Positions 1 through 64,000 of a stretch of 64,000 nt of DNA are shown here, piece by piece. Below the pieces are notes generated by a model. It was not told the origin of the DNA. It made no database searches and worked only from the letters and a program-made list of their open reading frames with translations. Both the position numbers and the translations under genes were made by a program. The number at the start of each line of letters is the position of its first letter. Position 1 is the stretch's first letter. The DNA lies in assembly GCA_050633305.1 (NCBI GenBank), contig JBOEGF010000021.1:50496-114495 (forward strand), in the 5' to 3' direction. Source of the stretch: Nannocystales bacterium. Its GTDB lineage: Bacteria; Myxococcota_A; Polyangia; Nannocystales; Nannocystaceae.

Positions 1-1155
1 CTACGGGCGGTCAGGCCAGGCGAGGTGGAGGGCGCCGTCCTGAGTCGACAGCTCGATGTCGTGGCGGTCGGCGAGGCCTCGAAGTGCTTCCATCCGCGCT
101 GTTTCGTCGCCGCGCCTCGGGCTCGGGGGCGTGGTGCTGATCCGGACGACCAAGTTGGGTTCTCTGCCCAGCCATACTTCCACGCTGCCGCCGTCACGCT
201 CGACTCTGTCGACGGCGTCGTCGACACCGAGCTGGATCAGGCTCTGGAAGACCCCTTCGGGGATGAGCTCGGTCCCGACCCCAGCTCCGTTTCGCACCCG
301 TAGCAGCACCCGGTTTGGAGTCCATTGCTCGACATCTCGGACGATGTCTCGCGCGACGGTGACCACCTCGGTCTCTGTCGCCGCCTCGTCCCCGTCGAGG
401 GTCGCGGCTTTGAGGCGATTCGCCAGCCCGACACAACGCCATGCGGCGCGTTCGAGTTCCGTTCCCCCTCCGGATGAAGATGCCAGCGTTGCCTGCCCCA
501 GCAGTCCCGCGAGTGCCTTGTCGAGGTCCGAGCTGACTGCAAGCGCCACATCGCGACCGTCGACCCCAGCCTGCACCTCGCGATGGATTCCAAAGGCTCT
601 TTGAGGACGGCCGTCCTTGTCCCGGGCTACAATGCGTCCGCAGTCGACCACGTGGGCCCAGCCGCCCTCCTTGCGACGCAACCGGACGTGAACGCGGTAG
701 TGATCGGTGCGTCCTTCGAGGTAGTCGTCCAACGCTTTGCGGGCTCGGGGGAGGTCGTCTTTATGGACCAGCGTGCCCCACTGCGAGAGTGTTGAGGTGA
801 TCTCGCCCTCGTCGTAGCCAAGCATGGTGGCGCACGCGGTGTCGTAGACGAGGTTTCCCGAGCGAAGGTCGTAGTCCCAGACGCCATCGCCCGATTCTCC
901 GATGAGTTCCGCGACATCTCGCTGGGCCAGAACGTCGGTCTCCTCGGTTGTGGAACCGCGTAGCGGGTGGGTCGCGAATCCGGCAGCGGCAGCGGTGAGC
1001 AGCGAGGAGCCGACGAGAACGACGCTCGACCAACCCGCCGCTCCACCCGGCGCCGCGAACAACCCCGCCGCAGCGAGGCCCAGAGCACAAGCGCCAAGAC
1101 CCACGACCGTCGTGTGTCGCGGCGGCGAAATGACTCGGGTCAAACTCCGTTCCAT
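1..1155 (-). CDS. Membrane-anchored PAS-domain protein with degenerate histidine-kinase-like C-terminus
   Basis: Two N-terminal hydrophobic segments; clear PAS/PAC (GVWDYDLRSG...LVHKDDL...RLRRKEGGWAHVVDCGRIVARDKDGRPQRAFGIHREV); the H-box-like segment VSSDLDKALAGLLG lacks His. Stop codon (TAG) at 1-3. Confidence 0.75.
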   Translation of the reverse strand: MERSLTRVISPPRHTTVVGLGACALGLAAAGLFAAPGGAAGWSSVVLVGSSLLTAAAAGFATHPLRGSTTEETDVLAQRDVAELIGESGDGVWDYDLRSGNLVYDTACATMLGYDEGEITSTLSQWGTLVHKDDLPRARKALDDYLEGRTDHYRVHVRLRRKEGGWAHVVDCGRIVARDKDGRPQRAFGIHREVQAGVDGRDVALAVSSDLDKALAGLLGQATLASSSGGGTELERAAWRCVGLANRLKAATLDGDEAATETEVVTVARDIVRDVEQWTPNRVLLRVRNGAGVGTELIPEGVFQSLIQLGVDDAVDRVERDGGSVEVWLGREPNLVVRISTTPPSPRRGDETARMEALRGLADRHDIELSTQDGALHLAWPDRP

Positions 1156-1169
1156 CGAGGGAGAACCTA

Positions 1170-1555
1170 TCAGCTAGGTGCAATGCACATGCCGCTCTTC
1201 CGCACTTGTCCCTGTTTGGAACCATCAGCGCGCGCGATTCGACGCAGCTGACTTCTGTGTATGCGCGGTAACGTCCGTGCGGGACAGGGATCGGGGCTTC
1301 CGAACAGGGCCGTGGCGGTGAACGAGGAGCGGCTCACGGGCCGCCCCCTCGCGAGCTTGCCCGCCGCGACCGCAGCGTCGACGAGCTGTTCCGCCGTTGC
1401 GATCTTCTTGGCGTTGCGGCGCACCTTGGGCACATGGTCGCGCCAGCGTAGCGGCATGTCCTCCGCGGTCACGTTGTCGAGCCAGTTCGCAGGCGCACGA
1501 GCCTCCTGCACGCGACCCGCGCTGGAGGCGTCGCCGGGGTGCCGAGGTTTTTGCA
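1170..1555 (-). pseudogene. Possible small hypothetical ORF or gene remnant
   Basis: The segment ANWLDNVTAEDMPLRWRDHVPKVRRNAKKIATAEQLVDAAVAAGKL has GC3-rich, coding-like codons. No family recognised; boundaries uncertain. Confidence 0.25.
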
Positions 1556-1745
1556 CGCGCCGGCCCGCCCGATGAAGGAGCAGACCCTGCGGCGGACCGG
1601 GCGCCCCTGGGCACGGCGAGAGGTGGGACCAACGACAGCAACCGTCCCTCGCTCGGCGTCGCACCTGCTTCCGAAGTGGCGTGCCCCGTGTGACTCTTCG
1701 AGCCCCGCCGCACACGAACCCCAGCGGGAGCTCCAAGGACCAGAC

Positions 1746-2354
1746 ATGAACAAGCCCAAGCTCATCTACTTCGATTTCCCTGGCGGTCGAGGCGAAGACT
1801 GCCGCCTCGCGCTTCATGTGGCGGGCGTCGACTTCGAGGATGATCGGGTTGCGTTCGCGGCGTGGAAGGGCCGCAAAGCGAGTGCCCCCTTCGGTGCCCT
1901 CCCTGTGTTCGAGCTTCCGGGGAAGGGGATGGTTGGAGGGTCGAACGCGATTCTCCGGTTGATCGGCTCCGGCCACGACTTACACCCGACGGACCCGGTG
2001 ACCGCGGCACAGCACGAGGCCGTCATGAGCTCCGTCGAGGACGTCCGTGCACGGGTGAATCCCAACCCGGCCATCGAGGATGAGGCGGAGAAGAAGGCGT
2101 TCCGAGAAGCGCTCGCCGACGGGTATCTCCGTACGTGGGCGGCCAACGTGGAGGCCCAGATCCAGGGTCCGTTCCTCGGCGGGGACAAGCTTCAGGTCGT
2201 GGACCTCAAGCTGCGGACGTTGGTCACCTGGTTTTGCCGTGGTGGCGTTGACCACGTCTCCAAGGACGTCTTCTCCGAGTTCCCCAAACTCACCGCGTTG
2301 GTCGAAGCGGTTCAGAACCACCCCCGCGTGGTCGACTGGTACTCCCGCGGCTAA
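1746..2354 (+). CDS. Glutathione S-transferase family protein
   Basis: MNKPKLIYFDFPGGRGEDCRLAL, PFGALPV, SNAILRLIG, GDKLQVVDL and FPKLTALVEAV motifs; AAGGA upstream of ATG 1746. Confidence 0.9.
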   Translation: MNKPKLIYFDFPGGRGEDCRLALHVAGVDFEDDRVAFAAWKGRKASAPFGALPVFELPGKGMVGGSNAILRLIGSGHDLHPTDPVTAAQHEAVMSSVEDVRARVNPNPAIEDEAEKKAFREALADGYLRTWAANVEAQIQGPFLGGDKLQVVDLKLRTLVTWFCRGGVDHVSKDVFSEFPKLTALVEAVQNHPRVVDWYSRG

Positions 2355-2374
2355 AGCGGCGCGCCGAAGCGCTC

Positions 2375-3169
2375 CTACACCGTCGGTGGCTTGATGAGCG
2401 GGGCAGAGCTCGCGCCGGGGAGCGGAGCCCCGAACCCCGCTTGAGTCTGTAACGCGCCACTGGCCAGTGCTCGTCGGACCGCCGCCTCGACCACGGGCGC
2501 GTGGTCAGCGTCCAGGGCGTAGATACTCACCTCGATCGTGTTTCGCTCTCGCCGTTCGACCTTCGGCTCATGCACGACCGAGGCCCAGTGGCACCGCATC
2601 GCGGAGCGTACGACGTGGCGCTTGAGGGCGACGAAGTCGACACCCTGAGGTTGCTCGACGGCGAATGCGTGCACGTGCGCGCCGGAGACGCTCTGGGTCC
2701 GCCGCAGGGTCTCGCGGCTGATCTTGCCGTACGGGATCACGGCTTCGTCCCCCTCGGGCGTTTGCACGACCAAAGAACGGGCCCCGACATCCAGCACCCG
2801 GCCTTCGACATCACCGACACGCACGTGATCACCAACGCGGCACAGCCGCCCGAAGCGAAAGGCGACGCCGTTGATCAGGTCGTACAACGAGGACCACGAG
2901 AACACGACGAGCGTCCCGATCAGCGAGACCAGGACCGCTGCGAAAGCGGGCTCTCGGGCGAGGAGGGCAGCGAGGCCTGAGGCGATGTACGCCACGAGGA
3001 GCGTGAGCCCCAGGACCGGCGCAAAACGCTGCAGGCCGTCGCGGACCCGCGCAGGCGCTGGCACCACCCGAAACAGGAAGGCGATCAGCTGCAGCACGGC
3101 GATGAGCGCCACCGCGCCCAGCGTCAAGAAGGTGAGGTCTACGATCGACCGGAAGAGATACTCCGTCAT
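2375..3169 (-). CDS. MscS-family mechanosensitive channel domain protein
   Basis: Three TM helices followed by the MscS beta-domain pattern VGDHVRVGDVEGRVLDVGARSLVVQTPEGDEAVIPYGKI; ATGA overlap with the upstream transporter gene. Confidence 0.85.
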   Translation of the reverse strand: MTEYLFRSIVDLTFLTLGAVALIAVLQLIAFLFRVVPAPARVRDGLQRFAPVLGLTLLVAYIASGLAALLAREPAFAAVLVSLIGTLVVFSWSSLYDLINGVAFRFGRLCRVGDHVRVGDVEGRVLDVGARSLVVQTPEGDEAVIPYGKISRETLRRTQSVSGAHVHAFAVEQPQGVDFVALKRHVVRSAMRCHWASVVHEPKVERRERNTIEVSIYALDADHAPVVEAAVRRALASGALQTQAGFGAPLPGASSAPLIKPPTV

Positions 3170-6100
3170 CCCAACATCCCCTGACTGCGGAGGCTATCCG
3201 TCACCAAGTGAGCAACGAATCGGTCCACGTGAAGAACGTCCCTGGCATCGCGGCGAACCAGACCCATCCGTGACAAGGCGGATATGTCCACCTCGAGGTC
3301 GTCTGAGGAAACCGAGGTAATGCGCTGGAGTCGGCGCATCGTCACCTGCTTGTGCACCACGAGCTGGACCAGCAGCGCACTGAGCTCCACCCGAAGCTGT
3401 TCGATCGTCTCTGCACGCGGTCGAGTTGGCCAGCGCATGATCAGCGTGTTGGCGTCCACCTTGTCGATGTGGGAGAGCCACGCCCGGAGTGCGACTGCGA
3501 CAAGCCCGCCCGAAAAGTCGAAGTAGCGGGTGAACAGTCTCGCCTGTCGCCAGGGGGCGAGTTCCTCTTCGGGGGTGCCCGCGAGCTCGAAGTTGATCCC
3601 CGTGGATCCGTGTCGCAGGGAGATGATCGACTTGAGGGTTTCGGCCGGCAACGGGTCACACTCGACCACCGCCAACGCGGACTCGCTGAGGCGGGCAAAG
3701 CTGCTCATGAAGCGCCACGCGTGCACGTTGAGGTTTGCGACAAACAGGCAGCGGTCGCCGTGTTTTCCGAGCAGGCGGATGAACTCCTCCATCAAGGCCA
3801 TGCCTCGGGGGCTGCGCTCCCACCACATCTCCAGGTCGTCGAACACGAACACCGAGCCATCGGGCACCTTGCTCAGTAGCTCATCGGGTTTGCCGCGGTC
3901 TCCAACCTCCGCTTCGAGCGCAACGCGCAAGGCCGCGGGCTCGATGGCGCCCCCAGGAGGTGGGCTCACACGGAAGACCTTGCGGCGCGCGAGGAACTTG
4001 GTGGTGAGAACGTGGCACAGCGCGGTCTTTCCTGCGCCCGTCTCGCCCACGACGAACAATGCTCCCTGTCCGCCGTTCTCGTGACGCTTGATCGCGGCCT
4101 TGATGCGGGCGAGTTCGGCTTGGCGTCCGACCCAGAAGGTCTCGCTGATGGTGGCCTGGCCCGAGAACAACTGCCGATAGTAGAAGGGGAGCGCGCGCAG
4201 CAAGTCCCGGCGAGGGGTCAGGTTCTGAGCGAGCTCCGCGATGCGGTCGACGACGGTGGTGCCGGTTCCGGTTGCGGTGCGCCGGAGCCGACGCGCCAGC
4301 AAGACCCCGGTGCTGCGTCGATACAGCAACGCGACGAAGGTCTGGCGGGCATAACCCGCCGCGCTGGAGACGACGCGCCGCACCCGAGAGACAGCCTTGT
4401 GGCTCTCTCGGCTTCGGATGTAGTGCGAGAGGCTGTCGGAGCGGTTGGTCAACGCATATGGAGCCGTCTCGTCCCGCAGCGTCCCCAGTTGTTCCGCGAC
4501 TCGGGACGAGAACGTCTCAGACGCGTTACGCAGCACTCCCAGCTCGGTGTCGAGACGTCGGGCGCCTTCCCTGGCCACGGCGACCACCTGCTTGCGGAAG
4601 TCTTGGTTCTCCCACCCGCCGGCGGCTTCCATGTCGCCGATCGTGAAACTCAGCAGGCGTGTCACATCTCGAGCCACCCCAACCGTGCGTTGCTCTTGTA
4701 GTGGCAGACCCGAGATCTCCTGGTTCACCACGTCGAGAAACTCGGTCTCGATCAGATACTTGACCAGAGGCCGCACCGAGACGGTGACTTCGTCCGCTTC
4801 CATCGAGACGCCGCTCTCCAGCGCGGCGATCGACTCGTCGCTGAGCGTGGTGGCGGACTCCGGGAGGTCCTCGATGCAGCCGTCGATGTCGCGCGCGATG
4901 GTCTCGAGTACGGCCTGTCCATCGAAGGACGCACGCAGCTCTCGCTCCTGCGGAAGCTTCGGGGCTCGTCCCGCTTGGGCTTCGCGAATGAACGCGCCGA
5001 TGGTCTCGTGGATGTGGACGCCGTCGTTGAGGACGGACGACTTGATGCCCTGTGTGACCTCCGTGCGGGCGCGATGCGCCAGCGCAGAGAACCGGTGCTG
5101 GAAGGCGGCGATCTGCAGGCCCAGATGCGCGCGCTGCAGGAGAAGCCGCTGGTGATCCTCCCACGGTTCGGCGCTGAGGCGGAGCGACGCCAGCTGAGCA
5201 GGAGCCTTTCGGGTACGGCGACGCTCGGTGCGAACCAGGTGCTTTACGTCGACCCGCTTGAGGTCGTCGGCGAAGGCTTGGCTCATGTTGTGGACGCGCC
5301 TCGCGAGGCGGACCCCGGTACCCTCTGCCAGATCCTGCGCCAACGTGATGGCGGCATCGACATGCGAGAGGAGCCGTTGCTTGCGAGCCTCGATCAGAGC
5401 GGGATCGGCCTCGCGACGTTCGATCTTCGCGGCGAGGGCACTGAGCTCGGTCGCCGCTTCGTTGAGGATCTTGCCCAGCTGGACGGCCAGGCGGTGGCTG
5501 CTGGACTGCACGCTGCGTAGCCACTGTTCCAGCAGGTCGGCGGCACTGACGTAGACGTACCAGGACTGCAGGGACGCCAGAGGCACGGTGTAGCTGGGTG
5601 CGCCGCGACGAACGGCGGCCCAGAAGCGGCGGCGACGCTTGAATGCTCGCACCGGACGGGAATCCCGAGAGGTTGGTGCGAACGCGTCGGGCTCGGCGGT
5701 GATGTCGAGTCGCGCGGGGGCGTCGGAGGCGAGTTTCCCCAGCCCCTCGACAAAGGCGTTGAGTGTGGACTGCAGGCTCTTGGCTTGGCTTGGAAGCGTC
5801 TCCTCTTCGTACGCGGCTACGAGCTTCCGCGCCTGAAACAGGAACCCGCCTTGGGCCCGCCCGGCGGGCTTCCGTGCGCGCGCGGGGTCAGCCTCTTCCA
5901 GCCCCTTCCGCACGATCTCAAACTGACGCTCGAGCAGGTTGCGAACGTCTCCCAGCAACGATTCGTGCCGCGCGAGCACGGGGGCGAATCCCTCCTGGAA
6001 CAGGTCGTCGGAGAGCTTGGTGTACGACTCCGCGAACGCGGCCGCGGGGGCCTCGAGTGCGGGGTTCTCTGGCAGCTTGAGGACACGGAGCTCGGTGAGA

Positions 6101-8289
6101 CTGGCTTGCGCTCGCTCCTGGGCTCCCGCCGCCGCGCCCCCGTGGCCTGCGACCGGGAGAACCTCGACGAAGAGCGACGAGCCCTGGACGAGGAGCGTCG
6201 TCCCCAGTCCAGCGAGCAGCTCGTCGAGGTGGGTGAGTGCCTTGCTGTCGAAGCGCCGCAGCGGCGGCAACCCGAGAACAACCAAATCCGCGTCGCCCGA
6301 CTCTTGGCGGATCGTGCTCTCGAACCCGTGCGCTTGCGAGGGGCTCGCAACAACCTTCACCTTGGCTTCGACCCGGGCGTCTGCCAGCACCCCGCGCATG
6401 GCGTGCAGCAAGTCGTCGCTCAACGAGGTGTCCTCGGAGACGAGCAGGAAGCGGAGCTTGGCGCCCTGCCATTGCTCGAACCTGGTTAGGAAGCGCATCA
6501 GCGAGAGGCTGAGCGCGACGTTGCCCTGTTGCGGACGCCACCAGATGTCGACGCGTTCTCGCTTGCCCCACGACCGTTCTCGGTCGTAGTGCAACATGAC
6601 CAGGTTGAAGTCCTGCTTGACCGTGTCCTTGACCAGGTCGACGAATCGGTCGGTGTTTTTGCGGTCGACGTCCCAGTCCAGGAGGACCGTGTTCGGGTCG
6701 AGTCCGGTGAAACCGTGGTGCCGACACGCTGCGGATACCGTGTCGTAGAAGTCGGTGCTGACGGTGCGACGCCGGAACACGCCCACCTGAGCTTCATCCT
6801 CATCGATGGAGGCTGCGGCCTCTTGTTTCGTGTTGACGAGCTCGAAGTCCGTGAGCAGGCCGCTTCCGGTGATCAGCGCCCGGGAGAGGTCGAGCAGCTC
6901 GGGGCGCGACTCGCTCCCCATCTGGCTGAACAGCAGCACGTTGGGTCGCCAGTTTCGGCGCTGCCCTCGTCCTTGGCTGAGGCGATGCAGACCCGCCCGC
7001 ACGATCGATGACCAGATGCCCTCCCAGGTGTCGCCTGCGTCGAGCGTGAGCTGCCTCCGCTTCAAGAACAGGAACAGCCCCGAGAGTAGAATCGTCGCCC
7101 CCGCCATCGCGGCGAAGTCGAGCTGGATCATCACGATGATGCAGGTGACCGCACCGAGCACGCTCACCAGCCGCGGGATTCTGAACTGGGGGCGGAAGTC
7201 GGGGCTTGCCCAGCTCTCGATCGCCGAGCTGATGTTGAGGAAACCGTATGTCGCCAGGAAGACCATCGACACGATGCGCGCGATCGCGTCGAGTTCGGCG
7301 ATGAGAATGCCGCCCTCCGCGATCGCGAACGCCAGCAGGAGGGCGTTGCGCGGTTCGTTGTTCTTCCCGTGCCCCTTGCCGAACCACCGAGGTGTGATCG
7401 AGTCGATCGAAAGCGCTTGGAGAATGCGCGGCGCCCCGAGAATGCTGCCCAGCGCTGAGGACAGCGTCGCGCCCCAGATCCCCGCGGTGACGAAGGCGGG
7501 GACCAAGGAAATCTCCGCGAGGACGTTCGTGTTCGCAAGCTGGGCCGGGTCGACGCGGTAGGCGAGGAAGACCGCCAGCGCGACGTAGACGATGAGTCCG
7601 ACCGCGATCGCGGCCAGCGTTCCGCCGGGGATCGAGCGCTTGGGATCCTTGAGGTCGCCCGACATGTTCACCCCGGCGGTGAAGCCTGTGACCGCCGGGA
7701 AGAAGATTCCGAAGATTACGCCAAGGCTTGGGGCGTTGGGGGCGACGTCGAAGTGACCGGAGGCAGGCACGGGGGAGGAGCCCCCCAGGAACACCGAGAC
7801 CAGCGACAGCGCGATGAGTACCAAGATGAGGTACTGCGTCTTGATCGCGAAGGACGTCGAGATCAGGGTCACGAGCGTCAACGCAATGACCGTGACCGTT
7901 CCCGCAACGCGAACGTTCGCGGGAGTGACGTCCATGTCGATGAACGCCAGGAAGCTTTCGCAGAAGCCGATCACGTAGAGGCTGATCGAGAACGCCAACC
8001 CGACGAACAGCGCCAGGCCCAACGTGCCGCCGATCGGCAGTCCTAGGCTGCGAGAGACGATGTAGTAGGGCCCGCCAGCGCCGACGTTTTTGTCCGTCGC
8101 GATCGAGGAAATGCTCAGCCCCGTGGTGACCGAGATGACGTGAGCCACCGCGATGACGCCCAGCGCCATCCAGAGCCCGCCGTTCCCCACGACCCACGGC
8201 AAGCGCAGGTACATGATCACGCCAAGGATGGTGAGGATCGATGGCGTGAAGACGCCGCCGAACGTTCCGAACTTGCCGTCTTTGCTCAT
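3166..8289 (-). CDS. Cation-chloride cotransporter (SLC12/CCC, amino acid permease superfamily) fused to a helical region and a C-terminal P-loop NTPase
   Basis: TM1 FGTFGGVFTPSILTILGVIMYLRLPWVVG, TM6 FFPAVTGFTAGVNMSGDLKDP, cytoplasmic RNWRPNVL and VDIWW motifs; Walker A GETGAGKT and Walker B VFVFDDLE near the C-terminus. Start taken at MSKDGK (8289). Confidence 0.9.
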   Translation of the reverse strand: MSKDGKFGTFGGVFTPSILTILGVIMYLRLPWVVGNGGLWMALGVIAVAHVISVTTGLSISSIATDKNVGAGGPYYIVSRSLGLPIGGTLGLALFVGLAFSISLYVIGFCESFLAFIDMDVTPANVRVAGTVTVIALTLVTLISTSFAIKTQYLILVLIALSLVSVFLGGSSPVPASGHFDVAPNAPSLGVIFGIFFPAVTGFTAGVNMSGDLKDPKRSIPGGTLAAIAVGLIVYVALAVFLAYRVDPAQLANTNVLAEISLVPAFVTAGIWGATLSSALGSILGAPRILQALSIDSITPRWFGKGHGKNNEPRNALLLAFAIAEGGILIAELDAIARIVSMVFLATYGFLNISSAIESWASPDFRPQFRIPRLVSVLGAVTCIIVMIQLDFAAMAGATILLSGLFLFLKRRQLTLDAGDTWEGIWSSIVRAGLHRLSQGRGQRRNWRPNVLLFSQMGSESRPELLDLSRALITGSGLLTDFELVNTKQEAAASIDEDEAQVGVFRRRTVSTDFYDTVSAACRHHGFTGLDPNTVLLDWDVDRKNTDRFVDLVKDTVKQDFNLVMLHYDRERSWGKRERVDIWWRPQQGNVALSLSLMRFLTRFEQWQGAKLRFLLVSEDTSLSDDLLHAMRGVLADARVEAKVKVVASPSQAHGFESTIRQESGDADLVVLGLPPLRRFDSKALTHLDELLAGLGTTLLVQGSSLFVEVLPVAGHGGAAAGAQERAQASLTELRVLKLPENPALEAPAAAFAESYTKLSDDLFQEGFAPVLARHESLLGDVRNLLERQFEIVRKGLEEADPARARKPAGRAQGGFLFQARKLVAAYEEETLPSQAKSLQSTLNAFVEGLGKLASDAPARLDITAEPDAFAPTSRDSRPVRAFKRRRRFWAAVRRGAPSYTVPLASLQSWYVYVSAADLLEQWLRSVQSSSHRLAVQLGKILNEAATELSALAAKIERREADPALIEARKQRLLSHVDAAITLAQDLAEGTGVRLARRVHNMSQAFADDLKRVDVKHLVRTERRRTRKAPAQLASLRLSAEPWEDHQRLLLQRAHLGLQIAAFQHRFSALAHRARTEVTQGIKSSVLNDGVHIHETIGAFIREAQAGRAPKLPQERELRASFDGQAVLETIARDIDGCIEDLPESATTLSDESIAALESGVSMEADEVTVSVRPLVKYLIETEFLDVVNQEISGLPLQEQRTVGVARDVTRLLSFTIGDMEAAGGWENQDFRKQVVAVAREGARRLDTELGVLRNASETFSSRVAEQLGTLRDETAPYALTNRSDSLSHYIRSRESHKAVSRVRRVVSSAAGYARQTFVALLYRRSTGVLLARRLRRTATGTGTTVVDRIAELAQNLTPRRDLLRALPFYYRQLFSGQATISETFWVGRQAELARIKAAIKRHENGGQGALFVVGETGAGKTALCHVLTTKFLARRKVFRVSPPPGGAIEPAALRVALEAEVGDRGKPDELLSKVPDGSVFVFDDLEMWWERSPRGMALMEEFIRLLGKHGDRCLFVANLNVHAWRFMSSFARLSESALAVVECDPLPAETLKSIISLRHGSTGINFELAGTPEEELAPWRQARLFTRYFDFSGGLVAVALRAWLSHIDKVDANTLIMRWPTRPRAETIEQLRVELSALLVQLVVHKQVTMRRLQRITSVSSDDLEVDISALSRMGLVRRDARDVLHVDRFVAHLVTDSLRSQGMLG

Positions 8290-8547
8290 GAGCGCCCGGG
8301 CTCCCGGGGCCCTAGAAGTGTGCCTCAGAGGGCGTGTAGGCGGGGGGAGGACCACCGCCGCCTGGGCAGTCGCTCAGCATGCGCAGGTGTGACCAACCCC
8401 CCGACCAGAACTGATGGCTCCGTGCTGGCGACTACGATGAGTACGCTCCAGCGACACGCCGACCGTTCCCATTGGAGCCGGTGGCCGGTTCCCCGCGAAC
8501 CGCTCTCGACCGGACGACGTGCGAGTGGGCTTGCGTCGGCGCGGGGC

Positions 8548-10716
8548 TTACTCGAGTTCCCAATGATAGACGCCGCCGAGGGCCGTCGAGACGGCGACGG
8601 TGTGGCTCTTCGTGAGGTCGACGGACCTCACCGGGTAGGCGGTCGGCTCGAACGATACGAGTTGCGGCATGGACGGGTCGCTGATGTCCACGATGTCGAG
8701 TCCATAGCCGTGGCCTAGGTAGGCTCGGTCGCCATCGATGGCGGCATCGTGCGTCAGGTAGATCTCCCCGTTCTCGAAGGTTGAGAGCAGTGTGGGGGCG
8801 GTCGGGTCGTCAACGTCGACGACGTGGAAACTGCTCGAACACGCGACGATGGCGGTGCCTTGCTCGATGGCGACGCCCGAGGCGTGGGAACAGTCGGGGT
8901 GGGTGTAGTGACCGATGATGGTCGGCGTGTTTGGGTCGCTGATGTCGACGATCCGCATGCCGCCGACGCCGAACGTGGAGCCGTCGGCGAGGAACGCGAG
9001 GTCGCCATGGATCTCAATGTCGAAGGTCTGGCTGGTTGCGAGGGTGGAGACGAGCTGCGGTGAGGTCGGGTCGGAGATGTCGACAACCCGCAGCGCGCCT
9101 CCGTTGGTGGACTCGGCAACGTAGGCGTAGTCTCCGGCGACGGCCACCGCTGACGGAAAGCCTCCGGTGCTGACGAACCCTGCATGCGCGGGCACGGAAG
9201 GGTTGCTGATGTCGTAGACGTGCAGGCCGGAACTCCAGTCCGCGAGGTAGGCGTAGTCTCCCGAGACAGCGACGCCTTCGACCCCGGGTTGGTCTCCGGG
9301 CACCTCCATGCGACCGATGACCTCGAGGGTTGCAGCATCGAGGATGCGCCCGCCGAAGTAGAAGTCTGCGACCAACACGTGCTCGCCCGACACGACAGCG
9401 TCGGTACAGTCGACACACCCCGGCGTTTCGAGCTCGTCGTCCACCGACGCGTCGCCAGAGACGTCGATGGCGAGCAGCCGGCCCAGCTCGGTCATCAGTA
9501 CCAACTCTCCGGAGCCGACGCCGGCGGCGGTTGTTCTTCCGGTTGGGAGGGGGACGACGGCGGACATCGTCACGGCGTCCGTGTCCGACCAGTCGAGCAT
9601 CGAGAGGCCGTCTTCGTGGGGGAGGAATCCGCGCGAACCGTCGACAGCGACCTCGCGGGAGTAGGTCTTGTCCGTGAACAGCGAGGTCGGCAGGTTGATC
9701 TCCGAGACATCGTAGAGAGTGGTTCCGAACCCGCCGCTGGTCACCAGTTGGTCGTCCTGCGTGAACTCCATTCCGATCGGCGTCGAGACGCTCGACAGGC
9801 CCAGGAATGCCAGCGCGTTCGTTCGGTCGAGAGCGCCGACCGAGGTGCCGATGAAGCCGCCCAGCGCGAAGTAGAGTCGGTCTCCGACTGGTTGAATGTG
9901 ATAGATGCCGAACTCTCCGAGCTGGTTGAGGACCACCGGAGCGGTGGGGTCGGTGAGGTCGAACTCAAACACGCCGGCTTCGGTGTCCGACAAGAAGAGA
10001 CGATCGCCGTCGATGGCGACGTCTTCGGGGCGACGGTACGCGCTCGCCGTGTAGGTGATCGTGTCGACCACTGAAGGGGCGCTGGGATCGGAGACGTCGA
10101 CAACATGCAGGCGGCCGTCGAGGTCTTGGTATTCCACCACGTAGGCCAACTCGCCTTGGACGGCGACGGCGTTCACCACCCCGACAAACGGGTCGGTCTC
10201 GCCGAGTTTGGTGACGTTGCTGGGGTCGCTGAGGTCCCAGAGTGTGAGGCGGGGGCCCTGCGCTGCAAACGCGATGCTGCCCTCGACCTGCATGTCGCGA
10301 GGTTGGCCGCCCGCATGTTCGACCTCGACGACCCAGTCGGGTTCCCCCCCCGTGCCGTCGGTGTCGCCGCCCGTCGTACTCTCGTCTCCGCCAGAGGTCG
10401 TGTCGTCGGCGCCGCCCGTAGAGGTCGTGTCGTCAGCGCCACTCCCTGACGTCGTGGTCTCTCCGCCAGTGCCGGAGGTGGTCCCGTCTGTGGTGCCACC
10501 TGCCGTGCTTCCCGATACGCTTCCGCTGGCCGCTGTGGGGTCACCGGTGCCTGTTTCCGCCGCGCCGCCGGACGTTTCACCGTCCGTCTCCCCCATACCC
10601 GCCGTGGCTTCGTCGTCGCCACATGCTGCCAGTGAGGTGGCGAGCGGCGCCGCAATCAGGAGCTGTCCGAGGAGGAGGTTGGGATTGGGGAACGGATTCA
10701 AGCGATTGCGCAACAT
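8548..10716 (-). CDS. LVIVD-repeat beta-propeller lipoprotein
   Basis: Lipobox LAAC, T/G/S-rich linker, many LxVVDISDPxxP and GDYAYVA repeats. Confidence 0.9.
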   Translation of the reverse strand: MLRNRLNPFPNPNLLLGQLLIAAPLATSLAACGDDEATAGMGETDGETSGGAAETGTGDPTAASGSVSGSTAGGTTDGTTSGTGGETTTSGSGADDTTSTGGADDTTSGGDESTTGGDTDGTGGEPDWVVEVEHAGGQPRDMQVEGSIAFAAQGPRLTLWDLSDPSNVTKLGETDPFVGVVNAVAVQGELAYVVEYQDLDGRLHVVDVSDPSAPSVVDTITYTASAYRRPEDVAIDGDRLFLSDTEAGVFEFDLTDPTAPVVLNQLGEFGIYHIQPVGDRLYFALGGFIGTSVGALDRTNALAFLGLSSVSTPIGMEFTQDDQLVTSGGFGTTLYDVSEINLPTSLFTDKTYSREVAVDGSRGFLPHEDGLSMLDWSDTDAVTMSAVVPLPTGRTTAAGVGSGELVLMTELGRLLAIDVSGDASVDDELETPGCVDCTDAVVSGEHVLVADFYFGGRILDAATLEVIGRMEVPGDQPGVEGVAVSGDYAYLADWSSGLHVYDISNPSVPAHAGFVSTGGFPSAVAVAGDYAYVAESTNGGALRVVDISDPTSPQLVSTLATSQTFDIEIHGDLAFLADGSTFGVGGMRIVDISDPNTPTIIGHYTHPDCSHASGVAIEQGTAIVACSSSFHVVDVDDPTAPTLLSTFENGEIYLTHDAAIDGDRAYLGHGYGLDIVDISDPSMPQLVSFEPTAYPVRSVDLTKSHTVAVSTALGGVYHWELE

Positions 10717-10919
10717 GGGGAGACCCTCGTTTGTCGAGAAGACGAAGGCTGAGGCGGTTCGATCACTCCCGTCGCCAGAAAAAAGAAAGAGTGCGCGATT
10801 TGCACCCCCCAGCAGTGATCGGTTCCTGTTGTTGAGCGTCATCTCCGGCGATGGATGTCGGTGATCCACGCCCCAGCCCCCCGGGCTACACTGCTTGCGA
10901 GCCAGAGTTTCCCGTCTCT

Positions 10920-13589
10920 ATGGAGGAGCGAGCCGCAAACGCATCCGATCTCGACCGCGGTGACGTTCTTCCGCTGCGGAAGATGCTCGAGCAGAGGGCC
11001 CGCGATCAATCTGAACTCGCCCTGGCCGAGGCGACACTTGCTCGCGAGTCGGTCCGCAATCGGCTGTTCAACACCGACGCGTCGAACAAGATCGACCGGT
11101 ACTCGGTGATCAAGCGTATCGGTCGTGGTGCGATGGGCTCGGTCTACCTCGCCTACGACGGTCATCTCGACCGCAAGGTCGCGCTGAAGATCATCCGCCG
11201 GGCTTCCGAGGACGACAACGCGTCGCGGAACCTGCTCGAGGCACGGGCGATGGCCCGCGTCAAACACCCGGCCGTTGTCGGGATCTTTGACGTGGGGCGA
11301 TTCGACCGGTGGCTGTTCTTGGCGATGGAGTATGTCGGCGGCCTGAGCGTCCGGCAGTGGCTCTCCGAAGCTCGACGTGACTGGAGGGAGATCGCGGAAC
11401 ACTTCGCGTTCGTCGGCGACGGACTCGCAGCCGCGCACCGGGCAGGAATGTCCCACGGGGACATTAAACTCGATAACCTGCGTTTCAGCAGCGCAGGCAA
11501 ACTTCGTGTGTTGGACTTTGGGCTGGCGCGTTTCGCCGAGCAGTCCGACGGTGAGGCTGGTACGGCAGGGGGGACGTTGGGCTACATGGCCCCCGAGTTG
11601 CTTGCGGGGCAGCGCCCGGGTGGGTTGAGCGACCAGTTTGCGTTCTGTGTGAGCCTTTGGGAGGCGCTCTCGGGCGAGCGACCGTTTCCCGGTCGAAGTG
11701 TCGCGGAGCAGCGAGTGTTTCATCGCGCCAAGCTTCCGGAGCTGCGTGTGTCCGGTGTGGGCAGCTCCGCACTACGAAACTGCCTGCGGCGTGGCTTGGC
11801 CAGGTCTCCGGAGTCTCGTTATCCCAACATGGACCAGCTGCTCGAAGTACTCGGTGCGTCGATTCGTCAGCAGCGGCGGGTCCGACGTACCGCGTCTGTG
11901 GCGGCTGTCGTGGGGGCCTCGATCGGGGTGACCTCGCTCGTTGTGGCGAGGGACGAGCGCCCCTCGTGCGAAGATGTCGCGTCGCTCGAGCACCAGCTTT
12001 GGACTGCCGACGAACGCTCGGCCGTGGCGGGGGCGTTTCTCGGGGATGCCGAACGTCGGACCGACGGTCGTGGTCGGCGGTTGCTGGCGGCACTCGACAC
12101 GTACGCACATCGCTGGGCCGTCCGCTCGAATGAGAGTTGCGAGGCTCGCGATGGGGATGAGGACGCGGCCTCCGCCGAGCTCCTTCAGCTGCGCGTCTCG
12201 TGTCTGGAGGGCGCGAGGACCGGATTCCGGGCGCTGGTCGGGGCGCTCGGCGAGTTGGAGCCCGACGGTGGCCGGCAGATGCTGATGCGCAGCGGTGACG
12301 TGACCGGGGCGCTCGCGGACCCTGCGGCGTGCAGCGACGCGAGCGTGGTCATGTCGCTCGGGGCACCCGCTTCGGACGCTCAGCGAGACGACGTGATCAG
12401 CGTGAGCACCGACCTCACGCTGGCGGAGGTGTACCGGCGCTTGGGCAATCTCGAGCTCGCATCGGAGTTGACCGCGACCGCGCTCGAAGAGGCGGACGCG
12501 CTCCGTCACCCCCCGCTGCAGGCCGCGGGATATTTGGCGCGGGGCCTGCTCCTCGCAGATACCGGAGACATCGAAGCATCGGCGTCTCACCTCCGAATCT
12601 CGTTGGGCCACGCCCTGCGCGGGCAGGACAACGAGACGGCGGCAAAGGCGGCCGAGCAGTTGGCTCACATCGTCGGTTACGAACTCGCGCGGCCGACCGA
12701 AGGCGAACACTGGCTCTGGATCGCAGAGGAGATTCGCTTGGGTCTTCCCGCAGAGGCTCGGGACACGGCTGCGATCAACTCCATCCGGGCGGCGATCCAG
12801 GTTCGCGCCGGTGACTATGAGGACGCGGTCGTCTCGTACACGCAAGCGATCGCCGACACGAGACGGACGAACGAAGCCAAGCAGCAGGACTCGAGTAGCG
12901 ATCCTCTCCTGGCAACACTGCACAACAACCTTGGCAGTGCGCTGAGTCTGTTGGGCCGAGAAGGGCGAGCGCGACGCCACTTCGCGAGCGCGCTCGATAT
13001 CCGGCTTCGGGCGTTGGGCAATGACCACCCGCTGGTCGGGTCCGCGTTACGAAACCTGGGGACCGCAGAGATGGAGGCAGGAGAAACCTCCGCCGCGCAG
13101 GAACACCTCGAGCAGGCGCTGGCCATCCAGGAGCGCGCCTATGGACCGGACAGCCTGCGCACGGTCTATACGTTGACCTCGCTCTCGCGTCTGCACTGCC
13201 GCGCGGAGGAGTTCGAGGTGGGCTTGTCACTCGCGTCTCGGGGGTTGGCGTTGCAGCGCCGTGAGCTCGGCGGTGACCATCCCGTCACCGGAGAGTGTCT
13301 GGCTGTCCTCGCGCATTGCCAGATCGGCGCGGGCCGGCTCGACCTCGCGCGGACCGTACTGGTCGAGCTTTCGGGCGTGACCGAGGCCCACCCGGACGAT
13401 TGGCATCTGCAGATTCGTTCGCTCGACCTGCGGGCAGCGGTGAGCATGGCCGAGGGGAGCTACGCCGCGGCCGCGGAGACCTACGATTCCGTCGCCGCAC
13501 GGTGGCGGGAACAAGGGAGAGAGACCGACGCGGTTCGGGCGAGTTCAGATGCGGTTCGGGCACGCGCTCGGATCGAGCCGGACCCGTGA
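10920..13589 (+). CDS. Ser/Thr protein kinase with TM helix and C-terminal TPR repeats
   Basis: IGRGAMGSVY, VALK, HGDIKLDN, DFGLA, GTLGYMAPE; TM helix VAAVVGASIGVTSLVVA; TPR repeats such as ALDIRLRALGNDHPLVGSALRNLG. Confidence 0.92.
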   Translation: MEERAANASDLDRGDVLPLRKMLEQRARDQSELALAEATLARESVRNRLFNTDASNKIDRYSVIKRIGRGAMGSVYLAYDGHLDRKVALKIIRRASEDDNASRNLLEARAMARVKHPAVVGIFDVGRFDRWLFLAMEYVGGLSVRQWLSEARRDWREIAEHFAFVGDGLAAAHRAGMSHGDIKLDNLRFSSAGKLRVLDFGLARFAEQSDGEAGTAGGTLGYMAPELLAGQRPGGLSDQFAFCVSLWEALSGERPFPGRSVAEQRVFHRAKLPELRVSGVGSSALRNCLRRGLARSPESRYPNMDQLLEVLGASIRQQRRVRRTASVAAVVGASIGVTSLVVARDERPSCEDVASLEHQLWTADERSAVAGAFLGDAERRTDGRGRRLLAALDTYAHRWAVRSNESCEARDGDEDAASAELLQLRVSCLEGARTGFRALVGALGELEPDGGRQMLMRSGDVTGALADPAACSDASVVMSLGAPASDAQRDDVISVSTDLTLAEVYRRLGNLELASELTATALEEADALRHPPLQAAGYLARGLLLADTGDIEASASHLRISLGHALRGQDNETAAKAAEQLAHIVGYELARPTEGEHWLWIAEEIRLGLPAEARDTAAINSIRAAIQVRAGDYEDAVVSYTQAIADTRRTNEAKQQDSSSDPLLATLHNNLGSALSLLGREGRARRHFASALDIRLRALGNDHPLVGSALRNLGTAEMEAGETSAAQEHLEQALAIQERAYGPDSLRTVYTLTSLSRLHCRAEEFEVGLSLASRGLALQRRELGGDHPVTGECLAVLAHCQIGAGRLDLARTVLVELSGVTEAHPDDWHLQIRSLDLRAAVSMAEGSYAAAAETYDSVAARWREQGRETDAVRASSDAVRARARIEPDP

Positions 13590-13627
13590 ACGGGGGAACG
13601 CTCGGCCGCGAGATTCGGTACTCTCGA

Positions 13628-14224
13628 ATGGAGATGGCCTCGGACCTCGAACTCTATCGCCAGTGGCGCGATGGCGATGGCCCGAGCGGCGAGCTGCTGT
13701 TCGAGCGGCACTTCGAGATGGTGTTCTTGTTCTTCCGAACACGGGTCGACCAGGCCGCAGAGGACCTTGCCCAGCAGACCTTCTTGGCCTGCATTCAGGC
13801 CCAGCCTGGCTTTCGCGGTGATGGCTCGTTTCGCGCGTACGTGCTTGCTGCCGCCCGCACACGTCTGTACGACCACCTCCGCAAGACGCAGCGCAGGGGG
13901 GCCCAGGTCGACATCGAGGAGTATTCGATGGAGGACCTGGGGACGACTCCGAGCCAGGCGATCGCGAAAGATGAAGATCGTCGCCTGCTGGAACTTGCGA
14001 TGCGACGACTCCCCATCGCACTCAACCTAGCGATCGAGATGTACTACACGCAGGGGCTACGAGGCCCGGAACTCTCACGAGCACTTGGCGTGCCGGAAGG
14101 AACGGTTCGCAGCCGCATCCGGCGTGCGCTGGCGAAGCTTCGCTCCGAAATGGAAGCGCTGGGTGCCGGCGAGGTCGACGTCGAGCGAAGCACCCGCACG
14201 CTCGACGCCGACGGAACCGAGTGA
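13628..14224 (+). CDS. ECF RNA polymerase sigma factor
   Basis: Sigma2 region AEDLAQQTFLAC...FRGDGSFRAYV; sigma4 region LGVPEGTVRSRIRRA. Lies directly downstream of the kinase. Confidence 0.92.
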   Translation: MEMASDLELYRQWRDGDGPSGELLFERHFEMVFLFFRTRVDQAAEDLAQQTFLACIQAQPGFRGDGSFRAYVLAAARTRLYDHLRKTQRRGAQVDIEEYSMEDLGTTPSQAIAKDEDRRLLELAMRRLPIALNLAIEMYYTQGLRGPELSRALGVPEGTVRSRIRRALAKLRSEMEALGAGEVDVERSTRTLDADGTE

Positions 14225-14369
14225 GCGGGTACCGCGTGCTCCCATCGACGGGCTGCGCGCTCGGCGGACGGCTGGCCACGCCAACGCGTGGCGTTTTCAC
14301 ATCCAAAGGCTGCAATATTATGGTCGCGTAAATATGTAAGTCAAAATACTCTTCTCGGCGACAGTGTTC

Positions 14370-15200
14370 ATGCTTACCGCGTCTCTCGTTCTCGCGTCGT
14401 CCTTTCTTGCCGCCGCTCCAGCTGGGTCGCCCGAGGATGCGGCGCCGTCGTGTTCACTGGTACCCGTCCGCTCGTTCTCGGTGCTGCCGCGCGAGGGGGG
14501 AGCCACCGACGCGATCGTGATCGTCGCGGCGGAAGAGGGGCGCCCGAGCCCCGCCACGGCCACCGTCGATGTCGCGGACGATGCGGGCACACTGGCCAGC
14601 ATCGAGCTGGACAAGCCTGTGCCCGCCCAGATCTTCGAGTTCGGAAGCGCGCCCAAAGCCGGCGTCGCACCCATCGTGGTCGAGAGCGCCACCGGAAGCA
14701 TCGAGTTCGAGGTCGAGCTCCCTCCCGGACCGATCGAGGGTCGCTTCGAGGCGCAGCGGCTCGGCCCTGCGAAGGAGTTTCTGGGAAAGTGGCGGGTCGA
14801 ACTGCTCGCCCGCCGAGGTTTCGAGGGGGCCAGCCCGGTGTTCTCGGTGGTCGTCAGTGCCGCGCGTCCCGAACTCGTCGAAGGCCTGACGGTCAGGCTG
14901 GGCGAGCAGTCGTCCAGCGGGGGGGAAGCCGGGGTGCGTTTCGCGGGGCGCGACAAGACAAAGAGGCGTCGTCGCAAATGCGACTTCAGGAACTCGGACA
15001 TTGTCACGATCAACATCTACGTGAGCGGCAACGATCGTCTGTGGACGGGGAACACCTCCACGGCCGCCGCGGCTGCGGGTCCGGGTCTGGAGGCCGTGGG
15101 CGGCGAGGCGTGTGAAGGGCCCGGTGCGAAGAAATCTGGATCCGGACGGCGCCGGTATCGACGCCATCATTCGCTGATCGACCGCAGCCACGCGAACTGA
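14370..15200 (+). CDS. Hypothetical secreted protein
   Basis: Signal-peptide-like N-terminus (MLTASLVLASSFLAAAPA) and coding-like codons; the C-terminal end looks low-quality. Confidence 0.55.
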   Translation: MLTASLVLASSFLAAAPAGSPEDAAPSCSLVPVRSFSVLPREGGATDAIVIVAAEEGRPSPATATVDVADDAGTLASIELDKPVPAQIFEFGSAPKAGVAPIVVESATGSIEFEVELPPGPIEGRFEAQRLGPAKEFLGKWRVELLARRGFEGASPVFSVVVSAARPELVEGLTVRLGEQSSSGGEAGVRFAGRDKTKRRRRKCDFRNSDIVTINIYVSGNDRLWTGNTSTAAAAAGPGLEAVGGEACEGPGAKKSGSGRRRYRRHHSLIDRSHAN

Positions 15201-15333
15201 AGGAGGACCGACGACCTCGACGCCGACACCGTTTCGCCGGGCCCAGTTTCCGCGATCGGTGAGCTTCCCAAGGCGGCGGAGTCCAAGAGCGTGTCGCACC
15301 GCGCCGCCCTTTTTCGCGTAGGCTCGCCCGGTC

Positions 15334-18195
15334 ATGGCGCAGCAGACCACGGGTGGCACGAGTGCGGGGGGTTCGGACGAGCTGTCGACGGTGATGGGGG
15401 TGGTGCGAGAGCTCGTCGTCGAGGTCAGCGATGGCCGAGGACTCGGTCGCCTGACCTCGAATGTCTCGTTCGAGCGTGAGCTGGGCTTGGGCTCCTTGGA
15501 GCGCGTCGAGTTGGCGGTTCGGGTTGGTGAAGCGATGGGCGTTCGGCTGTCCGAGGATGCGATCTCCACCGCGGATACACCGGCCCAGCTTCTCGAGCAT
15601 GTGATGGCAGCCCGAGGGCACAGCGTCGCCCGTGAGGTTGCGACCGATGGGGCAAGCAAGCGAGCGCTGCTGCCCTCGGAGGCCCCCGCTCCACGTCCCG
15701 AGGACGCGAAGACCTTGGTTGAGGTCATGGAGCATCACATGCGTGTGCAGCCCGATCGGGTCCACATGGTGCTCGAGGATGACGATGGTCGGGCCACCCC
15801 GATCACCTATCGAGACTTGCACCAAGCTGCGCTTCGGGTCGCGGCTGGCTTGCGGAAACGAGGACTCCAACCCGGGGCCTGCGTGGCGATCATGCTGCCC
15901 ACCGAACTGGGCTACTTCGCGTCGTTCGTCGGGGTGATGCTGGCCGGAGGGGTTCCTGTTCCGCTGTACCCGCCGGTCCGGCTCGATCGAATCACCGAGT
16001 ACATGGCGCGGTGCGAGAAGATTCTCGACAACGCGCAAGCGAGTATCTTGATCACCTTCGACCGGGCCGCGCGTGTCGCCGAGATCGCCCGCGATCGGGT
16101 GGCGTGCATCGAACACGTCGTCTCATCGAAGGTCCTGCTCGAGGAGACGGGTGAAGCAAGCAGCGTCCGCGCCGACGTGACGCAGGACGACACGGCGCTG
16201 ATCCAGTACACCTCCGGGAGCACAGGGGATCCCAAAGGCGTCGAACTCACGCACGCCAACGTCGTAGCCAACATCCGGGCCTCCGCCGCAGGGAGTGACC
16301 TTCGCGGCGACGACGTGATGGTCAGCTGGCTGCCGCTGTATCACGACATGGGACTCATCGGCGGCTGGCTGATGTGCTTCTACGGAGGCTCGCCGACGGT
16401 GCTGATGTCTCCGATGGCGTTCTTGTCTCGACCTCTGCGTTGGTTGCAGGCGATCTCGGACTATGGCGGCACGATGTCGGTCGCGCCCAACTTCGCGTTC
16501 GATCTGTGCGTCAAGCGAGTCCCCGCCGATGCGATCGAGGCGCTCGACCTGAGCAGCATGCGGGTGCTGCTCAATGGCTCGGAGCCGATCACGGTCAAGA
16601 CTCTCGACGACTTCATCCAGCGATTCGGACCCGCGGGGATGCGCTCAGGTGCGTTGTTCTGTGCCTACGGGTTGGCCGAGAACATGGTCGGGGTTGCGTT
16701 CCCTCCGGTCGGTCGGGGTCCTCGGATCGATCGCATCGAGCGCGTGACCTTCGAGGAGGCCGGCCGAGCGGTTCCGACCGACGACGCCGACGCGTTGGAG
16801 TTCGTGGGCGTGGGCATGGCCCTGCCGCTGCACGAAGTTCGCATCGTGGATGAGAAGGAGCAACCGGCCGCAGACCGAGTTCAGGGCACGATTCAGTTCC
16901 GCGGACCGTCGTCGTTCAAAGGCTATTTCCGTCGTCCCGATGTGACCGCGGAGGTCCAGCGCAAGGAAGGCTGGGTCGACACCGGCGACCTCGGCTATCT
17001 CGACGACGCTGAGTTGTTCATCACCGGCCGTGCCAAGGACCTGATCATCAAGGGCGGTCGCAACTATTACCCGCATGAGTTCGAGGCCGCCGCCACATCG
17101 GTCGACGGTGTTCGGCAGGGATGTGTCGCCGCGTTTGCGGTCCCCGATCCCAACACCGGAACCGAGCGGGTGGTCGTCATCGCCGAAACCCGCGAGCAGG
17201 ACGACACATCCCGGGAGATGATCCAAGCACACGTCGTGGAGGCCGTGACCGCGGCGGTCGGAATCCCGCCCGACGAGGTTGTGCTGGGCATCGTCGGCGC
17301 GGTTCCCAAGACTTCCAGCGGCAAGATTCGACGCCGCGAGGCCCGTCGCCTCTACCTCGAAGGGACCGTCAACCGCCCCCGAAAATCCGCGGCTCGACAG
17401 ACCGCTGGACTGTTCGCCAAGAGTCTTCCCCAACGGGCCGGGCAGGTCGCACGCAAGGTTGGGGCGGCGGTGTACGGCGGCTATGCGGCGGCTACACTTG
17501 GGACGATCGCGTTCTCGGCCCCGGTTCTGGGGCGTGTCGCGCCCGCTGGAAAGGCCTCTCGGCGCGTGGCAGCGACCCAAGCCAAAGCGGCCATGACCCT
17601 CGCTGGCTTGCGCCCGAAGGCCAAGGGCCTGGAGAACCTTCCCTCTGGGGCTGCGCTCATCGTCGCCAACCACAGCGGTTACCTCGACTTCTTGATCTGC
17701 ACGAGCGCGCTCCCACCTGGGGTTCGTTTCGTGATCAAGGGAGAGATGAGGCAAAACCCTCTGATGGGTCCCGTGCTGGAGAAGATGGGACATGTCTTCA
17801 TCGATCGCCATTCCACCGCCCGCTCGCTGAGCGATCTGGAAGAGGTGGTCGCGCTGCTCGAGGCCGGAGAGCGCGTCGTGGTGTTTCCTGAGGGCACCTT
17901 CAACGCCGAGATCGGGATGCGGGCGTTCAAGCTCGGGGCGTTCAAGCTGGCGGCGCGGACCGGCGTCCCGGTTGTTCCGGTGGCGATTCGAGGTTCCCGC
18001 AAGGCTTTGCGTGACGGAACCTGGCTCCCCAAGCACCGCGCGATCGAGGTCGAGGTCCTTCCCGCGATTCAGCCGGGCGGTGAGACGCTCAGTGAGATCG
18101 TGTCGCTCCGGGACCGCTGCGCCGAGGCCATCGCGGCCAAGATCGACGAGCCTCGGCTGTTCGCCGCGGACATTCGAGTGCCTGGCGCCGAGTAG
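15334..18195 (+). CDS. ACP + fatty acyl-AMP ligase + PlsC-type acyltransferase tridomain protein
   Basis: Carrier motif LGLGSLERVEL; adenylation motifs QYTSGSTGDPKGV, SWLPLYHDMGLIG, YGLAE, TGDLG, PKTSSGK; acyltransferase motifs NHSGYLD and FPEGT. Confidence 0.92.
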   Translation: MAQQTTGGTSAGGSDELSTVMGVVRELVVEVSDGRGLGRLTSNVSFERELGLGSLERVELAVRVGEAMGVRLSEDAISTADTPAQLLEHVMAARGHSVAREVATDGASKRALLPSEAPAPRPEDAKTLVEVMEHHMRVQPDRVHMVLEDDDGRATPITYRDLHQAALRVAAGLRKRGLQPGACVAIMLPTELGYFASFVGVMLAGGVPVPLYPPVRLDRITEYMARCEKILDNAQASILITFDRAARVAEIARDRVACIEHVVSSKVLLEETGEASSVRADVTQDDTALIQYTSGSTGDPKGVELTHANVVANIRASAAGSDLRGDDVMVSWLPLYHDMGLIGGWLMCFYGGSPTVLMSPMAFLSRPLRWLQAISDYGGTMSVAPNFAFDLCVKRVPADAIEALDLSSMRVLLNGSEPITVKTLDDFIQRFGPAGMRSGALFCAYGLAENMVGVAFPPVGRGPRIDRIERVTFEEAGRAVPTDDADALEFVGVGMALPLHEVRIVDEKEQPAADRVQGTIQFRGPSSFKGYFRRPDVTAEVQRKEGWVDTGDLGYLDDAELFITGRAKDLIIKGGRNYYPHEFEAAATSVDGVRQGCVAAFAVPDPNTGTERVVVIAETREQDDTSREMIQAHVVEAVTAAVGIPPDEVVLGIVGAVPKTSSGKIRRREARRLYLEGTVNRPRKSAARQTAGLFAKSLPQRAGQVARKVGAAVYGGYAAATLGTIAFSAPVLGRVAPAGKASRRVAATQAKAAMTLAGLRPKAKGLENLPSGAALIVANHSGYLDFLICTSALPPGVRFVIKGEMRQNPLMGPVLEKMGHVFIDRHSTARSLSDLEEVVALLEAGERVVVFPEGTFNAEIGMRAFKLGAFKLAARTGVPVVPVAIRGSRKALRDGTWLPKHRAIEVEVLPAIQPGGETLSEIVSLRDRCAEAIAAKIDEPRLFAADIRVPGAE

Positions 18196-18201
18196 GAGGC
18201 C

Positions 18202-18618
18202 TCAGGCGTGGCGGAGCATCGAACGCAGCACGGTCAGCTCTGTTTGCGCGCGACGTTGCTCGCCTCTGGAGATGGCCGTGCCCAGGCGTGTGACCGGAAC
18301 CTCCGGGTGTGCGCATGCTCGGTCGTCTTGCTGGCGACCGATCGGGCACTTGGCGCACTGCCAGTCGAGGGTCCGGCACAGCGGCAACACGAGCATCAGC
18401 GCATCGAACGTTTCCGGCCAGTCCGTTGCAAACCACGGGTCGATCGTCCGCTGGGCGATGGAGACGAGCCGGGTCCACTCCCGATGTGACCCGAGGGTCT
18501 TGTCGAGAGACTCGACCTGCTCGGAGGCCACGCTGAGGGCGACCTCGAGCGTTCCACCACGCTCGGTCCAGGCTTCGACGGCCGCATTCGCGGACCGTAG
18601 TTCCGCCCCGGTGCTCAT
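18202..18618 (-). CDS. Small Cys-motif hypothetical protein
   Basis: ATGA overlap with the FMN reductase stop; contains C-x6-C-x2-C-x10-C (CRTLDWQCAKCPIGRQQDDRAC). Confidence 0.65.
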   Translation of the reverse strand: MSTGAELRSANAAVEAWTERGGTLEVALSVASEQVESLDKTLGSHREWTRLVSIAQRTIDPWFATDWPETFDALMLVLPLCRTLDWQCAKCPIGRQQDDRACAHPEVPVTRLGTAISRGEQRRAQTELTVLRSMLRHA

Positions 18619-19223
18619 GGGTCTCCCGCGTGGGTGCCCGCAACACCGGAGCTGCAGTCGGCACCTGCAGCCTTCGCGGCATCGAAGCTCGCTCGAATCA
18701 GGGGGGCGTAGCGGACGACGTCGTGACCGATCCGCTTCACGCGGTCGCGTACCTGATCGGACACGAGCGTATCGCCGTCGAAGTCGCCGGGCTTGCCGAC
18801 GGCGTTGAACGGGAGCGTGAAGCCGTGGCACCAGCTGAAGCTGTTCTTCACCGAAGTGATCGACATGTCGCCGCCTCCGCCTCCTGTCGTCGCGATGACG
18901 CCTGCGAATTTTCCGGCAAGCTCGAGGTAGAGGAAGTCGAACCAGTTCTTCAGCGCTCCGCTCATGTTGCCGTGGTACTCGGGCGTGAGCAGGATGAAGC
19001 CGTCCGCCTCGGCAGCTTCGCGGCGCAGCTGTGCGACCGCAGGCAGCGTGGACTGCCCGGCGTCCTGCGTGCACATCACCGGAATGCTTCGCTCAGAGAG
19101 GTCGCACCGGGTGACTTCAGCGCCGGCCTCCACGGCGGCAGCTTCCGCTTCGCTGGCCAGTGCAGCCAATCGCCCGCCGGGGGCGGTGGATCCCAACACG
19201 ATGATGATGCGCGGACGCTTCAC
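18615..19223 (-). CDS. NAD(P)H-dependent FMN reductase (flavodoxin-like fold)
   Basis: IVLGS...; ADGFILLTPEYHGNMSGALKNWFD; LAGKFAGVIATTGG. Confidence 0.9.
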   Translation of the reverse strand: MKRPRIIIVLGSTAPGGRLAALASEAEAAAVEAGAEVTRCDLSERSIPVMCTQDAGQSTLPAVAQLRREAAEADGFILLTPEYHGNMSGALKNWFDFLYLELAGKFAGVIATTGGGGGDMSITSVKNSFSWCHGFTLPFNAVGKPGDFDGDTLVSDQVRDRVKRIGHDVVRYAPLIRASFDAAKAAGADCSSGVAGTHAGDP

Positions 19224-19282
19224 GGCGCGATGGTAGCGTTTCTGGCTTCGGCGCCAAGCCGTCGGGGGTTACGCTGGCGGTC

Positions 19283-19993
19283 GTGGAGGTCTACGTTGGC
19301 ACCAGCGGCTACCAGTACGACTTTTGGCGGGGAAGCCTCTATCCCGAGAAGTGCAAGAAGGAAGACATGCTCGCGGCCTACGCGGAGCACTTCCGGACCG
19401 TCGAGGTCAACAACACCTTCTACCGGATGCCCAAGCGGGAGGTCGTTCAGCGGTGGGCTGACGCGACACCCGACGACTTCCGGTTCGTCATCAAGGCTTC
19501 AAAGAGGATCACACACAAGGACCCTCTGACCGACGCGGACAGTTTGGCCTACCTGTTCAGAGTGCTCGAGCCCCTGGGCGACAAACTGGGAGCGGTGCTG
19601 TTCCAGCTTCCCCCGTACCTGCGCAAGGGCGTCGACCGTCTCGCTGCGTTCCTCGGGATGCTCCCCGCCGATGCTCCGGCGGTGCTCGAGTTCCGTCACG
19701 TGAGCTGGTTCTGCGAGGAGGTCTACGACGCGCTGCGTTCGGGTCCGGCGGCGATGAGTCTCGGAGACTTCGAGGGCAAAGGCGGAGATGCGTTGTCCGA
19801 GGGTCGAATGCCCAACGTCGCAACGGCTCCGTGGGGGTACGCACGGCTTCGCGAGGACGACTACGACGCGGCAGGACTCGAGACCTGGTCGACCGCGCTG
19901 TCCCTGGAGTGGGAGCGTCTCTTCGTGTTCTTCAAGCACGAGGAGACCGCGCCGTCGAACGCCAAGGCCTTTGCGGGCCTGTTTTCTGCGTAG
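19283..19993 (+). CDS. DUF72 family protein
   Basis: YVGTSGYQY, TVEVNNTFYRMP, FVIKASKRITH, LFQLPP, EFRHVSW. Confidence 0.92.
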   Translation: MEVYVGTSGYQYDFWRGSLYPEKCKKEDMLAAYAEHFRTVEVNNTFYRMPKREVVQRWADATPDDFRFVIKASKRITHKDPLTDADSLAYLFRVLEPLGDKLGAVLFQLPPYLRKGVDRLAAFLGMLPADAPAVLEFRHVSWFCEEVYDALRSGPAAMSLGDFEGKGGDALSEGRMPNVATAPWGYARLREDDYDAAGLETWSTALSLEWERLFVFFKHEETAPSNAKAFAGLFSA

Positions 19994-20066
19994 TGTCCCA
20001 ACCCACGGGGCGGCGGTCAGCGCGACTGGTCGTATCCCAACTCGTTGCTACACTCCGCCCGCTCGC

Positions 20067-20369
20067 ATGCCCACCCACTACAAGGCACACACCTTTCAAG
20101 CGTCCGACACGTGGGAGACGGTCGACACGTACTGGAGCAGCCCTTTGTCATATTGGGCCATGAAGAGCATGCGGGTCGAGCCTGCGGTGCGGCTGAGGGT
20201 GGTCGTCCTGCGCCGCGAGGTCGCCGCCTCGGACGAAGGCTGGATCAACTACGGGGGCCTCAGTGCGGTGCTTGTCCAGTCTGTTCAGGCTCGGGGGCGC
20301 GCCGGACAGAAGATCCGTGCCATCATCAACGACGGTACGATCGACGAAGATGGCGAGATTCGTGACTGA
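20067..20369 (+). CDS. Small hypothetical protein
   Basis: ~100-aa ORF with strong GC3 bias; TGATG coupling to the next gene. Confidence 0.65.
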   Translation: MPTHYKAHTFQASDTWETVDTYWSSPLSYWAMKSMRVEPAVRLRVVVLRREVAASDEGWINYGGLSAVLVQSVQARGRAGQKIRAIINDGTIDEDGEIRD

Positions 20370-21849
20370 TGACTGACAGGTCCCTGCTGCGGTGGTGCAT
20401 GGGCGCGGGGCTCCTGGTATGCGCCGGCTGCTTCGACGGCCGAGACGCACTCGGGCTGCCGTGCGAGAAGGACTTCCAGTGCGGCAACGGCCAGGTCTGC
20501 GCCAGTGGTGTGTGCGCATGGCCGGGCGATGTCATGGGCAGTGACTCGACGACAGAGGCGACAGAGGCGACAGAGGCGACAGAGGCGACAGAGGCGACAG
20601 AGGCCACCACGTCCGCGTCATCTGGCACGACGAGTTCGTCAAGCACCACCACCACGGGGGGACCAGGGCCGAACTCTTCCTGTCTCGACGGAGGGAAGTT
20701 CATCAGCCGGGAGATCTCGATCGACGGGTCAGGAAATCCGATGTCGGTCGCCGCCGGGCGTTTCTCGATGGACGACGAGACGGACGTTGCGGTGTTGACT
20801 CGGTCCCCGGCTCGACTCTCGGTTTTTCGCTTCGATGGCGCGTCCTTTCAGCTTCTCAATGACGCCGACATCGGCATCCAGCCGATGGACCTCGCGGTGG
20901 GGTCGCTTGATGACGATGCGTTCGATGATGTCGTCGTCGTAGACGGAGGCGACGATCTCGCCCACGTCACGTTGTTCTGGGGAGCTCCGGCGGGGTTGTT
21001 CTCCGAGGTGCAGACGTCGTTCGACCAGAGCATCGCGTTTCCGTATAGCGTCGGGATTGGTCGCATGTTGGCCGCTGGCGGCCCTCAGTTCGTCGTCTCG
21101 AGTGGAACGTCCGGGAACGGAAGCGTGCTGTTCAGAATGGTTGGGCGGCAGCCGGAACGCGTCTCGACCTCCGTCGGCGTGTCGCCGTCTCCGTGGGACA
21201 CCGTGTTGGTCGACCTCGATGGTGCGGATCCGCTGGAGGCGCTTGTTGTCGGCTCGAATGACGCAGGTCTGGATGCTGGGTCGTTTCCTGGCAGTGACCA
21301 CGTCCATCTGTTCGAGGGCTCCGGGGGAGCGCTCTCCCGCTTTCAAGCGTTGGACGCTGCCCACAGCCCCTTCGGCGTCGATGCCGGCGATCTCGATGGA
21401 GATGGCATCCCCGAGGTACTCGTCGTGGGCAAGAACATCGACATGCCCGCCGAGGTGCCGGAGAAGTCGAACAATCCCAGCGAGATTAGTATCTGCTCTC
21501 GCGACAGCTTCGAGGAAGCGCTGGTCTGCGAGACGTGGGAGCCTGGTCCGGACCACATCGGGTATAGCAACGTTCGTCTTGCGGACCTCGACGCCGACGG
21601 GGAACTCGATGCTGTGATTGGGACGTCGGGCGGCACGGAACCCTTGGACGGACAGCTCCTCGTGGCGTGGGGTCCCCTCTCACCCGACTTTGTGCCAGTG
21701 GAACTCGCCGACACGGGCTCGATCGGAAACAAGATGGCCATCGCCGATGTGACCGGCAATGGCGCGCTCGACATCGTCGTCCCTCTGTACGGTTCGGAGG
21801 GCGGCACTCAGGGGATTGTCCGCGTCTACTCGTGCGAGGAGGAGCGCTC

Positions 21850-21853
<4 letters not shown>
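20369..21853 (+). CDS. FG-GAP/VCBS-repeat lipoprotein
   Basis: Lipobox CAGC, Cys-rich segment CEKDFQCGNGQVCASGVC, T/E/A linker, repeats AGDLDGDGIPEV, ADLDADGELDAV, ADVTGNGALDIV. Confidence 0.88.
20551..20604 (+). repeat. 9-bp tandem repeat (GACAGAGGC)x6 encoding (TEA)n
   Basis: Read directly from the sequence. Confidence 0.95.
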
Positions 21854-22731
<878 letters not shown>

Positions 22732-22746
22732 CGCCTGGCCGGCTCG

Positions 22747-24204
22747 CTAGGTGCCGTCGCCTGGCGCCTGATCGAACACACCGCGGAAGACTCCATCCTC
22801 GTCGGGCTTGGGACCACTGTGCTTCTTCTTGGCACGTTGCCGCTTCGCCGACGGCACGCTGCCGCTTCGCGCCCCCTTCGTGTTCGGCTCACTCGGTTTG
22901 GGCGCCGGGGCTGGCTGGGCAACCGGGGCGGGGCTGCGCACGCTCGGCGCGGTGGCTGGCTGGGGCTGCACCGGGGGAGAGGGGGCACGAACCGGAGGGA
23001 CCGGAGCCGGGATAGGGGGGACCGCCTCCGGGGCGGAGGGGACCGTGGGGTTTGGGACCGTGGTCGGTTGGGACCAGGCGGCGTACAGCGCGGCCAGAAC
23101 GCCAAGGCCGACGAGCGTGGACACGAGCGCAACGACAACCCCGCGACGATCCGGCTGTGGCGTGGACTCTGGTGCGGCTTGGGGGTCCACAAGGCGTGCG
23201 GTGAACTCGGGGACCAACCCTGGGACGGTGGGGCGGGACGCCTCCGTCGTCATGCCCGGAGGAGCGACGGGCACATGTCCCGGTGCGAGGGCTGTGCGTT
23301 TGTTGGGTCGTCCTGCGGCTCGCGCCAACGCGGAGATTAACTCCTCCATTGACCGAAAACGGTCATCGGGGTCCTTGGCCAAGCAGCGCTCGATGGTCCG
23401 CGCGAGCCCCGGTGGAAGCGTGCTGGGGAGGGGGGGCGGCTTGCGATACAGGTGCGCTTCGAGTCGTTCGAAGAGTTCTCCCTCGAAGACCCGACGCCCG
23501 GTGAGGAGCTCGTGCGCGACACAGCCGAGCGCGTAGATGTCTGCCCGACCATCGGCGGGCTTTCCTCGGATTTGTTCGGGGGACATGTACCCCGGTGTTC
23601 CGAAAACGCTTCCCGTTGCGGTCAGTTTGGCGGTGCGGGAATCGAGCGTGGTACGGCCCGCGATCCCGAAGTCTATGACGGTGGCGTGCTCGGGCGGGCC
23701 CGGGCTGACAAACACGTTCTCGGGTTTGAGGTCTCGGTGGACCACGCCTTTACGGTGCGCTTCCGCGAGCGCGTCCGCGATCTGCTGGACCAGCGACACG
23801 GCGCGCGGCCAGGGAAGCGCTCCATCATCCCGGACGACCTGCTGCAGCGTTTGCCCCGAGAGGAGGCTCATCGCGAGGAACGGAACTCCGGTGGGCAGCT
23901 CGCCAAAATCCGTGATGTCGATGACCCCGGGGTGCTGGATGGTCGCGACAACCTGGGCTTCGCGCAGGAAGCGTGCGCGCTGTCGGTTGGTGGCGAGCTC
24001 GGCGGCGCGGAGCAGCTTCAGCGCCATTGGCCGGCGCAACGCGATGTGCTCCGTCTGCCAGACTTCGCCCATGCCCCCCACCCCGAGGAGCTTCACGAGC
24101 TTGTAGCGCCCATCGACCAGGTCCCCGGCCCGCAGGGAAGGTGTCTCGACAGTGGTCGACACGCCCTCCCCAGGCAGGGTGTCGTCGTCAGAGCCCGAGG
24201 CCAC
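22747..24204 (-). CDS. Single-pass membrane Ser/Thr protein kinase
   Basis: LGVGGMGEVW, MALK, HRDLKPEN, DFGIA, GTPGYMSPE; TM helix VVVALVSTLVGLGVLAALY; Pro-rich tail. Confidence 0.93.
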   Translation of the reverse strand: MASGSDDDTLPGEGVSTTVETPSLRAGDLVDGRYKLVKLLGVGGMGEVWQTEHIALRRPMALKLLRAAELATNRQRARFLREAQVVATIQHPGVIDITDFGELPTGVPFLAMSLLSGQTLQQVVRDDGALPWPRAVSLVQQIADALAEAHRKGVVHRDLKPENVFVSPGPPEHATVIDFGIAGRTTLDSRTAKLTATGSVFGTPGYMSPEQIRGKPADGRADIYALGCVAHELLTGRRVFEGELFERLEAHLYRKPPPLPSTLPPGLARTIERCLAKDPDDRFRSMEELISALARAAGRPNKRTALAPGHVPVAPPGMTTEASRPTVPGLVPEFTARLVDPQAAPESTPQPDRRGVVVALVSTLVGLGVLAALYAAWSQPTTVPNPTVPSAPEAVPPIPAPVPPVRAPSPPVQPQPATAPSVRSPAPVAQPAPAPKPSEPNTKGARSGSVPSAKRQRAKKKHSGPKPDEDGVFRGVFDQAPGDGT

Positions 24205-24270
24205 GGATCAAGGGTAGCGGCATGCCCGCCGCCACGCACATCCGTGAGTCTCGGTGCGACTCCAAGGGGC

Positions 24271-25026
24271 TCAGATATGCGCCGAAGCGCACTCGTCGAG
24301 TTCCTTGAGGGTGTTCGACTTGTTCACGCATTCGAGTTCGGCCTTGGTGCCTTGATCCACGCACGAGGACACCACGTCGTCCCGAACCTCTTCGAGGACC
24401 TCTTTGACGTGCTCGGCGTGCTCGGCCGCGTCCTCCATGGACAGCTTCTCGAACTTGTCGAACAGGGTGGTGCACTGCTCCTTTGTGAGCCCGTCCCCAT
24501 GGGGTTTGGCGTGAAGCTGCTCCTCGGCTTCGGCTTCCGCATCGTCGCAGATCTTGACGTCTGCGGCGTCGGTCGATTCCATCACGCACTTCGCCCACTC
24601 GCCGTAGAGCTCAGGCCCGATCAGTACGATGTGGTGCTCCGACTGGGAGACGCAGGACTTCTCGTCGTCGACGCTGCCCAGCTCCTTCATCTTCTTGCAC
24701 AGGGCCTGCACCGAAGGGAGCTTCTCCGCATGGTGGGAGAGGTCGCGCAATGCCTCGCCGTCGATCGCCTCGTCGGCCTCGAGGGCCGCGGCAGAGCGAG
24801 CGAGCACGCCGGACTTGTCGTGGCTGATGTCGAAGTGCTTCTCGGCTTTCTTGCCGTCGGCTTTCTTGCCGTCGGCTTTCTTGCCGTCGGCCTTCTTGCC
24901 GTCGGCCTTCTTATCGTCGGCCTTCTTATCGTCGGCCTTCTTATCGTCGGCCTTCTTGGCAGGCTCGGACTCGCAGGCGCAAAGGAGTCCAGCACACAGT
25001 AGAAGAGACAGGCGTAGGACGCTCAC
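24271..25026 (-). CDS. Cys-rich helical lipoprotein with KKADD/KKADG repeats
   Basis: Lipobox LCAC; paired Cys in helical segments. GTG start at 25026 preferred because TATGGT lies 7 nt upstream. Confidence 0.8.
   Translation of the reverse strand: MSVLRLSLLLCAGLLCACESEPAKKADDKKADDKKADDKKADGKKADGKKADGKKADGKKAEKHFDISHDKSGVLARSAAALEADEAIDGEALRDLSHHAEKLPSVQALCKKMKELGSVDDEKSCVSQSEHHIVLIGPELYGEWAKCVMESTDAADVKICDDAEAEAEEQLHAKPHGDGLTKEQCTTLFDKFEKLSMEDAAEHAEHVKEVLEEVRDDVVSSCVDQGTKAELECVNKSNTLKELDECASAHI
24842..24957 (-). repeat. 15-bp tandem repeat (~8 units) encoding (KKADD)3(KKADG)4KKA
   Basis: Read directly from the sequence. Confidence 0.93.
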
Positions 25027-25054
25027 GCCGCACACCATAGCAAGGCCGAAAATG

Positions 25055-25092
25055 AAAAAGCCGGCGCGGTCACAAAGGACCGAGCGCCGGCT
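25055..25092 (-). terminator. Probable intrinsic terminator of the 25115-25609 gene
   Basis: Hairpin AGCCGGCGC-GGTC...GACC-GA-GCGCCGGCT with an A5 run on its left, which is a U tract on the minus strand. Confidence 0.7.
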
Positions 25093-25114
25093 CGTTCAGC
25101 GGGGGAGTCTGCCT

Positions 25115-25609
25115 CTAGTTGGCCGACTCTTCTTTTTTCTTCTCGGGCTCTTGGTACCAAGCGAGCGGCTCGATGAGCTCGTCGAGCTTGTCGAAGTCGA
25201 CCTTGACGCCCTTCTCGGAGAACCAGAGCTCGTTGTTGGTCAACGGAGTGCGACGCTGCGCGATGAAGAGGATCGGCTCTGCCTTGCGGGAGTAGCCGAG
25301 CTGCACGATCGCGTTCTCGATCCACTTGCCCGAGTCACCGAAGGTGAACTCTTTGCGGAGCCGGTAGAACCCCTCGTGCTTCAGCTTCACCAGGGACTCG
25401 CCCCAGCCAAGTGAGGTGCTGGGAATTTTCACGCCCGGCATCTGGAAGCGCCATTGGTTGTTGACGTTGTTGACGGGCAACAGCACCGAGGCGGGAGCGA
25501 ACTCGCCGTCGGTCCGGATGAGCACGAGCAGGTCGGGAGCGATCTGGGCCTCGTGTCCGGGCAGGTATTGCGTCGTCTTATAGATTCCGGGCGAGTACTC
25601 GAACGCCAT
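25115..25609 (-). CDS. Hypothetical cytoplasmic protein
   Basis: Strong codon bias; MAFEYSPGIYKT start; followed by a terminator. No family recognised. Confidence 0.75.
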   Translation of the reverse strand: MAFEYSPGIYKTTQYLPGHEAQIAPDLLVLIRTDGEFAPASVLLPVNNVNNQWRFQMPGVKIPSTSLGWGESLVKLKHEGFYRLRKEFTFGDSGKWIENAIVQLGYSRKAEPILFIAQRRTPLTNNELWFSEKGVKVDFDKLDELIEPLAWYQEPEKKKEESAN

Positions 25610-25926
25610 GAGGGCCGGACCGTAGCCCAGCTCGCGCCGCGAGGGAACCACGGTGTTTGCACATCCGTGTCAGGCGGAATGGTTGTGAGAATGGACACGT
25701 GTGCAAGAGGCGGGCTTCGAAAGCGACGGTTCGCAGGCGCGGGCGGCTGACGGCGGGAGGAGCGGTCGCCCGCGACTTGTTCACACCAGCGGCAGATGGG
25801 CCCTCAAACAATCGGGATTCAAGCGTTTTCCCGCCCTCGACCCAACGTCGACGAAAAAAGTGAGCCCACACTGAGACAGAACTGCCCAGTGCGGTGACTG
25901 GACGTCGGGATGCAAGGAGACGGTCA

Positions 25927-28254
25927 GTGAACGGACGCATGCTTCGAGCGAGTTTCACCGCGGCGACCTTGATGGCGCTGCCAGGTTGCTACGAGTCGGT
26001 CGAGGTCGCTGATGCCGATGGCACCAGCGGTGGCATCGACATTGATGACGGGGAGTCGGGCGACGGCGGCGAGTCCGGGGGGGGAGTCGGCCTCGATGGC
26101 CCGGGGACGTGTCAGGAGACCAAGGCCTTCTTCCGCGAGGAAGTGTGGGCGCCCTTCATGTCCAGCCAGTGCTTCGCGTGCCACAACCCTCTGGGGCAGG
26201 CGAAGTACACGGATCTGGTCTTGCGAGCGAACGACGTGCCAGGGCACGCGGAGACCAACATCGCAGCGCTCCGCCATATCTCCCGGTTGGAGTTGGGTGG
26301 CGAGTCGTTGTTGCTGGTCAAGGCGCGTGGCGAGGACGCTCACGGTGGCGGTCCGCAGCTCATCGAAGGCGGTGAGGAGTACGAGGCTCTCAAGGAACTC
26401 CTCGCGCAGCTCGAGGAGGGGCCGACGGTGTGCGCCGACGATGCCGACGTGTTCGCGTACTTCCAAGGCGTCGAACTCATGGAGGCGTACGAAACCCTCC
26501 GACGGGTCACGTTTGCGATGGCTTCTCGGCTTCCGACAGAACTCGAGGTTTCGTTGGTGGACGAGGTCGGGCACGAGGCGATGGAGCCGATCATCGCCGC
26601 CATCGTTCAGCAAGACGCTGGGTTTGCCGCGCGTCTGCTGGAGATGTTCAACCAGACCCTGCTGACCGAGAAGTTCATCGGCGGGACCAAGGCCCTGGAC
26701 TTGCTCTCCGTTGACGATTGGCCGACCAAGAACTGGTACGACGCGATCGCGGATGACACCCTCCGCAACCAAGCTCGCAGCCGAAGCAACACGGCGCTGG
26801 CGCGGGAGCCTCTGGAGCTCATTCGGTACATCGTCCGCAATGGCCGACCGATGACCGAGATCGTGGATGCGTCCTATACGGTCGCAAACCCCTACCTTGC
26901 GCAGGTGTATGGACTCGACACGGCCGGCTTCGTCGACCTCGAGGACGAAGACGACTGGAAGCTCTTCAGCATCGAGGAATTCCCCCACGCAGGCGTGCTG
27001 ACGACGCCAGCCTATCTCGGTCGTTACCCGACAACCGACACCAACCGGAACAGGCAGCGTGCCAAGAAGACCCTGGAGTTCTTCTTGGCCACCGACGTGA
27101 TGAGTTTGGGTGCAAGGCCGATTGCAACCGATGCGGTGGCCGAGCACAACCCGACCCTCAACAATCCGCAGTGCACGAGCTGCCACGAGATCATGGACCC
27201 CGTCGCGGGGGCTTTCCTGAACTGGAACGACATCGGTCGCTACCGTCCACAGGAAGCATGGTTTCAAGACATGCTCGCTCCGGGCCTGGGCGAAGCGGTC
27301 ATGCCCGCGGAGGACTACGGCCACGGTTTGCAGTGGCTGGGGCAGCGAATCTCGGACGACGTCCGTTTCTCGCGGGCCATGGTCGACATGGTCTTCTACG
27401 GGTTGACCGGGCAAGAGGCCCTTCGGGAGCCGACCGACCCCAGCTCGCCCGTCTACCCCGCGGAACTCAACGCGTTCCATGTTCAAGACCGCGTGTTCTC
27501 AGACATCGCGGACGCCTTTGTCGACGAGGGGTACGACTACGTCACCTTGGTCACGCTCCTGGTCGATAGCGGCTACTTCCGGGCGAAGAACGTCGAAGCT
27601 GGAGCGGACGAGCTTCGTCAGGCCGAGCTCGCACCGTTGGGCGGTCTGCGGTTGGTGTCGCCAGAGCAGTTCCACCGAAGGCTCGCATCCGTGACGGGAT
27701 ACAGCTGGCTCGATGCGGGGGGCGGCGCGCTGCTGACCCGGGGGCGCCCCATGCACCTGATGTTTGGCGGGACGAACTCGGACAGCGTCGTAGAGCCCTA
27801 TGAGCAGGTCAACGGCGTCATGTCGAACATCGTCACTCGGATGGCCAACGAGATGGCATGCCGAGCGACGGCTGCTGACTTCGCCCTGGCCGCCGATCAG
27901 CGGCTGCTGTTTCCGCACGTGGAGATGACCGCAATCCCAGGGATCGACGACGCGGCGATCGAGGCCAACATCTTGTACCTGCACGAGCGAATCCTGGGCG
28001 AGAGGATTACGGCTGACGACCCCCGGTTCGCCGACACGCTCTTCTTGTTCGAGAACGTACACGCCGATGGGCTGTCGGGGATGGCCGTGGGCGAGTACCC
28101 CGCCACGCTGATCGGACCCTGCCAGCGCACGACGCATCCGCAGACCGGCGACCCACTCGAGACTCCGATCCTGGACGACTCCGACTACACCGCCCGCGCC
28201 TGGATGGCCGTCATCTCGGCCATGCTCGGCGACTTCCAGTTCATCTACGAATAG
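25927..28254 (+). CDS. DUF1588/DUF1592-like lipoprotein with two CxxCH motifs
   Basis: AAGGAG upstream of GTG 25927; lipobox LPGC; CFACH and CTSCH; HAGVLTTPAYLGRYPTTDTNRNRQRA; upstream of a DUF1501-like gene. Confidence 0.75.
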   Translation: MNGRMLRASFTAATLMALPGCYESVEVADADGTSGGIDIDDGESGDGGESGGGVGLDGPGTCQETKAFFREEVWAPFMSSQCFACHNPLGQAKYTDLVLRANDVPGHAETNIAALRHISRLELGGESLLLVKARGEDAHGGGPQLIEGGEEYEALKELLAQLEEGPTVCADDADVFAYFQGVELMEAYETLRRVTFAMASRLPTELEVSLVDEVGHEAMEPIIAAIVQQDAGFAARLLEMFNQTLLTEKFIGGTKALDLLSVDDWPTKNWYDAIADDTLRNQARSRSNTALAREPLELIRYIVRNGRPMTEIVDASYTVANPYLAQVYGLDTAGFVDLEDEDDWKLFSIEEFPHAGVLTTPAYLGRYPTTDTNRNRQRAKKTLEFFLATDVMSLGARPIATDAVAEHNPTLNNPQCTSCHEIMDPVAGAFLNWNDIGRYRPQEAWFQDMLAPGLGEAVMPAEDYGHGLQWLGQRISDDVRFSRAMVDMVFYGLTGQEALREPTDPSSPVYPAELNAFHVQDRVFSDIADAFVDEGYDYVTLVTLLVDSGYFRAKNVEAGADELRQAELAPLGGLRLVSPEQFHRRLASVTGYSWLDAGGGALLTRGRPMHLMFGGTNSDSVVEPYEQVNGVMSNIVTRMANEMACRATAADFALAADQRLLFPHVEMTAIPGIDDAAIEANILYLHERILGERITADDPRFADTLFLFENVHADGLSGMAVGEYPATLIGPCQRTTHPQTGDPLETPILDDSDYTARAWMAVISAMLGDFQFIYE

Positions 28255-28278
28255 GCCCCCACACAACGGAGAACGACG

Positions 28279-29544
28279 ATGAAACGACGTAACTTCTTCT
28301 CTTGGATGGCAGGCGCAGGCCTGTGTGCTGCAGGCCTTGGACGTGGAGCGAGCGCGGGCTTGGGCGCGGGGCAGTCCCCCCAAACCGGCGCGTACGAGGG
28401 ACCGTTCTTCGTGTCCTTTGCTGCCGACGGCGGATGGGATCCGACGGGATTTTGTGACCCGCATACGAACCTCCACCGTGGGTACGACGACAGTGGGATC
28501 GTCTCGCTCGGCGGCATTCGTTATGCCAACGTGGGTGACAACGCGGCATTCTTCGAACGGTTCGCGGATAAGCTGCTCATCGTCAATGGTCTCGACCTGA
28601 CGACCAACAACCACGCGGTCGGACGTCGCTACGTCAGCACCGGGAAACAGGATGAAACGCACCCGCACTGGGCGGCCCTCGCGGCTGGGACTCACGGCCC
28701 CGAACTCCCGCTCGCCTATGTCGCGGAGGCATCCCAGAGCGCATCCGAAGGGGTGGTCGCCCGAAGCCGAGTGTCGAACAGCAGCGTGCTCGCCGACCTC
28801 TCCTTCCCCGACCGCGTCAACCCGTCGAACCTCGAGGACCTCTCCACGTATCAGACCGAGCCCGCGCTCGACATGATCTCGCAGTGGCGGGGGTCTCGGC
28901 TCGACCGCACAGCCCGGGAGCAGCATCTCCCGCGGATCGCGAACGCGGCACAGAACCTCTCCACCGCGCGTCTGGGCTCCAGCGAACTCGAACTACTCGC
29001 GGAGTACCTGCCCGAGGCGCTCTCGAGTACGGGGATTCGCCAGCAGATGCAGGTTGCGCTTGCAGCCTACGCGGCGGGCATTGCGGTGTCGGCGACCTTC
29101 AGCATGGGTGGCTTCGACACGCACGACAACAACGACGCTCGCCAAGACAGTGCTCGCGCCAGCTTTCTGGGCGCGATCATGGAGTTCTGGGATGAGGCAG
29201 AACGCCTGGGGGTCTCGGATCGCATCGTCCTGTCCGTCGGATCCGACTTCGGACGAACCAACAGGTACAACGGCGCGAACGGCAAGGATCACTGGCCTGT
29301 CACGAGCATGATGCTGATGGGCCAGGGCATCGAGGGGAACCGAACCGTCGGCGCGACCGACGATGATCAATACGCGCTCCGTGTCGACCCCAAGACGCTC
29401 GAGCTCTCCGACGATGGGGTCACGCTGACGCCCGCGCACGTGCATGCCGAGCTGCGGAAACTATCGGGCGTCTCGTCGGAGCTCCGGGCTCGGTTCCCCC
29501 TGCCGACCGATCCCCTCGAAGGACGCATTCTGGGATCCGTCTGA
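28279..29544 (+). CDS. DUF1501-like Tat-exported protein
   Basis: MKRRNFF twin-arginine signal; GGWDP, GGFDTH, SDFGRT and GKDHW motifs; GGAG RBS. Confidence 0.88.
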   Translation: MKRRNFFSWMAGAGLCAAGLGRGASAGLGAGQSPQTGAYEGPFFVSFAADGGWDPTGFCDPHTNLHRGYDDSGIVSLGGIRYANVGDNAAFFERFADKLLIVNGLDLTTNNHAVGRRYVSTGKQDETHPHWAALAAGTHGPELPLAYVAEASQSASEGVVARSRVSNSSVLADLSFPDRVNPSNLEDLSTYQTEPALDMISQWRGSRLDRTAREQHLPRIANAAQNLSTARLGSSELELLAEYLPEALSSTGIRQQMQVALAAYAAGIAVSATFSMGGFDTHDNNDARQDSARASFLGAIMEFWDEAERLGVSDRIVLSVGSDFGRTNRYNGANGKDHWPVTSMMLMGQGIEGNRTVGATDDDQYALRVDPKTLELSDDGVTLTPAHVHAELRKLSGVSSELRARFPLPTDPLEGRILGSV

Positions 29545-29585
29545 CCGCAGGCCGTCGTTGCTCGTCGGTCACTGCTGCTAGGACA

Positions 29586-30266
29586 CTAGAAACGAGCGCC
29601 GCGCCCTGGAGTCCAGGCCGTGGCGTTTTCTCGTTTTCCCACGCCGCTGACCAAGATGAGGCGGACGACTCCAGCGGTGATAGCAGCGGTCGCGAGCACC
29701 CCGCAGACCACCGCCCCAGTCCGAGTCTTTCCGGATCGCTCGACCTTGCGTGCGTACTGAGCCTCGAGGTCTGCATCCTCGGCGAGCCGACGTTGTTGGG
29801 CGCTGTCAGCCGCCAAAACCAGCGTTGCGATTCCGGCGGCACCACCCACGGTGACCAGGGTCAGCCCGAGCCCGTCGCTTCGCCAACGCTCCGAGCGTTT
29901 GAGTGTGGAGTCGGGAGCGGGTGTTGGGTCCACCGCGGCAGGTGGAGGAGGTTGCTCGGTCTGCTCGAGGTCCTCTCCGCACCGCAGGGCGTTCTTTGCG
30001 GCCGCGTCTTTGGCCGCATCAGAGACCGGGAGCGCCGCGTATTCTCGGTACAGCGTGACCGCCCGAGTACAGTTGCCAGCACGCCGTTCCGACTGCGCCC
30101 ATCCGTAGAGGTAGTCCGGGTTGGGGTCGGCTTCGTACGCGGCGGCATAGGCGGCGCTCGCTTCGGCATAGTCGCCGAGGGTGTAGAGGTCGAGCGCACG
30201 TTGTGCCTCGTCTTCCGCGGCGCCGGGGCTGAGCAGGGCCAGCACGAGTGCGAATGCGGGTGTCAT
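29586..30266 (-). CDS. Secreted TPR protein with two C-terminal hydrophobic helices, ending GARF
   Basis: ATGA overlap with the kinase stop; TPR segment YTLGDYAEASAAYAAAYEADPNPDYLYGWAQSERRAGNC. Confidence 0.82.
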   Translation of the reverse strand: MTPAFALVLALLSPGAAEDEAQRALDLYTLGDYAEASAAYAAAYEADPNPDYLYGWAQSERRAGNCTRAVTLYREYAALPVSDAAKDAAAKNALRCGEDLEQTEQPPPPAAVDPTPAPDSTLKRSERWRSDGLGLTLVTVGGAAGIATLVLAADSAQQRRLAEDADLEAQYARKVERSGKTRTGAVVCGVLATAAITAGVVRLILVSGVGKRENATAWTPGRGARF

Positions 30267-31684
30267 TGTGGAGGTCGAGGCGCGTCGAGATCGTATCGCG
30301 GCGTCGCGGGGCGTGCCTTCTTGCGGCGGCGGCTTCGCCCCCGACGCCGTGGAGGTGGTGTGTGTTCCGCTTCGAGTGCCTCTTCGTCTTCCCACGGTTC
30401 GTCTACGACCTCCACCGGGTCGATCGGAGCGGCAGGCTCGACGGCCACCGCGGTCGAGGCGGCAGAGGCGGGAGGCGAAACGATGCCAGTCACCGGAGGT
30501 GGTTCGGCGACCGGAGCGGTCTGAACCGGTGCTGGAGACGCGACGGCGGGGGCAGCCACGGCCGGAGGTGGTCTCTCCTCGAGCTCGACGGAACCGCCTG
30601 CGAGGACCGCGGCCGCGATCAGACCTGTGACCGCGAGGGGGATGCCCACCGCTGCGGCGATCCAAGGGCCCCGGTTCCGAGGGCGGGGGGACGGCGGCGG
30701 GAGGGTCGCGGGGGTTGCTGGCGGTGTCGGAATCGCGGCGGCGGGCGGCAAGAAGGCGGGGTAGGGCTCCCATGGCACGAGCGCAGAAACCCATGCCGCC
30801 ACAACCTCGGTGCCCACCACGACCTGGTGGCGGGCGGCAAAGGCCTCCAGCGCGTCGGCGAGTTCGGCCGCGGTTTTGAAACGGTCTTCAGGGTCGCCCG
30901 CGAGTGCGGTGAGGACGATGGATTCGAGTGCAGAGGAGTAGGTTGGGTCGCGCTCGGAAGGGCGGACGAACTCGCCGCTGACGATCTGGTGCATCACGGC
31001 GTAGTCGTTCTCCGCGTAGAACAGCCGCTCTCCAAGCGTCGTCTCGTACAGCAGGACGCCCAGCGCGAACACATCGCTGCGGCGATCCATGGCCTCGGAC
31101 CGACACTGCTCCGGGGAGAGGTAGCCCATCTTCCCCTTCACCCCTCCGGCATCGGTGGTGCGAGTGTGGGCTGTTGCAGTCGCGACCCCGAAGTCGGTCA
31201 CCTTGACGGCGCCATCGTAGCCGACGAGAACATTGGACGGAGAGACGTCACGGTGGACGAAACCCGGTGCGCCTCCGTGTGGCCCGGGCCAGTCATGGAG
31301 GTGGTGCAGGCCGCGTGCTGCAGCGATCACGACGGACAACGCAGCGCCCAGCGAGGGCCGGACATCTTGCTCGCCCGAGGCGCGCAAGAGTTTGGCCAGG
31401 TCGGGCCCGTGCACATATTCCATCACCATGAAGTGGCGGCCGGTATCTCGGCCGTGGTCGAGCACCGAGACCAGGTTGGGATGACATAGTCCGCCGGCGA
31501 TCTTCAGTTCGCGGTGGAACATCTGCACGAAGCGCGGGTCGTCGGCGAAGTGCGGCAGGATGCACTTGAGCGCGTAGACAACACTGCGCGGGTCGCCTTG
31601 CGGCCGGGCCAGGTACACCTCCGCCATCCCGCCACGCCCGAGACGTTGCAGAAGGTCGTACCGCCCGATGTGCCCGATCGACAC
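30263..31684 (-). CDS. Single-pass membrane Ser/Thr protein kinase
   Basis: LGRGGMAEVY, YALK, HRDVSPSN, DFGVA, KGKMGYLSPEQ; TM helix and Pro/Ala-rich tail. Confidence 0.93.
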   Translation of the reverse strand: MSIGHIGRYDLLQRLGRGGMAEVYLARPQGDPRSVVYALKCILPHFADDPRFVQMFHRELKIAGGLCHPNLVSVLDHGRDTGRHFMVMEYVHGPDLAKLLRASGEQDVRPSLGAALSVVIAAARGLHHLHDWPGPHGGAPGFVHRDVSPSNVLVGYDGAVKVTDFGVATATAHTRTTDAGGVKGKMGYLSPEQCRSEAMDRRSDVFALGVLLYETTLGERLFYAENDYAVMHQIVSGEFVRPSERDPTYSSALESIVLTALAGDPEDRFKTAAELADALEAFAARHQVVVGTEVVAAWVSALVPWEPYPAFLPPAAAIPTPPATPATLPPPSPRPRNRGPWIAAAVGIPLAVTGLIAAAVLAGGSVELEERPPPAVAAPAVASPAPVQTAPVAEPPPVTGIVSPPASAASTAVAVEPAAPIDPVEVVDEPWEDEEALEAEHTPPPRRRGRSRRRKKARPATPRYDLDAPRPPQ

Positions 31685-31701
31685 CCTCTAGAGTGTACCG
31701 C

Positions 31702-32316
31702 TCAGGCCCCCGGGCGGGGCACCAACGAGCGCGTCCACGCGTCGAGTTGTTCCAGGACCCGGTCTCGAACGGCTCCCGGTTGGGTGAGCTCGATGATCTT
31801 GTCGTGAAGCACACTACGTGCGCGCGACAGGCGGGTCGTCACGGTGCTGACCGGGGTCTCGAGCACGGCGGCGATCTCCGGGCTGGACATGTCCTCCCAG
31901 TAGAACAATTCTACCGCGATCTGCTGGTCCGGCTTGAGCTGCGCATACGCCAAGAGGATCAGGTGGTGTTCCTGCCGGTTCGCGACGATCATCGACAGCG
32001 AGGTCCGGTGGGAAGGTCCGCCGAAGGCGACCTTCCGCTCGAACGCTTGGGCACGCGCGGAGGAGCGCAGCTGCCTCAGCAGGTGATTGCGGGCGATGCC
32101 GAACAAGTAGGACTTGAACGTGGCGTCGCCGCGAAACGAGTTGAGGTTCTCTTGGCACGCGAGGAACGTTCGCTGCGTGAGGTCTTCTGCCACCCGAGGA
32201 ACCTTCACGTCGAAGAACCGCCGCACGTTGGGGTAGTACCTCTGGACCAGGGCGCCACCGGCTGCTGCATCGCCGGCCTGCCATGCGGACAGGAGCGTGA
32301 GGTCGTCGGGTTCCAC
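31702..32316 (-). CDS. ECF RNA polymerase sigma factor
   Basis: AEDLTQRTFLAC...FRGDATFKSYLFGIARN; sigma4 region EIAAVLETPVSTVTTRLSRAR. Confidence 0.92.
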   Translation of the reverse strand: MEPDDLTLLSAWQAGDAAAGGALVQRYYPNVRRFFDVKVPRVAEDLTQRTFLACQENLNSFRGDATFKSYLFGIARNHLLRQLRSSARAQAFERKVAFGGPSHRTSLSMIVANRQEHHLILLAYAQLKPDQQIAVELFYWEDMSSPEIAAVLETPVSTVTTRLSRARSVLHDKIIELTQPGAVRDRVLEQLDAWTRSLVPRPGA

Positions 32317-32413
32317 GGCTGCGACGAGTATGCCGCTCGGCTGCCCGCGTTGCGAGCGGGTGGAACGCTGGTCGTTTCTGCATCCTCGTGAGCGAGGGGA
32401 GGCGCACCGAAAC

Positions 32414-34009
32414 TCACGGCGTGTAGCGGGCTACCCAGACGTCGTTGTCACCCGGCCGGGTCAGACGGCCTGCGATGGTGACCTCCCGCTCTTCGCCGAT
32501 GGCGAGGCTCTGGATTCGATCCGCGCCGTTGCCCGTCCCGTCGACGGGCACGATCGCCCACAAGCGCTGCCCCGCGGGGTCATACTTGGCGAGCCACGCA
32601 TCTTCGGTGTTCCCCGTGTTGAGAAAACCGCCGGCGACGATGTTGCCAAGCTCGTCGATCGCGACCGAGGTGAACTCGTCGCTCCCTTGCCCTGGGCCAG
32701 GTTCGCTCAGGACCCATGTCAGCGTACACGTCCCTGGTGCGTAGTAGCCGAGCCACGCGTCGAGCTCTTCTTCGGCTTCTCGGGTGACCCGACCTGCGGC
32801 AACGACCTCGCCCGCGGGCCCGACCGCGAGGGCGTGAATCCGGTCGTCGGCGCCCAGGGGGTCGTCCCCTCCGAGGTCCTCGCACGCAGGCTCGAGCGCC
32901 AATCCGTCCATGTCCAACGCGCGAAGGTGTCGGTCGAGGTCTCCTTCGACGGCTTCGAGCGCACCCCCGACGACAATGCGGCCGGCTGGGTCCCAGACCA
33001 CCGTATTCGCGAAGTCGCGCGCGGCGATTCCTCCGTCAAACGCTTGGGCCCAGATGGTCTCCAGCTGGAACCCGCCTTTCTTGTCCGTCACGACGCCGAA
33101 TCGGGTGACGCCAAAGTCAGAGTTGGTCGTATCGCCGACTCGGCCGGCGACGACGAGGTCGCCGTCGGGGAGCACGGCCAGCCCGTAACCTCGCTCGGCA
33201 CTGGGCGCGATCGCACCGCGAATGAACGCCCAGTTCGTACTCCCCGTGTTGACGTCGAACTCGGCCAGCCAGTAGTCCTCGCGCGGAGTGAGGCCTTTCT
33301 CGGCGACCAGGTTGATCACCTGCCCCAGAGCGCGGACGTTTCCCGAGGGGGACGCCTGGACCTGAAAAATGGCGTCGGTACGCTCCGCCGAGCCCAGCAG
33401 CGGCTGACGCCAACGCTCGAGACCGTCTATATCGTAGCGTGCCACGAACCCATCACGGTTCGGACTCTCTCCGACCAAGCCCGACACCACGACTCCACCG
33501 TCGTCGGTGAGCATCACGCTTCGCGCCTCGTCGGGTCCGTCGAGCTGCGAGGTGAAGCTGAACAGCTGCGTCCCGGACGGGCGGCAGTCCGGGTTGCACC
33601 CGTTGCCCTCCAGCGCGTCGCCGTCGTCGCACAGCTCGCCGACTTCGACGTCCCCATTGCCGCACGCGGACGGAGGAGCACCGGTTGTTGTGCTCGAACC
33701 CGCGGAGGTCGGCTCGGAGCTTGCGGTCGGGTCACCACTCGACGAGCTGTCGGCGACGGTCGTGACCGAAGGGCCCTGAGGGACCACGCATTCTTCGGTC
33801 CAGGGTTGCGGTGCGTGTTCGCTGTAGCGGTATCCGCTGGAACACGATGGGTCGGCGTAGCCGCACGCGTTTGCGGCGAAGCATCGCCCTGCGGCTCCGC
33901 CCCGGTCCACGCACTGCTCGTCGCTGGAGCACGCAAAACCGGACGGTTCGCGGCAACCAGAGGCCGCCGCGAGAAGCATCCCAGCAGTGATGCCGACCGA
34001 GACTCGCAT
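32414..34009 (-). CDS. Lipoprotein with myxobacterial Cys-rich repeat and beta-propeller-like region
   Basis: Lipobox ASGC; CSSDEQC segment; CGNGDVEVGELCDDGDALEGNGCNPDC repeat; repeated D..G.xVVAG and DAWLAKY motifs. Confidence 0.85.
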   Translation of the reverse strand: MRVSVGITAGMLLAAASGCREPSGFACSSDEQCVDRGGAAGRCFAANACGYADPSCSSGYRYSEHAPQPWTEECVVPQGPSVTTVADSSSSGDPTASSEPTSAGSSTTTGAPPSACGNGDVEVGELCDDGDALEGNGCNPDCRPSGTQLFSFTSQLDGPDEARSVMLTDDGGVVVSGLVGESPNRDGFVARYDIDGLERWRQPLLGSAERTDAIFQVQASPSGNVRALGQVINLVAEKGLTPREDYWLAEFDVNTGSTNWAFIRGAIAPSAERGYGLAVLPDGDLVVAGRVGDTTNSDFGVTRFGVVTDKKGGFQLETIWAQAFDGGIAARDFANTVVWDPAGRIVVGGALEAVEGDLDRHLRALDMDGLALEPACEDLGGDDPLGADDRIHALAVGPAGEVVAAGRVTREAEEELDAWLGYYAPGTCTLTWVLSEPGPGQGSDEFTSVAIDELGNIVAGGFLNTGNTEDAWLAKYDPAGQRLWAIVPVDGTGNGADRIQSLAIGEEREVTIAGRLTRPGDNDVWVARYTP

Positions 34010-34039
34010 CTCGACATCAGTGTACCGGATCCACCCCGG

Positions 34040-35077
34040 TCAAAGGCGGATTGCTGAGTCGCTCGACTCGCGTCTCGCCTTCTTTTCGATCTCCCACGCG
34101 CGCCCGATGCTGTCCTCGACGACCAAGAAGGGCTCTTCGGAGAACACGTAGCGCTTCTTACCGTTCGCCTCCTCCTCCTTGGGCTTGCCCCAGGCGTTCT
34201 CCATCGCCTTCATCAGCCGCTTGTCGCCGCCGGCCTCCCCCTCGTAGGGGACCGTGAACCGGACCGCGATGACTTGCCCTGTGGTCTTGTCGAACGTCGG
34301 CCACACGGTGGTGGTGTAGGACTCCAGTTCGGTGGGCAGCAGGTGAATGTCGGTACTCGCCTGCGCATCACCCAGCTGGTCGACCGCGTCCCCGAAAAAT
34401 TTGCGCATTTGGGTGCGCTTCTTCTCGGCTTGCTCCTTCGTCAGCTTTTGGAGCACACCGCCGTAGTGCTCAGAGAGTCCGGCGAGATCCAGCCCGAGGA
34501 GAGGCTGGGTCTCGAACCCGAACGCCTTCACGCTTGTCCCGATCAAGGTCTCGAAGGGTAGGTACGCCGAGTATTCGATGTCCTTGCGGCCGTCTCCGAA
34601 CCCGTCCTTCAGGGTTGCGCGCAGGCCATTCTCCGGGTTGAACCACGAGTAGACGCTTGTGCTGAGTTCCTTCACCTCGCGCGGGGTCCCCCAAGCCTTC
34701 GTGAGGGCGGCTTGGAGTTCGTCGCCGCGGTCGGGGACGGTGAGGCGAACGTTGACGAGGACCTTCGTCGGTCCGCGCTGCGTGGTGAACGAGCCCACCA
34801 TGACCTCTCCTTCGTACGCCTCGAGGTCGACAAGCTTGGTGGTGATTCCGGCGAGGACCTTCTCCGCGGCACGCTCGGGGGCACCGAACTCGAGTGCTGC
34901 GAGCGGAGGGGGCAGTTCCACGTTCGAACCCGGGAACAGGTCAGAGACCGGCTTCTTGGGCGCTGGTCTCGCATGGGCTTGCACCGCAGCCCCATCCTTC
35001 GCGCTGTTGCTCGCGTCACAAGCTCCGAGGAGCCCCGCGCACACAGCGATCCAACGGAATTGTGTCCTGCGAAGCAT
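34040..35077 (-). CDS. Hypothetical lipoprotein
   Basis: Lipobox LGAC; internal repeat (LTKAWGTP / MENAWGKP); good codon bias. Confidence 0.75.
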   Translation of the reverse strand: MLRRTQFRWIAVCAGLLGACDASNSAKDGAAVQAHARPAPKKPVSDLFPGSNVELPPPLAALEFGAPERAAEKVLAGITTKLVDLEAYEGEVMVGSFTTQRGPTKVLVNVRLTVPDRGDELQAALTKAWGTPREVKELSTSVYSWFNPENGLRATLKDGFGDGRKDIEYSAYLPFETLIGTSVKAFGFETQPLLGLDLAGLSEHYGGVLQKLTKEQAEKKRTQMRKFFGDAVDQLGDAQASTDIHLLPTELESYTTTVWPTFDKTTGQVIAVRFTVPYEGEAGGDKRLMKAMENAWGKPKEEEANGKKRYVFSEEPFLVVEDSIGRAWEIEKKARRESSDSAIRL

Positions 35078-35186
35078 GTCGACCTTGGAAGACGAAAGAC
35101 GTTGTCCACTGTCGTGGCCCCGTCGGAGATTTACGAGTTCGAACGGCTAACTGGCAGAAATCTATTCGGTTTTTTGGGCCATATAA

Positions 35187-35210
35187 GCGGTCGACTCAGG
35201 AGTCGACCGC
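35187..35210. repeat. Perfect 10-bp inverted repeat GCGGTCGACT-CAGG-AGTCGACCGC in a divergent intergenic region
   Basis: Read directly from the sequence. Confidence 0.85.
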
Positions 35211-35443
35211 ACAGAGCAAGACCTCCTTGCAGGCGGATGAGATCGATGGGGTTGTCTTGGCGGTGGCGGCACGGAGATGTTCATGAGTGCGTCTGGAGGA
35301 CGACAAGCTGGAGCCCGCAGGCGTTGGTCGACCGAGTCGTTCGGCGAAAGCCTGGGGTAGGGCGTTCGTTGTGACCACCTGCCCAAGCGTTTAACTCGGA
35401 GCTGGTTGTGGGAAGGGCCGCAGTTGCGTAAGCCAACACATGC

Positions 35444-36436
35444 ATGCTCGCGTGGGCGTTGATGTTGAGCCTGATGGGGGGCGAGCTGCGGTGGCAAGCG
35501 CCGGTGGACCAATGCCCGTCGGCAAAGATGGTTCGCGCGCAGATCGATGCCGCCGGAGGGCTCGGTGAGCTTCAGGTGGACGCGGTCGTCACGGCCGAGC
35601 CATCGGGCCAGTGGATGCTGGTTCTCACGACCGTGCTCGACGACGTCTCGGATGCGCGAACCTTTCGCGACGCGAACTGCGCTGCGCTTGCGGAGGCTGC
35701 GGTTTTGCTCGTCGCGACACGCCTGGATCTGGAGCGCGCCGAGTCCTCATCTCCGGGCCGAACCCCTCCCCTCGTGGAGCCTCCTCCCTCGGGCTCACCG
35801 CAGAGCGCCCCGACCCGCGCGGGTGACCCCGGCGAACCCCCGGTCGCTCCTGAACAGCGCCGGGTACAACCGTCGCTGGAGACGCGCGAGCCAGCGTTCA
35901 CCCTGCCCGCGGGTTGGACGTTTGCCGTGGCCGCGGGACTCAGCCAAGGAACTGTCCCCACACCGGGCGTGCCCTCCGAGCTGGCGATGGGTCATGCATG
36001 GCCGATGGTTCGCCTGTCGTTGCGTGGCCGCGTGCATGTGGGAGCCTTGGATGGGCTTGGCGAGACGGGGAGTATTCGGATTGTCCTCGGGACCGTGGGC
36101 CCCGGGGTATGCGCCCGGGCCACGTGGCGACGGCTGGAGTTCCCGCTGTGTGCTGAGCTCGGCGTTGGGGGGAGCCGCGCGGTGACCCGTGGTTCCGCCC
36201 GCGATCGCGGGGGGTTGTGGGTCGAGGCAGGGTTGGGAGGCGGGCTTGCGTGGTTCGTCGACCCGCGGTGGAGTCTGACCGCGCACTTCGCGGGGACGAC
36301 TCCGCTTGTCGGGAGCGGGTACGCGCTGGGGGACGCCGAACTGTGGAACCCCGGGCCGATCGCCGGTCGCGTCATGCTGGGCGTAGAGTTTCTGGTGCCG
36401 ATCCAGATTGGCAGTCGGCCGGAGAAGTCCCAGTAG
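35444..36436 (+). CDS. Secreted, probably outer-membrane, hypothetical protein
   Basis: Signal peptide; N-domain WQAPVDQCPS...CAALAEAAVLLVA; Pro-rich linker; C-terminal amphipathic beta-strand-like segments. Confidence 0.75.
   Translation: MLAWALMLSLMGGELRWQAPVDQCPSAKMVRAQIDAAGGLGELQVDAVVTAEPSGQWMLVLTTVLDDVSDARTFRDANCAALAEAAVLLVATRLDLERAESSSPGRTPPLVEPPPSGSPQSAPTRAGDPGEPPVAPEQRRVQPSLETREPAFTLPAGWTFAVAAGLSQGTVPTPGVPSELAMGHAWPMVRLSLRGRVHVGALDGLGETGSIRIVLGTVGPGVCARATWRRLEFPLCAELGVGGSRAVTRGSARDRGGLWVEAGLGGGLAWFVDPRWSLTAHFAGTTPLVGSGYALGDAELWNPGPIAGRVMLGVEFLVPIQIGSRPEKSQ
36398..36427 (+). promoter_or_regulatory. Putative ECF-dependent promoter motif, copy 1 (CCGATCCA-N12-GCCGGAGAAG)
   Basis: The same bipartite motif with identical spacing recurs at 37580-37609; this copy ends 12 nt before the ECF start codon. 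Confidence 0.55.
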
Positions 36437-36439
36437 TCG

Positions 36440-37627
36440 ATGCTTCACGCTCCCGAGCTCCGCGCGTTCGAGCGCACCTACCGGACCGAGGGCCCGTTCG
36501 TGGCCACGGTCCTTGGGAGGCTCGCGGTCCCCACCGAGGCTGTGCACGATGCGGTTCAGGACGTCTTCGTTGCAGCGTATCGGCGCTGGGCCGACTTCGA
36601 CACGACCCGGCCGGTGCGGCCGTGGCTCACGGCGTTCGCGCACCGCGTCGCGTTTCGGTACCGACGCAGCCAGGCTCGTCGGGATCGAAAGCGGGCTGCG
36701 CTGCGTCATGTCCACCCTCGCGTGGAGCGTTCCGGGGTGCAGCGTGTCGACGCGCGGTCGTTCTTGACCCGGTTCCTCGGGACACTGGACGACGGACATC
36801 GACGGACGTTCCTGCTGTGCGAACTTGAGGGGCGCACGGCTCCCGAGGCGGCAAGGGTGCTGGGGATCTCCAGCGAGGCTGTGTACGGCCGTGTCCGCAG
36901 CGTTCGCAAGCGGTTGCACCGGGCGTTGATGGAAGACGCGCGTCAGCCCGACGCTCGTGCAGCCGGCCTCATCCCGCCGTGGAGTCTGTTGCTACCGCAG
37001 CTCGGTCTGAGTGCGACGACGGCGGGGCTTGGGCTTTCGTTGGGTGCGCTCAAGGTGTTTGCCGTGACAGTGCTCGTGGGAACGGTTGGGGTGGTGGGGG
37101 CGGCAACGCTCGGCTCACCCGCGGCCGCCGAGCAGACGCCGCGGGTCAAGACCGACGCACTGGATCCGATGCCCGAGATTGTTGTCCCGGCTTCGGTGGC
37201 CGCCTTCGAGGAGCCCCGAGCGGGGTTGGTCGCAGCAGCGCGTCCCGCCACCGAGCGTCGTGTTTCGAGGCCATCTCCATCGCCGAAGGCGGAGCCGCTC
37301 CCCGTTCAGCCTCACTCGAGTCTGCAGGCCGAGGCGGCGCTGTTGAAGAAGGCCAAGTCCTCTCAGCGAGCGGGCCGCCTCGAAGATGCACTGGCAACCC
37401 TCGAGCAGCATGCCGAACGGTTCCCCGAGGGGCAGCTTGCCGATGGACGTCGCCGAGCCCGTATTCGGGTGTTGTGCGACCTCGGCCGGACGGCGCAAGC
37501 CCGCGGCGAAGCCAAGCTCCTGGCGCGAACGTCTCCCGGTGATCCGCTCGCGGTTCAGGCGCTCTCAATTTGCACGGCCCCGATCCAATCCAAGGGCTCG
37601 CCGGAGAAGAGACAAGTACAACCATGA
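36440..37627 (+). CDS. ECF sigma factor fused to a TM helix and an extracytoplasmic TPR-like domain
   Basis: Sigma2 HDAVQDVF...VRPWLTAFAHRV; sigma4 ELEGRTAPEAARVLGISSEAVYGRV; TM helix LKVFAVTVLVGTVGVVGAATL; C-terminal ALATLEQHAERFPEGQLA...LCDLGR. Confidence 0.88.
   Translation: MLHAPELRAFERTYRTEGPFVATVLGRLAVPTEAVHDAVQDVFVAAYRRWADFDTTRPVRPWLTAFAHRVAFRYRRSQARRDRKRAALRHVHPRVERSGVQRVDARSFLTRFLGTLDDGHRRTFLLCELEGRTAPEAARVLGISSEAVYGRVRSVRKRLHRALMEDARQPDARAAGLIPPWSLLLPQLGLSATTAGLGLSLGALKVFAVTVLVGTVGVVGAATLGSPAAAEQTPRVKTDALDPMPEIVVPASVAAFEEPRAGLVAAARPATERRVSRPSPSPKAEPLPVQPHSSLQAEAALLKKAKSSQRAGRLEDALATLEQHAERFPEGQLADGRRRARIRVLCDLGRTAQARGEAKLLARTSPGDPLAVQALSICTAPIQSKGSPEKRQVQP
37580..37609 (+). promoter_or_regulatory. 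Putative ECF-dependent promoter motif, copy 2
   Basis: CCGATCCA-N12-GCCGGAGAAG ending 14 nt before ATG 37624. Confidence 0.55.
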
Positions 37628-38412
37628 AAACTCCGACGCTCTTGTTTTCCGTTTCGTTGTCTCTCGTCGCCGCCGGCTGCATCGATATCAAGGACGTCGG
37701 CGTGGAGTCTGACGCGAGCAGTGGCGGGTCCACGTCTGATGCGTCCGGGGCCTCGATGACCTCCGGCGAGTCGGAGACCTCCAAGACCACCAGCCTCCCC
37801 ACCGATACTGTGACCGCTTCGGGGACCGCCTCGGTGACCGCTTCGGTGACCGCTTCGGTGACCGATTCAGGGACGACAACGACACAAGGAGGAAGCGAGA
37901 CGGGCGTGGGCTCCATGGAGACGGCGACAGACTCGGCTGGCCTGACGGACACTGCCGGAGGGAGCGAGTCTTCGACGGGGACGGGGTCGGACACTGACGG
38001 TGGCCAAGACGAAGAGGGACTCTGCGAGGCCAGCGGAGGCATCTGGGACCCGGCCTCCTGTGGTCACTACACCTGCGGGCTCTTCCCCGATTGCCAGGCC
38101 GTCGTCCCAGGTTGTGACTGCGGCGAGCATCGAAACTTCGTCGAGGACATCGGCTGCCAACTCGACAGCGAATGCGATGCCTACGAGTTCGAATGCATGG
38201 GACTGAGCTGCGCTGCGCCGGCCCAGTACTGCGACATCGTGGTGCCTGGGATCCCGAAGGCGCCGTTCATCATCGGCTGTCCTGGCGTTCCTGAGGCGTG
38301 CGCCGACGACTATTCGTGCGAGTGCCTGGAAGCCGAGGGGCTTGTCGAGAAGGGCGCCTCGTGTGAGGCCGACGAGGAGGGTGGCCTCCGTGTTGTGTTC
38401 AACGCTCCGTAG
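37624..38412 (+). CDS. Cys-rich lipoprotein with Thr/Ser linker
   Basis: Lipobox AAGC; (VTAS)-type 12-bp repeats near 37810-37869; Cys-rich C-terminus; ATGA overlap with the ECF gene. Confidence 0.85.
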   Translation: MKTPTLLFSVSLSLVAAGCIDIKDVGVESDASSGGSTSDASGASMTSGESETSKTTSLPTDTVTASGTASVTASVTASVTDSGTTTTQGGSETGVGSMETATDSAGLTDTAGGSESSTGTGSDTDGGQDEEGLCEASGGIWDPASCGHYTCGLFPDCQAVVPGCDCGEHRNFVEDIGCQLDSECDAYEFECMGLSCAAPAQYCDIVVPGIPKAPFIIGCPGVPEACADDYSCECLEAEGLVEKGASCEADEEGGLRVVFNAP

Positions 38413-38471
38413 CCAGGGGTCGCGCTGACCGTTCCTGCGGCTACACTCCGGCACCGAAGGGTCGCCGAACC

Positions 38472-38804
38472 ATGCCGCAGATTCACGTCATCAACGCCAT
38501 CGAGGTTCCTGCCGAGATGGACGAGGTCGCCCGTCAAGTCCGAGACACCTACGTTCGCTACTTCAGCGAACAACCCGGCTTCGTGGGGTCGACCTTCTAC
38601 AAGGCCCTCGACAGCGGGTCGTCCTACTCCTACATCAACGTCGTCGTGTGGGAGTCGCAGGAGGCGTTCGATGCGGTCGTCAACGCGGGCTTCAACAACG
38701 ACGAGGGGGAGAACGACGATGGCCTGAAGGTCCTGGGCAAGGGCTTTCCTCCGCCGATCGTCGTTCACCCGGGTCGATACGAGGTCATTCGCTCATCCTC
38801 GTGA
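38472..38804 (+). CDS. Antibiotic biosynthesis monooxygenase (ABM) family protein
   Basis: VINAIEVP...QPGFVGSTFYKA...YINVVVWESQEAF. Confidence 0.85.
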   Translation: MPQIHVINAIEVPAEMDEVARQVRDTYVRYFSEQPGFVGSTFYKALDSGSSYSYINVVVWESQEAFDAVVNAGFNNDEGENDDGLKVLGKGFPPPIVVHPGRYEVIRSSS

Positions 38805-38816
38805 TGGCCCGCGGCG

Positions 38817-40007
38817 CTACAGCAGGCCGGCTTCTTTGGCGAACAGCTCCATGTTGCCGGCCGCGTTGGCCAGGTCGTCACGGGTCTTGATCGGAAGGAA
38901 TCGTCGGTCCCGTTCGACATCGAGATACGCGCTCTGCACAAACTCCGTGCCCTGACCGATCAGGCGCTCGAACTGCACGACCTCGAGCTTGCCGTCCTTG
39001 AGCTCGCGTGTCCCCGAGGGCCAGTCGATCTTCTTGCGGACGGCGAACCAGGTCAGCGGGATGTCGATGTCGACGGCAGACGCGGTGAGCCAGAGCGTGT
39101 TGGTGTTGAAGTGCGGGTAGTCGGCGAGGTCCGTGCCTTCGGGCAGGCGGAACCCTTCGATGATCGCGGGCCGGCCGTTGGTGGGAAGCTGCGCGATGCA
39201 GCCGCCCGCGTCCCCCTCGACCCGACGGACGACCTCGACCGAGATCCCTGCGCCTTGCTCGGCATTTTCGATGTGGGCTCCGAGCACGAACGGGTCCAGT
39301 GAGGCGCCGACGTTGTCGACATTGGAGACCAGGATGTGCTCGACACCTCGCTCGCGAAGCTTGCCCAGGACGCCGCTGTCGCGAAGTCGGCCGAGGGTGT
39401 CGCCGTGGCCCGGTGCGGAGTAGAGCGCCGCAGGCGGAAGGTCGGCGGACTCGGGGAGATCTTGAAGCGGCGTCCCGTCGGGAAGCACCCGAGGCATGAT
39501 CGACTGAGAGAAGCTGTAGCGATCGTCTTGAGCGATCCCCCCCCAGCCGATCGTTTCCAGGTGCGCTTCGCTCGCGCCTTCGGTTGCGAAGCTGTGCATG
39601 AGGACGACGGGGATCGCTCCGCCGAGGGCCTCGGAGCGCTGCTTGATCTCAGCCAGCTTGATGGCGAGGAAGCTGACGTCGTCATGGCCGGGGACGACGG
39701 GGACGATGCCCTTTGCGCCGCCGCCAAAGCGGGTGGCCATGCCTCCGTTGAGGACGAGGATGGCGACCGAGCCCGCCTTGATCGCCGCCTCGCCCTTGGC
39801 GGTGAGCCGGGTTCGGACCGCGTCGGCATCGGCGGCACTGGGCCGAAGGTCGGTGGGGGCTTCGGTCAGGGTGGCGGGGGCTTGGGACAGCCGGTTGGCC
39901 TTGGGGTCCAGGCAGCCGCTGCCAACCTTGTCGCGAAGGGCAGAAAACTGAGCGTTGTCAAAGGAGTACGAGCGAACCGGCTGCCGAAGTTCCACGGCCC
40001 CTGCCAT
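38817..40007 (-). CDS. UDPGP-family nucleotidyltransferase (UTP--glucose-1-phosphate uridylyltransferase-like)
   Basis: LNGGMATRFGGGAKG, APGHGD, SNVDNVGA, FNTNTLW, QFERL, RFLPIKT. Confidence 0.85.
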   Translation of the reverse strand: MAGAVELRQPVRSYSFDNAQFSALRDKVGSGCLDPKANRLSQAPATLTEAPTDLRPSAADADAVRTRLTAKGEAAIKAGSVAILVLNGGMATRFGGGAKGIVPVVPGHDDVSFLAIKLAEIKQRSEALGGAIPVVLMHSFATEGASEAHLETIGWGGIAQDDRYSFSQSIMPRVLPDGTPLQDLPESADLPPAALYSAPGHGDTLGRLRDSGVLGKLRERGVEHILVSNVDNVGASLDPFVLGAHIENAEQGAGISVEVVRRVEGDAGGCIAQLPTNGRPAIIEGFRLPEGTDLADYPHFNTNTLWLTASAVDIDIPLTWFAVRKKIDWPSGTRELKDGKLEVVQFERLIGQGTEFVQSAYLDVERDRRFLPIKTRDDLANAAGNMELFAKEAGLL

Positions 40008-40249
40008 ATCATCGGGCTGTGGCCCGTGCTAGTGTCCCGGCCAATCCTGGCGCCCGCAGATTGCGCGCCACCGAGTTTTTCCCCGGCGGAGCTTCAACCG
40101 CCGAACACCGCGAGCGACGAGGCTGCGACCTCGCTGACGTACCCGCAGATGCACCACCAGACGGACAACCGGCCGGACAGGTGCCCGTCTGCGGACCCGC
40201 CCCCGCAGCTCGCGAACCCATAGACCTCTCGACTTCATTCGATACCTCC

Positions 40250-41833
40250 ATGGCACAATCGGTCATCGTCGTGAATGCGGACGGCCCCGAGAAGCGGGTC
40301 GCCCTCATCGAAAACGGAATCCTCTCTGAGCTGTACGTCGAGCGCGAGCGCGCCCGAGGCACGGTCGGCAACGTCTACAAGGGACGCGTGCTTCGCGTAC
40401 TTCCTGGGATGCAGGCTGCCTTCGTCGACATCGGCGAAGAGAAAGCCGCGTTCTTGTATGCGGGCGACATCGCAAAAAAGGGCAAGAACGAAGACGAAGA
40501 AAAGCTTCGGGTCAGCCGTGATGGCGTCTCGCCTCCACGTCGCTCGGGCAAGCCCGATCCGATCGCCGAGCTGGTCAAGCCAGGCCAGGAGATCCTCGTT
40601 CAGGTCGTCAAGGATCCGATCTCCAACAAGGGGGCGCGGATCACCTCCTACGTGTCGCTGCCTGGGCGCAACGTCGTGTTCATGCCGACGGTGAGCCACA
40701 TCGGCATCTCGCGTCGCATCGAAAAGGAGCGCGACCGTAGGCGCTTGCGCAAGCTGGTCGACCAGATGCGCCCCAAAGGCGCCGGGTTCATCGTTCGCAC
40801 CGTCTCCGAGAACGCGACCAACGGGCAGGTTCGCGCCGACATGGATTACCTCCTTCGGTTGTGGTCCAACATCAAGGCCAACGAGCGCATCCACCGGGCC
40901 CCGGTGATGCTCTACCGCGACCTCGACCTGACGTTGCGCGTCGTGCGAGACAACCTCTCGCCCGAACTCGACCGGGTCATCTGCGACGACCGCGTTCAAC
41001 ACGATCGGCTCAAGCGGTTCGTCGAGACGTTCATGCCGGACTATGCCGACAAGATCGAGCTCTACCAACGCGGTGAGCCCATCTTCGACGGCTACGGCAT
41101 CGAGCTCGAGATCGACCGCGCGCTCGAGCGCAAGGTCGGGCTCAAGAGCGGCGGCTCGCTGATCTTCGACCAAGGCGAGGCGCTCACCGCGGTCGACGTC
41201 AACACGGGCAAGTTCGTCGGGTCCAAGGGGCGAACGCTCGAGGAGACGATCACCCAGACCAACCTCGAGGCCGCCGAAGAGGTCGCCGATCAGCTCCGCC
41301 TGCGCAACGTGGGTGGCTTGATCATCATCGACTTCATCGACATGGACAAAGAGTCCAACCGCCGGAAGGTCTACCGCAAGCTCCAGGACGCGCTGCGCAA
41401 GGACCGAGCCAAGGCCCACATCACCAAGATCTCGGAGATGGGTCTGGTCGAGATGAGCCGCAAGCGGACCCGAGAGAGCCTGGGGCGGATGCTCACTGCC
41501 ACGTGCAAGCACTGCAACGGCAAGGGCTACACCAAGTCGCCCTCCACCGTGGCCTACGAGATCCTCCGCGAGATTCGGCGCGATGCCGCGCACATGCCTG
41601 GCGAGAACATCGCGGTCTACGCCAACCCCGAGGTCTCTGACCTGATGCGGGGCGCCGAATCGACCGCGGTCGACGACACGGTCAAGCGGGTGCACCGAGC
41701 CATCGAGATCCACTCCCGGAAGAGTTTTCACGTCGAGCAGTTCGAGGTGAAGGGGAAGGTGCCGGGCAAGGGTCCACGCCGTCGGGACGGAAAACGCTCC
41801 GACTCCGAAGACGACGCCGCGGCCTCTGCCTGA
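40250..41833 (+). CDS. rng: Rne/Rng family ribonuclease (RNase G-length)
   Basis: GNVYKGRVLRVLPGMQAAFVDIG, VQVVKDPISNKGAR, AVDVNTG, LRLRNVGGLIIIDFIDM, CKHCNGKG. Confidence 0.93.
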   Translation: MAQSVIVVNADGPEKRVALIENGILSELYVERERARGTVGNVYKGRVLRVLPGMQAAFVDIGEEKAAFLYAGDIAKKGKNEDEEKLRVSRDGVSPPRRSGKPDPIAELVKPGQEILVQVVKDPISNKGARITSYVSLPGRNVVFMPTVSHIGISRRIEKERDRRRLRKLVDQMRPKGAGFIVRTVSENATNGQVRADMDYLLRLWSNIKANERIHRAPVMLYRDLDLTLRVVRDNLSPELDRVICDDRVQHDRLKRFVETFMPDYADKIELYQRGEPIFDGYGIELEIDRALERKVGLKSGGSLIFDQGEALTAVDVNTGKFVGSKGRTLEETITQTNLEAAEEVADQLRLRNVGGLIIIDFIDMDKESNRRKVYRKLQDALRKDRAKAHITKISEMGLVEMSRKRTRESLGRMLTATCKHCNGKGYTKSPSTVAYEILREIRRDAAHMPGENIAVYANPEVSDLMRGAESTAVDDTVKRVHRAIEIHSRKSFHVEQFEVKGKVPGKGPRRRDGKRSDSEDDAAASA

Positions 41834-41911
41834 GGACCGTGAGCAACCCGTGGTGAAACGGGACACGATCCCTCGTGCCGAGTTCCACCGCGGGCTGCTA
41901 AAGTGATGTCA

Positions 41912-42451
41912 ATGGGTGAGCCTCCGGACGATCGGCGCCGGGCCGAACGGGTGGCCGTGAACTTCGAGTTCCGCGGCGACGCCGACATGCCTACCCATGT
42001 CGCGAACCTTTCCGAGTACGGGGTGTTCGTGCAGACCGATCGGCACTTGCCGCTGGGAACCGTCGTCGACCTTCGGTTCACGGTCGTGCTCGAGGACCCC
42101 GTGGTCATCGAGGGCCGGGGCCGGGTCGTTCGCTACCAGGCCGACCCGGTGGTCGGGATGGGATTCGAGTTCACGCAACTCGATCCCGAGATGCTGCTCC
42201 GGGTTGCGGACGTGGTGCGCCGCAACCGCCCCCGCGACTCCGGTCCTCCGGTGGAAGATGGCGCCGAGGCTCAGCACGATGCGCGGCCGGAGCGGATCGT
42301 GCGGGCAAAGCGCGTCGATGCTCCCGTCACGTTCACCCCGGGATCGGGCGAAGACGAAGAAGCGGCGCAGACCCTCGTCAACCTCCGCGCAGTGGACGTT
42401 GAGATCATTGAAGACCCCGACCTCCCGTCCGATGACGGCGGCGACTTGTAG
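41912..42451 (+). CDS. PilZ-domain protein
   Basis: RRRAERV and NLSEYGVFV motifs, GMGFEF; ATG 41912 lies 7 nt after TAAAGT. Confidence 0.85.
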   Translation: MGEPPDDRRRAERVAVNFEFRGDADMPTHVANLSEYGVFVQTDRHLPLGTVVDLRFTVVLEDPVVIEGRGRVVRYQADPVVGMGFEFTQLDPEMLLRVADVVRRNRPRDSGPPVEDGAEAQHDARPERIVRAKRVDAPVTFTPGSGEDEEAAQTLVNLRAVDVEIIEDPDLPSDDGGDL

Positions 42452-42487
42452 GCGGCGGCCTATACTGTTCTTCCTAGGTTTTTCGTC

Positions 42488-42997
42488 GTGAGTATCGGTA
42501 AGCGTCTCCTCGATCTGGCTCGGTCCAACGTCACCGACTTCCGCGATGCGTTCTCATCCGATGCGCTGCGGGACCTCCTCAACTCCGACCAAAGCTCGGA
42601 CCCGCTTTCCGCGGAGTCCGCAGAGTCGGAAGTGGCCCCGGATGAGAGCACGTCCAAGGGCGGCACGACCGGGGCCAAGGCTGGTCGTCAGGCGCGGCGA
42701 TTCAAGGATGCCGCGGAAGACGCTTGGGAGAGAGCCTACGAAAATGCCCGGGCGAAGGCTGGCGTTCGGGGGGATCCACCCTCCGACCCGCTCGCCCAGC
42801 GCAAGCTCTGGTACCGCACCCTCGAAGTCGACTCGGGCGCTGATCTACGGACGGTCCGAAAGGCCTACCGGAAGCAGCTCTTGAAGTATCATCCCGACCG
42901 CCACGCAAGCGACCCGGAGAAGTACAAGGCTGCAACCGAGGTCACCCGGCGTTTGACCGAGGCGTACAACGGGCTCACTCGATACCTCGGCGGGTGA
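42488..42997 (+). CDS. Protein with C-terminal J-domain (DnaJ-like)
   Basis: YRTLEV...VRKAYRKQLLKYHPDRH...LTEAYNGL (HPD motif). Confidence 0.88.
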   Translation: MSIGKRLLDLARSNVTDFRDAFSSDALRDLLNSDQSSDPLSAESAESEVAPDESTSKGGTTGAKAGRQARRFKDAAEDAWERAYENARAKAGVRGDPPSDPLAQRKLWYRTLEVDSGADLRTVRKAYRKQLLKYHPDRHASDPEKYKAATEVTRRLTEAYNGLTRYLGG

Positions 42998-43084
42998 GCC
43001 CACGGTCGGGGTTCAATCCTTCCGCAGATGGCAGCGGAAGGGCCGACCCCACCGAGCACACCGACGAGGTTCTCGAGACTTCCA

Positions 43085-43960
43085 ATGCAAATCCAGACCG
43101 ACGTTTCCCCGCAGAAGCGTGCCAAGAAGCGCTCCAAAAAATCTTCGAAGAAGACCGGCGCCAAGAAGAAAACCCTGGCCGAGCAGGCCGATCATCACGC
43201 GCTGTATGAGCGGGCTGTACAGGATCCGCAGACCGACGCGGCGATGCTGGGCAAGCTCTATCGTCGGGTGCGGAAGCGCCGGGCCAAGCTCATGCGTGAG
43301 GATTTTTGCGGGACGGGGTCGCTGTCGACCGAGTGGGTCAAAGGGGGCTCCGAGCGCACCGCCTATGGCGTCGACCTCCATCGTCCGACGCTCGACTGGG
43401 GGCTCGAGAACAACGTCGCTCCGCTGTCGTCGACCGTGGCCAAGCGCATCAACCTCGTCGAAGGCAACGTGCTGCACGAGCGCGGGCCCAAGGCCGACAT
43501 CACGTGCGCGTTGAACTTCAGCTACTGCTGCCTCAAGGACCGTAAGTCGCTCGTCGCCTACTTCAAGAATGTCCGGAAGAATCTCGCGAAGGACGGGGTC
43601 TTCGTCATGGACGTCCTCGGCGGCACCGAGACGATGGGGCCGGACGAGAACCGCCACGACCTCGGTGGCTTCACCTACCGCTGGAAGCAGCATTTCTTCG
43701 ATCCGCTCACGCACGAGATGCGGGCAACGATCAGCTTCTTCTTCTCGGACGGATCCAAGATCTCGCCCGCCTTCGAATACGACTGGCGGCTTTGGACGAT
43801 GCCCGAGTTGTGCGACGCGCTTGAGGAGGCGGGCTTCAGCCGCACCCATCGGATGTGGGAGCGCACCGACAAGAAGGGGGAGGGGACCGGGGAGTTCGAC
43901 GAGCCCAAACGAGTGGAAAACCAGGAAAGCTGGTGGACCTACCTGATCGCGGAGCGATGA
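43085..43960 (+). CDS. Class I SAM-dependent methyltransferase (paralog 1)
   Basis: MREDFCGTG motif I, GVDLH, DITCALNFSY, YDWRLWT; Lys-rich N-terminus. Start uncertain (43028 possible). Confidence 0.85.
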   Translation: MQIQTDVSPQKRAKKRSKKSSKKTGAKKKTLAEQADHHALYERAVQDPQTDAAMLGKLYRRVRKRRAKLMREDFCGTGSLSTEWVKGGSERTAYGVDLHRPTLDWGLENNVAPLSSTVAKRINLVEGNVLHERGPKADITCALNFSYCCLKDRKSLVAYFKNVRKNLAKDGVFVMDVLGGTETMGPDENRHDLGGFTYRWKQHFFDPLTHEMRATISFFFSDGSKISPAFEYDWRLWTMPELCDALEEAGFSRTHRMWERTDKKGEGTGEFDEPKRVENQESWWTYLIAER

Positions 43961-44823
43961 TGGCCAAGCCCAACAAGAACAAGTCGAACAAGAACAAGTC
44001 GAAGGGCAAGGGGCGCGCGAAGCCCAAGAAGAAGTCCATCGCGACGCGGGCCGACAAGCACAAGCTCTACCAGGCTGCCGTGCAGGCGCCCGAAGCCGAC
44101 GTGGAGTTCTTCTCGAAGGTCTTCAAGGACCTTCGTGGCCGCACCGCGCTCTCGATGCGCGAGGACTTCTGCGGCACCGCATTCCTCAGCTGCACCTGGG
44201 CCGACAGCAAGAAAACGCGCACTGCGTTCGGCGTCGACCTGGACGAGCCCACGTTGCAGTGGGGCCGGGAGCACAACTTGGCCCCGCTGTCCGAGGCAGC
44301 CCAAGCCCGCGTGCAGCTGGCCAACGGCAACGTGCTCGACGGCCTGGGCGAGCCCACCGACCTCACCTGCGCCCTGAACTTCAGCTACGGCGTATTCAAG
44401 ACTCGGGACGAGCTGCGGCGCTACTTCGAGGTTGCGCGCGAGAAGTTGGCACCCGACGGTATTTTCATCACCGAGCTGTACGGAGGCTTCGAAGCCGTCG
44501 TCGAGGTGGAAGAAGAGCGGGAACTCGACGGCTTCACGTACATCTGGGAGCAGGCGAGCTACAACCCGATCAACCACCACACCCTGTGCCACATCCACTT
44601 CGAGTTTCCCGACGGTAGCAAGATCCGCAAGGCGTTCACGTACGACTGGCGTCTGTGGACCGTCCCCGAGCTGCGCGAAATCTTGATCGAAGCCGGATTT
44701 GCAGACACCAAGGTGTACTGGGAGCGGACGGACGACGACGGCGATGGCACCGGCGACTACCAGGTCACCGAAGAAGAAGAGAACCAGGACAGCTGGCTCG
44801 TCTACATCGTTGGCGTGAAGTGA
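43957..44823 (+). CDS. Class I SAM-dependent methyltransferase (paralog 2)
   Basis: MREDFCGTA, GVDLD, DLTCALNFSY, YDWRLWT; ATGA overlap with paralog 1. Confidence 0.87.
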   Translation: MMAKPNKNKSNKNKSKGKGRAKPKKKSIATRADKHKLYQAAVQAPEADVEFFSKVFKDLRGRTALSMREDFCGTAFLSCTWADSKKTRTAFGVDLDEPTLQWGREHNLAPLSEAAQARVQLANGNVLDGLGEPTDLTCALNFSYGVFKTRDELRRYFEVAREKLAPDGIFITELYGGFEAVVEVEEERELDGFTYIWEQASYNPINHHTLCHIHFEFPDGSKIRKAFTYDWRLWTVPELREILIEAGFADTKVYWERTDDDGDGTGDYQVTEEEENQDSWLVYIVGVK

Positions 44824-44824
44824 A

Positions 44825-45789
44825 CTACGGCTCGCAGTCCAACGACTGAGTTGAGACGACCACATCGTCGATGTACCGGCGGTGGTCGTTCTGCAGGGCC
44901 GTCTCCATATAGGTGGGGAGCGAGATCAGGTTGAAGCCGAGGGACGACTGCGAGCCGCGGAAGTTGAGTCCCGTGACGGCCGCGTCGGGCTGGCCATCGA
45001 CGAGGACCTCGAGCAGTCCGTCCGAGTTTCCGGCGGCGTTGAGGCGTGCATGGACCACGGCGCAATGCCAGTCCTGTACAACCGATTCGTCGAACACCGA
45101 GACCAGCCCCGCTTCACCGCCGAGGTAACTCAGGCTGCTCCAGTCGTCGGTCCCGTCGCAGAGGTGTTGGTCTCCGAACACGCAGGTGAAGGCACTGTTT
45201 CGAATCGCAGGTTCAGACTGGCCCGCAGAGATTCGCGCCTTGAAGGTGGACGCCCAGCCCGGGCCGTCGACGCCATCGACCGAGAGAAGGTCTCCGGGCC
45301 CCCGGATCGGCCAGCCTCGGTCCGAACGGAATCGTGCTCGGACCCACACCTCCTCGAAGTGCCCGTCGGGCTCGGTGATGTTATTGGCCTCGGGCCCTTG
45401 GCCGAAGCGAATGAGGAGCTCCCCAACCCAGTTCTGTTGAGCGAAGTGGGTGATCTCCAAGGCGTCGGAGCTCTCGTAGCCGGGTCCGCCGATCGCCATC
45501 CCTCCGCCGTCGACCACCGCGAAGTGGCTGGCAAGGTCGGCGATCCCCTCGAAGTCCTCGCACAACACCCAGTTCTCAGGCAGAGGCTGGGGACACCCTG
45601 AGTCGAGGTCGACGTCGCCGGTTTCGGTCGCTCCTGCGGTGGGGTCGTCCGTGGTTTCGTCGGAGGGTCCAGAACTCGCCGCCTCGGTCGTCGAGGTGAG
45701 GGGCGGTGCAGTGCTGGCGGCTCCTGTCGTTGGTGCTGGACCGTTCGTGGTCGAGGCCTCACTTCCCGCGCTGTCTGTTGCAGGGCTAG
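44825..45789 (-). pseudogene. 5'-truncated secreted protein (Thr/Ser linker + polysaccharide-lyase/LamG-like beta-sandwich)
   Basis: WVLCEDFE and WHCAVVHARLN...DGLLEVLVDG motifs. The frame begins in a linker with no signal peptide, runs into the opposite-strand fabG start, and has an in-frame stop at 45845-45847. Confidence 0.65.
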
Positions 45790-45816
45790 TGTCTTCAGGC
45801 CCAACGAGGAAAACGA

Positions 45817-46548
45817 GTGAACGCTCCAACAACGACAGCTCTCGTCACTGGCGCAAGCCGTGGCATCGGTGCGGCCATCGCTCGCCGCCTGGCCGCGGAC
45901 GGGTTTCGGATTCTGGTGAACTATCGCTCCAATGCCGAGGCCGCCGCTGCTGTGGTCGCGGAGATCGAAGCACAGGGCGGCCAGGCTCAGCTGTGTCCGT
46001 TTGACGTCCGCGATCGGGATGCCGTCCGCGCCGCGCTCGAGGCGTTCGAGAGCGACGGCGTGGAGATCGGCGTGGTGGTCAACAATGCCGGCGTCCTCGC
46101 GGATGCCCCGTTCCCGTCCATCGAGCCCGAGAGCTGGGACTCGGTGGTGCGCACGACCTTGGACGGCTTCTACAACGTCACGAGGTCGCTCGTGATGCCG
46201 ATGGTGCGCCGTCGGTGGGGACGGATCATCAACATCGCCTCCGTCTCCGGCCTGATCGGGGTTCGCGGGCAGACCAACTACTCCGCCGCCAAAGGCGGCC
46301 TCATTGCGGCGACGCGCTCATTGGCCCAAGAGGTCGCAAAACGGAAGGTCACGGTGAACGCCGTGGCCCCGGGACTCATCGAGACCGAAATGATCGAGAA
46401 GGTCCACCTGGACCGAGTGCTCGAGAGAATCCCTGCCCGGCGGTTGGGGCAGCCCGACGAGGTCGCTGCGCTCGTCGGATACCTGGCAAGTCCCGAGGCG
46501 GGCTACATCACCGGGCAAGTCATCGGAATCAACGGAGGGCTAGCATGA
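45817..46548 (+). CDS. fabG: 3-oxoacyl-ACP reductase (ApeQ-like)
   Basis: TGASRGIG, NNAG, YSAAK, VNAVAPGLIET. Confidence 0.92.
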   Translation: MNAPTTTALVTGASRGIGAAIARRLAADGFRILVNYRSNAEAAAAVVAEIEAQGGQAQLCPFDVRDRDAVRAALEAFESDGVEIGVVVNNAGVLADAPFPSIEPESWDSVVRTTLDGFYNVTRSLVMPMVRRRWGRIINIASVSGLIGVRGQTNYSAAKGGLIAATRSLAQEVAKRKVTVNAVAPGLIETEMIEKVHLDRVLERIPARRLGQPDEVAALVGYLASPEAGYITGQVIGINGGLA

Positions 46549-47780
46549 CATCCCCACGCGTCGTCATCACAGGGCTCGGGCTGGCCAGCCCGCTGGGAAA
46601 CTCGTACTCGGAGATCACCGAAGGGTTACGCAGCGGCCGCTCTGCGGTGCAGTACATCGAGGAGTGGAGCCGGATCGAACGCCTGGCCTCTTTGGTCGCC
46701 GGTCGGGTCGAAGGCTTGGAGTTCAAGGGGCGCTGGCCTCGAAAAAAATCCCGCACCTTCGGTCGTGTTGCCGCGTTGGCCGCGTACGCGACCGAGGCTG
46801 CCGTGGCCGATGCGGGTTTGGAGGCCGAGCGACTCACAGAGGAAGACGTCGGAGTCGCGTATGGCTCGACGCATGGTTCGTCCTCGGCGCAGGAGGACTT
46901 CTGCCGTCGCATCTTCGCGAACGACAGCCTCGGAACGGTGGCGTCCAGCGCCTACCTCAAGTTCATGAGCCACACGTGCGCGGCGAACTTGGCCCTGTTC
47001 TTCGGCATCCGAGGGCGGGTCTTGTCCACGTCCGCCGCTTGCGTCAGCGGTAGCCAGGGCATTGGCACCGGCTACGAGGCGATCCGTTCGGGCGCCGCCT
47101 CGATCATGCTTTGCGGAGGGGCCGAGGAGCTTCACTTCGTGCATGCGGGCGTGTTCGATGTGTTGTTCGCCGCATCGTCGAAGCACAACGACAACCCCTC
47201 GACCACCCCGCGTCCTTTCGACCGGGACCGAGACGGCCTCGCGGTTGCCGAGGGGGCCGGGACGGTGGTGTTGGAGAGCCTCGAACACGCGCAGGCACGC
47301 GGCGCGAAGATTCACGCCGAGGTCTTGGGCTTTGGCACAACATGCGACGGCACCCACCTCACCAACCCGTCGCCGGACGGAATGGCGCGGGCGATGAAGG
47401 CCGCGCTTCGGCAGGCCGAGATTTCACCGAGCGAGTTGGACTACGTCAACGCGCACGCGACGGCAACAACGGCAGGCGACATCGCCGAGAGCATCGCGAC
47501 GCTCGACGCGGTGGGCGACAAGGTGCCGGTCAGCTCCACGAAGGGCCAGACGGGACACACCTTGGGTGCCTGCGGATCCATCGAGTCCATCTTCTGCTTA
47601 TCGATGATGCGCAACGGGTTTTTGGCGACCAACCGCAACCTGGAGAACGTCGACCCCGAGTGTCGCGCGCTCAACTACCTGACCGGGGCCGCTGAAGACG
47701 CGACCGTGGACACCGTGATGAACAACAACTTTGCGTTCGGTGGGATCAACACATCCATCATCCTGCGCAAGTTCGCCTGA
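46545..47780 (+). CDS. Beta-ketoacyl-ACP synthase (FabF/ApeR-like)
   Basis: RVVITGLG, catalytic Cys in SAACVSGSQ, NAHATAT, GHTLGACG, NNFAFGGIN; ATGA overlap. Confidence 0.92.
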   Translation: MTSPRVVITGLGLASPLGNSYSEITEGLRSGRSAVQYIEEWSRIERLASLVAGRVEGLEFKGRWPRKKSRTFGRVAALAAYATEAAVADAGLEAERLTEEDVGVAYGSTHGSSSAQEDFCRRIFANDSLGTVASSAYLKFMSHTCAANLALFFGIRGRVLSTSAACVSGSQGIGTGYEAIRSGAASIMLCGGAEELHFVHAGVFDVLFAASSKHNDNPSTTPRPFDRDRDGLAVAEGAGTVVLESLEHAQARGAKIHAEVLGFGTTCDGTHLTNPSPDGMARAMKAALRQAEISPSELDYVNAHATATTAGDIAESIATLDAVGDKVPVSSTKGQTGHTLGACGSIESIFCLSMMRNGFLATNRNLENVDPECRALNYLTGAAEDATVDTVMNNNFAFGGINTSIILRKFA

Positions 47781-47793
47781 GGCTGTGAGCAGG

Positions 47794-48873
47794 ATGGGCC
47801 AGAAAACTCAGTTTACCGGGCAGAAGCTGGACGCGAGGGCGGCCGCACAGGCGCTGGCGTTCGGACCCTTGATCTTTCAAGCCGCACGCTCGCTGCGGGA
47901 CAAGGGAATCCTTCGATTCCTCCTGAGCGAGAAAGGGGGAGCAACCGAGGAGGCCGTCGCCGAGGCGACGGGCGTGTCTTTGTATGCGGCGCGGGTTCTG
48001 CTCGAGGCGGGGCTTGTCGCCGGACTCCTCGACCTCGCCGACGACCGCTACGAGATCACCCTGCTGGGGCGGATGGTGCAGCGTGACCGAATGACGCGCG
48101 TCAACATGGACTTCGTCCACGACGTTTGTTTCAAGGCTGCGTTCCACCTCGATGCTTCGTTGGATCAGGGGCGCCCAGTCGGATTGGCCGAGCTTGGCGG
48201 CGACTGGCCCACGGTCTACGAAGGCCTTCGCGAGTGCACCGACGAGGTGCGCAAAAGTTGGTTCGACTTCGATCACTACTACTCCGACGCGTCCTTCACT
48301 GAAGCGCTCGACATCGTCTTGGCGGCGAAGCCGAAGCGAATTCTCGATGTGGGCGGCAACACGGGCCGTTTCGCGATCGAGTGCACGCAGCGCACGTCGG
48401 ATGTCGAGGTCACGATCATGGACCTTCCGGGACAGCTTCGCGATGCGACGCAGTCGGTTGCGAAGGCGGGCTTGTCCGATCGCGTGTCGATGCATGAGGG
48501 GAACCTCCTCGATCCAACGACCCCAATGCCGCAAGGCTTCGACGCGGTGTGGATGAGTCAGTTCCTCGATTGCTTCTCCGAAGAAGAGATTCTGGGGATT
48601 CTAGGACGGGCCCGAGATGCGCTCGCGCCCGGCGGCAGCCTGTACATCATGGAGACCCTCTGGGACCGCCAGCCGAACGAGACCGCTCGGTTCTGCGTGG
48701 TGAGTACGTCGCTGTACTTCGCGGCCGTGGCCAACGGAAACAGCAAGATGTATCACTCCAAGCGCATCATCGCCCTCGCCGAGGAGGCGGGCTTTCGTGT
48801 CGTGAAGGACGTGAATGGACTCGGGCTTGGGCACACGCTGCTGGCGTGCAGCGCCCAGCCTCACAGCGGGTGA
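47794..48873 (+). CDS. SAM-dependent O-methyltransferase-type enzyme (ApeB-like)
   Basis: LDVGGNTG, MDLPGQL, DAVWMSQFLDCF, ANGNSKMYH. Confidence 0.85.
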   Translation: MGQKTQFTGQKLDARAAAQALAFGPLIFQAARSLRDKGILRFLLSEKGGATEEAVAEATGVSLYAARVLLEAGLVAGLLDLADDRYEITLLGRMVQRDRMTRVNMDFVHDVCFKAAFHLDASLDQGRPVGLAELGGDWPTVYEGLRECTDEVRKSWFDFDHYYSDASFTEALDIVLAAKPKRILDVGGNTGRFAIECTQRTSDVEVTIMDLPGQLRDATQSVAKAGLSDRVSMHEGNLLDPTTPMPQGFDAVWMSQFLDCFSEEEILGILGRARDALAPGGSLYIMETLWDRQPNETARFCVVSTSLYFAAVANGNSKMYHSKRIIALAEEAGFRVVKDVNGLGLGHTLLACSAQPHSG

Positions 48874-49505
48874 AAGTCGGACGTCTCGAGTCGCATCGAG
48901 TAGCCGAACCATCCGTTGTCGAGTTCGATCGGCGGCGGCTTCGACCCGGGCTCGAAGCCTCCCTCGTATCGAACGATGATGGTGCCTTCGGGGGCACCGT
49001 CGAGTCGGGTGTAGTGTCGCTCGTGCAGGCGGCCGCCGGCCCATCGCTCCCGCACATGCTCGCCGTCGATGTCTGATTCTGTCCATCCGTCGGCGGGTAT
49101 CGGGGTGCTCGGCTGCCCCTTGAGAAACACCCGTTGCACGTCCAAGAGGATGAAGGCGGGGTCGAAGGGGAGCTCCCGGTCGATGAACTTCTCGGTGCGG
49201 ACCTCTGCGCCGTTTTGTTCGATCAGCAACGCGCGGGAGCCGTAGGGCGTTAGAACCAGGACGATGAGCTGGTCCTTGTTCTTCTGAACCACGGCCTCGA
49301 AGGAGATCGCTCGTTCACCGTAGGAGCCCTTGGCGTGCTGCCGCACCATGAAGTTGTGCGGACTGGATCCTGGGTCCCGTAGGGTTCCGGGATAGCCGAC
49401 CTGGGGGTCTGGTGTCTTTGTGGGCGGAGGCGGCGGACACCCGAGCGCCACGGCGGCGACAAGAAGGAATGCGGTTCGCGTGAAGCGATGGGGGCGGGCA
49501 GTCAT
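48861..49505 (-). CDS. DUF3261-like lipoprotein (ApeN-like)
   Basis: Lipobox ALGC; LTPYGSRAL and LPFDPAFILLDVQ motifs; position after the MMPL gene; ATGA overlap. Confidence 0.75.
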   Translation of the reverse strand: MTARPHRFTRTAFLLVAAVALGCPPPPPTKTPDPQVGYPGTLRDPGSSPHNFMVRQHAKGSYGERAISFEAVVQKNKDQLIVLVLTPYGSRALLIEQNGAEVRTEKFIDRELPFDPAFILLDVQRVFLKGQPSTPIPADGWTESDIDGEHVRERWAGGRLHERHYTRLDGAPEGTIIVRYEGGFEPGSKPPPIELDNGWFGYSMRLETSDFHPL

Positions 49506-51808
49506 CGAGAGCGCGAGCGGTTGAGAATGACAACGACGGGGGACGAGAGCAGCGCACACGCCACGCCGACGACGACGGAGCGGCCGACCGATGCGAGCGC
49601 GGGGTTGTCGCTCATCGCCAGGAGGCCAAACGAGAGCATCGTGGTCAGCGCCGAGGCAGCGGAGCTGGCAAGTGTGATGGCACGCTCCTGCCGGTCTCCG
49701 CGAGACTCGACCATGAACACGCCATAGTCAGCGCCGATGCTGCAGACCAACAGGAGCGATGCCGCGTGGATAAGGTTGGCCGACGTGTCGACCCAGGCCG
49801 CGGTCGCGAGCGCCCCGCATGCGCCTGCGAGCGCGGGGAAGAATGCGGCCGCGGCGACTCGCCAGCTGCGGTACCAGAGCAGAATCACCAAGGCCACAGC
49901 GCCGAGCCCGAGCGCCATCATTCGAATCATCTCGGCTCGGTAGCGGCCGTACGCGCTGTCGAGGAAGGTCTGCTGGTCGAATAGCTGGACGTCGTTCAGC
50001 TCGGAGAGACGCTCGGCGAGTGCCTCGGAGACCTCGCCTCGAAGCCAGGTGACGACGACAACATCCTCCCCGCCGTCCGTTGCCCGAAGCACGAATGGAG
50101 AGAGAATCTGTTCGAACGGCGTGCTCTCGAAGTCCTCGAGAAGCAGCGGCTTGGCGGGGGCCTGGAGTTCGTCGAAGAAGGGACGGAACGCTTGGTCCAC
50201 GAATCCCTCTGCGCGATACGCCTCCCGCATACGCTGCTGGAAAGCGTCGGAGCGCAAGCGCTCGAGGTTGCTCGACTGCGCCGCGACCGAGGGCAGCCAT
50301 GGGTGCAGCGAACGGAAGCCCTCGAGCTCGCCCTGGGCGGTGGCGGCTTCGAGCACCGCATGGACCTCGTCGTTGCGAGCGAGCGCGGATTCTAGGGATG
50401 GCCCCCGCGCAAGCACCATGCGGGACAGGGGGGCCGCGCCGGTCAGCTCTCGGACCTCGGCATCCTCGGCGAGCATGCCCTCGTCGGCCTGGTACAGGGC
50501 CCGCAAGCCGTCGGACCACTCGAGCGTGGCCGTTCCGACCGCACCAGCGAGCACGGTGGCGCCCAAGACCACACCCATGATGTGTCCTCGTTGCTCGACC
50601 CAACCCAGCAGAGCGTGGCTGTACGCGACCCAGCGGTCACGGATGCGGCGCTTGGGCAGCGTGCCGACGAACGCGGGCACGAGCAGCAGCGTGGCGGTCA
50701 AGCTCCCCGCGATCCCGATCGTGCCCAGCAGAGCGAGCTCGCGCATGCCCGGGAAGCTGGTCAGCGCCATTCCTCCCAGACCCACCGCTGTGGTGAGTGC
50801 ACCCAGCACCAGCCCGGGCCGGACTCGGCGGACGACGTCGGTGACCGATCGGTCACCGCGGTGGTCCAGGTGGAACATGAGGTGGATCGCGTAGTCGACC
50901 CCAACGCCGAGCAGCGCGGAGCCGAACGCGAGAGAGATGCCGTGCAACTCGGGGGTGACGATGGCCGTTCCGGCGAGCCCGAACGCGAATCCGGCCACCG
51001 CCGGGGCGAATGCGAGGATGATCGTTCGCACCCTGCCGAACAGCAGCAGGAACGTCGCGATGATCGCCACGGTGGACGCGACGGAGACCCGCGTGACGTC
51101 GGCTTTGGTGCGGGTCTCGGCGGCGAGCGCGAACCGGCCGATTCCACTTTGAAGCAGCTCGAGTCCATCCCCGCTGCGTTCGGCACACGTCGTCAGGAGG
51201 TCCTGAAACCCGCGCTGTGCCGCGCCGTTGAATGCGGAGTCTCCCGTTCGAACGAAGAGGATGGCTGCACTGCCGTCGGCCGTGACGAACTGCCCTCGCT
51301 CAACCCGGAGCTGCTGGGTGTCCCGCAGTCCCTTGAGGAAATCCGGGAAGAGGAGAAGTGGGTCTTTCGGAGCGAGCGGCCGAATCAGGGAGCCCTGCGG
51401 GCCGCCCAGCGTCTGCTTGAGCCGAGCGGCGGACTCATCGAGCTCGGCGGCCTCCGGTGCAGGCAAGTAGAACCGTCGCGGGAAGTAGAGCTCGTGCGTG
51501 GCCTGTTCGGTTTGTTCGTCGATGCCGCTGCGGCTCCACTCGACCAACGGGGACTCGAGCAGGCAGCTGTTGAACGCCGGGCCCGTGCTCGCGGGATCGG
51601 GACCTCGCAAGGCAAGGATGGAGGTTCGAGTCAGCGGGGACGCGGCGAGCTGAGCCGAGATCGTGGACAGCCCCGAATCCAGTCCGCTGGGGATGAAGTG
51701 CCGGATGTCCGTGACAACCCGGAGCCGGGTTGCCGCGAGCAAGCCGGCGATGGCCGCGGCGACGATGAGAAGCCACGCCCGGGCTCGGGGAGACACCGGC
51801 ATGCGCAC
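49502..51808 (-). CDS. MMPL/RND-family exporter (ApeM-like)
   Basis: Two TM bundles with GVGVDYAIH and SIGADYGVF motifs. Confidence 0.88.
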   Translation of the reverse strand: MRMPVSPRARAWLLIVAAAIAGLLAATRLRVVTDIRHFIPSGLDSGLSTISAQLAASPLTRTSILALRGPDPASTGPAFNSCLLESPLVEWSRSGIDEQTEQATHELYFPRRFYLPAPEAAELDESAARLKQTLGGPQGSLIRPLAPKDPLLLFPDFLKGLRDTQQLRVERGQFVTADGSAAILFVRTGDSAFNGAAQRGFQDLLTTCAERSGDGLELLQSGIGRFALAAETRTKADVTRVSVASTVAIIATFLLLFGRVRTIILAFAPAVAGFAFGLAGTAIVTPELHGISLAFGSALLGVGVDYAIHLMFHLDHRGDRSVTDVVRRVRPGLVLGALTTAVGLGGMALTSFPGMRELALLGTIGIAGSLTATLLLVPAFVGTLPKRRIRDRWVAYSHALLGWVEQRGHIMGVVLGATVLAGAVGTATLEWSDGLRALYQADEGMLAEDAEVRELTGAAPLSRMVLARGPSLESALARNDEVHAVLEAATAQGELEGFRSLHPWLPSVAAQSSNLERLRSDAFQQRMREAYRAEGFVDQAFRPFFDELQAPAKPLLLEDFESTPFEQILSPFVLRATDGGEDVVVVTWLRGEVSEALAERLSELNDVQLFDQQTFLDSAYGRYRAEMIRMMALGLGAVALVILLWYRSWRVAAAAFFPALAGACGALATAAWVDTSANLIHAASLLLVCSIGADYGVFMVESRGDRQERAITLASSAASALTTMLSFGLLAMSDNPALASVGRSVVVGVACALLSSPVVVILNRSRSR

Positions 51809-52528
51809 TCAGGAATGCGGGACGGCAAAGTACCGCTCGACGTCTTGGGCCGAGTGCTTGTGCCGGGTGTCGACGTCGAAGAACCGGGTGTCGGACACAT
51901 CGCCGCTGGCTTCTTCGATTCGGAGCTGCTGGAGCTGATCGCCTTTGCCCCGGATCGACATCTTAATCACGATCTTCTTCATGCCTTCGGAACGCGGGGC
52001 CAACTCGAGGGTCCACACGCCTTGGGCGTCAGTGTTGAGCGAGAGGATGAAGTGGGCGTCGAGGGCTGCTCGGTCCCCCGCGAGCAAGGCTCGGAAGCTA
52101 CCGACGAACGACCGAGCCGCAGGGTGGGCATGCAGGTCGATGTGTTCCGTCTTCCCGTTCTCGGCCAGCCAGATGTCGTCTTTGCGAAGCACGACGGAGC
52201 TGGGGTGAGGCTTCTCGACGGCGCGCAGGAGCTGACCGGGCGGGTGAAACCGGACGAAACCGTGGTTGACCAGCGGCACGGCCAGCAACGCGATGGTCTT
52301 GCGTTCTTCGAACCGCGCGAAGAGTCCCGGCATGGTCCGCAACCTCTGCATCAGCTCGTCGACGGTCTGTGGTGCGTCGGAGTTGGGTGCAGCCTCGGCC
52401 GGTGCGTCCGGCTGTGGGCCCGCGTGGACCTGCGCTTGTGCGGCGGTCCCGGTGGCCAACAGTGCGAGACCCACACCGACCACGCGGAGCGGGAGAGCAG
52501 AACGGAACCGAAGCGCCTTGGTGATCAT
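51809..52528 (-). CDS. LolA-like outer-membrane lipoprotein carrier (ApeL-like)
   Basis: Signal peptide; ARFEERKTIALLAVPLVNHG...WTLELAP...IEEASGDVSDTRF. Confidence 0.8.
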   Translation of the reverse strand: MITKALRFRSALPLRVVGVGLALLATGTAAQAQVHAGPQPDAPAEAAPNSDAPQTVDELMQRLRTMPGLFARFEERKTIALLAVPLVNHGFVRFHPPGQLLRAVEKPHPSSVVLRKDDIWLAENGKTEHIDLHAHPAARSFVGSFRALLAGDRAALDAHFILSLNTDAQGVWTLELAPRSEGMKKIVIKMSIRGKGDQLQQLRIEEASGDVSDTRFFDVDTRHKHSAQDVERYFAVPHS

Positions 52529-53457
52529 GCCGTGTCTTGGTCCTTCTTTTGCCAAAAGTCGTAGAAGTTGAACCAGTTGAGGGGTGCGCGCCGAGCCAAG
52601 GCCTCGAGCCGTTGGGAGTATAGCCCAGCCCACTTCTTCAGCCCTTCGTCACGCGCCTTGCGAGGCAGTGTGACCTGGTCGGCAAATCTCTCCGCGTGAA
52701 TCTCGTAGCGGTTTCCGCCGCGGTAGAGCGCTGCCACGAAGTAGACGGGGCACTTGAGGGTGCTTGCCAGGATGAATGGGCCCGCGGGGAAGCGTGCCTC
52801 TTGCCCCATGAACGGGACCGCGATGGACTTTTCATCTTCGGTCCACCTGTCGCAAAGAATCCCGACGTGGCGTCCGCTCTCGAGGCGCTCGCGAATCTTG
52901 AAGATCGCTTCGAGACGTCCATCGGCAAGGTCGATGAGGTTGGCGGCGAGCTTGGGGTTGAGTCGCTCGAGGACGTCGGTGAAGATTCGCGACCCACCGG
53001 TGTTCACCACCGGGACCACATCGAGGGTGCGTTCGCGTGCGAGGCCGGCCAGGGCTTCGAAGCTACCGACGTGAGCGCTCAGCAGGAGCGCTCCGCTCTC
53101 GCGCTGCTGGAGCTCGTCGTAGAGTTCGCGAGGGCCCAGGTCGACTTCGAGGTCGCCGGTCTTCCCCTGAACGAGCAGCAGCCGGTCGAGCGCGACCTGC
53201 CCAAATCGCATGATGTGGGTGAACACGCTGTGGCGCTCGGCGTCGGGTCCGACTCGGCGTCGGAAGTCTCGCGAGGCTCGCCGGGCTCGGGGCGAGCTGA
53301 GGACGTAGTAGGGCATCACGAGCCACAGCAGCGCACGGCCCAAGCGCCTGCCGCCAAGCCCCAACCCCCAGACGAACGTCGCCATGCCGAGCGCGGTGCC
53401 TCGCTCGGGGATGGAGAGCCAGGAGCGTGCCGGCCGTTTGCGAAGGGCGGTGCTCAT
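52525..53457 (-). CDS. LpxL-like lipid acyltransferase (C-terminal half of ApeJ)
   Basis: GALLLSAHVGSFE, LCDR, PFMGQEARFPAGP, PLNWFNFYDFW. Confidence 0.85.
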   Translation of the reverse strand: MSTALRKRPARSWLSIPERGTALGMATFVWGLGLGGRRLGRALLWLVMPYYVLSSPRARRASRDFRRRVGPDAERHSVFTHIMRFGQVALDRLLLVQGKTGDLEVDLGPRELYDELQQRESGALLLSAHVGSFEALAGLARERTLDVVPVVNTGGSRIFTDVLERLNPKLAANLIDLADGRLEAIFKIRERLESGRHVGILCDRWTEDEKSIAVPFMGQEARFPAGPFILASTLKCPVYFVAALYRGGNRYEIHAERFADQVTLPRKARDEGLKKWAGLYSQRLEALARRAPLNWFNFYDFWQKKDQDTA

Positions 53458-54197
53458 GCCGTCGCCTTTGGTCGGAACAGGGAGACGAAGCGCAGCCACA
53501 TGCCCAGGATGACCAATCGGGTGTGCATCCAGGTGATGAGGGCGTTGTCGCGGACCATTCGGAAGTGCGAGATACCGCCCTCGTCGGCGGTCAGGTAGCG
53601 GACCGCCGTTGGGATGTTCACGACCGAGCAGCCGTACCAGACCATCCGCACGCAGACCTCGAGGTCGTAGTCCATGCGGTTGGACGGAACCCGTACCGAC
53701 GTTGCGGCTGCGACCGGATACACGCGGAAACCACACTGCGGATCCTTGATCGCGTCGCTGCCGATCTCGAGGCGAGTCCAAAATGCCGTGAACGCATGCC
53801 CGAACTCGCGACCAGCCGGGCGGGTGTCGTCGAACACGGGGTAGCCGAGCACCAGCGCATCGGGTTGGTCCTGGGACGCGCCCAGGAACTTGGGGATGTC
53901 GTCGAGGTTGTGTTGGAGGTCGGCGTCGACCTGAAGCGCATGGGTGAAGCCGAGCTCCGCGACCTTGGCCAAACCCGTCTTGACGGCGGCACCTTTGCCT
54001 CCGTTGCGGTCGCGCCGAACCAAGGTGATCGCGCCGCTGCGCTCGAGATCTTCGAGGACGCGTCGGTTGGCATCTTCCGACCCATCGTCGACAACAACGA
54101 CCGTCTCCAGGTGTTCCCCAACGCGCCGCACGACCTCTCCGACGGTCTGCGGGTTGTTGTACGAGGGGATCAGGGCGCAGGTGCGGGACGTAGACAT
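53454..54197 (-). CDS. Glycosyltransferase family 2 (N-terminal half of ApeJ)
   Basis: LIPSYN, VVDDGS, NGGKGAA, QVDADLQH, QCGFRVYP. Confidence 0.9.
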   Translation of the reverse strand: MSTSRTCALIPSYNNPQTVGEVVRRVGEHLETVVVVDDGSEDANRRVLEDLERSGAITLVRRDRNGGKGAAVKTGLAKVAELGFTHALQVDADLQHNLDDIPKFLGASQDQPDALVLGYPVFDDTRPAGREFGHAFTAFWTRLEIGSDAIKDPQCGFRVYPVAAATSVRVPSNRMDYDLEVCVRMVWYGCSVVNIPTAVRYLTADEGGISHFRMVRDNALITWMHTRLVILGMWLRFVSLFRPKATA

Positions 54198-54574
54198 CAA
54201 TCCTCCGACTCGGTCGGGGCGAAGCGAAGGATCCCGGTGGCGGCCGGTTCATCCCCCTTGTCGGTGTGTGCGACGAGGGAAAAGCGGACGTCGCGTTCGA
54301 CACGTTCGAGTTCCATGGTCACCTCGACGTTGGGGTCGATGGGGAGCAAGAGCTTGAGTCTGGGCATGCTCTGCCAGTGCTCCAGCGCACTCCACGTCGC
54401 CTGGGCTTCCCGAAGCACGATGTCGGCGATGACGAACGCGGGCAGCACGGGGCGCGTGGGGAAGTGGTCGCGGAACAGCGGGAGGTTGCCGGGGACCAGA
54501 AACCTGCACCGAAGCGAGTTGACGTCAGTCTGTGTGCGCTCGAGTTCGACGAGCGCGTTGCTCTGAGTCGTCAT
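54197..54574 (-). CDS. Hotdog-fold 3-hydroxyacyl-ACP dehydratase-like protein (ApeI-like)
   Basis: FRDHFPTRPVLP motif (FabA/FabZ-like HFP..PxLP). Confidence 0.75.
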   Translation of the reverse strand: MTTQSNALVELERTQTDVNSLRCRFLVPGNLPLFRDHFPTRPVLPAFVIADIVLREAQATWSALEHWQSMPRLKLLLPIDPNVEVTMELERVERDVRFSLVAHTDKGDEPAATGILRFAPTESED

Positions 54575-54604
54575 GGACTTGTTCTTGCGACGAGGGAACC
54601 AACG

Positions 54605-55237
54605 CTAAGATTCGTCGCGCGGGGGGAAAATGCGGACGAACAGGCGGTCGTGGAGCTTGGGAGGATCGTCGTAGTCACGAAACGTGGCCTTGCGAACCGT
54701 GTATTCGATCGTGGATAGCAACCCGATGGCGACGTAGGCGAGGAGGCCCGTATACATCGTCCACCACTCCAGCGGCGCAAACAGGGCCAGCGCGAGCGTC
54801 AGCGCGATGTTGCAGACGAAGAACCAGCACCAAACGATCGTGACGGTGCGGCAGTACTGGACCTTCGGGGGGCTGAGGTCCGGGTCTTGCCGGCGTGCGA
54901 ATGACTCGACCATCGAGACCGGGCCCCGCAGTGACGAGGCAAACAGCACCAGCAGCCCGCCGTTGATCAGGATGGGTACAAGCCGGGCAAACCCTTCATT
55001 CTTCAGCAAGGCACCGAGGCCGAGCACCGCGACGGCCAGCAGAGGAATCTTCGCCATCGGGTTGCTGCCAGGAGCAGAGGGGCCCGTCGCGATCCGCTGA
55101 AACCCATAGATGCCCGCCAGCGTCACCAAGAGGACCAAGCTCGCAGTGCGTGGCGGCCAGTTGACCGAGCTGTAGTAGACCATCCCCGGGTAGAGGACGG
55201 CGAGTGACACCCACGCGATGCTAGCGGCGACCTTCAT
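54605..55237 (-). CDS. COG4648-like membrane protein (ApeG-like)
   Basis: Multiple TM helices; FASSL...SMVESFAR...YCRTVTIVWCWFF...WWTMYTGLLAY. Confidence 0.82.
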   Translation of the reverse strand: MKVAASIAWVSLAVLYPGMVYYSSVNWPPRTASLVLLVTLAGIYGFQRIATGPSAPGSNPMAKIPLLAVAVLGLGALLKNEGFARLVPILINGGLLVLFASSLRGPVSMVESFARRQDPDLSPPKVQYCRTVTIVWCWFFVCNIALTLALALFAPLEWWTMYTGLLAYVAIGLLSTIEYTVRKATFRDYDDPPKLHDRLFVRIFPPRDES

Positions 55238-55256
55238 GGATCACAGCCGCCACAGT

Positions 55257-55511
55257 TCACTGAGCGCGCAGCGTCAAGATGAGCTCCACGACGTCGTCGA
55301 CCGTCTTCAGCTCGCGCAGCGACTCTTCTTCGACCTTCTTGCCGGTGTACTCCTGTAGGTGCACGGCGAGATCGATCGCGTCGATGCTGTCGAGGTCGAG
55401 GTCCTTGAAGAGATGCGTCTGTGGAGCGATCGAGCTTTGCTCGACCTCGAACATCTCGGCCATCTTGTTCGCGAGGAGAGCGAAGACTTCTGTTTTCTCG
55501 TCACTGGGCAC
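55257..55511 (-). CDS. Acyl carrier protein (ApeF-like)
   Basis: LFKDLDLDSIDAIDL phosphopantetheine motif. Confidence 0.9.
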   Translation of the reverse strand: MPSDEKTEVFALLANKMAEMFEVEQSSIAPQTHLFKDLDLDSIDAIDLAVHLQEYTGKKVEEESLRELKTVDDVVELILTLRAQ

Positions 55512-55800
55512 CTTGGCCCTCCTTGGCTGCAGCCTGCGGCCCGCGGGGGTCGTTCTCTCGAATGAACGCCGCGAGGGTGGTGATCGATGCGAACACCGCG
55601 GGAGCGTCTGTCTTCTTGGGATCGATCTTGACTCCGAAACGCCGCTCTATCGCGATCGCGAGTTCGAGCGCATCCACGGAATCCAACCCGAGCCCGTCGA
55701 CGAACAGCGGCGCGCTCGCATCAATGTCCTCGGGCCGAACGTCGTCCAGCATGAGGGCTTCTACGATGAGGTCCCTGACTTCGACTTCAAGAGGTTGCAT
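55501..55800 (-). CDS. Acyl carrier protein (ApeE-like)
   Basis: PLFVDGLGLDSVDALEL motif. Confidence 0.9.
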   Translation of the reverse strand: MQPLEVEVRDLIVEALMLDDVRPEDIDASAPLFVDGLGLDSVDALELAIAIERRFGVKIDPKKTDAPAVFASITTLAAFIRENDPRGPQAAAKEGQGAQ

Positions 55801-56572
55801 GACTCGCTGTCTCCCGCGCGCGCGGCGGCTGAATCTGTAGCAGATTTTGGAGGTGCCGTGTGGCGGCGCGGACTGGGCTCCGACCTGGATTGACGGTGAG
55901 CGGCTCGAGTTCTTCACACGAATACTGAGCGCATTCGAGTGGCATCTCGCCCAGATCGATCTCGCGCGTCAGCGTGCGAGGTGTGCAGCGGATCCGAACT
56001 GGGATGATCGGGACACCCGCACGCGCCGCGCTTTCGATCGGCCCGCGCCGGAACGGGAGTTGGGTACCGAGCGTGGAGCGCCGGGTCTCGGGAAACGCCA
56101 AGACGTTGAAACCCGCCGCCAGGCTCTCGCTGATCGCATCCAGCATCGCTTGGTGCTCTGCGACGCGTCCGGGGCGTGCCGCTGGGACGTAGCCGCACAT
56201 GGTCGCGAGCCCGAAGAAGAAGGGACTGACGTAGTAGGAGCGCTTCACCATGCACACGACGTTGTCGAAGCGCACCGTCATGATGACGGTGTCGAGCAGG
56301 GTCGGGTGGTTGCAGACGATGACCGAGGGAACCGAGGGCGAGATGCTCTCGGACAGCGGCCACGTTGTCTTGAGCAGGCGCAGCTTTGCGAGAACGGTCA
56401 GGAAGATTCTGAAGCCGCCTTGAAGCGTCCTCTGGCAGCGTCGACGCGCCTTGATGCGGTCGAGCGTCGAGAAGAAGACGAATGGCATCACCACCCAGGA
56501 GATCAGCATGCCGCCGAGCGCGAACAAGGCGAAGCACGCGAGCGTGCGGATGGAATGCCAGAGACGGGCCAT
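55787..56572 (-). CDS. PlsC-type lysophospholipid acyltransferase (ApeD-like)
   Basis: N-terminal TM helix, NHPTLLD (HX4D), FPETRRS. Confidence 0.85.
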   Translation of the reverse strand: MARLWHSIRTLACFALFALGGMLISWVVMPFVFFSTLDRIKARRRCQRTLQGGFRIFLTVLAKLRLLKTTWPLSESISPSVPSVIVCNHPTLLDTVIMTVRFDNVVCMVKRSYYVSPFFFGLATMCGYVPAARPGRVAEHQAMLDAISESLAAGFNVLAFPETRRSTLGTQLPFRRGPIESAARAGVPIIPVRIRCTPRTLTREIDLGEMPLECAQYSCEELEPLTVNPGRSPVRAATRHLQNLLQIQPPRARETASHATS

Positions 56573-56589
56573 GGAACGCGTCCGGGAGG

Positions 56590-57963
56590 TTATGCGCCCG
56601 CGATTGCCTCGGCCGCAGCTTCGGGGTCGAGCGATGCCACCAGGTCGTGAGCCGAAGCTTGTGTAACGGTGGCCATCACCATGTCTCCGCGTTGCGCCGT
56701 CCCATCGGTGAGCACGACTTTGCCGTCGATCTCCGGTGCTTGGCCTTCGTGACGGCCGTCGAGCAAGAGCTCGCTCTCGCTGCTGGGGCCGTCGACGAGG
56801 ACGCGGATCGATTGACCGACGAGGTCTGCGTGTCGCTCCGCGCGAATCGCCTCTTGGATCTGCATCAGCTCCGCGGCGCGCTCCGCTGCAATCGCTTCCT
56901 CGACCCGGCCTGGCTTCATCGCCGAGACTGTGCCGTCTTCGCGGGACCAGGGGAACACACCGAGGTGGTCGATGTAGCCTTGGCTGACGAAGTCCTTGAG
57001 TCGCGCGTAGGCCTCGGGGGTCTCGCCCGGGTGGCCAACCAACATGGTGGTTCGCAGCCACAGACGCTGTCCTTCGGAGGTTGTCGCATCCCGCAGCTTC
57101 TCGGCGAGTTCGATCACCGCGCGCTCTCCATAACCGCGGCGCATCACCTTGAGCACGTCGCTGTCGACATGCTGCATCGGGACATCGAGATAGGTCGCGA
57201 CCTTGGGCTGCATCGCGATGCGCTCGATCAGTCCGTCGGTGACGGCTGAAGGGTAGGCGTAGTGCAGCCGGATCCACTCGAGTCCTTCGACTTCGACGAG
57301 CGCGTCGAGAAGCATCTCGAGGTTGGTCGGGACGTCGAGGTCGCTGCCGTATCGGGTGAGGTCCTGTGCGACGAGGCAAACCTCTTTTGTCCCTGCGGCG
57401 ACGAGGGCGTGCACCTCTTGGACGACAGAGAACACGTCCCGGCTACGCTGGGCCCCGCGGAGCTTGGGAATGATGCAGAACCCACAGGGGCGGTCGCAGC
57501 CCTCGGCGATCTTCACATAGGCGGTGTGTCGAACACCGCTGAGCTCGCGCGGCGTTTCGTGGTCGTAGAGGTACGCGCGCTTGGACAACTCGCTAACACC
57601 CAGCCGTTTGCCGTCGCCCCCGAGGACTTTCGCGAGCCCCAGCATGTCGGCCGACCCGAGGAAGTGATCGACCTCGGGCATCTCGGCTGCGAGTTCGGTG
57701 GGGTAGCGCTGGGTCAGGCATCCAGCGACGACGAGCTTCTTCTTCGTGCCTTCTTTGGCCTGAGCGAGTTCGAGGATGGTCTCGATCGATTCCTCTTTTG
57801 CAGCCTCGATGAAGCCGCAGGTGTTGACCACGAGCGTGTCGGCTTCGTCCGCCGAGTCCACGACACTGTGTCCGCCTTGTCGGACCACGCCGAGCATCAC
57901 CTCGGTGTCGACCTGGTTCTTCGGGCAGCCCAGGGAGACGAAGTAGACCTTGCGCGCGTCCAT
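56590..57963 (-). CDS. rimO: Ribosomal protein S12 methylthiotransferase
   Basis: SLGCPKNQVD, VNTCGFI, radical-SAM motif CDRPCGFC, QAPEIDG TRAM domain. Confidence 0.95.
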   Translation of the reverse strand: MDARKVYFVSLGCPKNQVDTEVMLGVVRQGGHSVVDSADEADTLVVNTCGFIEAAKEESIETILELAQAKEGTKKKLVVAGCLTQRYPTELAAEMPEVDHFLGSADMLGLAKVLGGDGKRLGVSELSKRAYLYDHETPRELSGVRHTAYVKIAEGCDRPCGFCIIPKLRGAQRSRDVFSVVQEVHALVAAGTKEVCLVAQDLTRYGSDLDVPTNLEMLLDALVEVEGLEWIRLHYAYPSAVTDGLIERIAMQPKVATYLDVPMQHVDSDVLKVMRRGYGERAVIELAEKLRDATTSEGQRLWLRTTMLVGHPGETPEAYARLKDFVSQGYIDHLGVFPWSREDGTVSAMKPGRVEEAIAAERAAELMQIQEAIRAERHADLVGQSIRVLVDGPSSESELLLDGRHEGQAPEIDGKVVLTDGTAQRGDMVMATVTQASAHDLVASLDPEAAAEAIAGA

Positions 57964-58158
57964 GAAGCCCGCCGTTTGACACGATCTGCCGCAGATCGCC
58001 ATGGCGCGTCGAGCGCGGGCCCATAAACAGCGGTTTCTTGCCGTTCATGTGAGATCAGATCCTCAATACAAGGCCCACATTGTCTCGCTACCCAGCTTGA
58101 CCGGGCTCGCCGCGACCGCTACCTTCGCGCACCCTTTCGCCAGGCCAGATAAGATCAG

Positions 58159-58416
58159 ATGTCCGTTCGACTCCGACTCGCCCGTGGCGGCGCCAAGAAG
58201 CGCCCCTTCTACCGTATTGTTGCCGCTGACACTCGCTCCCCGCGAGACGGCCGCTTCCTCGAGAAGCTTGGCACGTACAACCCCAACACCGATCCCTCCA
58301 CGGTTGAGCTGAACATGCCTCGCGTGGAGTACTGGATGGGCAACGGCGCTCAGCCCAGCGAGACCGTCGCTCGACTGATCAAGAACCTCGGCTCCGCCGA
58401 GGACAAGAAAGAATAA
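58159..58416 (+). CDS. rpsP: 30S ribosomal protein S16
   Basis: [42 protein letters not shown]. Confidence 0.98.
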
Positions 58417-58595
58417 AGCGCTTATAGCGCAACCCCTGCCGTCTCGGCGAAGGGTACTGGAACGGGCGTTTGGCAGAAATTGTTGTTTTGCCGGCGCCCG
58501 TTTCGTGTGGGATGATCCGTATCTACGCGGCAAACCCCTTTCCCGCTCTGCTACGTCCCTGAGGACGTATCGCTACGCTGCCGCTGGAGCTCCTC

Positions 58596-58844
58596 ATGTC
58601 TTCCACCATTTCGCTGAAAGAACTCATCGAGTTCATCGCGCGGTCCCTCGTCGACAAGCCCGACGACGTCCATGTCGATGAAATCTCTGGTGAACAAACC
58701 GTAGTCCTCGAACTGCGCGTCGCCAAAGAAGACCTTGGCAAGGTGATCGGCAAGCAAGGCCGCACCGTCAAGGCGATGCGCGCGATCCTGAGCGCTGCTG
58801 CGTCCAAGCTTCGCAAGCGCGCTGACCTCGAGATCATCGAGTAA
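58596..58844 (+). CDS. khpA: KH-domain RNA-binding protein (KhpA/YlqC)
   Basis: LVDKPDDV...[17 protein letters not shown]; syntenic between rpsP and rimM. Confidence 0.93.
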
Positions 58845-58892
58845 TCCACCCCGCGCTCCCGCTTCGAGCTTGGGAGTGTGCGCGAGTCGATC

Positions 58893-59519
58893 ATGACGAG
58901 TCGGACCACTGGCCCATCGGGGACCAGCCAAACAACTGAATCCGAAACCTCCGGCCGGCTGTCCGTCGGGTTCGTGTTGGGCGCCCATGGTGTGCGTGGC
59001 ACGGCGCGCTTGCAGTTGTTCGACGGTGGTTCGCACGCGCTCAAGCAAGGCGTCGAGTTGGTGCTCGTGCATCGTGAGACCAAAGCCGTTGTCGCGCGCA
59101 AGGTCTTGAACAAGGTCTCGATGATTCCGGGCAAGCCCATCGCGCGGGCGGACCTCGAAGGTGTCGATTCCCGCGAGGCCGTCGAGACGATTCGCGGGCT
59201 CACGATCGAGGTCGAGCGAGACGTTTTACCGGACCTCGAAGATGACGAGTTCTACCTCGTCGATGCGATCGGCCTGCCTGTCGAACGCGTTCTCGAGGAC
59301 GGCACGGTTCAGTCCTTGGGCAAGGTGGTCGCGATCACGACCAACGGCGCGCAGGACTTGTTCGAGATCGAGTTCTTTGGAGAACGCGGCAGAGCACGGC
59401 GATGGCTGATCCCGGTGATCCCGGGCTTCGTCAAAGACGTCGACGACAAACGTGTCTTGGTCGATCCGCCTCTAGGGCTGCTTCCAGAAGCCCTAGAGCC
59501 CGAGTCCCCCGAATCCTGA
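58893..59519 (+). CDS. rimM: Ribosome maturation factor RimM
   Basis: VGFVLGAHGVRG, LPDLEDDEFYLVDAIGL, LIPVIPGFVKDVD; synteny. Confidence 0.92.
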   Translation: MTSRTTGPSGTSQTTESETSGRLSVGFVLGAHGVRGTARLQLFDGGSHALKQGVELVLVHRETKAVVARKVLNKVSMIPGKPIARADLEGVDSREAVETIRGLTIEVERDVLPDLEDDEFYLVDAIGLPVERVLEDGTVQSLGKVVAITTNGAQDLFEIEFFGERGRARRWLIPVIPGFVKDVDDKRVLVDPPLGLLPEALEPESPES

Positions 59520-59540
59520 CATGGACGCCGCGAGGCTGCG

Positions 59541-60854
59541 ATGACCGCCCAGTGCTTCGAAGTCTTCACGCTGTTTCCCGAGGCGGTCGAAGCGTTTGCC
59601 AAGACGGGCTTGCTGGGCAAGGCCGTTGATCGCGGACTGGTCGAAGTCCGCGCGACGAACTATCGGGACTTCACGACCGACAAGCATCGGACGGTCGACG
59701 ACGCTCCGTTCGGCGGCGGTGCGGGCATGGTCATCAAGCCCGAGCCGGTCGTCGACGCGCTCGAGCATGTGCAACGCGAGCGGGGCGCGATGCTCCGGGT
59801 GCTGCTGACGCCCTCCGCCCCCCGCTTCGATCAGCGGACAGCCGAAGCGTTCGCAAAACACGATCGCATCGCGCTTCTTTGCGGTCGCTACGAGGGCATC
59901 GACGATCGGGTCCGCGAGAACTTCGTCGACGTGTGCATCTCGCTCGGAGACTTTGTGCTCAACGGTGGCGAGGTCGCAGCGCTGGCGATCGTCGAGGCCG
60001 TCTCGCGGCTGCGAGAGGGCGTTCTTGGCAACCCCGAGTCAGCCCGGACGGAGTCTTTTGCGACCGCAGAGCGAGGCTCCTATCTCGAGCACCCTCAGTA
60101 CACGCGACCGAAGTCGTTTCGCGGGCACGAGGTCCCCGCGGTCTTGCTCGGCGGAAACCATGAGGCCATCGCGGGATGGCGACTCGAGCGGGCTCGTGCG
60201 CGCACGTTCCAGCTGCGCCCCGAGCTTCGACAGGTCGAGCCCTTGCCGAAGTCGTGCGAGCTGCACGTCGCCATCCCGGCCTCGGCCGAGCCGTCGGCGG
60301 AGTATGTCGACGTGTTGCGTGCCCATGGCGTCACGGCGCTGGTCGTCCTCGGTGGTGATCCCTCCGCGGTCCTGCCGTGGGTGGAGGCCACGCAGGGCCG
60401 TCTGTCGGTGGCTGGGTTCGCCAGTCTCAAGCAGCTCCGACGTCGTTTGCGACAGCGCCACGGGCGCAACCCCGCGACTGTGGCGATCGCGCGCCCCCAG
60501 GATCTGTCTTCCGACCCCCCTGGGGATCGGCCCAGAGATCCCGCGCCGTCCTCCGATCCCGCGTGGGTGCTCGATATCCTGCGTGCCGCAGATGCAACGA
60601 CGCCGGCCAGCCTGATCGTCGTTGCGGGTCTCAACCCCTGGGGAGTGGACGCAACAGCCGTCTACGCCCCTTCAGGACCCGAGACCGCCCCAGCCGCACC
60701 TCCTGAAGGAAAAGGTGCGCAAACCCAAGATCAAATCCTTGCAACCGGCCCAGGGATCGAGGACTCTTCGCGCCCGCCCGCGCTGACGATCCTAGATCGT
60801 GGCCTTGCAGGACTCCTCCCTCCGACAGACACGCGACAGACAAGCGACGGATAG
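59541..60854 (+). CDS. trmD: tRNA (guanine37-N1)-methyltransferase with ~200-aa C-terminal extension
   Basis: [51 protein letters not shown]. Confidence 0.95.
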
Positions 60855-60862
60855 GCGACGCC

Positions 60863-61372
60863 ATGAGCAACAGCATTCCAGCCATCGAGGCCATCGAGCG
60901 AACAGAGAAGCGACACGAGCTTCCCATGTTCCGCGCCGGTGACACCATCCGTGTTCACGCCCTCATCTCCGAGGGAAACAAGGAGCGCATCCAGGTCTTC
61001 GAAGGCGTTTGCATCCATCGCAAGCGCGGTGGCGGTCGCGGGTCCTTCACGGTCCGCAAAGTTTCCAGCTCCCACGGTGTGGGCGTCGAGCGCGTTTGGC
61101 CCGACAACTCCCCCCGCGTGACCAAGGTCGAGCTCGTCACTCGCGGCAAAGTCCGCCGCGCCAAGCTCTACTACCTCCGCGAACTTCGCGGCAACGCAGC
61201 TCGCATCACCTCCAAGCTCGGCAACTACGGCAGCATCCTTGCTCGCCAGGCCGAGAAGCAGGAGCAGGCGAAGACCGCTCAGGCCGAGTCCTCGGTCGAG
61301 GCAGCGGCCGACGCCAAAGCAGCAGCCGCCAAGGCTGAGGCAGCGAAAGCCGCCAAGGCTTCGCAAGACTAG
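60863..61372 (+). CDS. rplS: 50S ribosomal protein L19 with Ala/Lys-rich tail
   Basis: [38 protein letters not shown]. Confidence 0.98.
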
Positions 61373-61394
61373 ACCGTCCGTCTGTTCGGAGAGC

Positions 61395-61433
61395 AAAGCC
61401 GATTCGTAGCGTCTGCTACGGGTCGGCTTTTTT
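61395..61433 (+). terminator. Intrinsic terminator after rplS
   Basis: AAAGCCGATTCGTAGC-GTCT-GCTACGGGTCGGCTTT followed by further T residues (T6 tract). Confidence 0.88.
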
Positions 61434-61508
61434 GTCGTTCGGGGACACTGTCCGTCGGCGGCGGTTTGTCGAGCGCGCGCCGGTCATCGGTGCCAGCCTT
61501 GGCTCAGG

Positions 61509-61892
61509 ATGGAACCCGCTGCGTCGACTCGAGCGCTTGGCCTGCGGGTTGAAGCACGGGTTGCGGAGTACCTGCACGAACGCGGGCTGAGCATCCTCGA
61601 GCGAAACGTCGAGCGAGCCGGCGGGGAGATCGATCTCATCGCACTCGATCTCCGGCTCGACGATCCCGAGTACGTGTTCGTCGAGGTCCGATCTCGGAGT
61701 CGAGTGGATCGGGGCTCACCGCTCGAGACGGTCGGTGTTGCCAAGCAGCGACACGTGGTCCGTGCGGCGACGGCCTGGCTGGTCGAGCGCGACCTTTGGG
61801 AGGCGGTCGCGGTCCGCTTTGACGTTGTGGGCGTCACCATCTCTCCACACCGACTTCGTGTCCGCTGGATACGCGACGCGTACGAAGCCTGA
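61509..61892 (+). CDS. yraN: YraN (UPF0102) family protein
   Basis: GLSILERN...GGEIDLIA...VFVEVRSR...KQRHV...RFDVV...WIRDAY. Confidence 0.9.
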   Translation: MEPAASTRALGLRVEARVAEYLHERGLSILERNVERAGGEIDLIALDLRLDDPEYVFVEVRSRSRVDRGSPLETVGVAKQRHVVRAATAWLVERDLWEAVAVRFDVVGVTISPHRLRVRWIRDAYEA

Positions 61893-61899
61893 ACCAACG

Positions 61900-61939
61900 A
61901 AAAAACGCCCCGCGTCGCGATGACGGGGGCGTTCTTCTT
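61900..61939. terminator. Probable bidirectional terminator between convergent yraN and cglC-like genes
   Basis: A6 run, imperfect stem AACGCCCC...GGGGCGTT, then a T-rich tail. Confidence 0.72.
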
Positions 61940-61955
61940 GGAAGCAGCGCTTCGC

Positions 61956-62615
61956 TTACTTGCAGGCGTCGGGAACGACGAAGGTCTCTTCCTGGCCGGC
62001 CGGAGCCACGCAGCAGCCCTCTTGGCTCGCCGTGGAACACGCCATCTCGATCGTGTCGGACTCGGTCTGGTTCAGGTCGTCCTTGCAGACGCAGAGCTTC
62101 TCGCAGCAGAACTCCCCGAGGGTCTGGATTCGAGCGCAGGTGAAGCCAGACTGGCAAGACGTGTCGTCCACGACGACCTGCTGGGTGATCCCCGCGCTTT
62201 GGCAGTCCGCGTCGCTGCTGCACTTCTTCGAGCACATCGAGCGCTCGAGGACGTACTGGTTGCGGAGCCTGCAGACTCCCGTGCTGAGGTCTTCGCCCGA
62301 GGCGACACACTCGAACCGGGTCCGGGTGTTGTCCGCCTGGTTGCAGGTCGCGTCACCTTCGGTGCCCACCGTGCAGGCAAACTCGGGTGCTTTTTCCTCA
62401 TCCGCGTAGACGCACAGGAGCTCATCGCAGCTGAGGGCCGGGAAGGTGACGAGCTTCGACTCCGGCGGCGTGACGCGGCCGTGGTTGCACGGCGCCCCGA
62501 CGTCGCCCTTGGGGCAAGCCGTTAGAGCGGGCGCGATGCACAGCACGCCCAGGGTCATGGCGACACTGCGAAGCCACTGGAGCGGGAGACGACGGAACGT
62601 ATCGTTCGTTTGCAT
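61956..62615 (-). CDS. Cys-rich lipoprotein resembling gliding motility lipoprotein CglC
   Basis: Lipobox LTAC; VGAPC...TFPALSCDELLCV...CSKKC pattern; divergent from a GltC-like gene. Confidence 0.6.
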   Translation of the reverse strand: MQTNDTFRRLPLQWLRSVAMTLGVLCIAPALTACPKGDVGAPCNHGRVTPPESKLVTFPALSCDELLCVYADEEKAPEFACTVGTEGDATCNQADNTRTRFECVASGEDLSTGVCRLRNQYVLERSMCSKKCSSDADCQSAGITQQVVVDDTSCQSGFTCARIQTLGEFCCEKLCVCKDDLNQTESDTIEMACSTASQEGCCVAPAGQEETFVVPDACK

Positions 62616-63324
62616 GTTGGCTCTCGGGGGCAGTCGGCAGTCGAGTTGCCGACATGTCCGGCACCGGGGCATGTGCCCGAGTGAAGGACGGAGCTAGAGA
62701 CAGGAGACGGGGCGCGTCGGGACGACACCTCCGAACCCGCGCCATCGTACACTCCCCGGCCGTGCGGTCAAGTGCATCAGAAGGGCAGTAGCACGGTGTT
62801 CCGATCTCCTTCCTGTGTTGCCCCAAACGCCGTGGGGCAGGGTGGGATGCGAGGCTTGCTGACCCACGTGCAGTGAAAGAACTGTAAAGAAGCTTCCGCT
62901 GCTGGGGCGACGGATCACCGTTCTTTCCGTGTGTGTCTCGCGCTCCAGCGGCTGGCCTCGGCCGGCCCAACTCGCCCGCAGGCCCGAACCGGCGCCGATC
63001 CGCGGGGGATGGGAACCCGCATCGTCGGGTCCGCGTGACACGAGCGCTGTGGTTCGAGGAGTCCGCGATCTCACCGGCCGATCAAAACTGCGAAAAGCGC
63101 CGGCTAGCCGTCGCTTGGCGGCGGATGTGCGGTGTTGCGACGTAGCGCCGGCCACTGGTAATGTCCAGCCGCGTCGAACCGGGGGGGTTCCTACCCAGGT
63201 CCCCCCACGACACCGAACGAAGGCTCCTCGTGCCTTGTTCGACCGTCGGAGCCCGACCCGCTCCGGTTCCCGCTCCAGTCAAGGTCTGGCCCTAGGCCAG
63301 CTCCACACTCGAACCGAAATCCTC

Positions 63325-64000
63325 ATGTCCAAGAAGACCTCGCGCAGGTACACGACGTCCCTCTTGTCCTCTCGCCTCAGCATCATGCTGGGCCTTGCTC
63401 TCGCCTTCTCGGCGACGAGCGCGAGCGCGTCCTTCGATGGACCGCCGCCGCCGCCGGATCCTGGTGGCCCCGCAGGTGGTGGTGCGCCCCCGGCTCCCGA
63501 CGCCGGTGCTCCGCCTCCGCCGCCCGCGGCGCCAGCACCGTCGGCCACCGCAGGTGGATCCAACGCTCAGGGCGAGGCTCTCTATAAGGCGGAGGACTAT
63601 CAGGCTTCCGCGATCCAGTTCTACAAGGTCGCCGCCGCAGAAATCCCCGGAGACCAACCGCGCGCCCAGTACTGGCTTGGCAAGGCCCTGTACAAGCTCG
63701 AGTTCTACTCGGCATCGCTTTCGGTCTTCGACGAGATCGTGCAGGCCGGCCCCGCGCACCCGTTCCACAAGCTCACCCTTCCTTGGCTCGCTTCGCTCTC
63801 TCGCGAGCTGCCCGAGGGTGCCGAGGTGTTGCAGAAGATCGGTACGTACAAGCCCACCGACCTCGAAGACGAGGACTTCGATGAGGTGCGGGACGAGCTG
63901 TACTACCTGCTGGGTCGCTTCCACTACCAGAAGGGCGATCTCCCGCAGTCGATCGCGCTTCTGGAGCAGGTCCCCAAAAACTCCGACTACTACATCCCGT
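63325..64000 (+). CDS. gltC: GltC-like TPR protein of the gliding motility machinery (partial, runs off the window)
   Basis: Not in the ORF track because it has no stop. Manual translation: MSKKTSRR...signal peptide, Pro-rich linker, ALYKAEDYQASAIQFYKV...AQYWLGKALYKLEFYSASLSVFDEIV...WLASLSRELPE...DELYYLLGRFHY. Confidence 0.75.
   Translation, partial: MSKKTSRRYTTSLLSSRLSIMLGLALAFSATSASASFDGPPPPPDPGGPAGGGAPPAPDAGAPPPPPAAPAPSATAGGSNAQGEALYKAEDYQASAIQFYKVAAAEIPGDQPRAQYWLGKALYKLEFYSASLSVFDEIVQAGPAHPFHKLTLPWLASLSRELPEGAEVLQKIGTYKPTDLEDEDFDEVRDELYYLLGRFHYQKGDLPQSIALLEQVPKNSDYYIP

Follow-up and report, generated by a model that had tools for sequence, protein, structure and literature searches.

In the window, by which we mean the whole 64,000-nucleotide stretch of DNA analysed here, a single reading frame connects a CCC/SLC12-type cotransporter, via predicted helical bundles, to an Orc1/Cdc6-like AAA+ module, and its stop codon overlaps the start codon of a gene for an MscS-like protein. 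We consider it somewhat probable that the pair is a dedicated two-gene unit for ion and volume homeostasis, in which a nucleotide switch would govern salt uptake and release. A literature search found no description of a transporter–AAA+ fusion paired with an MscS-like gene, in agreement with a preliminary description of this DNA, which knew of no characterised example.

Both genes lie on the reverse strand, a point that the preliminary description left out. The longest open reading frame called for the fusion gene begins at a GTG (3166..8355, reverse strand, 1729 aa). The ATG at 8289 yields 1707 aa in a frame without interruption, as first described, and is the likely start because homologues begin with MSKDGKFGTFGG at this position (Table 1). 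The junction between the two genes reads ...GGGATGACGGAG, so the TGA stop of the fusion gene and the ATG of the MscS-like gene share an ATGA, which confirms the overlap proposed earlier. Contigs from one public DNA run (X1) cover 27 of 30 bins, and no insertions or deletions are listed for them. A contig that crosses from one gene into the other (2990-3231) shows 0 differences. These contigs provide no independent support, because X1 is possibly the source sample. That the fusion is no misassembly follows from other genomes: the CCC domain and the module share one frame at 63 of the 70 public loci with the 5' side on the contig, and the fusion is both real and conserved. The neighbours of the pair are ordinary genes (an LVIVD-repeat protein, a Ser/Thr kinase, a GST and a PAS protein), and flanking genes are not conserved across loci.

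Table 1. Features of the transporter–AAA+ fusion gene and its MscS-like partner (window positions; residues are those of the 1707-aa protein).
Feature	Position	Strand	Basis
Fusion gene, 1707 aa (CCC transporter, helical bundles, AAA+, winged helix)	3166..8289, stop included	-	ORF list and translation
CCC/SLC12-type membrane domain, residues 1-440	6970..8289	-	Pfam AA_permease 13-410; PDB KCC4/KCC2/NKCC1; ATLSSAL identity
Putative CCC-type cytoplasmic C-terminal domain, residues 441-715	6145..6969	-	KCC4 alignments; TIGR00930 stretch 259-649
First long four-helix bundle with small beta/alpha tip (predicted), residues 743-1011	5257..6063	-	AF2 models
Second long helical bundle (predicted), residues 1040-1292	4414..5172	-	AF2 model
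Low-confidence linker, residues 1293-1343	4261..4413	-	AF2 pLDDT <50 at model residues 573-623
AAA+ base and lid, residues 1346-1620	3430..4254	-	Pfam AAA_16/AAA_22; Foldseek; VIA; residue conservation
Walker A GETGAGKT, residues 1415-1422	4024-4047	-	Sequence
Walker B VFVFDDLE, residues 1480-1487	3829-3852	-	Sequence
LRHGSTG with putative arginine finger R1559	3598-3618	-	Residue conservation
C-terminal winged-helix domain (predicted), residues 1621-1707	3169..3429	-	AF2 secondary structure; archaeal Orc1/Cdc6 alignments to model residues 963-985
ATGA stop/start overlap of the two genes	3166..3169	-	Sequence
MscS-like partner gene, 264 aa, from ATG	2375..3169	-	ORF list; Pfam MS_channel_2nd 95-154; E. 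coli MscS alignment; hydropathy; partner alignment

Judged by its sequence matches, the N-terminus of the fusion protein is an NKCC/KCC-like salt cotransporter of the CCC type with a putative Na+ site. The AA_permease match scored 154 bits (cutoff 24.6), and PDB matches ranged from E 2e-80 to 1e-77, including KCC4 (2.3e-80), KCC2 and NKCC1 (about 1e-77). On the fusion protein the SLC12 model of Pfam reached 18.4 bits, below its cutoff of 27. Alignments to KCC4 extend to residues 664-706, a K+/Cl- cotransporter C-terminal-domain entry (6vwa) is matched at E 1e-6, and both NWRP (446-449) and DIWW (581-584) lie in this putative C-terminal domain. The NCBIfam K-Cl cotransporter model TIGR00930 gave 398.2 bits (E 8.6e-119) against a cutoff of 953.4; by this score we regard the transporter as a relative of that curated subfamily, not a member. 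In TM8, the stretch ATLSSAL (274-280) is identical to residues 610-616 of human NKCC1 and, like FFPAVTG and GGPYYI, is at least 90% conserved among 44 full-length homologues. The ion-site roles of these stretches, including the Na+ site, are ones that we presume from residue roles in other CCC proteins. The membrane domain is also the slowest-evolving part of the protein, with a mean distance of 0.52, compared to 1.09 for the AAA+ domain and 2.1-2.25 for the bundles. The transporter looks functional, and coupled Na+/K+/Cl- transport would be the prediction from residue conservation alone.

The several hundred residues behind the transporter, first described as helical or coiled, are predicted to be helical, and AF2 refines them to two four-helix bundles (about 743-1292). 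Folded alone, the first bundle reached a pLDDT of 93.7, and its structural matches were generic bundles only. The second repeats the element order of the first (helices 320-583 versus 23-291 of the AF2 model) and is common to Na_H_Exchanger paralogues of the protein.

The ATPase that follows resembles an Orc1/Cdc6-like AAA+ protein with lid and winged helix. Pfam matched AAA_16 (1386-1436, 33.9 bits, cutoff 32.6) and AAA_22 (1407-1573, 31.9 bits, cutoff 27). AF2 pLDDT was around 90 across residues 1346-1707, and Foldseek returned RuvB/Orc1/Cdc6 matches at E of about 1e-7. The best VIA alignments were to Cdc6 (7jgr_G, Z 15.6, 3.8 A rmsd, 243 residues aligned), Orc1/Cdc6 (2qby_A, Z 15.4, 281 aligned) and 1w5s_A (Z 14.9), and the closest folds in structure searches also included TnsC and RFC. 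By sequence, the module had no match among solved structures (best E 0.55). The tail had been called short and HTH-like; in the AF2 model it is a predicted winged helix. A STAND NTPase was considered and rejected, as nSTAND3 reached 13.5 bits, below its cutoff of 27.2, and sensor repeats are absent after the winged helix; the “AAA+/STAND-like” switch of the preliminary description is corrected to an Orc1/Cdc6-like AAA+. Neither domain search nor model revealed a C-terminal repeat array (TPR, WD40 or LRR), and the winged helix, which reaches residue 1707, is the last element of the protein. On one paralogue (L106), nSTAND_NTPase5 reached 16.7 bits against a cutoff of 34.

All four motifs named in that description, NWRP, DIWW and the two Walker motifs, are present, and the P-loop residues are intact throughout the clade: all 45 sequences compared carry G1415, G1420, K1421, D1485 and R1559. 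In the wider family (n = 201), R1559 and W1604 are each kept in 200 members and D1485 in 184. The Walker A lysine is K in 174, R in 19, and another residue or a gap in 8, while N1519 (99/201) and N1521 (120/201) are variable positions. Some Na_H_Exchanger paralogues carry GSGRTS, or EN in place of DD. Since the Walker lysine or aspartate is replaced in part of the family, hydrolysis cannot be essential everywhere, which counts against the homeostasis unit proposed here. The arginine finger (R1559, at a box-VII-like position) and sensor 1 are assigned on the assumption that Orc1/Cdc6 patterns apply here, and sensor 2 has no clearly placed residue in the CCC class.

The transporter is the exchangeable part of this architecture. 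The pairing of CCC fusion and MscS gene proposed earlier holds, while its scope was too narrow, since the same module, with an MscS-like gene, also lies behind Na+/H+-exchanger domains (Na_H_Exchanger) and behind another membrane domain; an MS_channel_2nd gene was downstream of the module in 5 of 7 paralogue loci. The source genome has four such modules, each with its own MscS-like gene downstream, as well as an unfused CCC paralogue of 883 aa (L020). Because the partner is kept behind differing transporters, the conserved core consists of the module and its MscS-like partner. Identity to the window protein is 92-79% within the genus and 69-39% in other genera of the family. Of 201 genomes sampled from the phylum, 76 have the module. 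A carrier is also available in culture, Paraliomyxa miuraensis SMH-27-4 (locus L026). Records labelled Calditrichia and Bacteroidota contain family members as well. The family has thousands of members, with 2664 representatives at E 1e-30 or better. This spread is housekeeping-like.

The partner protein has three hydrophobic segments, an MscS beta domain and an alpha/beta domain, and only the beta domain exceeds a Pfam cutoff (43.9 bits, cutoff 20.2). E. coli MscS (2vv5) aligns to residues 41-152 at E 3e-4, with gaps in the stretch aligned to its pore-lining helix. NCBIfam MscS models scored far below their cutoffs (NF007662, 22.6 bits versus 321; NF047601, 18.4 versus 500). N117 and G121 of E. 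coli MscS correspond to D97, which is conserved in 90% or more of 44 partners, and to G101, which does not vary among them. The partner is a divergent member of the MscS family, and may be one that does not conduct. Its linkage to the module, which the preliminary description had pointed out in the window, is conserved across phyla. An MscS-like ORF lies directly downstream at 10 of 10 relatives' loci, and at 68 of the 75 public loci with room for one, in Myxococcota, Calditrichota and Bacteroidota. Most of these have an overlapping stop and start: among 69 related loci, the two genes share 4 nt in 34 and a single nucleotide in a further 5 (39/69), which suggests coupled synthesis of module protein and partner, with the second gene translationally coupled to the first. 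In the partner tree, all partners that belong to CCC fusions cluster together (24/24, SH-aLRT 90), and those of the source genome's other modules fall elsewhere. On this phylogenetic evidence, each module class and its partner lineage are old, dedicated pairs.

A homeostasis unit of this kind could work as follows. The AAA+ module would act as a slow nucleotide switch and not as a motor, with modules self-associating in an ATP-dependent manner via the conserved arginine. Self-association would shift both the helical arms and the C-terminal domain of the CCC, and in this way switch salt uptake on or off. The MscS-like partner, for its part, would signal membrane tension to the module or be under the module's control, such that salt import (volume gain) and valve release (volume loss) would be coordinated and not opposed. 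A more specific version, which we offer tentatively and hold to be unlikely, is that AAA+ modules assemble with ATP and dock on the cytoplasmic cage of the cognate MscS-like oligomer. In such a membrane supercomplex, one nucleotide switch would reciprocally gate salt import (through the CCC or the exchanger) and solute release (through the MscS-like channel). If true, the complex would make a self-contained regulator of bacterial cell volume, with a logic like that of the animal kinase–CCC-plus-release-channel circuit, built from unrelated parts.

The strongest competing explanation is that the module alone regulates, scaffolds or localises the transporter, and that the MscS-like gene is a second, co-transcribed osmotic gene that works independently, coupled to the module neither physically nor through regulation. 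It is common for osmotic genes to share an operon, the adjacent partner is missing at 7 of 75 loci (each with a Bacteroidota or Bacteroidales label), and in a pairwise-distance comparison all domain–partner correlations were 0.87-0.93, with no domain singled out. However, the partner tracks the module and not the transporter, being kept when a Na+/H+ exchanger or another membrane domain stands in front; partner lineages differ from one module class to another, and the overlapping genes point to coupled synthesis. We regard mere co-transcription as rather doubtful.

It is improbable that the protein is a membrane-tethered transcription regulator, in which the transporter would serve as a sensor (a “trigger transporter”) and the AAA+ domain and winged helix would bind DNA according to ion flux. 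The nearest folds are indeed DNA-binding initiators and loaders (Orc1/Cdc6, RuvB, TnsC and RFC), a winged helix stands at the protein end, and paralogues weakly match TrmB, MarR and ArsR HTH models, all below cutoff. However, the third helix of the winged helix, at the recognition position (SDDLEVDISALSR), is acidic, and across 201 family members the mean net charge is -0.6 for recognition helix plus wing and +0.8 for the whole domain; by this charge analysis the winged helix looks unsuited to DNA binding. The domain is also tethered to the membrane behind about 900 residues, and a DNA-binding role would leave the near-constant, translationally coupled MscS-like partner unexplained. Least probable of all is an anti-phage or conflict system, in which a STAND/AAA+-type sensor NTPase and membrane-permeabilising effectors, the transporter and the channel, would collapse ion gradients upon infection: although AAA_16/AAA_22 NTPases are common among defence systems, BrxC_BrxD (18.2 bits, cutoff 22.2) and nSTAND3 give sub-threshold matches, and BrxC, Avs and NLR proteins are among the structural neighbours, PADLOC assigned 0 families to the two proteins, the NTPase is not followed by an array of sensor repeats, identity declines from genus to other genera as given above, the transport-site stretches are strongly conserved, there are up to four copies per genome in a module found across the phylum, and the flanks hold ordinary genes.

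As an ion and volume homeostasis unit, the pair can be compared with several known systems. SLC12 cotransporters (NKCC1, NCC, KCC1-4) and bacterial CCC homologues of roughly 730-900 aa share the 12-helix LeuT/APC-fold membrane domain, and probably the cytoplasmic C-terminal domain, with the fusion protein. In known CCCs the C-terminal domain is the last one, and phosphorylation (WNK-SPAK/OSR1) provides the regulation, whereas the fusion protein adds about 990 residues (two bundles, AAA+ and winged helix) and is followed by an MscS-like gene. We know of no CCC that carries an ATPase. Orc1/Cdc6 initiators and loaders (archaeal Orc1/Cdc6, Cdc6, TnsC, RFC) have the same order of base, lid and C-terminal winged helix, with Walker A/B and the arginine; here, in contrast, a membrane transporter precedes the module in the same protein, its winged-helix third helix is acidic, and an origin or replication context is absent. 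In KefC, KefB and similar proteins, a secondary ion transporter is gated by a fused C-terminal nucleotide-binding domain (KTN/RCK, CBS), sometimes with an ancillary protein. The regulatory domain in the fusion differs in being an AAA+ with winged helix behind two 8-nm-class bundles, with no RCK/CBS fold, and its ancillary gene encodes an MscS-type membrane protein. The beta domain is common to the partner and the MscS family (E. coli MscS, YnaI, MscK, MscM), from which the very divergent partner differs in always being encoded behind an AAA+ module; to our knowledge, this holds for no characterised MscS.

SLC12 cotransporters are the textbook regulators of animal cell volume, and MscS channels the textbook release valves of bacteria. 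Bacterial SLC12 relatives are almost unstudied, and here a CCC and an MscS-like protein are joined by a large AAA+ module. If the coupling that we infer is true, it would represent a new principle of bacterial osmoregulation and the first instance of a secondary transporter under the control of an AAA+ switch. The field would also gain a simple prokaryotic system for understanding how CCC C-terminal domains gate transport.

The two-gene unit is real, conserved, and apparently undescribed. We take the ATG at 8289 as the likely start of its long gene because homologue N-termini begin MSKDGKFGTFGG at that position; an in-frame GTG upstream at 8355 would yield 1729 aa. The gene junction reads GGGATGACGGAG, in which the long gene's stop and the partner's ATG have ATGA in common, bearing out the overlap of the fusion gene with an MscS gene claimed in the preliminary description. 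The motifs quoted there were likewise all found in the long protein (NWRP at 446-449, DIWW at 581-584, GETGAGKT at 1415-1422, and VFVFDDLE at 1480-1487). For one public DNA run, contigs spanned 27 of 30 bins, no insertion or deletion was listed, and the junction was bridged by one of the contigs, but these are fragmentary and the run is possibly the source sample, hence it lends no independent support to the assembly.

Features of the two-gene unit, its surroundings, and related genes (positions are those of the window unless residues, a structure model, or a locus, L, of a relative or paralogue is named)
Feature	Location	Strand	Details
Long fusion gene	8289 (ATG) to 3166	minus	1707 aa, single open frame
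Partner gene	2375-3169	minus	264 aa; ATG overlaps long gene's stop
LVIVD-repeat beta-propeller protein	8548-10869	minus	773 aa; upstream neighbour
Ser/Thr kinase with TPR repeats	10851-13589	plus	912 aa; upstream neighbour
ECF-type sigma factor frame	13295-14224	plus	overlaps kinase 3' end
AA_permease	fusion protein residues 13-410		Pfam, 154 bits
Two helical units	model 23-291 and 320-583		AF2; element order alike: two long helices, small beta/alpha tip, two long helices
Low-confidence linker	model 573-623		AF2
Alpha/beta ATPase with helical lid, and winged helix	model 626-987		AF2
Module 1 of the window's genome	contig 21 (window)		CCC fusion; MS_channel_2nd gene directly downstream
Module 2	contig 5, L105 4922-9199	minus	Na_H_Exchanger, 1426 aa; MS_channel_2nd gene directly downstream
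Module 3	contig 10, L014 4075-7677	minus	1201 aa; MS_channel_2nd gene directly downstream
Module 4	contig 14, L106 2868-6347	plus	1160 aa; MS_channel_2nd gene directly downstream
Second MS_channel_2nd gene near module 4	L106 7144-8004	minus	convergent to contig-14 partner
Unfused CCC paralogue	contig 18, L020 3121-5769	plus	883 aa; AA_permease, SLC12, weak CCC_C_2nd_pro
Second MscS-like ORF, Calditrichia	L058 9237-10424	minus	

That the fusion first proposed is real and not a misassembly is evident from public sequences. The cation-chloride cotransporter (CCC) domain and the cytoplasmic extension behind it (the module) lie in one frame at 63 of 70 loci with the 5' side on the contig, and AA_permease is also present in 53 of the 57 protein clusters that have residues 720-1707 in common. 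Of the four clusters lacking it, three are 1003-1391 aa long, one being labelled partial at source; the last, of 1753 aa, matches weakly and has no Pfam domain. At the remaining seven loci (L033, L034, L039, L048, L051, L060, and L090), the CCC part immediately precedes the module but is out of frame with it or separated from it by a single in-frame stop; four of these records carry MFD-type isolate names, and in those we suspect assembly errors.

Both the architecture and its conservation across phyla are established. Among 40 related genomes, a full-length, stop-free copy was found in 10, counting the window's genome; one further copy ends at a contig edge, and one is split across two frames. 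The scan of species-representative genomes gave 121 relatives, with 80 loci retained, whose record titles name Nannocystaceae, Polyangiaceae, Sandaracinaceae, other Myxococcota, Calditrichia, many Bacteroidales, and other Bacteroidota, along with one Melioribacteraceae, one Hyphomicrobiales, and the cultured Paraliomyxa miuraensis SMH-27-4. The Hyphomicrobiales MAG (L076) is the sole locus with an alphaproteobacterial label; in the quick tree, its partner and the one from a Bacteroidales MAG (L089) are sisters (SH-aLRT 100), which suggests that the locus was mis-binned or recently transferred. A module profile matched 5985 of 1.84 billion cluster representatives at E <=1e-3 and 2664 at E <=1e-30, and most of the best 150 matches are about 1700 aa. 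Within the phylum, 76 of 201 sampled genomes (74 of the 193 of high quality) had the module at E <=1e-30, often with two to four copies.

SLC12 cotransporters are the closest known kind for the transporter part, although it falls short of curated membership. Pfam SLC12 scored 18.4 bits against a cutoff of 27, and the NCBIfam K-Cl cotransporter model TIGR00930 reached E 8.6e-119, yet its 398 bits fall far short of the curated cutoff of 953. When residues 1-720 were compared with solved structures, KCC4, KCC2, KCC3, KCC1, and NKCC1 matched at E 2e-80 to 1e-74; these alignments extend to residues 664-706 and therefore probably include the CCC C-terminal domain. Matches to the TM8 region ranked NKCC1 (3.6e-31) ahead of NCC (7e-25) and the KCCs (3e-22). 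The stretch ATLSSAL (residues 274-280) recurs unchanged at 610-616 of human NKCC1, where A610, S613, and S614 form a Na+ site absent in KCCs. The fusion's transporter may therefore be Na+-coupled. An unfused CCC paralogue in the same genome means that plain and fused forms coexist.

Sequence search with residues 721-1707 against solved structures gave chance-level matches alone (best E 0.55), and Pfam placed AAA_16 at residues 1386-1436 (33.9 bits, barely over its cutoff of 32.6) and AAA_22 at residues 1407-1573 (31.9 bits). An AF2 model of the same region, built from 45 sequences, had a mean pLDDT of 85.8. What was earlier noted as helical or coiled sequence appears there as two predicted long-helix units, and the supposed HTH-like tail becomes a predicted winged helix. 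Foldseek matched the module model to RuvB, archaeal Orc1/Cdc6, ORC/Cdc6 subunits, and the archaeal ATPases 2fna and 2qen (E 1e-7 to 6e-6), with Apaf-1 and NLRs weaker in that range. VIA, a search independent of Foldseek, placed Cdc6 on top (Z 15.6, 3.8 A, 243 aligned); the matches to Orc1/Cdc6 2qby (Z 15.4, 281 aligned) and 1w5s (Z 14.9, 304 aligned) both reach the winged helix, and TnsC, RFC, NSF-D2, BrxC, and Avs ranked lower. Orc1/Cdc6-like AAA+ proteins thus offer the closest known fold, although the fusion module has no DNA context. The AAA+ part of the earlier AAA+/STAND-like label holds, whereas a STAND NTPase is ruled out, since the domain signature failed and sensor repeats are absent.

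The first helical unit folded alone with a pLDDT of 93.7. Foldseek found no match for it at E <=0.001 (best 3.2e-3, a designed bundle), and the best hit of a wide VIA search was also a designed bundle (Z 11.6, 3.6 A, 188 aligned), under the Z of about 13 common for helical bundles. Bacterial dynamin/Mx stalks, flagellins, and chemoreceptor domains matched at Z 8-10, and residues 735-1300 had no usable match among named clusters of the ESM Atlas. As modelled, this part looks like a generic long four-helix bundle with no specific relative that could be named, which is no proof of a new fold.

Seven residues (G1415, G1420, K1421, D1485, R1559, H1560, and W1604; alignment numbering plus 720 gives fusion-protein numbering) are invariant in the window and 44 homologues, and nucleotide-binding residues are intact in this clade. 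The intact Walker motifs of the preliminary description hold for this close set but less strictly in a wider set of 201 (the window and 200 homologues, none shorter than 400 aa), where the Walker A lysine K1421 is kept in 174 (19 have R, and 8 have another residue or a gap) and the Walker B D1485 in 184. R1559 (200/201), H1560 (194/201), and W1604 (200/201) outrank that lysine in conservation and therefore may have a role beyond ATP hydrolysis. R1559 sits within VVECDPLPAETLKSIISLRHG, which we take to resemble the Orc1/Cdc6 box VII arginine-finger segment; by that likeness, the nucleotide site would be completed between subunits. In the winged helix, the helix at the recognition position reads SDDLEVDISALSR. 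Together with the wing, it averages a net charge of -0.6 across the 201 sequences, evidence against DNA binding of the classical kind.

The partner protein has three hydrophobic segments by hydropathy and an MscS beta domain (Pfam MS_channel_2nd, 43.9 bits), and its residues 41-152 match the E. coli MscS structure (E 3e-4). MscS channels are its closest known kind; the curated MscS model scored 22.6 bits, far under the cutoff of 321. A neighbourhood survey confirmed the linkage. By tblastn, the partner is directly downstream in all 10 relatives' loci having room, and an HMM built from six partners found an MscS-like ORF there in 68 of the 75 public loci where 700 nt or more remained downstream. 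The seven loci with no adjacent MscS-like ORF by HMM (L057, L060, L062, L073, L079, L084, and L085) all have Bacteroidota-type labels, and at L060 such an ORF occurs 1.3 kb further on. Stop and start overlap by 4 nt (ATGA, GTGA, or TTGA) in 34 of 69 partner-bearing loci and by 1 nt in five; the others have gaps of at most 190 nt, mostly under 60 nt. The module is tightly paired, often with translational coupling, with a private MscS-like lineage. A quick maximum-likelihood tree built from 32 partners grouped together all 24 that accompany CCC fusions (SH-aLRT 90, unstarred) and placed those of the window genome's other modules elsewhere, with long branches flagged. With separate partner groups for each module class, the pairs look old and dedicated. 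Pairwise distances of the partner correlated with those of every domain (0.87-0.93), and the top partial r was 0.65 (AAA+ given the membrane domain), but this comparison, of 40 rows after an N-terminal motif filter removed 13 loci, does not discriminate between domains. At one Calditrichia locus (L058), a second MscS-like ORF groups with partners of the class with an unassigned membrane domain and not with the local CCC partner, which hints at a further module nearby.

The module also occurs behind other transporters. Weaker matches to residues ~1165-1680 in related genomes were proteins of 1370-1490 aa with an N-terminal Na_H_Exchanger domain (L013, L015, L017, and L018); another was the contig-10 protein of the window's genome, which has no Pfam domain ahead of the module. 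An MS_channel_2nd gene is directly downstream in five of seven paralogue loci, while an M28 peptidase follows L013 and nothing recognisable follows L016. In the contig-10 and contig-14 proteins, an N-terminal hydrophobic segment is followed by ~500 polar residues and, ahead of the ATPase, by a cluster of hydrophobic segments; these two are therefore probably membrane proteins as well, with an unassigned membrane domain. On contig 14, two MscS-like genes stand tail to tail. The module accompanies the MscS-like partner, not the transporter, and the transporter domain is exchangeable.

The fusion is flanked by genes for an LVIVD-repeat protein, a Ser/Thr kinase with TPR repeats, a GST, and a PAS protein, but flanking genes are not conserved beside homologues at the 80 loci, where only generic kinase matches recurred (5/80). 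The scan of 2000-8800 gave no promoter-like sites and four terminator-like sites versus 4.0 expected by chance. Neither protein matched PADLOC defence models.

In the portions of the literature consulted, we found no account of an AAA+ module joined to a CCC or an antiporter, or of an MscS gene paired with such a module. Kef-type exchangers, which have fused KTN/RCK domains as well as ancillary subunits, follow the same logic, but their fold differs from that of the module. A mechanism for a two-gene salt and volume unit is plausible; loss of the P-loop lysine in about one-eighth of the wider family and the seven loci with no adjacent partner count against it or limit it. The AAA+ module would act as an Orc1/Cdc6-type nucleotide switch, assembling on ATP and resetting slowly. 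It would set transporter activity by way of the helical arms and the C-terminal domain of the CCC, and it would communicate with the MscS-like protein, which would coordinate the uptake of salt with its release.
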